DNA of 40,991 nt, from the NCBI GenBank assembly GCA_020536535.1, contig JAHLWZ010000607.1, positions 1-40,991 on the forward strand, read 5' to 3'. The notes under the pieces were generated by a model. The model was not told the DNA's origin, did no database searches, and saw nothing but the letters and a program-made list of their open reading frames with translations. Position numbers and translations under genes: made by a program. The first letter of the stretch is position 1, and every line of letters starts with the position of its first letter. Origin of the DNA: Pelomyxa schiedti. Taxonomy: Eukaryota > Protista > Evosea. Below are positions 1 to 40,991 of this stretch, one piece after another.

Positions 1-2842
1 CTGTTGCCGTGTTTTCTTCAATGTAAATGCTTGCTTTTCCGTGGACGTTCCTAATTCTGACAAGAGTTTCAATTGGAGACAAGAAGAGTATAATCCTCGC
101 TTCCGAAAATGAAATCCAAGTTTCTAATTGCAAAACTCCACATATGCTAAGGATATACTAGGTTTGGCTTTCTGAATCCGATGTTGCCGTTCCTGAAAAA
201 ATGCAGTCCATTACTTTTGATTCTAAGTATTTCCACTATTTGAGCAACTTTCAGTCCCTGACTTATGAAAAAACCAGAATATGTAGTGCGGCTACGGATA
301 TTTCTGGGCAGTTTTTGATTATTGGCTTTCCAGATGTAGCCACTGTCTTCCATCTAAATACCTCCCGTACATTCTACTTGTTGGCTTTAATATTACTCAT
401 TTCATTTCTGCTGGCAGAGGAGAAACCTCAGTTTGATTATGCAACGGAGCTGTCTCTGGAACAACCACCTCTTGCAATTACGATAGCTCCAGCGGGATCT
501 TTTAATGATCCTCTGATTTTTTACTGCAGCAACAACCACTGCATTTCAGCATACTACATTCCTAGCCATAAACTGTGCATTCCATTGTCTGAACAAATAG
601 TACCTGTCGCAGCTTTAGAGAAACTTCCAGAAAAACCAACAGGAGCTTTGGAAGTTACGCAAACACAACAAACTGAAACACTGGCGGATGTGCTCAAAAG
701 TGAGGGGGAACCGCAAAAGGAGGTTTCAACCCCTCTGGGAGACGCATCTGATTCCACAGAGCAGCCTGATGAACCATCTCCCATTTCTGAAAAAGGAGTG
801 CTTGAGGTTTTTCGTCTACCATGTCGCGTATAACCTGAAATGACACCAGGCATTGCAACATTTGGAGGAGACAGTATCACGTTGTCAGCAGAATGCCTAT
901 GAATCAAGTAACACAATCTCTTTCATTCTTTGCTTAATGAAATCAGTCGAGCAGTTTTGGGACACCTGCCAATTGAACAGAGAGTCTACCTTGAAGGTAT
1001 CTTTGCACAGGCTTCCTCTTAGTTTAAGCAACCATATGTAGGTTGTGGAGTCAGTTGAAAAACGCTTTCAGTCACAGGAGAGTCGTATTAGGACATTTAA
1101 GAAATCCCTTACAGAAACTCCTACTATTCTACGAAGTGCCATTCAAGAGGAAGTAAGTTACATTAGCACTGGTTTTATTCTGAGCGATAACAGACGTCAA
1201 TCTCTCCGTTTCCGGCAGCCATTTCACAGGCACAAGACTCGGCTTCCCGAAAAGTGCCATTTCATCACTTCTCTTTACTGTGGTAAAATTCGTTCAGATA
1301 TATGGAAGTGAAAATCCGTTCTTCTCTAAATTAAAGACCACTGTTGAACAGACTCAATACCAACAGTTGTCAGAGTTGCTAAGGTTTTCCTCTGCTGCCC
1401 CCTTCCGTAACCCAACTTGATGCTTAGAAAATCTGTTGAAGATTCCCTTAGCAAAGTTGTCAGTTCCCTATCTCTTGTACCGGCATACGAGCGCGCAACT
1501 GAGCAGATGTCATCTCAAATATTTTCGGAGTTTGATTCTTCTATTTCATCTGGTTTGTTGAGCGAGATATTAATTGTTAAATTGTTTCTCCTGACACGAT
1601 TGTGATTGTTTCAGTCTTCAAGACCTACAACACTGTTTTGAGGAACGTTTACGAGTTCTTGCCAACCAAGCCCGCCCCAAGTCCTCTACTGGGACAAACC
1701 AAAGAACTTGTAGATTCCCTGGAAAGAGATTGCAACATACTGTTNNNNNNNNNNNNNNNNNNNNNNNNNNNNNNNNNNNNNNNNNNNNNNNNNNNNNNNN
1801 NNNNNNNNNNNNNNNNNNNNNNNNNNNNNNNNNNNNNNNNNNNNCCTACAACACTGTTTTGAGGAACGTTTACGAGTTCTTGCCAACCAAGCCCGCCCCA
1901 AGTCCTCTACTGGGACAAACCAAAGAACTTGTAGATTCCCTGGAAAGAGATTGCAACATACTGTTCAGTTCGGACAGAACAGAAATCATGCAGAACTCCC
2001 TTGCAGTATTTCAGCAATATTTATGCAGCAACGGAGCGCCTTCGTAAACAGCTAAACTCTAATTACCGCGTTTAACGAGATTGCAAAAAAAACAGATGCG
2101 AGAATAGTATTCTACTTGAAGTCAACCGTGACTTGCTCACAAACCACTATGACCATGCCTTTGACCTGGTAATCTATTGCTTTTCCATCCTTGATTCTAA
2201 AACAAAATGTAGACACTCTCCCAACAAGACCTGGAACTTGTAGTCTGGCTGTGCAGCACAATAGACATCACCAATGGAGAAGCCATGGTGTCCGAGCGGG
2301 CCGCTGTGCTGAAAAGCATGACGCAGCCCGTCCTACTGTCACTTCTACAGCAACTGGCATTTGACCTATCATCCCACACTCTTCTGAAGGTGCCACTTAT
2401 TCGACCACCCCTATCTACATACACATAATATATAGAATATATAGAATGGCACAACCACAATCAAACACAAACAACAAACACACTCACCAACCAACAGATG
2501 TCATGGCTGATGCAAGTGATTGAGAGTATGAACCCGCAAGAGCCGTGCACAATGCAATACGCACCGGACATACTTGACAAGCTGGCCGTGTCCCTCGCAG
2601 ACACACGCCATCCCGTGGCAAAAAGCCTTCTCGTGGCCATACAGAGCCTCATGTCTGCACTCAGACCAGTTGCTCTAACACCAACAACCGGCACCACACC
2701 AACAACAACAACATCATCAACACTTATCACACAGGCTCCACCTCAGCAACAACATTCACAGGGAATATCGGGAATAGTACTACCCACCACAAACAACATA
2801 ATGCCACTGCAACAGGCAACAGCGCCGACACAACGATTCTGA
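1..2842 (+). CDS. EDC4: Enhancer of mRNA-decapping protein 4 (Ge-1/VARICOSE)-like, multi-exon, 5' end outside the window, interrupted by an assembly gap
   Basis: Spliced C-terminus reads YDHAFDL|TLSQQDLELVVWLCSTIDI...QPVLLSLLQQLAFDLSSHTLLK|MSWLMQVIESMNPQEP, matching the conserved EDC4/VCS C-terminal helical domain (recalled as LSQGVLLSLLQQLACDI...KLGWMTDVV.AINP). Preceded by beta-rich and coiled segments. GT-AG introns; stop TGA at 2840-2842. Confidence 0.85.
1745..1844. other. Assembly gap (100 N) flanked by an exact 121-bp direct duplication (1624-1744 = 1845-1965)
   Basis: 100 N counted. Identical sequence cctacaacactg...atactgtt lies on both sides, typical of an unmerged contig overlap. 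Confidence 0.95.
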
Positions 2843-2979
2843 ACTGAATGCAACAACAAAACATAAAATAAAAGAAAGAGGCCAAAACTCTCAAATTTTC
2901 TTGTTGTTCAACAAATACATGTTTTTTTTCATTTATTGTGGTACAGTGTTGTTGTGATTTTGTTAAGTTGGGGGCCCTC

Positions 2980-3788
2980 CTATAGCACTGTAAGAGCACG
3001 GGCAAGCTCGTGGGCGTTATTGGATCCAATGATAAAGGGAGACCCAACTGTGCTGCGAACAAGCACACCATCTGACTCACCTGTGGTGTAGGCCCACATG
3101 TCATGAGTGCTATTGTACCTTATTCCATAGCCTCCCATTCTAACAGTGTGGTTAGGGACAACAATTTTGGAAAATAGAGCATCCTTCATACTCAAGAGCG
3201 TTAATGGAAACGATGCGGGCTTCGGTTATAGACGTCAGAGGTATGACCTTACCAGCACAACACAATGGAAAGAACGATACCCGTAGTACACCCTCCTCCA
3301 CCTAAAAAAAAAAAATGAAATGTAAATGGAGCCGCGTGATAGACTTCAATGGCACTGAAACAAAAACTGAAAGTGGTTACTTAGCATTGATAATATATAT
3401 AATACAATATAATATAATATGATATAATGAATGTAATAGAAAATTAAATAAGTGCAGTTCTAAACTGTAAATTTTAAAATCAAAGAGCCAAGGGGAGGCC
3501 GCCTGGTACCTTTGTTGTCAGCGTGGCCGCGAACACCAAGAGCCACACGACGGCGGTCAGCCCGATGACGCAGCCGCCGACGGCGCCAGTCACGCCCCGC
3601 GTGTCCGGCGCGGAGACGACCACGACGGCGACCACCACGGCCACCTCGGCCGCGATCGTGACGCCGGCGACGGCCCACAACCACCACTGCCGGAACCGCT
3701 GCCGCTCAACAAACGACACGTCAAACACACCGCGGTGCGGTGGCTGTTGCTGGTACCACACGTCGATCCCGCTGCCCCCGCCACTCAT
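2980..3788 (-). CDS. DUF6141-like small membrane protein (bacterial-type), 3 exons, about 180 aa
   Basis: Exons 3788-3510, 3301-3192 and 3139-2980 join in frame via GT-AG introns: ...SFVERQRFRQWWLW-(2 hydrophobic helices)-LTTK|VEEGVLRVSFFPL...IPLTSI...ALE|MGGYGIRY...AY...GVLV...GSPFIIGSNNAHELARAL. The motifs F.E.QRFRQWW, RFFP, GG(W/Y)GIR and IG(S/T)..P.EL match what I recall of the bacterial DUF6141 family. Confidence 0.7.
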
Positions 3789-4042
3789 CCACTGATCTTT
3801 GTTTTTTTTTTTAATTTGTAATTTCAACAAACTCAAAGCGACGTATGGATCTGGATCTCGTTTATCACAAGCAGGGGAGTTAATCACTGTATTCCAAAAC
3901 CTGAGGAGGTGGATCTGTGACGGCATAGATGCACAAACAGTCCCTAGGCACAAGGAGGAAGGAGGAAACGGCCAAATCAGTCTCAATGTCCAAATGTGAG
4001 CAAAAGGAACTCTTTTTGAGAAACTAAAGAACAAAGAAAAAA

Positions 4043-7000
4043 ATGCCTGGAGCCGAAACCGTGACGATGGAGTCGGCACTATCACCCACTAACAGATCGA
4101 CATCAACGCCCCTCAGCATCACCGCACGCCGCACCTCTTCGTCCGCGATCTCCTCGTCCCCAAGCCCCCTCACAGTCCAACAGTCCCAGTCCCAGTCTCA
4201 GTCTCAGACCCAGTCCCAGACCCTTAGGGCTCAGTCTCCCAGCCAAATTCACCAACAGGTCGTGAGTCAGCAGCAACTGCCGTCAGTGACGTCACCCAAC
4301 CCGACCAACGACGACTACGGCCTGCTCAAGGTCTATTGGGCGTGCATCGTCGAGCACCGCCTCGATACCGAGTCGACGTCGCCCAACACGACGCCGCCGT
4401 CGTCCCCGCCTCCCATAATCCACGTCTCGGCGACGGCTGCCTCCCCGGCGGCCGCGTCGTCGGCTTCCGCGCGCGTGAGCGGTGGGAATTCCGGTGGGAC
4501 GGTTTCGCATTATGGGAGCGGTGGTGGGGGTGGTGGTGGGACTGTGACTAATAAAAGTGGTGCTGGAATATTGGGAAAGCAAAACACTGGAATTCCTGGA
4601 AAGAATGGAACTGGTGGTTCTGGTGGTTCTAATGTGGCAAGTACACCTTCTTCTGGTTCACCGTTGGTCTCTGCACAGTCTGTTGCAAATTCCGGCAGTT
4701 CCGGCAGTGGAGCTGCCTCCGCTTCGAATTCCTCTGGGAACTCTGTTGGTGGGGGTGCAAGTTCAGCTGTGAGCAGTGCTGCTAGCGGTGGAACCTCTGC
4801 GCATTCGAATGCCAGTGGGGCAGTTGCTCCTCCTCCAAGGACAGGCGTATTTGTGCCAATGGGAGATGTCACCAAGAACTCCACATCTAAAGTGAGGGCA
4901 ACTGTTGCCAGCACTACTCCCAGGAGAAGCTTGACTGCTCCTGTAGGTATCCACTTTCATGCTTTGCTTTTGCATATAATTTTGGGCTGACCTTAATTTA
5001 GTGCGGGTAACACGAAGAATGAAAAGGTATGTATCACTGTAGTGGAAACTTTTTCTTAATATGGTGAAGGCCGCGTTTCGCGCCCATAGAGAATAATACC
5101 TGGATCAGTACAATTCAACTGTCAATGTACTCGAGCAGTTTGGGGCCACACCTTGCTGAGGTGTATTCAGTTTTTTGATGGCATATTTTTCCTGTGAACT
5201 AAAACTCTCCACCAAAAAGGCCTGGAGAGGCGTAGAGGAATTCTCAGAGGAGATGCAACAATTTTTTGTAATTGCAGCACTAGCCGACTGTGTGCAGGTG
5301 CTAGAATTTAATGGTGATGACGTAAACAGTGGATTGCAGTTGAAGCTCATTGTTTTACCAACTCGTGAGCACACTTTTTTTTTTATTTTATTTTTTTTTC
5401 CTTCTGAACTTCACTTTCAGAGCATTTCTTGTGCTCCGTGACTTTTACTGCTATGGTGCAAGGTTCTGGGAAAATATGTGCACTTACAATTTTCGCCAGA
5501 CAGGAATATCTTCCTAGATTTCTAGAAGTTTATCCCAGAGCCCTTGATAGTGTGTATATTTGGCACTTTTTTTTTAAGGAACTAAATTGTCACACTAGGA
5601 CTTGGCGTGGCCGCTTGCCGGCTATGCCTATTGATATCTCAGGTTAACAATTCTTTTTTCCCCTCTACAGCACTTACTTAGAGCAGGATTCGGACACGAC
5701 TCTTCAGATTCACAAAGAAATTGAGGCAATGTGCACAAGCCTCAATGTACTTATGTTATGCATCATACCATTACCCAGCTCTCCTCACTCGGATCTGAAC
5801 ACTATCACCAATCTTTGGGGTGCTGACTTTGTTTCCCTGTATGTTCTTCGCTCGTCTACAAAGAGTAACCCCTCACCAGAGCTGTCACATCGCATTTGCA
5901 GACTATGTGTTGCACTGTAGTTATTGGTGACATGAAAGAGCACGTTAATATGGTACTCCAACTCCCATCTAACAAACTAATATCATCAGTTTGTAAACGC
6001 CCTCTCTATATTCGAGGATGATACACAGAGGGCCAAGTCCAGCCTTGTTGTTGATAAAAGACCTTACTCTCCTGACGTAAAGTCTTTTCCATCTTTACCA
6101 TTTCTAATGCTTGCCAGCTACTGTTACAAGGTGTAGTTGGCTCAGCCTCACAAATTACTGATGACCTGCTTTTCCAAAGTCCACTTCCAACAACTGTTAT
6201 TGATCTCAAGCAAATCACCGTTACACAGGTCTATACCTCACCTTATTTACTCCTCTCAGCGCCAGTAGGTTGCAGGATTTCACATTTTTAAAAAACGACA
6301 AAAGGATCATATCAAAGCGGAAGTGGAAAAATGCCTCCCTTATAGCAACATACCAATACCAGTTACTGTTGCCACCGGCGGACCTAATGCCGTTAACGCT
6401 GCAAATGCAGCCAACGGTCTCCAAGCCGAATATGTGGCTGATAGAAGGTAAATTGGCGGCAATCTCCATTCCGTTCTCACCATCCAATAGGGAGCCCTTG
6501 AATTCTCCTTCATTAATTTGCTCGAGCTTGGTAACCAACATGATTTACGAGCTGCACGATTTGCCGTAGTACGTGCCACTCTCCTAACTGTTAGTTAATA
6601 ACATCCCCAAGCCATCTCCAGCCGGCTGTTGTACACAATTGGATGCACTTATTTTCCAGATATGCCGTCACACTAGTTCTGCTGGCAAATAAGCTACAGT
6701 ATTTAATTCTACTAAATATGGACCGCATACTGATTCTCCACCAGACCTACAGCAACAACATCCTCTGATGGGATGTTTAAAAAGATATGCGCTGGGCTCA
6801 ACCTCTCGGAGGCTGATGCTATTGTAATTTTGGCAGTTGCCGGTACTCACCTCATTCTACACTCTAAAAACAAAACTCTCCCAAATCACTCGATCCTGAT
6901 TTTTCTTACCAGAAAAAATATCGCCGGGTATACACCTTCACATCTTTGGAAATTGGTATGAAATACATTCCGTTAGTGCACAAAACTAACTACGCATGCA

Positions 7001-7050
7001 GTGTCACCATTGAAGACAACTTTGTTGCCATCTTTGATGGCTTTGTATGA
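4043..7050 (+). CDS. C9orf72: C9orf72 homolog (longin/DENN-like) with long Ser/Gly/Pro/Gln-rich N-terminal extension
   Basis: Spliced segments: WISTIQLSMYSSSLGPHLAEAW (cf. LLAATFAYWDNILGPRVRHIW); AVTSHLQTMCCTVVIGDMKEHVNMFVNALSIF (cf. AISSHLQTCGCSVVVGSSAEKVNKIVRTLCLF); LLLQG...QSPLPTTVIDL (cf. LFVQG...APYPTTHIDV); KISPGIHLHIFG (cf. KIKPGLHSFIFG). Stop TGA at 7048-7050. Confidence 0.88.
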
Positions 7051-7378
7051 GAACACAAATGTATTTTTTAACTACTTTTTTTTTTCAAAACCCCTTTTAT
7101 AGCTCGTAAACAACGAAGGTACATCATTAAGGAAAAATCTAATGGCCCCGCTCAGAATCGAACTGAGATCAAGAGAGCCAAAATCTCCCATACTAACCAT
7201 TATACTACGGAGCCAGAACACATACAGCAAAAGCATTTCATCCCATGCGGTGCTGGGTTCTTTGTTCAGCAGAAATTCCGAATTCCACGAAGTAGATCTC
7301 TCAGAAGTTCTCTTCCTTGTGTTGCTTTTTCGGGAACATAAGAAAAATAAAAAAAACAAAGAGGCAACCACGCAAGCG

Positions 7379-9442
7379 ATGGCCGGTATGTTCGTCGTTT
7401 TTGCGACCCAGATCTACGCATAGTAATATACGCCTACATGTCTACGCCGTTACCAATAGTGAAGCGCCATTCTAACGTCGTTCACAATTTTTTTTTAAAA
7501 AAAAAAAAAACATCCTCAGACGCACCGCCGTTACCCCCACGTTTACCGCCGAGACAAACGACAACGACACCTGCTCCAGCGCCGTCGCCCGAGCCGACGC
7601 CTGACAGAACGTCGCTTACAGCCTCGAAGCACCATTCGTCTCATTCCCACCACTCGTCCTCTCACGGCAGCAGCGGCAAACACAAGTCGTCCTCCTCTCA
7701 CTCCCATCACTCCTCCTCGCACCATAAATCCAGCCACTCCTCCTCACACAAAACCTCGACCTCTCCAAAGCCGGATGACAACGCTGCCGAGAAGACGGGC
7801 ACAGAATTGGCAAATGAAGAGACGGCGGATAAGAGTGAGAGTGAGAGTGATGAGGGAGAAAATGAGGAACAAGAGCAGCCTGAAACCTCCACACCAGCAG
7901 AAGAACCCCTTCCTGAAGGCTGGGAAACGAGGATAGAGCCTACCACGAAAAAGACCTATTACATCAACAAAGCACTCAAGCTAACGCAGTGGAACAGGCC
8001 TGTAGGTGGTGGCTCGAGCTCTGGGTCATCTGGATCCTCAGACCCCGCTGCAAGCCGCGACAGGACCCTTTCCAGATCAAGCATTGATAGTGGAAATGAA
8101 GACGTCTGCATTTGATGTCTTCTTTTGCATGTTGCTAACTTATTCCTTCTAGTTACCTCCAGGATGGCAAGCTACACTTGATAAGAATACAGGAAAGGTG
8201 TACTACTACAACAAAATTGAGAAAAAAACTCAGTGGACAAAGCCTGTTTCTGACACACCTTCAAAGTGTATGACAAGAGTCCAAAGTAATCCAAGTTAAC
8301 TTCTTACAGCTCCGACACCAAGTATTAATAGTCCCGCTCCTCCCGCTTCGACACCGCCACTGTCATCTTCTGGCGCGTTTATGCCGCCTCCACCACCACT
8401 GGTTACGGAGAAAGGCAGTGCAGAACTTCTTGCGTCACTTACTTCAACTCCTGTTATGGCTTCCAAACCCACAACAGCTGCAGTTGTTGCAAAGAAGCCA
8501 GGTTTAAAGACCAGTGCCGTGAAGAAATCCTCTCGTGATGAAGAATTTGATGAGAGCCAGAGTCACGCCAAACAAAACAAAAGCACTATCAAGTCGGTTC
8601 TACACACTTTCTTGTCTAAGAGGTTGTCTCTAAGTCTATTGCTTTCTTCTCTAACCCCGCCAAAAGACCAACCAAGCAGCAGCTGGTGGAAAAACACATT
8701 CTTGCCGATGATGGTACGTCAGCGAGCACCACCCCTACCTCAAGTGCTCCTCCACCATCACATCCCCCAACGACTGCTCCACCAGCTCAAGCCATGCCCC
8801 CAGCAACTCCGCCACCAACCCAAACAATCCCACCAGCAGCTCCCCCAATGCTGTCAACTCCAGCAGCCAAAACACCAGCCGCCAAACCGCCTGCCAGTAC
8901 TCCACCACCCCTTCTTGCCACTCCAATGGCATCAGTACCAGCGGCCAAGCCGGCATTACTTGCTACACCTGAAACAAAACCAGTTGAGAAACAGCCTGAA
9001 AAACAAGAAGATAAGGTAAAGCCAAGAGACCAAAACAAGCACAAACAAACAAACAAAAACAGGAGGCTTTACCGCCAGGCTGGTCTTCCGTCAAGGACCC
9101 CACATCGGGTAAGGTATATTATTACCACAAAGCTACCAAGGTCACATCTTGGACAAAGCCTCAATGTTAGTACCAAAATTACTTCCATCAAACTAACTTG
9201 TTCTCTCTTCCATGCTTTCCTTCACCGATACAGTTGAAGAGGTAAAATTCACACAACCGAATTTACAAATAAATAACGCGCCTACTCAGGGACAACCAGC
9301 ACCGGCAGCACCCCCAGCCCCTCCAGCCGCCGCCGGAGGGCTGCCACCAGGATGGAAAGAAGTTGTGGACAAGACTTCTGGAAAGACTTACTTCTACCAC
9401 AAGGAAACAAAGAAGACCCAGTGGACTCGCCCAACAGAGTAG
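7379..9442 (+). CDS. WW-domain adaptor: WW-WW-RPEL-like-WW with Pro/Ala/Ser/His-rich linkers
   Basis: ATG GCC G|intron|AC gives MADAPPLPP. WW domains: LPEGWETRIEPTTKKTYYINKALKLTQWNRP, LPPGWQATLDKNTGKVYYYNKIEKKTQWTKP and LPPGWKEVVDKTSGKTYFYHKETKKTQWTRP. An RPEL-like motif appears after removing intron 8623-8666. Confidence 0.85.
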
Positions 9443-9604
9443 AATCCGGTTGTCCATGTGTTTTCATAACTTGTTATCACTACAATCACATCACCATCGC
9501 TATCCAACTACAGGAAAAAACAAAACCCTCTTCATTAAGCCCATTGGTTTCTTTTCCTTCTCCTTCTGACATATGTCAAATTAATGTGTTGTAACTACAC
9601 AAAC

Positions 9605-12600
9605 TCAAGCTATCATCAAGAGGTCCAGACAATAAGACCTAGCATCACTAGCAGAGAGTGCATTGACTTCCACAATAGCATCAGAGTACAACTCCTCAAT
9701 TGCGGACAGCAGAGAAGCTGCATTTGAGCTATCTATGTTGTTACCTGTACCGGCCACTTGTAACAGAGAAGGGTAGTCATCAGGGTAGTATGTTCCCCAC
9801 ATGCTATCAAGTGACTGTAGTGAATGTCAGCATTTATTGGTGGTTTTTGTTTCTAGTGTGTACGGTAATGTTTTGGTTTGCCTATGTGGTTTGTGAGAAA
9901 TAAGTGTGAACCTGTTTTGCCATTTGCGCAATATGAACTTTCCGCTGGTAGTCATTTAGAAGGAAGGCTTGGTTTGTTGGTCCGGAAAGTGTGACAGTGA
10001 TAACAGTAGTCTATGTAGTTGCGTTAGTGGCTTCTAGAAGTGGGGTGGCTAGTATATTTTAACTATCACATTTAAGAGAAGAATAAAAGGTAACCTGTTT
10101 GATTGATATTCCGCTGTCGAGAGTAACAACAACAGCGCGGATTGTACCATCGTAGTTCCATTGGTTAGTTGAAGTTCCTCCTTCTGGTATTGCAACACCG
10201 TTAACTGTTACCTATTTCTTTGGGTTGGTTCTCTTACGGAAATGAAGCTAAAAGAGACTTGTGAAGCTGGAAGAATGGACATGAATGTGATTTCATATGT
10301 GCGGGTTGTGGGCATCTCGGAAAACCTGGTGTGAGCCGGAATTAGTTGTGGGAGTTACAGTAATCAATGGTACCCTTGCCCAGAAGCCGGATTGATTGTA
10401 AATGAGAATGTTGTCCAGGATGAAAGTTGGAAGTTCAACAGCGTAGTGTAGTAAGAGCCAGATTCATACCTTGGAATTGTTTGTTTGTGTAGTATTCCAC
10501 ATACGGTAGCCATACCCACTTGTCAGGCCGTCGTCATCATAGAGTGTAAATGAAGTCTGCTCCCCTGGTGACGTACCAGCAACAAAAACAAGGAATCTAG
10601 TGGCATAAGTATTCAGAATTTTTGTGTTCCTACCTAAGTTGACTTGCAGTATCTGGTGCCCTTCCAATTACATCACTTTTATCAAGCACCTTCATCGGGA
10701 TAATGGACCCTGATCTGGCATACACAGGGACTTCACTTAAAAGGAATTGTCGGATAATTGTTTGTGGCCCCTACATCTGGCTCAGATTTGATGTCAAATA
10801 AGAAGGGAGCTTACAACAAATAGTTTTCCTGTATACCATTCAACCCAATTCCCTGGGGGAATCCAAAATTCCTGGGTCAGGTAAACGAATGAAGGAATAA
10901 TTCATTGGGTAGGTACATCAGTAGCAATTTGGTTGGCATCACCAGCAGAAGTGATGGGGTTAACAATGAAGTTGTCCCCAAATAAATATTCATTCTGAAG
11001 TGTTTTTAGTTGAGAAAAAACAAGGAAGCTTTTTCTAGACCTGGAATGTATAAGCTTCGGCGTATTCAGGCCATTCATAGTACACGGGGTGTTCAATTGC
11101 TACACTTGTGGAATAAGCTTTCCAGGCTAAGGATTATTATCACCAGGGAAATTATTGTTTCATTGTGCCGTGCCTGAGGAGTAAATATAAGGGAGAAGCA
11201 TAGACCGCAGTTGCATGGCCTCTCTCATTATCTTGAAGTAGTCATAGGAGTATCTTCAAAATAGAGTTACAAACAAGATGGAAAATGGAGAAAAGCTACA
11301 GCCAAATTTCTCGGTAATAGTGCTTGTCACAGTGAGTTCGCATAACAGGGGAGAACAACCCCCATTGCACCCATCTTGTATATAACTCACCGTCTGGTTG
11401 GCCTACATGACAAATAAATCGTCGGTAAGAGGCAGCACCTCTGAAGATACCTGAAAATCCTCCTAAATCATGACTCCAGGAGAAGCCAACGTTTGCTGCT
11501 GATGTTGTGAAATAGGGTTGGAAGGCAAGAGAATCCCACGTAGTATCAACGTCACCTGGAACGGAGTGAGAAAAAAAAAAAAAAAAGATAGATTGGTAAT
11601 TTATACCAGAAAACCCTATTTGGCGGTACCTGGAAGAACTCTGTTAGAGGCGTGCCAAAGTACCTGAGGGTGTAATACCTGTGATTGCCAATTCCTCCCC
11701 ACCGCGCCATCAATAAGCCGCGGTCAGTTGCAGACCACCACTGCGGGGAAGTGGAAAATATGTAATTCACCCAGATCGTTGGATTGACACCTTTTTGCCT
11801 GATTAATTTTCATCCACTCATAGGAAGGAAAGAACCAGGATATACAAGAGCTTCTCCCTGTTGGTAATCGACCCACCAATAAGAAATACCCTGCTGTCTA
11901 ATGGGGTCTAATACGATGCCAAAGAAATTTGTGCTGAACACTTTTTCTTCAGGTGCATATCTTACAAGGTGTTAGACAGTCTCAAGAAAATATATGTAGC
12001 ACCTCACAGTGTCATTCGTCGATGGGTCTAAACCCATGGCATCACACATTTCAACATATTTTTGTTCGACGCATTGTACTCCTCTGTCAGGATGATTGTT
12101 CAGTGTGAGATGCAAGCCATTATCACTGGCCCAGCTTATAAAACGATCTGGATCATTCCACAGGTTTGTATTCCAGGTAAAAGCTGTAAGGATATGAGTG
12201 TCTGCGAAGTTATTCTATGAGAAACCTGTCCAGGGGTCGAAAACGGGGTTGCAGTATGTTCTGTGATGATGGTATAGGACATGCCTAACAGCCTTAAGGT
12301 AACACTTCTAAGTGCAATGCATACCAGTCCATGTCAAGCACGAGAACATCAAGTGGGATAGAGTGTTCCTGGTAACCTTGTTTGATTATTGTCATTCTCT
12401 CATCAATTTCATTGTATCTGGTGACACTGAGGGTAACTCCAGAACTACGGGGCAAGCATACGCAAACCATCTGCTGTATTGGACACCGTATGTGTATCTT
12501 GGTATCATTGGAATAGGACCGCTTATGAGAGTCAGATCGTAGATGGCTTGTTTGTACGAGTGGGCATGGCCAAACAGATATATATCGAGTCTTTCAGTGG

Positions 12601-13711
12601 GATCCTAGAATCAGTAAGTTATGTTCTGTGGTGCGGCGAAATTGTACAATTGGGTAGGAGCAGGTTTTTTCGAGAGCATGCCAGCAGCATCCAGCATCAG
12701 TGCAGGAAGTTTCATTGTGACTCCCCAAATCACTAGGATTGCATGTTACTCGCTTGGCAATGTCAACATTGCAATTTGTAATAGTTGCTGGTGTACGAGC
12801 CAGCCAGTTCCATTCAGAGTCTCCATCAAACTGAGCTGCATCAGTGTCATTAACTATTGCCCATCCATCACGACTGGCAACTCCAAGGGTGCAGTGAGTG
12901 TTGTGCAGTCCAACTTCACCAAGATCTGTTGAGGTTTACCTATCAATGAAGGAAAACGAATAACTAACTTGGACAGTAGAGTTCTCTTCCGCCATCTGTT
13001 TTATCAAGTGTACGTAAAGTTCCAAGCAGATTCCCAGTCGGTTCATCACCATAGTGGTATGTCACATTGGCTCCCCCAACATCATACACAGTCATCCAGA
13101 AATTAGAAGAAGAGAAAGCACTAATCTAAGCATTAGACAGTGTGATGAGTGAGAGGCTCTTCCGCACCCCATGTTGAGGTTATAATTTAATTCCAAGTAA
13201 GATGTTGTGACCCGCAACACACCCCCAGCAGTGGAGTAACTGAAGTCAGGTACTGGAAGCTTCCTTTATTGTTGTGGTTTCAATGTGGTGAGTGGCCAAC
13301 AAGTGGATAATTTCAAATAGACATAAATTGTGCACTAGGAGTAAGAACGAGCAGCTAAAAGAAAAGCAATTAAAAACTTTGGTTGACCTGTTCAAAACAG
13401 CAATGGTTTGAGCATCTACAAAGGAATTCTTCTTTGATGACCACTCAGCCCTGAGAAGCCTGTCAGTGAGAACAGTGATCCTCACAGTACCATCAGGACT
13501 AATAATAACAGCAGATGGGTCAGCCACAGGATCAGCATCCCACCCATAAACCATTCCTATTCCGAAATATTACATTTTCGTGTCAACACGCCCAACAGCC
13601 AAAAGCAAAAACGAAAAAAACAACTCCCACAATTGCTCCAAAAAAAACCGTGGCTATACCAATGACGACGAGACACAACAGCCACGATGTCATTGTCCCA
13701 ATCGTCGCCAT
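9605..13711 (-). CDS. Glycoside hydrolase family 31 (bacterial-type alpha-glucosidase/xylosidase-like, DUF5110-like C-terminus), signal peptide, internal trefoil domain; many exons
   Basis: Signal-like start MATIGTMTSWLLCLVVIG|MVYG; RITVLTDRLLRAEW; DIYLFGH..Y..A...SGPIPMIPRY; nucleophile motif GISYWWVDYQQG; RWGGIGNHRYPIGFSGD (acid/base Asp); HDLGG; C-terminal FTLYDDDG. Confidence 0.9.
12654..12773 (-). other. Trefoil (P-type) domain inside the GH31 gene
   Basis: Direct translation CNVDIAKRVTCNPSDLGSHNETSCTDAGCCWHALEKTCSY has six Cys, an R before Cys2, the GCCW motif and a final C-x-Y. Confidence 0.8.
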
Positions 13712-13942
13712 CACTCCCTCCCCTGTTGATATTTTTTCTTGTTCCGTGAAGAGTGATACGAAACCGAAAAAAAAAAAAAAAGGCAAAAAGCCGACAGTGT
13801 TGGTGACACCCTGAACAAAGAACCAAACAAACATCAATACCAAACAACAACCACCACGCAAAACTAACTAACGCGCGGGAAATAATAACTAACTGTGGCG
13901 TTGAAACAAATGGCAGAAGGGACAACCTGTTGATTGTGCATT

Positions 13943-14159
13943 ATGGGACGGATCACCAAATTGGCAATATCTATCGGATTCCTGGCAGGGGAGGGTAACT
14001 CCACCGAGTGGAATTCGACAACAAATTGGAACTCCCCCGGATGGGGAATGAAGTTCGTGGTTAGTCCCATAATCCCTTTCTATCAACTCTGTCGGAAGTT
14101 TATTTTCCTTCTTCTTCTTGCTTGTGTTCAATTTTTTTTCCCCTGTTGTCACTCTTGAG

Positions 14160-14197
<38 letters not shown>

Positions 14198-14562
14198 CCG
14201 ATTGAATGCGGACTTATTGGTTTTTAGGTTGATGAATGGGGAAATGTAAGTGGGGGCAATACAAATGAAGGACCTGGGCAACAAGTGCCGAAGACATATA
14301 CCGGCACATTCAGACAGAACCACATGGAAGTAACCAGCAACCATGGTGTACTCTATGTCGCCGATGTAATGGTAGCGCAATCAACACTCTTACTTTGTAA
14401 AGTATAAGGATTGGTGTTATTAACAATTAAAGTGCTAATAAATTCAAAAATAAAGCTAACAACAAAACACAGCCAGGAGAAATTGCTACAATTAAGTTGT
14501 CACATTCCACAGCTGGAAGCTCACTTGGCCGAGGACGCGTTACCATACAGCCTCTCTCCTAA
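13943..14562 (+). CDS. Hypothetical small protein (about 120 aa), 3 putative exons
   Basis: Two plausible phase-0 GT-AG introns give MGRITKLAISIGFLAGEG...WGMKFV|VDEWGNVSGG...HGVLYVADVM|PGEIATIKLSH...VTIQPLS*. No family recognised. Confidence 0.35.
14163..14194. repeat. (AT)16 microsatellite
   Basis: Directly visible; lies in a putative intron. Confidence 0.9.
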
Positions 14563-15480
14563 TCACAACAAACAACAATCCAATGAAAAAACCCAAAATA
14601 AAAGAACCCCACCTCCACTGTAACTCTCATCCCATTTGATTTGTTTCCAATCCTTTAGGCTGTCAACTTGTCAGAAATCCAATTTGCTTCAAAAACAAAA
14701 TTGATTGCGGTGCTCCTTTAACACTGTGGCAAAGGTACCTCGGTTAGAAATTTGGGCTACCCCAGGAATTCGAGCTATTCGTTAGATTTGACCCAGAATC
14801 CCTGGCTGAGCAAACCAGCGCTTTTTCCCACCAAATCCCAAGTGACGCGTTCCAGGCTTCCTCTATCAGAAGACCTGAAACACCCTCCGTAAATTAGAGA
14901 AGTAGTGTGTGGTGGTGAAGCCGCATAGTGCGGGAGTAGTAACTAAGACAATCCCCTTTTTCTCAGTGGTGTTATTGGTGTGGGTTTGCGGTTGTTTGCT
15001 CCCCGCTGTGCCTCTGAGAGATTCGGCTTTCAAGCTATCCCCGCACATCCCACTAAAATCCGCTTCCCCAGTTCTATAACTCTAACCGCCCCTCCGCGGC
15101 TCCCCGCCACAGTTCCAAAATGCATTCCAAAAGCGGAGTGAGTTGAAACAGAGAAGCACCGTTACTCATTTCTCAATTCATTTAGGTATGGTGCAAGAGG
15201 CGAACAACTTACAGTCACTTGGTTTTTTTTTTTTTTGGTGTATTTACGGCTGAGCTCTCACAAAGAAGGGTGAGTCAAATCTGGAAAGCATCCAGGGCCA
15301 GAAGGGAGGGCAGATGTCGCTGTAGTGGAAACCGGCCATTATCCAGCAACCACCGTTTCTAGTTGGGAGCAAAGTTAAAAGAAGGGGTAGGAAGAAGGAG
15401 AAAATAGAAACCGAAGGAACGGGAAACGCACGGGAAGAATGCTTTTGTGGCAGCAGTCAAGAACAAGTAAAACACTAACT

Positions 15481-15607
15481 GTTTCTTCATGAAAACATGA
15501 AGAACCGGAGGTTTCTTCATGAAAACATGAAGAACCGGAGGTTTCTTCATGAAAACATGAAGAACCGGAGGTTTCTTCATGAAAACATGAAGAACCGGAG
15601 GTTTCTT
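15481..15607. repeat. 30-bp tandem repeat, 4 perfect copies plus a partial; each unit contains an inverted repeat
   Basis: Unit GTTTCTTCATGAAAACATGAAGAACCGGAG; TTCTTCATG-AAAA-CATGAAGAA is a perfect 9-bp stem with a 4-nt loop. No spacers. Confidence 0.95.
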
Positions 15608-17128
15608 ACATATCTGGACCAGCCGAAATCGATCCACCACAACCTTTGGCTTAAGTTAGCTATTTCATTTCAGGAACGGTGTGACAAACTCGAATAAGTT
15701 GAATGTAAATTGTTCGGCATAGCTCACAGCTGCAAGCCAGCGGCATAGATAGACGGAAGCAAGACTCATAAGCTACAAGATACTGAGTACATTTATGGCC
15801 AATGAAGTTACCTTAAACAAGTACCACTTTAGTAAGGCATGGTTCCTGTTGGTAGAATGAGTTTCAAGACATAATCACAGAAAGCATACTCAAAAGAGAT
15901 CCACGTCTTGTGGCACTCAAACTTGGTAAGTTAAGTACCAAGTACTTCCCAAACCATCCTAATAATACAAATTACAAATGCATTTGCAATACACGCCGAG
16001 GCACTGTTGAGAAGATCACGGTATGTATTTTTTGGTACATCAAAATCAGAATCAAGAGGGAATGGCCGAGAACCCGCAATGCTTTCTTTTCTTTCTTTTC
16101 TTTGTATTGCATTGGCCCGTCGTTATAATTGCTCAATATACTGTTGGGCCTGTTGTAACTAACCAATGTTGGAGGCTGACTATGGCTTCTAGTGGTCATG
16201 GAGGTAGCTCAGACCACCCTGCCGCCGATTTCTCTGATTCATCCAGGAGTATAGCCACCTTGAAACGCGGTGCATCGAAGTCACACGAAATGTCCCAAAA
16301 TGTTTCCCGTGCACTTTCATGGAGGCCGTGAAAAGCAAGTGCCAAAGAGCCATTTCCTCCCTCTACGTGAAGTCCATTAAGAAATAGTCCAATCATTGGT
16401 GACCCCACATTGACACCTGAAGTTGTTCCTGTGTGGTAACTGCTGCACTTGATGCACTTGTGATACTTGAAGATACTGCCGCGTTCTCAGGCTCCTCTGG
16501 TACTGCGGCTGAAACATGAGTTGATGTGCCAGGAGGTTCCGCAGTGAGTGGCAAAGTCGGAGCGGAGCGGTGTCGAGAGGCACATGAGTGTGAGTCGAAC
16601 CCAGTCACAAGGAGCAAGGAGCCCCTTTGGTAAGGACAGTCATCAGAGTGGTATGGGCAGCCATCACGAGTGGCGCCATTGGACCGGCGCGGGAATATGT
16701 CTAGCTACGCAGGGTGCGAACGGGAAACAGAGCAGACTTAAAAGATCCGGCGGAGCCAACTAGAGTGTTTTTTTGGCCTTAGTTCCCCTGTGTCCACAGA
16801 GGCAATGTGGTCTGGTTTCCTTCGTAGCAGATACCGTACGTAGCTCTATGTGCCGATTTTGTTTGCACAGAATGCAGATCAAAATGGTGGTTTTTTCCCC
16901 CAGTGCCATGTGCCTGGCAAACTGGCGCGTTGAGGAATGGCAAGTGCGAGGGGCAGCATGACGTTAAGTTAATCCCCAGAACTACCTAAATGGAACCTTC
17001 TAAGTCACGGATTCCATCACTGCTTTTTCGAAGGAAAAGGGCCCTTCTGACCCACCCACTCGACGAAAAAAAATTAAAAAACCTTGTTGTGTGTTCGTCA
17101 AAGCACCGCGACGACTCACGCGCCGTGA

Positions 17129-20339
<3,211 letters not shown>

Positions 20340-20403
20340 TTACATTGCTCTCCTTACAACCACTCCAATGGTGTTGGGTGCTACTAAGCTAGTCACAACA
20401 CTG

Positions 20404-22829
20404 TTATGTACAAAGAAATCCCAAAAAATTCATAAGAGGAGAAAATCCCGTTTGTTTTAAATAATTTTCTTCTGGATAGACGGAGCTCCTTCTGCTCGTT
20501 TTGTTTTTGTAGATAACAATAACCATTAGACACCGAGCCTTACAATACTTGTCACTGCCATAGCTGCTGCTGCTGCTTGTGGGGAAATAATGTTCCATTT
20601 CAACTTGATAGCTTCCAGGGCTAGTATCCAGTGTTAGGAAATGTGAGGGTAGGAGTTTCAAGAAACCTGTTGGGTGTCCTTCATCGGCAAGCCTTTTTAT
20701 CATGCCAAAGCATTCAAATGCGCCAGCATCACGCACAGAATTGTGATTGAGGTTTAACAACTTCAATGTGTTGTTGACTGTGATGATTTTGGTCAGTGCG
20801 ATCATACTCTCGTCGCCGAGGTAGTTGCCCCGGAGGTTAAGGGAGGTAATTGTGCTGTTTAATCTTAGCATTGCTGCTGCTTCAATTCCGGTTGGATCTC
20901 CAAGACTGTTCCCTCTTAGAATGAGTGTTTTTACACTTGTGTTTGTTGCCATAGCCTTCAATATTCCAACTGCTCCTTCATCTTCATCCAAACTGTTAGG
21001 ATAAAGGATTGAAGGTTGACAACACACCGCCAATAGAATTATACCGTAAATCAATGTGTTGAAGAGTTCTATTGCTGTATAAGGCTCTTCCAAAAGAAAG
21101 AGCGCCAATAGTTCCAATTTCATTAAAACTGCTTTGTGTCAAAGAGACTAAACCAAAAAAAAAAGTTGCCTTAAATCAATAGATCGATACAATGTATCAC
21201 AGAGTAGTGACTCGGCAACCTCGATAGTTCCAGAGTCACCTTTAAATGTGAAGCAACGTAAATTGACCACATATGTTACCTATTCCTTGGTCTCCAAGTA
21301 CTAAACTTGTGCCTGGGAGGCATTTGCATATCAGTGGAGGAAGGTCTAGTGGAGAAAAATCAAAACAAAGAAACCACTATCAGCAATTACCAGGATGTGC
21401 CGTCTTGGCTACGAGCAACTGAAGTCGAAGAGCAGATTCCTTCAACATAAGTTATTAAAGACATAATTACAGTTAGATTACGGCGCTGACATAATAAAAG
21501 TCAAGTATCTTGTTATAATAACAATAAATTTACTCTCTGTCTGGACTGCTCTAGTTCGTTTGACAGGACCTCTGCTCTTTGCTCAGCCGGCAATTGCATT
21601 AATGCCTTTTGCTCCTGGTACCACAGTGGACCTGAGAGGCACGAGTATGGATCCTTCGTCAGTGGAGACCACTTTACTGCTACTGGAAGCCGGCGCTCTT
21701 TAGCCGGCGCAGATGACGGATTTGGTGATACATGTTTTTTTAGTAGTTGTGACTTGTGGCGGGAGACAAGCACGTCTTGGGAGTCCCCAGTTGGGGTAGT
21801 GGGTGGAGGAGGTGTTGTAGCAGTAGCGGATCGAGAATTAGTTGCTGGTAATACAGGGAGAGAAACTTGTCGAGAAAAGTGTGAACTGTGTGTCTTTCGG
21901 GGTGCAGTTGGTGTCTGTTGCTGTTGTTGCTGTTGTTGCTGCTGTTGCTGTTGTGTTTGCTGTGGCTGTTGGTGTTGGTGGTGTTGTGATTCGTGGTGGT
22001 GGGATTGGTGATATTTATCATATGTTTTTTTTATCATGACAACGGGACTTTGCCTAGCGAGAGGCTTTTGTATTTGTACAGGCGGGGGTATATCGTACAC
22101 ACGAGGGTGTGAGGTGGCCGACGCGCACGAGAGCGCAGGCACCGGCTCGGACACGAAGGCAGGATGCCTGCTCGTCAGCGGCGCAAGTGTGGGCGTCGGC
22201 GCTGATGGATTAGACGCCAGCAAGGTGGGCGACATTGCCTTATGGGACTGCGACGAAGAAGAGGAAGGGGAAGAAGAAGAAGAAGAAGAAGAAGAAGAAG
22301 AAGAAGAACCGGAAGCGGAAGGCGGGGAAGCTGTCTTGCCACCAAGGGTGGTGCCACTGGCCACATTCGAACTCACGGAAGATCTCTGCGCAGGAGAAAC
22401 ACTCACGCTAGTGCTGCTGCTGATACTGATGCTGGTGCTGGTGCTGCTGGTGGTTGTTGTTGTGGTGGGTGCAGCAGTAGATGCCGGGGTCAGTGTCCCT
22501 GAAGGCGTAGGGGTAGTAATTGCCCACGCAATTGGCGGCGATATTTGACATGTGCTGCTACTGCTACTACTGCTACAGCTACAGCTGCTGCCTGGGCTCG
22601 CGCTCGACCCGGACTCGAGGGACTGTACGTGGGCGCCGCACGACGCGAGGTTCGGAACCGGCGGCGAAGTCGTGGGGGCGGGCAGCAGCATCGCGGGCGC
22701 CGAGTGCGCCGTGGTGTCGCGCTGGTGGACCGACGACGACGCCGGCGCGGCGCTGGCGCCGCTCTTGGCCGCTGCGTTTGTAGCGTGTCCGGGGACCACT
22801 CCCCTGCCGCCGTCGCTGGTACCAGACAT
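20404..22829 (-). CDS. RNI-like (NLRC3-type) leucine-rich-repeat protein with long Ser/Thr/Gln-rich disordered N-terminus
   Basis: The large first exon 22829-about 21540 splices to RRNLTVIMSL..., then repeats NEIGTIGALSFGRAL...LQHIDLRYNSIGDEGA, TLILRGNSLGD, TSLNLRGNYLGDES and LLNLNHNSVRDAGA. 3' end approximate. Confidence 0.75.
21916..21975 (-). repeat. CAG/CAA-rich coding repeat (polyQ/His tract)
   Basis: Encodes QHQQPQQTQQQQQQQQQQQQQ in the LRR gene. Confidence 0.85.
22270..22308. repeat. (GAA)13 coding microsatellite (poly-Ser on the minus strand)
   Basis: Directly visible. Confidence 0.9.
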
Positions 22830-23164
22830 GGTGGCTCTTCAACCAAATTGGAAATTGCGAACATTTCCGGGAACAAGTTTCAAAAGTTTTGGAGCGCAGG
22901 TACGGAACAGCAACTTACGTTCCCACGGTGCGAAAAAAAAAATGTACTCAGAGGTGGCCAGCGATAGCTCATGGGCCGAAATTAACTTGACTGAAAAGTT
23001 TAAGTAATTTCCCTGAGCCCAAAGAACTGGATGCTGGCAACCAGTGCATGTTTTCCATTCAACAAGATTCCTCAGGATTTGCTCCTTTTTTCCCCATTTC
23101 CGCTCTGCCCGAACGGACTTATGGCCAGAATGTGCCAAAGAGTGAAACGAAAGCAAGGTTTATG

Positions 23165-25719
23165 TTAAAGTAGTACTGTGCCGTAAACCTCAAACCCAGC
23201 AATTGAGAGTGCATTGTTGTTACCTCCATTGGGTCCAGTCTGAGTGACCTTGAACATAGAAAACGCATGCTGCTCCACATGCAATGCCCAGTGGCTCAAC
23301 GAGTTCGGTTGCAATGAAGTGTCATTGTTGTGAGTAGACAGCACTATCCACGTTTTGCCGTTCACGCTTCCAGATAGTTCCCAGCTCCGCATGACTTTGT
23401 TGGAGCTGGAGCCGCACACCAGGCTGTAATGCGTAGGCATGACAAATATGCTCCGCAAGTCAACCATCCAATAAGCATTCTGGCTATGCCCGGTGTGATT
23501 TCTGCCTCGGAAGTTGTGGTCGAGAACCGCGAGTGGTCCTTTGCTTCTCGAGTGAGTTGGGTACCAGCCGGTATGCACAAGGCTCGCGATGTTGCTTACA
23601 GAAAACGTGGGTGAGGTTCCCTTGGCTGTGCCTATCCAGTATATTACACCATTGGTATCCCCCGGAGTTATAAAGACAAATTCTGTTTGGGAATTAGTGA
23701 GTTGTAGTTATGTGGTTTGCGAGTAATTTTATTCCAAAACAACCACCACAAAAGTAGAAAAAACCTCTTCCGCGGGGAGTTTCAAACGAGACTGTTTCTG
23801 AACATGTGCCATGTGCAATATCATTCACTGCTCTAATGTTGAAGGAATGCGTGGTGCCACCCTGAAGTCCCAACAGGGTAAACTGTGTCTTTCGGCCAGA
23901 AAATATTTCCTGGATAAAGTTAGTTAGAGAAATGGTGATTAATTTGTCTAGCTTTAAAGTCTGCAGAGCCAGAGGGAGCGTGAGACAAGATATACCGTGT
24001 AATGCGAGATCGTGGATTTGGTGAGTGTTGCTTTTCCCATCTAAGGGTAAGGCTATTTGGAGTTGCTTTAACGAGTTCAGGAGGTGGCATTGGAGCAGGC
24101 CGAGCTGAAGGGCTGCATATCAAAATTGTTATTTAGGTATTGGGCACAAACCTCCAGCAACGACATTGCCAAAATTGTGAATCTCACTTTCAACCTTGCT
24201 ACAGTCACAGTCTACAAATGTAGAACCGTCAGAAGCCAGATCCAGTAAAGATTTATTCCATGACTGTGAGGATGTAAGTGCAAATTTAACTTAGAAATAT
24301 ACCTTCATTGAAGAGGAAAAAGCTTGCGCAACACTGAGTGAAGAGGTCCCAGGCTTTCTTTGTAGAGCCTTTAAATCACTTACTCGTTGGCTTAAAACTT
24401 CGAGAGCACTCTTCTGACTCGAGAGAGCAGACACTTTTTTGAATTAGTCACCTCTTGTCAAAGAAGTACTCATACAGTGCATATTTCTCACATCCTGTGA
24501 TGCAGAAATCAGTTGGTCACGGCGTTCAAGTAATAAATTCTGAAGTCTGACTGTTGCACTTGCTACACCAGTTTCGAAGTCATCATGAATCTGTGGCATT
24601 GCATATGAAAATTTGAAAATTAGGGTAGCGCATACTTTATTAACATTAGTGATAGTATCATTTATTGACTTCAGAGCAGAGGTGATTTGGTCAGTCTTTT
24701 TGTTAAGAGTTCCTTGCAACATGTCGGGGATATGGGAAAATTCATCGTCTTCTGTAGAAATCACATCATGCCCCTGAAAAGGAGTTAGTGGGATTCAGTC
24801 CATCTTCATTACGACCTTATGTTCGACTTCACATGATCTGCAAAGCAGAAGGTTGTCATCTTTACAAAATGTATCCATTTTTTTGGCGTGTGTTGGACAC
24901 ATTACTGGTTTGAGGGGAAATAAGTGATGCACTATTTTAGTGGTTGAGTACTGCTAGCTGGGAGCTCTCCGAAGTCAGAACTGCCACATTTCAGCTTTTT
25001 GTGTAGGGCCTTCTGGATAGTGAGTGGATGTACTTTATCCCAACAGCTTTCACAGACAGTGCAAAAGCAATGGCTGCAATCTAAGTACACTGAATAAAAT
25101 TTGTGTGCCAGGAAGAAAAGAACCAAAAAGAGCCCGGAGATTAGAATTTCCGCATGAAACACAGACTCTGTGCACAGCTAAGAAACAATCATTCCATCAG
25201 AATAAATATCCTCTCAGAGTATACCTCTGGCCGGTAAAGCACTCATCAACGCAGTATTCTGCTCCAAGCACTCTCTCAAATTGACACCTGCAGGTATAGC
25301 AGTTGCAGAAGGGCAAACGGCACATGAAACGATCAGAATCCCACAATTCGATGCGGCGCTTGACCTCAACAGCACACAAGAGGCTGCAGTGCCGCAAGGC
25401 GTGCTACTCGTAGACAGCGCGCGCGACGTTGCAGTGGCGGAACCGCAAGCACTGCTGCTTGTAATTGTGGGTGTTCCTGACGCAACAAATCCATCCGCTA
25501 TATAACTCAATGTCTGATATGCAATCGATAATTCTACACACGGCTGGCACAAATTGTGTCCACACTGAATTGGTCTCAGTTGGAAAATGAAAGTGGTAAA
25601 AAAGCAAATCAAAACAAAAAGCAACTGCTATGGTTCGTGTCTACACCAACCTTTAGAACGAGGGGAACACGACCCTCGGAATCGAAGTTGTGGGAACAAC
25701 CGTAACACCTAACGTCCAT
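23165..25719 (-). CDS. TRIM-like E3 ligase: RING, B-box-like fingers, coiled coil, FN3, HECTD1-type galactose-binding-like domain
   Basis: MDVRCYGCSHNFDSEGRVPLVL..CGHNLCQPC...CAVC (RING with a long insert); C.HC.C.VCESCWDKVH and CPTHAKKMDTFCKDDNLLLCRSC...H (B-boxes); coiled coil; PPELVKATPNSLTLRW...YIL...EIFSG...GLQGGTTHSFNIRAVN..G..SE.VSF.T (FN3); DTNGVIYWIGT...PTHYSL...MRSWELSGSVNGKTWIVLSTHNNDTSL...TGPN...LSIAGFEVYG. Confidence 0.8.
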
Positions 25720-26083
25720 CCGAAAAAAAATCAGAATCACGTTCGTTCGGGTTCTGAGATTGCCTGTTTCAGCTGGGCGCAGTCTACCCACTGCTTGATT
25801 CTCTGACGTCGAGCACTCCCTAAGGCTCCTCACCGTGAGCCAGAGACTGGGGAGGAGTTTTGAATCTAGTTGATGACAGTTGCAAGTCGGCGGAAATTAG
25901 ATTAATTAATTACCCTGCTCAACGAGATGAAGCCGCGAGGTGCATCCCAACACCATAAGTCTCATCAATACTGCTCTATGAACCCACGCCCCTTCCTCCG
26001 TTTTTTCTATCGTACCGTGTTTGTTGCATTACGACTAATCAACTACTCACTGCGCAGTCCGATTATCGTCCAAGAAGGCAAAG

Positions 26084-29000
26084 ATGCCCAAGCGACTCGC
26101 ACCAAAAGATTCCGGGCACAGGAAGGCAGACAAAATAAAAACGGTACATTTTGCTCTCCTCGTAACTGCACTGTTGGGTCAACTCACTTTCAAACCTCAC
26201 TCTTGGATTTTGTTGTTTTTATCTCATCATTCCGTCCCAGGAGGACGATAACACCAAGGACACTACCACAACCACCACCAAACCCACGCAATCTCAATCA
26301 AAGAAATCGAAGCTGTCTCTGCAGCTACCCCCAGTTGAACGGCTCACAACCTCCAAACGACCTCGCAGCCAGGTTGGCGGCGATGAAGGCGATGATGAGG
26401 ACGACTCTGAATTGGACATAAGCCGTGTTGTTGTGGATGTTGATGTAAAGCACGAGGATGTCTCGGATGATAATTGGGGTGACAAGGAGGATGACGGAGT
26501 GGACAAAGCAGGGAAACCTGGCAACTCGCCAAAAGAAGATATTTCAGTAAAAAACGCTGCAGCTCCAATGACTTCCACACAACAACCTGCACCACTTCCA
26601 GAAAAAACCTCAAATCCATTGGCACCCTCAGTAACACCACATTCTTTCTTTGCCCCACCAACCTTCTCTCTTCCAAATCAGAGTAACGTAAGTGCCCCAC
26701 AGTTTACTTCCAAAATCATCTCACCAGAACCCCTGTCTTCACCCATATCTCCTCCGGCACCAGAGAACCCAACTAACACCACCCCTGTCGCCTCAGATGA
26801 TGTAGACATACTAGAACGACTCAAGAAAACTATAACCATCTCCACGAGTGCATCGAATCCAATATCAACCACTCCCGATACAACATCTGTTACCAGGCAT
26901 ACAGACGAACAACTTCAAGAAGAAAACCGGAAGTTGAGATATGTTGCTGCTATCAATGCAGTTGCTGATGCAATCAAAGCAAAGGTAGTGTCTTGAACAG
27001 TTCTACCTCCTGTTGATTAGACCCCCAGAAACAAAAAATATCCCCAACTAGTGTTTTTGCTGTTGTCATCAAATACCTAGTTGAGAAATGTGATTCTACG
27101 AGTGCAAATATGCAAGAACCTTTTCTGAAGCTTCTTGAGCATGTCTCCTCAGAGTATGGATTCCTCAGGCTTTCTAGAAGTGACACTTTTCTCACTTACT
27201 ATGTGATTTAGAATTTCAAAACCCGTGTTCCGAGCTCGAGCAGCCGTAGTCTCCAAACTTTTGTCATCGATTGCCTCTAACAGCCGCTCTTCATCACCCA
27301 CTCTAAAATCTGTGTGTAATTTCTCTTCTTTTTTCCTCACATTTTGTGTCTTTCCTTTCCTGACATTTCTTTTCTTATCTCCCTTTTTTTTAACCACGCA
27401 CAAGGTGGTACTGATTTTACGGAGGTTCATACTGGCCCTCAGTATGGAACCTATGCAAACAGAAGTTGCAGCTTCCCTCAAAAGTTTGCTTTATTTAGCA
27501 CAACATTCTGATCCAAAGGTACACCTTTGTACTGAACTTTTATGTGAGCAACATTCATCTTAACGCGATGCAGGTGAGTATCAATACACACAAGGTGATT
27601 GCTGGCCTTGTCAAGAAAAACCAGGATATTGTTACACACATATCACCTCTCATTTCCAGTCGTGTGCTTGATTTGATTGGAATAAAAATAACACCGCAAG
27701 TTAATGCTCGCTTCCGTTCATATGTTGTCCAAGCACAGAACATTCTGTTATTAGTCCAACGTATTGTTGCCTACCTCCCTCAAACAGTGTGCTGTCCCAT
27801 TATCCGGAATTTCCTCAAATGACCCCAATCAAAGGTCATTACCTCAATTACTGGGCCTCTACTTCATCAAAGTTACAAAGGTGCCCAAGTCCTCCAAGCA
27901 GGGTCTCTGCAAGTACTACAAGCGTGCGTTAATAGTGGAAACATGACATCAAGCTGGCTTCTGTCCCTACTTGAGGTAATATGTGGAAATGCAATCTCCA
28001 AGAAATGACTCAAATGTGTAGTCTCTGCGTTCTCATGAAGATTATTTTCGAGATTCCGATAATCTCCACACCTTTGCTGACATGCTCACGCAATGTTTGG
28101 TGGCTCTGAAAAGGTACACTTCTACAATTTACCATCTTAGTGACACTCTCCTCCCAACTCAGCGTGGATGAGCACTTATTCAGCACCAAATTGAGCCTTG
28201 GTTTTACTTCTATTATCCCTCTGTTAAGGAGTACGTTGTCCATGACTGCAGCAAACTGCCTCAAGGTTGGTGGCTTTACCACCTTTTTTTCTCTTAATCT
28301 TTAACTGCCACCCAGACACTTGTGGGGTGTGTGCCTGAAAGCATGATTCTAGCCGCAACAGTGGGATCCAAAAAAACAGCGAGTATGACAGACTCCCCCC
28401 TGGAATCAATCATCGACTTGCTTGTACCTACACTCTCCATGCAATACCGCCCTTATATCAGTAATGTCATGCGCGTGTGGAGTGCTGTATTTGAGGTTTG
28501 CTTCGCTCTACATGATAGACCGTCATGTCTCAAACTCTTGTTAAAAAGCAACTTGGCTCGGACTCTGCTTCCATCTTAGAAAATGTATTTCTCACATTGT
28601 GTGAATTACATGAAACACCAGAGTTCAAAGAGGAGCGTGGTCATATTGAAATGACGATTCAATGTATGGTTATGATTTGTTGCTTCATCCAAACATTCTT
28701 ACACTCTGACCAGCTGCAATACGAGCAATGGGGGTTGAAAACATCATTAAAATTACACCACTCAATTTGGATTCTCCCCTTGCCCCACGGTAACTTCACT
28801 ACAATTAGGCAAGCTGTAATTTAACTGTCCTTCAGGCCAGGTGAAGACACAGAGCCAAACCGTGCTTGGCTTCTCCCTCTGATGAGAACTAGCATAAAAT
28901 TATCTGATATCAGTATCTTTTTGGAGTATTTTATTCCCATGGCGAACTTGTTGAAAAAAACTGCTGGTGAGAAAAAAACAACATGCTTTTTGGACTCAGT

Positions 29001-32000
29001 ACTCTTGCAGAGCAAAAAGCTACTGAAGGTTATGAGGTGGAATCAAAAAATTTGTCGAATCTTTACGATCAAGTGTGGGACCTTTTCCCAGGTACAGCCA
29101 TCCTACTGTCTCACTAGGTTTAATTAATCTCAAGCTTTTTGCTCTTCTCCTGTCGGAATCGATAAGGTGGATGAAGTACCCGCTTTCTTTCTGTTCTAAC
29201 TCTAAGTAGTCCTTCCCAAAACTCGCACCGATCCTTGGGACAATTGTGAAAGAAAAACCAACTCAAAATATAATTTTGGCTGGGCTGTGTACACTTGTAA
29301 CAAGTTTACGAAAAATTCTGTCATCTGAAGAAAGCACAGAAAAGGAAAAATCTGGTAAAAAATTATGCTCCAGCCGGAGTGATATGACAGAAATTTAGAG
29401 GCACAGAAAGCTCTCCAAGTCATGGGCAGATTTGGCAAGAACTTTCTTCCCTGCTTATTAAATGTCATGAGTACCTCTGCCACTTGCAATAACAAGCTCA
29501 TCTTGGATACTATCAGAGCTTATGCCTCTTTGAGTCCTACTGAGGTCACTTTTTTGACTTCTGTGATTTTTTTTCTAAAAAAAAAAACCAGGTCGTGAAC
29601 GGTGTTTTTAAAGAAGTTTTTACCCAAGTGATAGCACAAGCATCTCAAACTCAGATCCCAACTAATGAAGATAATCCCTCAAACCAGGTATTTTGTGTCA
29701 AACCAAACACACTCCAACTACAGTTTTATTGTGTTGTTTCCCCACACCTAACAAGACTGGAAGAAAATGGAATCTGAAGGGGCTGCCTATCTTCAAGGTC
29801 TGGTTTTCTTTTTTTTACTACCCAGTTGGTCATACTACTACAGTTCTCGCTGCCCTCTGTTCGGCCTTTGCAGCCCATCTAAATAGCGATAACCTGCAAG
29901 CGGTACTTGACGTCATAGAACCACTTCTTATGGTAAGGAAGAAAAGTGTTGATGCTTTATTGACAAAAAAAAATAAAAAGCGCCAAGAGACAGTTGTACA
30001 AAAGCGAGTGTGGAATCTCTTAGCAGTAATTTGTATGGAAAATGAAGAGCTAGTTAATAGGTTGTCTGATAAGCTGCGTGCCATCATCGTCAATGTCGAT
30101 CCGGTTCCTGCGGCAAAAAGGGTGTGCTTTGTAGTCCTCTTGGTTTCTAGAAGTTTACCTCCTATAGTTTTGGCTGAAGTTCTGCTATCATGTTATGGTG
30201 CACTTATCCCAAACAAACCTGCCCCTTGTTATTGAAGTTTTGTTTCCCCGTGTGCTCATCCATCTTCTGCATGCTGTAAAAGAAAACAACCTGAAATCGA
30301 GGTATCTATTATGATTTGAGTAAGCCCTGTTAACATTTTTATAAGGAAGCAAGCAAACAAATTACTGGTGAAGTTAGCCTATGTAATGTCTCAGACAAAA
30401 CAGGGACTTCAGGGATTCGTGAATCTACTCCTTGCATCTCTGGCGTCAAAGGAACCTCATACTATCTCTTCCTGTGTACTTGCTCTTGCCCGCGTAGTTT
30501 ACGAGTTTCATGGTGAAAACCTCAACCTCTAGTGGCCATCTTATAACCTCACAGAAAAGTTGGATGTTGAACAAATTCAAACATTGATGAACCTAATTTC
30601 TCTCCTACTTGATTCTGCAACCACGCAAGTTTCCAAGGCGGCATTGAGCTTCATTAAAGTATGTGTGGTTGTTCTCCCTCGAGCAACTCTGAAGCCAGCA
30701 ATCCCCAAATTGGTATTCCTTCCTTTCAACTTTCTTTCTTTACCCATTGTACAGGTCGAAAAACTTGGAAAATATGCAAAACAATCGCATAAAACATACA
30801 GATTAATACTGAAGCATATTATGGAGAGAATGATGAGAAAACTGGGGTATCCAAGTTAATATCCCGTTTTGCCTCTGAAGTTATCAAGATATGAAGAAGT
30901 TGCAGCATCAGCACAGGAAGGATTTAGGAGGATTCTAAAAAATATGATGAGATCAAAAGCAAACAAGCTCACGGTGAAATATTAATACCCTCTCCAAATT
31001 TTAATGTTCTACCTTTACAGAAAAAAGGACTTAAGTTCGAGCAAACCGACAGTACCCCAAAGCCCTCTTTTGATGCGACTATGCGCGACAATAAATCTAG
31101 TGACGATGATGACGATGAAGCGGAATTGCTTGACCTACCTGTGTGCTCCACCACTTTGGGTTTTTATTATTAAACACCGTAGTCGAGAAAGCGGCAACGT
31201 GCACCTCTGGAGGCAGGGGTTGACAATTTCGAAGAAGGAGATTATGAAAAAGACGCGGATGAAGAGGAAGAAACGGATTTACTTGACGGAAACCAGCTTC
31301 TTGAGAGTGAAGTCAAAGCTAAACCCGCAAGGCACGACCAAGCCAACGTGGCACTTAAAAAGGATAAAGAGTCCGAACCTGTTTTCCTTGATGCAGATGG
31401 GAAAATCGTAGTCAAAGAGGTACCTACCCTCATTGGAAACATTCCACTTAGCGAAAAAAAAAAAAAATCACAAGGATATTAATGAAGCACCTCTTCCATA
31501 TAGCCCAAAGAGAGCCAAATTGCAACATTCAACAGTCATTGAAGCCAAGCCGGTACCAATCAAGTCAGAAGCGAAAGGAGGCGCATCAGCACAATCTTCC
31601 GCAGAAGAAGGAAGGGTTTGTTCCCTCGTTCCACTTTTTTTTGCTCTCTAACACTGGACAGAAAGCCATGTACCAGAGAATGATCGATAGAAGACAAAAG
31701 GCCCTTGTCACCAAACAGGAGAATGAAAGGAAGAAAATGACTGGAGAAAAGTTCAGAGCCAAGAAAGCCGTAAGTGAAACTGTACCTTCACTCTTTTTTT
31801 CATATAGACCACAGGGAGGAGATATTCACCGGAACGGAAAACAACCCTATGCCTACATCCCAATGAATCCAAGACTAGGACTGAAAAAGAAGTCTGTCCA
31901 CCTCTCCATCAATCCAACTCAACAATAAAAACACACAACACACAGGGGCAAGCCAGTCATTAGAAAAGGAGACCAATTCAAAGGCATCATTGGAGCCGCA

Positions 32001-32063
32001 AAAAGAGGTTCTGATCGTGGCTCTCGCGCCAAACGGAGAAAAGTCGTTGCCTCAAAGCCGTAA
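26084..32063 (+). CDS. RRP12: RRP12-like ribosome biogenesis protein (HEAT/ARM repeats, NUC173 region); start approximate
   Basis: Many short exons of helical repeats; KALQVMGRFGKNFLPCLLNV; QKRVWNLL; ISSCVLALARVVYEF; VSKAALSFIKVCV; acidic/basic tail with GEKFRAKKAGGDIHRNGKQPYAYIPMNP (cf. GDVKRKGK.EPYAY.PL). Stop TAA at 32061-32063. Confidence 0.9.
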
Positions 32064-32346
32064 CAAACAAAACAAAATTTTTTTTTGTTTCTCCACATTT
32101 TTCATCCGTTAGACGAACACCGAAACGACTTCTACGGGAGAATTCAGCAGTGAACTTTTTCCCTGCAAGCTTCCATTGCCTTTGATACTCGTTGCACCTT
32201 CAGTTCTGTACAAAAGGAAAAGGAACAAGAGATTTCATAGATCGGTCTTGAGAGCAACATAAAAAGAAATTATTCTAGCGTTTGGTGGCACATCCGCAAC
32301 ACTGTGGTACCCATTGACTCAACTCAACCATAGATCTTGAACAACA

Positions 32347-33815
32347 ATGTCGGATGAATTGAGGCGTTCGGCGTCGTCCGGAGGACTGCGTAAGAGTGTG
32401 TCGTTCGAGCCGACTACGATGATAGCCGGTGGCGCACGCGACGAGCTGAAAGGCAGTGCCATCAGGAAAATGTTTCAGCTCGGACTCGAGCTCAAAAAGT
32501 CGTTTGGCGCCGCCAACGTGTTCGATTTCAGTCTGGGCAACCCAGCCCTCGAACCTCCTCCAGAATTCGAAGCGGCACTGCTCAGGTGCGTTACGGAGCA
32601 TGGGCCAATGAGCCACGGTTACATGCCAAATCAAGGACTCCTTGAATGCAGAACTGCTGGTGTGCTTTTCTCTACGTTTTTTTTTCCCCAAATGACCTAC
32701 CCAATTCAACTTTAGTGGCAACGTTGGTCAGTAGACTTCAGGGTGTTTATGTTGACCCAGACAGAGTTATTATGTCCGTGGGTGCTGCCGGAGGTATCAA
32801 CGTAGTTTTGAAGACAATCATATCCCCTGGAGACGAGGTTTGTAAAAATTATGCCTGCCCGGTAGCATCATTGACCACGATTGCCAGGTGATTAGATTGA
32901 TCCCATACTTCCTGGACTACGAACACTACATCACAATCCCTGGCGGTGTTATTGTAACCGCACCAACACAACCCAATTATGAACCAGACGTCAATGCACT
33001 TCGAGCAGCTATTACCCCCAAAACCCGCGCTATTATTATCAACTCACCAAATAATCCCACCGGCAAGGTAAAATAGGCAAGGTTCATCTGTAATTCTAAT
33101 TCTTTTTAGGTTTATAGCCAGGAGGTTATGAACGATGTTGGCGAGCTTTTGGCAGAGAAATCACAAGAATATGGGCGCCCAATATATATCATCTCCGACG
33201 AACCGTATACCAAAGCCCCTCTAATAAGTCTATTAATTTTCCTGATGCAGCTATGCACGACTTATCTATGGTGGAGCCAAAAACTATTCTGCATTTGACT
33301 GCTACAACTACTCCTTTGTCATCAGTAGTGTGAGTAAGGACCTTTCTCTGCCTGGAGAACGTCTCGGTTATGTAGTGGCCAACCCAGACATGCCCCACTG
33401 GCCAAAAGTGAAGGCGGATATGATTCAGTGGACCCGTGCGCTCGGGTTTGTAAATGCACCAGCACTGATTCAGCGGGCCGTTGCCATGTGCCTTGAGTCT
33501 TCTGTTGACATCAACTGGTATGCCAACAATAGAGACCTTCTCTGTTCTGGCCTCCAAGAAGCCGGCCTTGAGATAGTTTTCCCTGAAGGTGCATTCTACG
33601 CATTCCCCAAGTGCCCCCCAGGAGTCACCTCTGAGCAATTCTGTGACGCACTGGCAAAGGAGAATGTACTGTGCGTTCCTGGAACACCCTTTGGAATGCC
33701 TTTCCATGTCAGATTCTGCTATGCAGTAAGCCCTGAAACAATCACAGGAGCAATACCCAAAATTATAAAATCCGTGGCTGCAATGAAAACAACAACCACT
33801 ACCGGAAGTTCGTAA
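32347..33815 (+). CDS. PLP-dependent class I/II aminotransferase (bacterial aspartate-aminotransferase-like)
   Basis: [30 protein letters not shown]; [20 protein letters not shown]; [12 protein letters not shown]; ISDEPY; [15 protein letters not shown] (PLP Lys); PEGAFY; VPGTPFG...VRFCY. At least four GT-AG introns. Confidence 0.92.
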
Positions 33816-34041
33816 TAAAAAAAATATGATATTTTTACTTAAAAGTTGTTGCTTCTATACCTCATAGCCTTCACCTGGTGCTGTTTGTCAAGCATGTCAG
33901 ATGGAATGTTGGACTCTGGTGAGTTGCTTGAGGCTTCTATGGTGCCGGCATTGCGTGCAGGTACCCAAGGGAACCCAAACCAACTTGGGACTCGGGTTCA
34001 GGGAAAACGGTGGAGGCCACATTTGTTTCATTTTTTGACCA

Positions 34042-37000
34042 ATGGCGACCAACACGGCTTTCCGGGTGAATGAGTGTGAATGCCACGGAATTGAGCACGG
34101 CGCAGATGTTGTGGTTCACACTATGCCGCTTGTGCTTCCAAGCCTCGTGAACGTGTACGACCACGACGTTCCCGCTGTCGGCCCAATTCTCGAGGCAATG
34201 GGTGTGTGGGTGCCTCTCTAATTGATGGAGTTTTAGTTTTCGAAAAAAAAAAGCTCTCGTCTCGTGAGGGCCTGATGGATGTCACAGAGTTTCACAAAGA
34301 AGAGGAGCCAATGCCAGTAAATGATAAGATGTGGGCATACAAACACGGATCAGGGGCACCTTTGGTGCTCAATCAGTCAGAGTCTGTGAGGCAGTTCTTT
34401 GATTCAATCAGAGAAAAAAAATTTGCAACGGTGTCAGTTCTGGGCCCAACGAGGACTGGCAAGTCAACACTGCTCAATTACGCAATCCAGATTCTCCAGG
34501 GCACAAACACTGATCCGTTTGTCACCTCTGGTAAGCAAGCCCCAAGTCCAAAACAAACAAAGTGCAGCACACGCGGGATATTTTTCATGACTGCTTTGCT
34601 GCATTTTAATGACACCTTCTCTTTCAGACAACTTGAAATTTGGTTGCACTTCTGGCATTTGGTTTTTCCCAAGTCTGATCAACGTATTGACGTTCATTTA
34701 TTTTTGGTTGCCTCACACAACACAGATTCCCGGGTGTGAGATACCAGTTCTGTTGGTTGATGTTGAAGGACTCTATGCCGTCGACCCCATGAGTTCGCGG
34801 CGAAAATCTGATGTGGACCAATACTATTTCACACGGTTGTGGATCCTGGTCTTCTTCATGAGCAGCACAATTTTGTTCCTGCGTCGAACTCCCTCTTGGA
34901 ATGAACAAGACCAAACCACTTTGAAGGTTGGCCGCAAACACACAGATGAACTTTTATTGCGTTTTGTTTTGACATTAGCTGACATCACCACAACTTTTTT
35001 CCTGATCAGGACCTCGCAGATGCAATTTCTGATTTCAAAAGCAATCGGCAGAGTGACATTCTTCTCAGAAAGAACTGCCCCTCTTTGTTTGCATACATTG
35101 CACAGAATTTCGGGCAGACTTGGACACTTGAGCAAGGTGACCTTCACCCCCAAATAAACAACCAACAAACATTCAAATAACAAGACGGTGCATTCTGGAA
35201 GGATGAGAATGAGTTGGAATCCAAGCTTCCACCAGAATTTGAGAAACTGTTTCCAAACAGAGCCAACCCATTCAACTACTTCACACTCCCACCATGCTCC
35301 TATGAGGGAAGACCAGACGTTCCAACACATGCTGATTTTATTGCAAAGTTGAAGCAAATCCTTTTGCAGGTTGGAACATTGACCACTTCACCTCTCAGGC
35401 TGGTATGTGTTGTCCTTCAAGGCATATTGCAAAAATCAGGCCTGCATACTGACAAAAAAACACACAGGTGGGGGATAAGCCAACGGACACCATCGAAGTC
35501 ACAGGGAGCACATTTCTTTTCTTCATACAGACAGTCTTGGAGGCTGTAAATGGCAAACTGGAAACACCACAGATGGTCAAGGTTGTTGACTTTTACTGTG
35601 ACTCCAAGCGACTGGAGGCTCTTGATGCTGTGTTTGCAGATGCCATGGTCCACTTCAATACAATAATTCGTTCTGAAAAACACCCCATTTCTCCCTCTTT
35701 TGTCCAGGTTTTCACATTTCCTTTTGTTTGATAATCTCCTTCCCTTTTACATTTCACTCAAATTTAAATTCAGGTGGCAATTGGACTTGCAATGAAATTT
35801 ATTGAAGACCCACTGGGAAAAGTTGTGGCAATGAAGAGACCAACAGTCGAGGGAAAGACAAAAACCTGGGATTTGGCAAGATTCAAAAGAGAGGTGGAGG
35901 ACAGGATCACAGCTGAAAGTGAAGCATTGGTTCGTATATCCCCCAAAGGAAATTACATATACTGCCTCTCTTTTCATCCCTGATATTTGAACACAGACAA
36001 ACAAATTTCGGCAAGAAGCAGCCACGTTCTGTGCTGAACAAGTTGCAATCGCTGTCAGAGACTTTTTCTTGCACACCACCGACCTCACGAGTTCCGAGGC
36101 TCTCATGGAAGCCGCACACAAGAAGATGCAAGAGCTGACATCGCAGCTCCAGCGATTCGACCCGCTCCACACGGAATCCATCGACACGTTCATTCCAGCA
36201 GTGAAGCAGAGGCTGAACGAGCACACCAACGCTGCAACTGTTGCCCTCCACGTTGTGATGAGAAGGGTTGCGGAACCGTTCTTTCAGGCACTTGGAAAGA
36301 ATCTCCCGGCGGATGTCAACGTAGATTGTATTGAGGGAATGTACCACAGTGAATTGTTTGATTCAAATGGGGAGGCAAAGCAACAGGAGCTAAAGTGTTC
36401 TGGTATGGTTCCCACCTCCGACTTAAAATAAAAAACAAAAAAGATGTGAACACAGCATCACTTCAGGAGTTAGATCTTCTAAATGCTTACAACAACGAGA
36501 GCAAGAACATCCACCCTGCCTGTCGATTTACACTTCCATTTGTAACCGAGCAACTCAGGAGGTTGCACAACACTCTTGCAGCAGAAGGTGCGAAGGCACT
36601 TCACGTGATGCAATGGGTTGAGCTTGAGTCTTGTCTCCGTTGTGTCATGAGGGGTGGGTGCAATGGGCCACCACTTCCAATCAAGAGCTGTGAAGACTTT
36701 CAGACAATCCAGAGATGGACTGGTGCCGACATCCTCCAGCTGGTGTGGGCGCCATCATTCGAGTGCCTGAAGGGCCAGATTCTGGATCGGTTCATGCAAC
36801 ATGGTGAAAGGTTGCAGCAGTGGCTTCTGGACAAACAAGTGGACGTGAGTGTTGCCGATACCATCGTTCAGATATTCTGTGAGTCTGTGGCTGTGATTTT
36901 CTCAAAGATTCCACTTCCTGCGTGTTTTGATCTGACTGTGGTTTTCCCCGGTGACTGGAAATTACCTACGGGAATTGATTTCAAGTTTTCAGCTTCACTC

Positions 37001-39819
37001 CCAGTTAATCCTGTTAATTTCGTTCATCTTGGAACAATTGAAAACCTGAGCAACAAGAAGATAGAAACGTTCCAGTTCTCACTGAACCCTCTGGATGACG
37101 GAAGGAAAGCACAAGAACTGAAAAGACATCTTGAGAAACTCCCATTTGGGCCACGGTGTCCGTCAGCTGAGGTGTTGTATGGTGCAACCAAATTTTTCTG
37201 CCAGAGAGTTGAATACATTTGGACCTTCTTTGAACCAAAATGCCAGCCAGAAACAGCAGCAATCACGGGCTACCAGAGAATGGTCTTTGAAACAACAGGG
37301 TGAGCCGTGTTCCTTCCATTTCGTCATTCACTGATACTCACATCTGACTGGTCTCAAAGGGAATACCCAAGAGATGCCCGCATTGTGATTGACAACAACA
37401 GGACATTCCTTGCTTTCCCACTTCCGTTCTCAAAAGACCTGGGAATTGCACTGTCATTGCGCTTTCCTGCCAGCATTGGAGCACTTGAACTCTGCCCACA
37501 GGTTCAAATCTTCATCTCACTCATTGGTTTCTTGATCTCACTTGGAGAATCAACCCAAAAAAAAAAAAACTTTCAGGTTCATGTGACTGCACCGTCGGTA
37601 AGTCATCTGTTCCGATTTCTGCTCCAGGCCCAGCAACCAATCATCGATGTTTCATCTTCCTCCTGTTCACCCACAGATGGCAGCAGTGGGGAGTTTGTTG
37701 TGACAGTGATCAGCACTGACAATTTGTGCATCTGTGCCAGCAAGCAAACGGAAATCACAGTGACACTTTTACCACCTCCTGTTGAAGTTCAATCCAGACC
37801 AACTCCTGGTCAACGTGAAACTGCTTGCACTCTTTCCAAGCCGTCACTTAAAAGGGTGCTTTTCACCAATGACGATCGGTTTGAAAACTTGAAGCGATAC
37901 ACAACTCCAAGTCTGGAAGTCTCAGTTCTCTCCAAACCTTGGGACTCATTCACGTGGAGAAAGACATTCAACAAATACGCACAGAGGTGCATTGACAACA
38001 ACACACCTGTGTGGAGGGATGAATTAATTGTTCACCTGCAAATATTGAGTGCTGGTTTCACCTTGCATGCTTTGAACCCAAGCTCACCTGGTGTCTATTT
38101 CCTCATCAACGAAAAGGGTGATGACACTTGTAACGGGTCCCCAGCAGCCTTTATGGCAGAGATTACATGCTCCAAGGAAGAAGAGAGAATCGACAGTGGC
38201 CAAGGGCTATTGTGTGGGGTGTTCCACCCTCCAACCAAAGCACTGAGCAAGGCACACAACAAACTGGCACCGTCGCCGCAGCACCCCGCACTGAACAGTG
38301 CAACGGAGGTGTTCATCGTGAACATGGACTGCCTCCATGTCGCACAGCAGCTCATGCAACAGTTTCCTGGTGAACTCACAGGTTTCTTTCTTCTTCCCTT
38401 TCCCTTTCCCCCTTGTGATCTTCTTTCTCACACCCTTCTTTATCTCTCTGTGTGTGATTGATAATTGATTTCTTCATTCACACATAAAACAAACCACTTT
38501 GCCAAAAACAAAACAACACAACAGCTGTTCTGAACATGGCAAACTCCACGACACCCGGGGGTGGATTTGAGAATGGGAAAAGTGCACAAGAGGAAGACTT
38601 GTGCATGCGGACATCACTGTTCCCAGCACTGAAGCAGATTGGTTACCCACTGCCGCTATGCGGCGCCATATTCACTCGTGACGTCACGGTCTTCAGAAAT
38701 GGCTCCTCGAGTGGGTTCCAGTTCCTCACGGATACTTGGACTGTGAATGTCATCTCAGCGGCTGCGCTTCACAACGTTGACAACAAGTTCACCGTGAGGG
38801 ATCCAAGGACTGGGGAGGTGTTCCTGTCACCGACTGCGGCAATGATCACGAGATACAAGATTGAACAACTATTGAACACTGCAGCCATGTACAATATGAA
38901 GCAGCTCGTCCTTGGAGTAGGGTCTATGGTTGATGACGCTGATGTTGCAGGCCACGTTGCCGCCATCTTCAAGGAGGTTCTGCAGCAATACGCCGGCTGC
39001 TTCTCAAGGGTGTACTTTACGACTCTCCCGAACCCTTACTCACCAAGTGACAGCCCCAAGTTGTTCAGAGCCTTTTCCACACACTTTGGCCCCACAGGCT
39101 CAACCCCAACTCCAACAAGAGGAGCCACAGAATCCCACCCGCCAAGAACCTCCAGCATCAAACAAGCCGTCGGGCCGTGCGTCATGCCGGCTTCCTTCAA
39201 GACCGGCCGCATACCCCTCAGCCACACAGTGGCCAACATACGCACGCCGGGGGTCATCTGCCCCAACGGCGGGACCTGCACCGACGCCGCGACCGGGCAC
39301 TTCGGCGCGATGATACACCCCCCGCCGTGCCCCTGCCGCCTGACCTGCGCGTGCACGTCGCCGGTGCACCGCGCGATGTGGCGGCACCGCGTCAAGTGCC
39401 AGCAGGAGGGGCGGTGCCTCAGCTACTTCTCGGCGGAGCGCGACCTGCACTGCTCGCTGTTCTGGCACCCGCCGCCGCGGTGGTCCCGCACCTGCCGCGA
39501 CGGCGCCACGTGCCCGCGGAGGGTGGAGGCGAAGCACTGCCTCGAGTACTACCACGCTCCGCCGCCCTGCCCGACCGGCGCCTCTCAGCCAGCACTACTG
39601 CTGCAGCAGCAGCGGGGACAGCACGTGACGGGCCTGCCGCCTCCCTGCTACATTGCAATTCCACCTCCGCAGCTCCAGCCGGCATCTCCCCTGCCACCTC
39701 AGAGGTCATCGCCTTCACCGTCACCATCCCCGTCCCTGACAGAATCCCCAGCCCAGTCACCCCTTCTTTTCTGGCAACCACGGAATCGGAGTAGTAACAG
39801 GACCACCTTTGGAAGTTGA
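34042..39819 (+). CDS. Large multidomain protein: GBP/atlastin-like GTPase + helical/unknown region + bacterial-type PARG (DUF2263/TIGR02452) + 4 PBZ-like zinc fingers
   Basis: G1 VSVLGPTRTGKSTLLN (core 34443-34466), G2 FVTSD...CTSGIWFF, G3 LLVDVEGL, and CPSLFAYIAQNF. The frame is kept across all traced GT-AG introns up to VFIVNMDCLHVAQQL...AVLNMANSTTPGGGFENGKSAQEEDLCMRTSL (motif 38557-38595), ...VISAAA...LVLG...VA.IFKEVL...F.RVYF, then four C-x5-C-x6-10-H-x5-H units. Confidence 0.8.
39259..39555 (+). other. Array of four PBZ-like (C2H2, CCHH) zinc fingers
   Basis: CPNGGTCTDAATGHFGAMIH; CPCRLTCACTSPVHRAMWRH; CQQEGRCLSYFSAERDLHCSLFWH; CRDGATCPRRVEAKHCLEYYH. The first two match the PBZ spacing C-x5-C-x6-H-x5-H exactly. 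Confidence 0.72.
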
Positions 39820-40057
39820 TTTCAAGCTTAAACCCCACTGAAACAAAAGTTACAGAAGCAATTTGTACATAAAGATTTGGCATCTCTCAAATATTACTTT
39901 GGTTTTTAAAAAAAACACCACATCACGTTAAGTTTAGAGGTCTCCAGTGGCCAGGGATTGCAAGTATTGTGAGTAGCTGTTCTTGACCTCAGTTAAAATC
40001 ACCGACATCATCGATGCAGCGTCGGACTTGCTGCACTTCTTCACAAACGACTTTGGG

Positions 40058-40157
40058 NNNNNNNNNNNNNNNNNNNNNNNNNNNNNNNNNNNNNNNNNNN
40101 NNNNNNNNNNNNNNNNNNNNNNNNNNNNNNNNNNNNNNNNNNNNNNNNNNNNNNNNN
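40058..40157. other. Assembly gap (100 N)
   Basis: 100 N counted. Confidence 0.97.
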
Positions 40158-40991
40158 CCTACAACACTGTTTTGAGGAACGTTTACGAGTTCTTGCCAAC
40201 CAAGCCCGCCCCAAGTCCTCTACTGGGACAAACCAAAGAACTTGTAGATTCCCTGGAAAGAGATTGCAACATACTGTTTAGTTCGGACAGAACAGAAATC
40301 ATGCAGAACTCCCTTGCAGTCTTTCAGCAATATTTATGCAGCAATGGAGCGCCTTCGTAAACAGCTAAACTCTAATTACCGTGTTTAACGAGATTGCAAA
40401 AAAAAACAGATGCGAGAATAGTATTCTACTTGAAGTCAACCGTGACTTGCTCACAAACCACTATGACCATGCCTTTGACCTGGTAATCTATTGCTTTTCC
40501 GTCCTTGATTCTAAAACAAAATGCAGACACTCTCCCAACAAGACCTGGAACTTGTAGTCTGGCTGTGCAGCACAATAGACATCACCAATGGAGAAGCCAT
40601 GGTGTCCGAGCGCGCCGCTGTGCTGAAAAGCATGACGCAGCCCGTTCTACTGTCACTTCTACAGCAACTGGCATTTGACCTATCATCCCACACTCTTCTG
40701 AAGGTGCCACTTATTCGACCACCCCTATCTACATACACATAATATATATAGAATGGCACAACCACAATCAAACATAAACAACAAACACACTCATCAACCA
40801 ACAGATGTCATGGCTGATGCAAGTGATTGAGAGTATGAACCCGCAAGAGCCGTGCACAATGCAATACGCCCCGGACATACTTGACAAGCTGGCCGTGTCC
40901 CTCGCAGACACACGCCATCCCGTGGCAAAAAGCCTTCTCGTGGCCATACAGAGCCTCATGTCTGCACTCAGACCAGTTGCTCTAACACCAA
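40158..40991 (+). CDS. EDC4: Second, slightly diverged partial copy of the EDC4 3' region (allele or paralog of 1845-2684)
   Basis: Colinear with 1845-2684; six exonic substitutions, all synonymous, plus intronic SNPs and indels; splice sites intact. Confidence 0.85.

Follow-up and report, generated by a model that had tools for sequence, protein, structure and literature searches.

Three groups of described proteins come close to parts of the gene reported here. The GBPs and atlastins (hGBP1, atlastin-1) carry the motifs G..RTGKS, T.GIW and D.EG, and, beyond the G domain, V.G..F...I..V..A.N.G..P followed by a helical region. The microbial-type PARGs (T. curvata, 3SIG; D. radiodurans, 5ZDA-5ZDG) have a macro fold with a VLN.A...PGGG-x7-QEE catalytic loop, LVLG and HVA..F..V motifs, and a GA.GCGAF.NPP loop which holds the diphosphate and strains the distal ribose via its G[A,V][F,Y] patch (Rack et al. 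2020, PMC7050489). Rotifers have large eukaryotic proteins in which scattered C-x5-C-x6-H-x5-H fingers accompany a microbial-type PARG (Adineta vaga, PMC4245714; Rotaria magnacalcarata P0007/P0008, 1959 aa); in these the PARG lies near the N-terminus, there is a RanBP2 finger and there is no GTPase domain. A looser parallel is offered by the immune PARPs PARP9/14/15, which are conflict-associated, multidomain and macrodomain-bearing, and in which macrodomain activity is reported to have been recurrently lost (PMC10221186).

The window, a 40,991 nt stretch of the Pelomyxa schiedti contig JAHLWZ010000607.1, holds at 34042-39819 (+) a gene combining a GTPase with a PARG domain and fingers. P. schiedti is an anaerobic amoeba. 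The protein has the GBP/atlastin motifs in the same order and spacing, the motif following the G domain and the helical region, but is very divergent (22 bits), lacks a CaaX box and a transmembrane segment, and continues C-terminally for over 1000 additional residues, among them an enzyme domain. That domain shares the macro fold and the three motifs of the microbial-type PARGs; unlike them it forms one part of a eukaryotic multidomain protein of 1634 aa, and the GA.GCGAF.NPP loop, kept in a paralog on contig C459, has been replaced. Identity to the rotifer proteins is 34–37% and limited to the PARG domain, although some of their fingers share a C.DG..C...KH..E(F/Y).H flavour with those found here. 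Whereas PARP9/14/15 carry MacroD-type macrodomains on ADP-ribosyltransferases, here a PARG-type macrodomain is carried on a GTPase; the occurrence of putatively active and inactive paralogs side by side parallels the reported activity loss. No other GBP+PARG protein was found in protein searches and the combination was in no paper that we found, in agreement with the first-pass annotation, which knew of no description of the architecture.

Gene structure and transcription

A single frame of 1634 codons (4905 nt, 13 exons) without internal stop runs through 12 introns of 41–143 nt, each GT..AG. The first-pass annotation had traced one frame through canonical introns, and those which it named (36403-36443, 37300-37359 and 38382-38524) were recovered. 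All 24 splice sites are kept in the diverged C459 paralog (87% identity), from which the introns differ in sequence and length; exon indels between the two copies are, in the DNA alignment, all multiples of three in length, and dN/dS lies between 0.31 and 0.52 across all regions, below 1 throughout. Exon 1 (34042-34201) has a probable start codon at 34042 and a second in-frame ATG at 34123 which the paralog keeps; coding-type conservation with C459, with many synonymous changes, begins at about 34100, and the C459 protein model likewise begins MAT.T.

The NCBI gene model at the locus (P0004) uses the same junctions as the 13-exon model. In the NCBI record the gene is falsely merged with an upstream aminotransferase (2040 aa, "aspartate aminotransferase"), to which exon 1 is attached rather than serving as the start. 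The NCBI models also skip a 26-aa hydrophobic strand/helix segment (34849-34926) at the end of exon 4, which is backed by an RNA contig (X1) unbroken over 34751-34924 and then joined to 35008.

RNA contigs support three junctions (introns 34927-35009, 35137-35184 and 35930-35996) and cover 39077-39217, 39400-39567 and 39574-39875 in exon 13. The spliced 5' RNA and the 3'-exon RNA come from one run and agree with the window copy, not with C459. As no RNA contig links the GTPase part to the PARG part (36075-39076 is unbridged), the single transcript proposed by the first-pass annotation is deduced rather than observed, RNA having confirmed it at the three 5' junctions only.

This gap, and the false merge already present in the NCBI model, would suit a reading in which a GTPase gene and an adjacent PARG-finger gene were joined by gene prediction. 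The aminotransferase, however, has a true stop codon at its end and a complete Pfam domain, unlike these parts, which no in-frame stop separates. Neither a stop nor a start codon lies where the orphan middle region passes into the PARG domain; exon 12 (37577-38381), in which the PARG domain begins, has its sole methionine mid-exon, some 190 residues in; and the longest inter-exon gap is 143 nt with GT..AG ends kept in the paralog. The parts stand in the same order, GTPase to PARG, on C459, and a third, deleted copy on contig C266 still joins the two. We regard two separate genes as very improbable. An assembly chimera is excluded by the recurrence of the architecture: two independent contigs carry it, and a third has remnants of it. 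The locus is thus one nuclear gene of P. schiedti, of 13 exons and about 1634 aa, encoding in order a GB1/RHD3-type G domain, a helical region, an orphan region, a PARG macrodomain, CCHH fingers and a low-complexity tail.

The GTPase, helical and orphan regions

By its sequence the N-terminal part is a divergent GB1/RHD3-type (GBP/atlastin-class) G domain, of marginal GBP membership. The GBP-type motifs lie where the first-pass annotation had placed them: G1 (GPTRTGKS, 34443-34466, with the GBP/atlastin-type arginine in the P-loop) in exon 2 (34288-34530), switch I/G2 (CTSGIW, 34645-34662) in exon 3 (34628-34683), and G3 (DVEG, 34759-34770) in exon 4 (34726-34926). Pfam GBP, the best Pfam match for this part, aligns in exon 2 over profile positions 8–49; the protein scores 22.1 bits (E 1e-4), just over the cut-off of 21.1; the C459 paralog, at 20.6 bits, falls under it. 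The best PDB sequence matches are atlastin-1 and 9jju, aligned over G1–G3, and the top ten Atlas clusters with a Pfam family were all of GBP/RHD3 type (at 0.96). No RD-type G4 motif is recognisable in the G domain. Its expected position is in exon 5 (35010-35136), both flanking introns of which are RNA-confirmed, and we take the site, placed by eye within 35088-35111 against hGBP1, to read AQNF and not (T/A)(L/V)RD. The G domain ends in exon 6 (35185-35402); its fold could not be modelled with confidence (pLDDT 38), and the window protein has no Pfam GBP_C match.

Exons 7–9 (35468-35707, 35774-35929 and 35997-36402) encode the region after the G domain (35468-36402), for which AF2 gives long helices at low confidence. 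By analogy with GBPs and atlastins, the GTPase and helical part would drive nucleotide-dependent self-association. Exons 10–11 (36444-37299 and 37360-37501) and the first part of exon 12 encode an orphan region, some 480 aa long, without Pfam or Atlas match, of which 284 aa, searched against 1.84 billion representative proteins, matched only the C459 paralog (dN/dS between the two, 0.46).

The PARG macrodomain, its diphosphate-binding loop and the fingers

The identification of a microbial-type PARG domain is solid. The macrodomain, with its N-terminal half in exon 12 and its catalytic loop and remainder in exon 13 (38525-39819), scores 69.5 bits with TIGR02452 and 67 bits with PF10021; in the spliced protein P0004, PARG_cat_microb is matched over profile positions 43–115 and TIGR02452 over 52–252. 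The AF2 model of the core (pLDDT ~90) resembles the D. radiodurans and T. curvata enzymes (Foldseek, 5e-13 and 4e-12). The complete GGG-x7-QEE signature announced by the first-pass annotation is there, intact at 38557-38595 (+), its Q, E and E being invariant across 70 aligned sequences.

The diphosphate-binding loop GA.GCGAF.NPP, near-invariant among 69 homologs, reads GVGSMVDDADVA in the window copy, twelve codons (VGSMVDDADVAG) standing in place of AIGCGAFNNPPD. This replacement, at 38917-38952 (+), was missed by the sequence-only first-pass annotation. All nine near-invariant loop positions are changed, the G[A,V][F,Y] patch included; they are retained in 63–69 of the 69 homologs, by position, and in the C459 and C266 paralogs. 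The site is crossed by Logan contigs from two runs, none with more than one mismatch. Alignment of the DNA with C459 and C266 traces the lesion to deletion of an exon end and most of an intron, and the intron which follows the loop in the paralogs is absent. The TIGR02452 score is 40 bits below the 109.9 of C459. Because the loop is gone here and kept in the homologs and both paralogs, hydrolase activity is doubtful, and the window copy is probably hydrolase-dead, though constrained and transcribed; the PAR-erasing function earlier assigned to it is not upheld, its catalytic signature notwithstanding. The macrodomain may retain some ligand binding, which is conceivable since the replacement still opens G-V-G-S and the domain is under purifying selection: in the C-terminal half of the PARG domain, 10 of the codon changes on the window lineage are synonymous and 5 nonsynonymous, where neutrality would give 1:3 (P ~8e-4).

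The rest of exon 13 encodes a linker, four CCHH fingers (39259-39555, +), and a Pro/Ser-rich tail ending at the stop codon 39817-39819. The fingers follow C-x5-C-x6/6/10/7-H-x5-H (spacings 5-6-5, 5-6-5, 5-10-5 and 5-7-5), two having the exact spacing of the PBZ of APLF and CHFR (PF10283), with which the H...h.HP ending is also shared; GC3 over the region is 0.955. None of the four matched Pfam PBZ at E ≤ 1, and with a local PBZ profile they score no better than shuffled tails. The residues which we take to be typical of PBZ, as in the canonical copies in this genome (Y/F-G, Y-R-K-N-P), are absent. Of the four PBZ-like fingers previously proposed, the CCHH spacing stands for all and that of PBZ for two, and the profile match fails.

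It has to be asked whether the window copy could still be an active read-and-erase enzyme, with fingers binding PAR, the PARG domain hydrolysing it and the GBP-like part coating membranes. The unbroken catalytic signature, the macro fold kept at high pLDDT, the purifying selection and the exact PBZ spacing of two fingers speak for this; the replacement of every near-invariant loop position (PMC7050489), the lowered TIGR02452 score, and fingers without a PBZ profile match or the usual aromatic and basic residues weigh against it, and we think it quite unlikely.

Paralogs and biological setting

The architecture recurs on C459, with remnants on C266; these and the window copy make up a three-member family specific to the lineage, whose copies have probably undergone mosaic gene conversion. 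The C459 protein keeps the diphosphate-binding loop and, as every catalytic element is present, is on sequence grounds likely an active ADP-ribosyl or PAR hydrolase; it additionally has about ten fingers, the first retaining C.YG..C, and a C-terminal VWA domain. With C459 intact, the window copy altered and C266 a plain pseudogene, it may be that the window copy too is decaying and transcribed by chance, C459 being the real family gene. The deletional origin of the loop lesion would fit, as would fingers that are degenerate and a tail that is truncated and low-complexity relative to C459, and the lesion site offers a cryptic 34-nt GT..AG whose splicing would cause a frameshift. Such decay is nevertheless hard to reconcile with 1634 open codons, the full set of retained splice sites, dN/dS below 1 everywhere, mostly synonymous window-lineage changes in and after the lesion region, and spliced, copy-specific RNA; we consider it unlikely.

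The genome also holds at least 25 PARP loci, giant VLIG-like GTPase ORFs, several canonical PBZ genes and further microbial-type PARG loci of simpler make-up. Nothing matched the PADLOC defence models, and the neighbouring genes form no defence island. Pelomyxa is reported to harbour prokaryotic endosymbionts (PMC10579272). An endosymbiont-bearing host with many PARP loci is compatible with the reversal of toxins; a defence role for the gene, like membrane coating and the reversal of prey or endosymbiont toxins, is put forward by inference only. The family might instead serve in routine PAR metabolism or in the response to DNA damage, with the GTPase as a regulatory or oligomerisation module and no microbial conflict involved. 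PBZ and PARG are linked to PARP-dependent DNA repair (PMC4245714), and the many PARPs, the canonical PBZ genes and the undistinguished neighbourhood would suit this. Yet a lineage-specific, fast-evolving family with copies gained and decaying is out of the ordinary for a core repair factor, the simpler PARG loci could cover housekeeping, and the GB1/RHD3-class GTPases characterised to date act at membranes or on pathogens (PMC8565484), so that we hold this, too, to be improbable.

The reading which we prefer, and to which we give about an even chance, is that of an expressed, constrained, hydrolase-dead pseudo-PARG within a GBP-PARG family. The GTPase part would carry an ADP-ribose-directed PARG-plus-finger module of the kind known from the rotifer bacterial-type PARG proteins; the window copy, with GGG-x7-QEE kept, the loop lost, and weaker fingers in a shorter protein, would most likely be a non-catalytic partner or regulator, which may co-assemble with the active paralog via the shared GTPase. 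Because of the fast family turnover and the many PARP and giant GTPase genes, the setting for this family in Pelomyxa would be conflict or symbiont management rather than housekeeping.

Gene model, transcription and public annotation

The ORF track over 34042–39819 (+) is fragmented. Joining its pieces across GT..AG introns produced a model of 13 exons (4905 nt, 1634 codons) with zero internal stops and introns of 41–143 nt. The first-pass annotation had traced one reading frame through GT-AG introns, and all three introns which it named are part of this model. A search for the path with the fewest introns was discarded because of its unrealistic gene models; the exons were defined instead by the guidance of a paralog on contig C459 of the same assembly (52 Mb in 5337 contigs, the window being its contig C607). 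This paralog (NCBI protein P0001) is full-length and 87% identical, with identical and diverged blocks in a mosaic. A donor GT and an acceptor AG occur at homologous positions in C459 for 12 of the 12 introns, which differ in sequence and length, and exon-internal indels between the two copies measure 3, 6, 9, 12 or 39 nt. By region, dN/dS for the pair comes to 0.31 (GTPase), 0.52 (helical part), 0.46 (middle region) and 0.40 (PARG).

Single-cell RNA-seq contigs confirm the introns at 34927–35009, 35137–35184 and 35930–35996, and also span 39077–39217, 39400–39567 and 39574–39875. Since these contigs have zero mismatches to the window where C459 differs, the window copy itself is transcribed and spliced. 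The claim of a single polypeptide thus has RNA support at three introns, but no RNA-seq contig was found over 36075–39076; one transcript for the whole gene is therefore strongly inferred rather than seen.

The NCBI product at this locus (P0004, 2040 aa) is labelled "aspartate aminotransferase". From residue ~470 on its junctions are those of the 13-exon model, and its residues 1 to ~425 are the upstream class I/II aminotransferase. The latter is complete in its Pfam domain and ends at a TAA stop of its own (33816–33818), the NCBI model of C459 begins at its own methionine (MAT.T; compare the window ATG at 34042), and similarity between the window and C459 starts only near 34100. For these reasons the merge of the aminotransferase with the GTPase-PARG gene in P0004 (window 32000–34105) is an annotation artefact. 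It has made the architecture unfindable by annotation search, the false merge having given the gene its aminotransferase name. In addition, 26 residues of exon 4 (34849–34926 in the window), exonic according to an RNA contig, are missing from the two NCBI models.

The GTPase domain and the middle region

The G1–G3 motifs first read as intact and of GBP type are in place on the + strand: a P-loop with the GBP/atlastin-type arginine (GPTRTGKS, 34443–34466), the threonine of T.GIW in G2 (CTSGIW, 34645–34662) and the DxxG of G3 (DVEG, 34759–34770). They align with those of atlastin-1 and 9jju, the best PDB sequence matches, which aligned over G1–G3 with E values of 0.03–1 that alone are not significant. 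Pfam GBP (PF02263, gathering cut-off 21.1 bits) matched P0004 with 22.1 bits (E 1e-4) over profile positions 8–91 only, in a model without the 26 domain residues, and scored 20.6 bits, against the same cut-off, on P0001, which is without them as well. The G1-bearing ORF piece gave 14.8 bits (E 0.017), and the remaining ORF pieces zero matches at E≤1. In a language-model feature search (Atlas) the neighbours of the region, at 0.96, were clusters named GBP, RHD3 and "GB1/RHD3-type G domain", and all ten of the best clusters with a Pfam family agree on the GBP/RHD3 type.

Because of the Pfam score, the Atlas clusters and the G1–G3 alignment, we accept the N-terminal part, as judged from its sequence, as a divergent GB1/RHD3-type G domain and not a close GBP. 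No GBP_C (PF02841) match was obtained by profile in P0004 or P0001. The expected G4 strand, tentatively placed by eye against hGBP1, reads FAYIAQNF in all three copies of the gene rather than the guanine-specificity motif (T/A)(L/V)RD. Neither a CaaX box nor a transmembrane segment was found in the window protein. An AF2 model of the GTPase and helical part consisted of helices only and is too poor for use (mean pLDDT 38), having been built from a two-sequence alignment with the 26 residues missing. Giant GBP-matching ORFs of the same genome were rejected as alignment partners, the P-loop being the only feature in common; they are VLIG/URGCP-like.

The middle region (model residues ~603–1080) matched nothing in Pfam or in the Atlas feature search. 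When 284 aa of it were run by HMMER, without a profile, against 1.84 billion representative proteins, the C459 paralog was the only match apart from two spurious repeat proteins. On these searches the region is lineage-specific.

The PARG macrodomain, its diphosphate-binding loop and the CCHH fingers

The PARG domain straddles the intron at 38382–38524. On the spliced P0004 protein PARG_cat_microb (PF10021) scored 67 bits (cut-off 23.5) and TIGR02452 69.5 bits (cut-off 50), the latter reaching 109.9 bits on the paralog P0001. The window sequence aligns with the PARGs of D. radiodurans and T. curvata, and the same two enzymes head the Foldseek matches (5zdg, 4.7e-13; 3sig, 4.2e-12) to an AF2 model built with 70 homologs (mean pLDDT 78, core ~90). 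Canonical PARGs and MacroD-type macrodomains come next. The assignment of a macro-type PARG domain is thus upheld by profile and by fold, and so is the complete GGG-x7-QEE signature: the catalytic loop (GGGFENGKSAQEE, 38557–38595, +) is intact, and none of the 70 aligned sequences departs from its Q, E and E.

The first-pass annotation went on to propose an active poly(ADP-ribose) eraser. The catalytic loop agrees with this, but the window copy has lost its diphosphate-binding loop. The motif LVLGA.GCGAF.NPP.HVA hardly varies across the 70 aligned sequences; among 69 homologs the residues of the loop are conserved as A in 69, G in 68, C in 69, G in 69, A in 64, F/Y in 68, N in 65, P in 66 and P in 63. 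The window sequence at this motif is LVLGVGSMVDDADVAGHVA. The loop proper (GA.GCGAF.NPP, with the G[A,V][F,Y] patch) is absent and the sequence there reads GVGSMVDDADVA (38917–38952). In C459 the site reads AIGCGAFNNPP, after which comes a 104-nt intron, and a decayed third copy on contig C266 has the exon end and the intron as in C459. Since both keep the loop and the intron, the window state is derived: the window copy has lost ~100 nt, taken from the end of the exon and the larger part of the intron, with 36 nt left and the frame kept. Independent contigs of two runs in Logan span the lesion with at most one mismatch, so that it is not an assembly slip in the window contig. The AF2 model drew on the family alignment and does not show the effect of the loop change.

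Rack et al. (PMC7050489) describe this loop as one that holds the diphosphate and, by its G[A,V][F,Y] patch, strains the distal ribose. Given the lost loop, this role and a TIGR02452 score 40 bits below that of the paralog, the window protein is probably unable to hydrolyse ADP-ribose, and perhaps unable to bind it. This copy is more than a dead gene. When C266 is added as a third sequence, the codon changes that only the window lineage has in the C-terminal half of the PARG come to 10 synonymous and 5 nonsynonymous, compared with a neutral 1:3 (P ~8e-4), which points to selective constraint. The three changes right after the lesion are all synonymous, which argues that a cryptic 34-nt GT..AG at 38917–38950 is read through.

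The C-terminal tail carries four CCHH units (39259–39555, +) of the form C-x5-C-x(6,6,10,7)-H-x5-H. They had been described as four PBZ-like fingers, which holds for the number of units and for the spacing of two: fingers 1 and 2 have the exact PBZ spacing (C-x5-C-x6-H-x5-H), the middle spacer being 10 and 7 in fingers 3 and 4. However, Pfam PBZ (PF10283, cut-off 22.7 bits) matched neither the window exon nor the C459 tail at E≤1, nor these loci in a six-frame scan of the genome, a scan which did recover canonical PBZ copies elsewhere. A local profile, for which these canonical copies and rotifer fingers served as input, scored the window tail at −2.8 bits, compared with up to 7.3 for shuffled tails, and a single finger well downstream in the C459 protein at 18 bits. 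The first C459 finger retains C.YG..C and HF....HP, and the C459 fingers are nearer to PBZ than those of the window. Comparable degenerate fingers stand behind a PARG on contig C571, and rotifer PARG proteins contain them too. We read the window units as PBZ-derived CCHH fingers with putative PAR binding. Their stretch has a GC content of 0.74 and a GC3 of 0.955, versus a GC3 of ~0.5 for the rest of the gene. A genome search for a donor locus of this GC3-rich segment found none, only C459 being matched. By the look of the alignment the homologous C459 stretch is far less GC-rich.

Gene family, novelty and biological setting

A genome search for paralogs found two further loci, and the family comprises three only: C459, C607 and C266. 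The C459 protein (2720 aa in the NCBI model) has all of the PARG motifs. Its last modelled exon (L008, 2201–4831, −) encodes ~10 CCHH fingers and a ~530-aa region with no Pfam match, downstream of which the NCBI model adds three fingers and also a VWA_4 domain whose D.T.S motif is MIDAS-like. The window protein (~1634 aa, +) ends after its four fingers in a short tail. The C266 copy (L009, ~1480–2900, −; NCBI protein P0009, the 308-aa hypothetical protein Pelo_3434) is a pseudogene, with frameshifting indels of 10, 1, 11 and 5 nt and a 3.4-kb internal deletion by which the G domain is fused to the PARG directly downstream of GGG. A DNA run shows this junction too, in the form of a skip of 3401 nt. 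Since this copy keeps introns 2–5, it is not a retrocopy. The pair of full-length genes is best described, on present sequence evidence, as an intact GTPase-PARG on C459 and a window copy whose PARG lacks the loop and is probably inactive and whose PBZ-like fingers are degenerate.

The first-pass annotation knew of no description of this architecture, and our searches agree. Proteins of 1496–4760 aa sharing words with the PARG part were two from Pelomyxa, two metagenomic ones and Rotaria proteins only, and no GBP match was found among the non-Pelomyxa members of this set. The Rotaria proteins differ from the Pelomyxa fusion in having a RanBP2 finger and a PBZ finger and no GBP match. A word search with the GTPase part among proteins of 1122–3570 aa returned the two Pelomyxa proteins and no others. 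The 100 Atlas clusters nearest to the PARG part contain PARG alone or PARG with Macro, and none combines GBP and PARG. A full-text literature search for GBP or large GTPases with macrodomain or PARG retrieved no paper on such a fusion. We know of no protein that joins a GBP-class GTPase and ADP-ribosylation. The rotifer Adineta vaga was already known to have bacterial-type PARG together with PBZ repeats (PMC4245714), so that the PARG-plus-finger half has a precedent. What is new, within the reach of our searches, is the joining of this half to a GB1/RHD3-type GTPase, PARG-containing proteins of ~475–1500 aa lying outside the length windows of the PARG search.

The neighbours of the window gene include ORFs with a WW domain and with leucine-rich repeats (7438–8112, +, and 20407–21123, −). 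The other scanned neighbour ORFs of ≥200 aa had no Pfam match. An assembly gap of 100 N (40058–40157) lies inside a downstream + ORF which starts near 39983 and is unrelated to the C-terminal extension of the C459 paralog. Elsewhere, contig C571 (L018, 22000–27000) carries another microbial-type PARG exon, behind which come degenerate fingers that are PBZ-like (P.C.Y..C... types). PARP-domain matches (C571:17182 and C571:32065) occur within 10 kb on this contig.

Pelomyxa schiedti is an anaerobic amoeba of the Archamoebae. Its genome has at least 25 PARP-catalytic loci (e.g. on C733, C187, C800, C797 and C1157), some within intronless ORFs of 1800–2560 aa, which is a large ADP-ribosyltransferase repertoire for 52 Mb. 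At least nine further intronless ORFs of ~1900–2300 aa (L022–L030, on C900, C505, C22, C802 and C974), several in tandem on one contig, encode VLIG/URGCP-like GTPases; their G domain reads GKQSTGKSY.LNHLLG...GGRCT.G and, the P-loop aside, has no relation to the window GTPase. The genome is thus expanded in both ADP-ribosylation writers and large GTPases. Pelomyxa lives in consortia with prokaryotic endosymbionts (PMC10579272). The expanded writers and GTPases, the turnover of copies and the endosymbiotic lifestyle lead us to prefer a role for the family that may lie in conflict or symbiont management. PADLOC defence models gave no match, and no defence cluster is obvious among the window neighbours (WW-domain gene, LRR gene, aminotransferase). 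The domain order, the intact and lost motifs, transcription and selective constraint are established. The observation of the first-pass annotation is confirmed, and its interpretation is supported in part.

In GBPs and atlastins the G domain undergoes nucleotide-dependent self-association (PMC8565484). The window G domain might behave likewise with nucleotide and, once self-associated, would carry the C-terminal module to a target. It is conceivable, if rather improbable as a whole, that symbiont or prey compartments are the place where the C459 protein assembles with itself, controlled by nucleotide, and takes off ADP-ribose, with the catalytically dead window protein as a co-assembling regulator or decoy.

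GBP-class GTPases and ADP-ribosylation are each central to animal cell-autonomous immunity. If the proposal is true, this would be the first dynamin-superfamily GTPase of the GBP/atlastin class with an ADP-ribose eraser and reader module, and it would link these two arms of immunity in an amoeba that houses bacteria and archaea. The intact and loop-less paralogs are a natural experiment on what the diphosphate loop contributes in microbial-type PARGs. The natural fusion offers a direct handle on the question whether large-GTPase scaffolds are able to bring an enzyme to a target, and its host is an amoeba with permanent bacterial and archaeal endosymbionts and many PARP genes.
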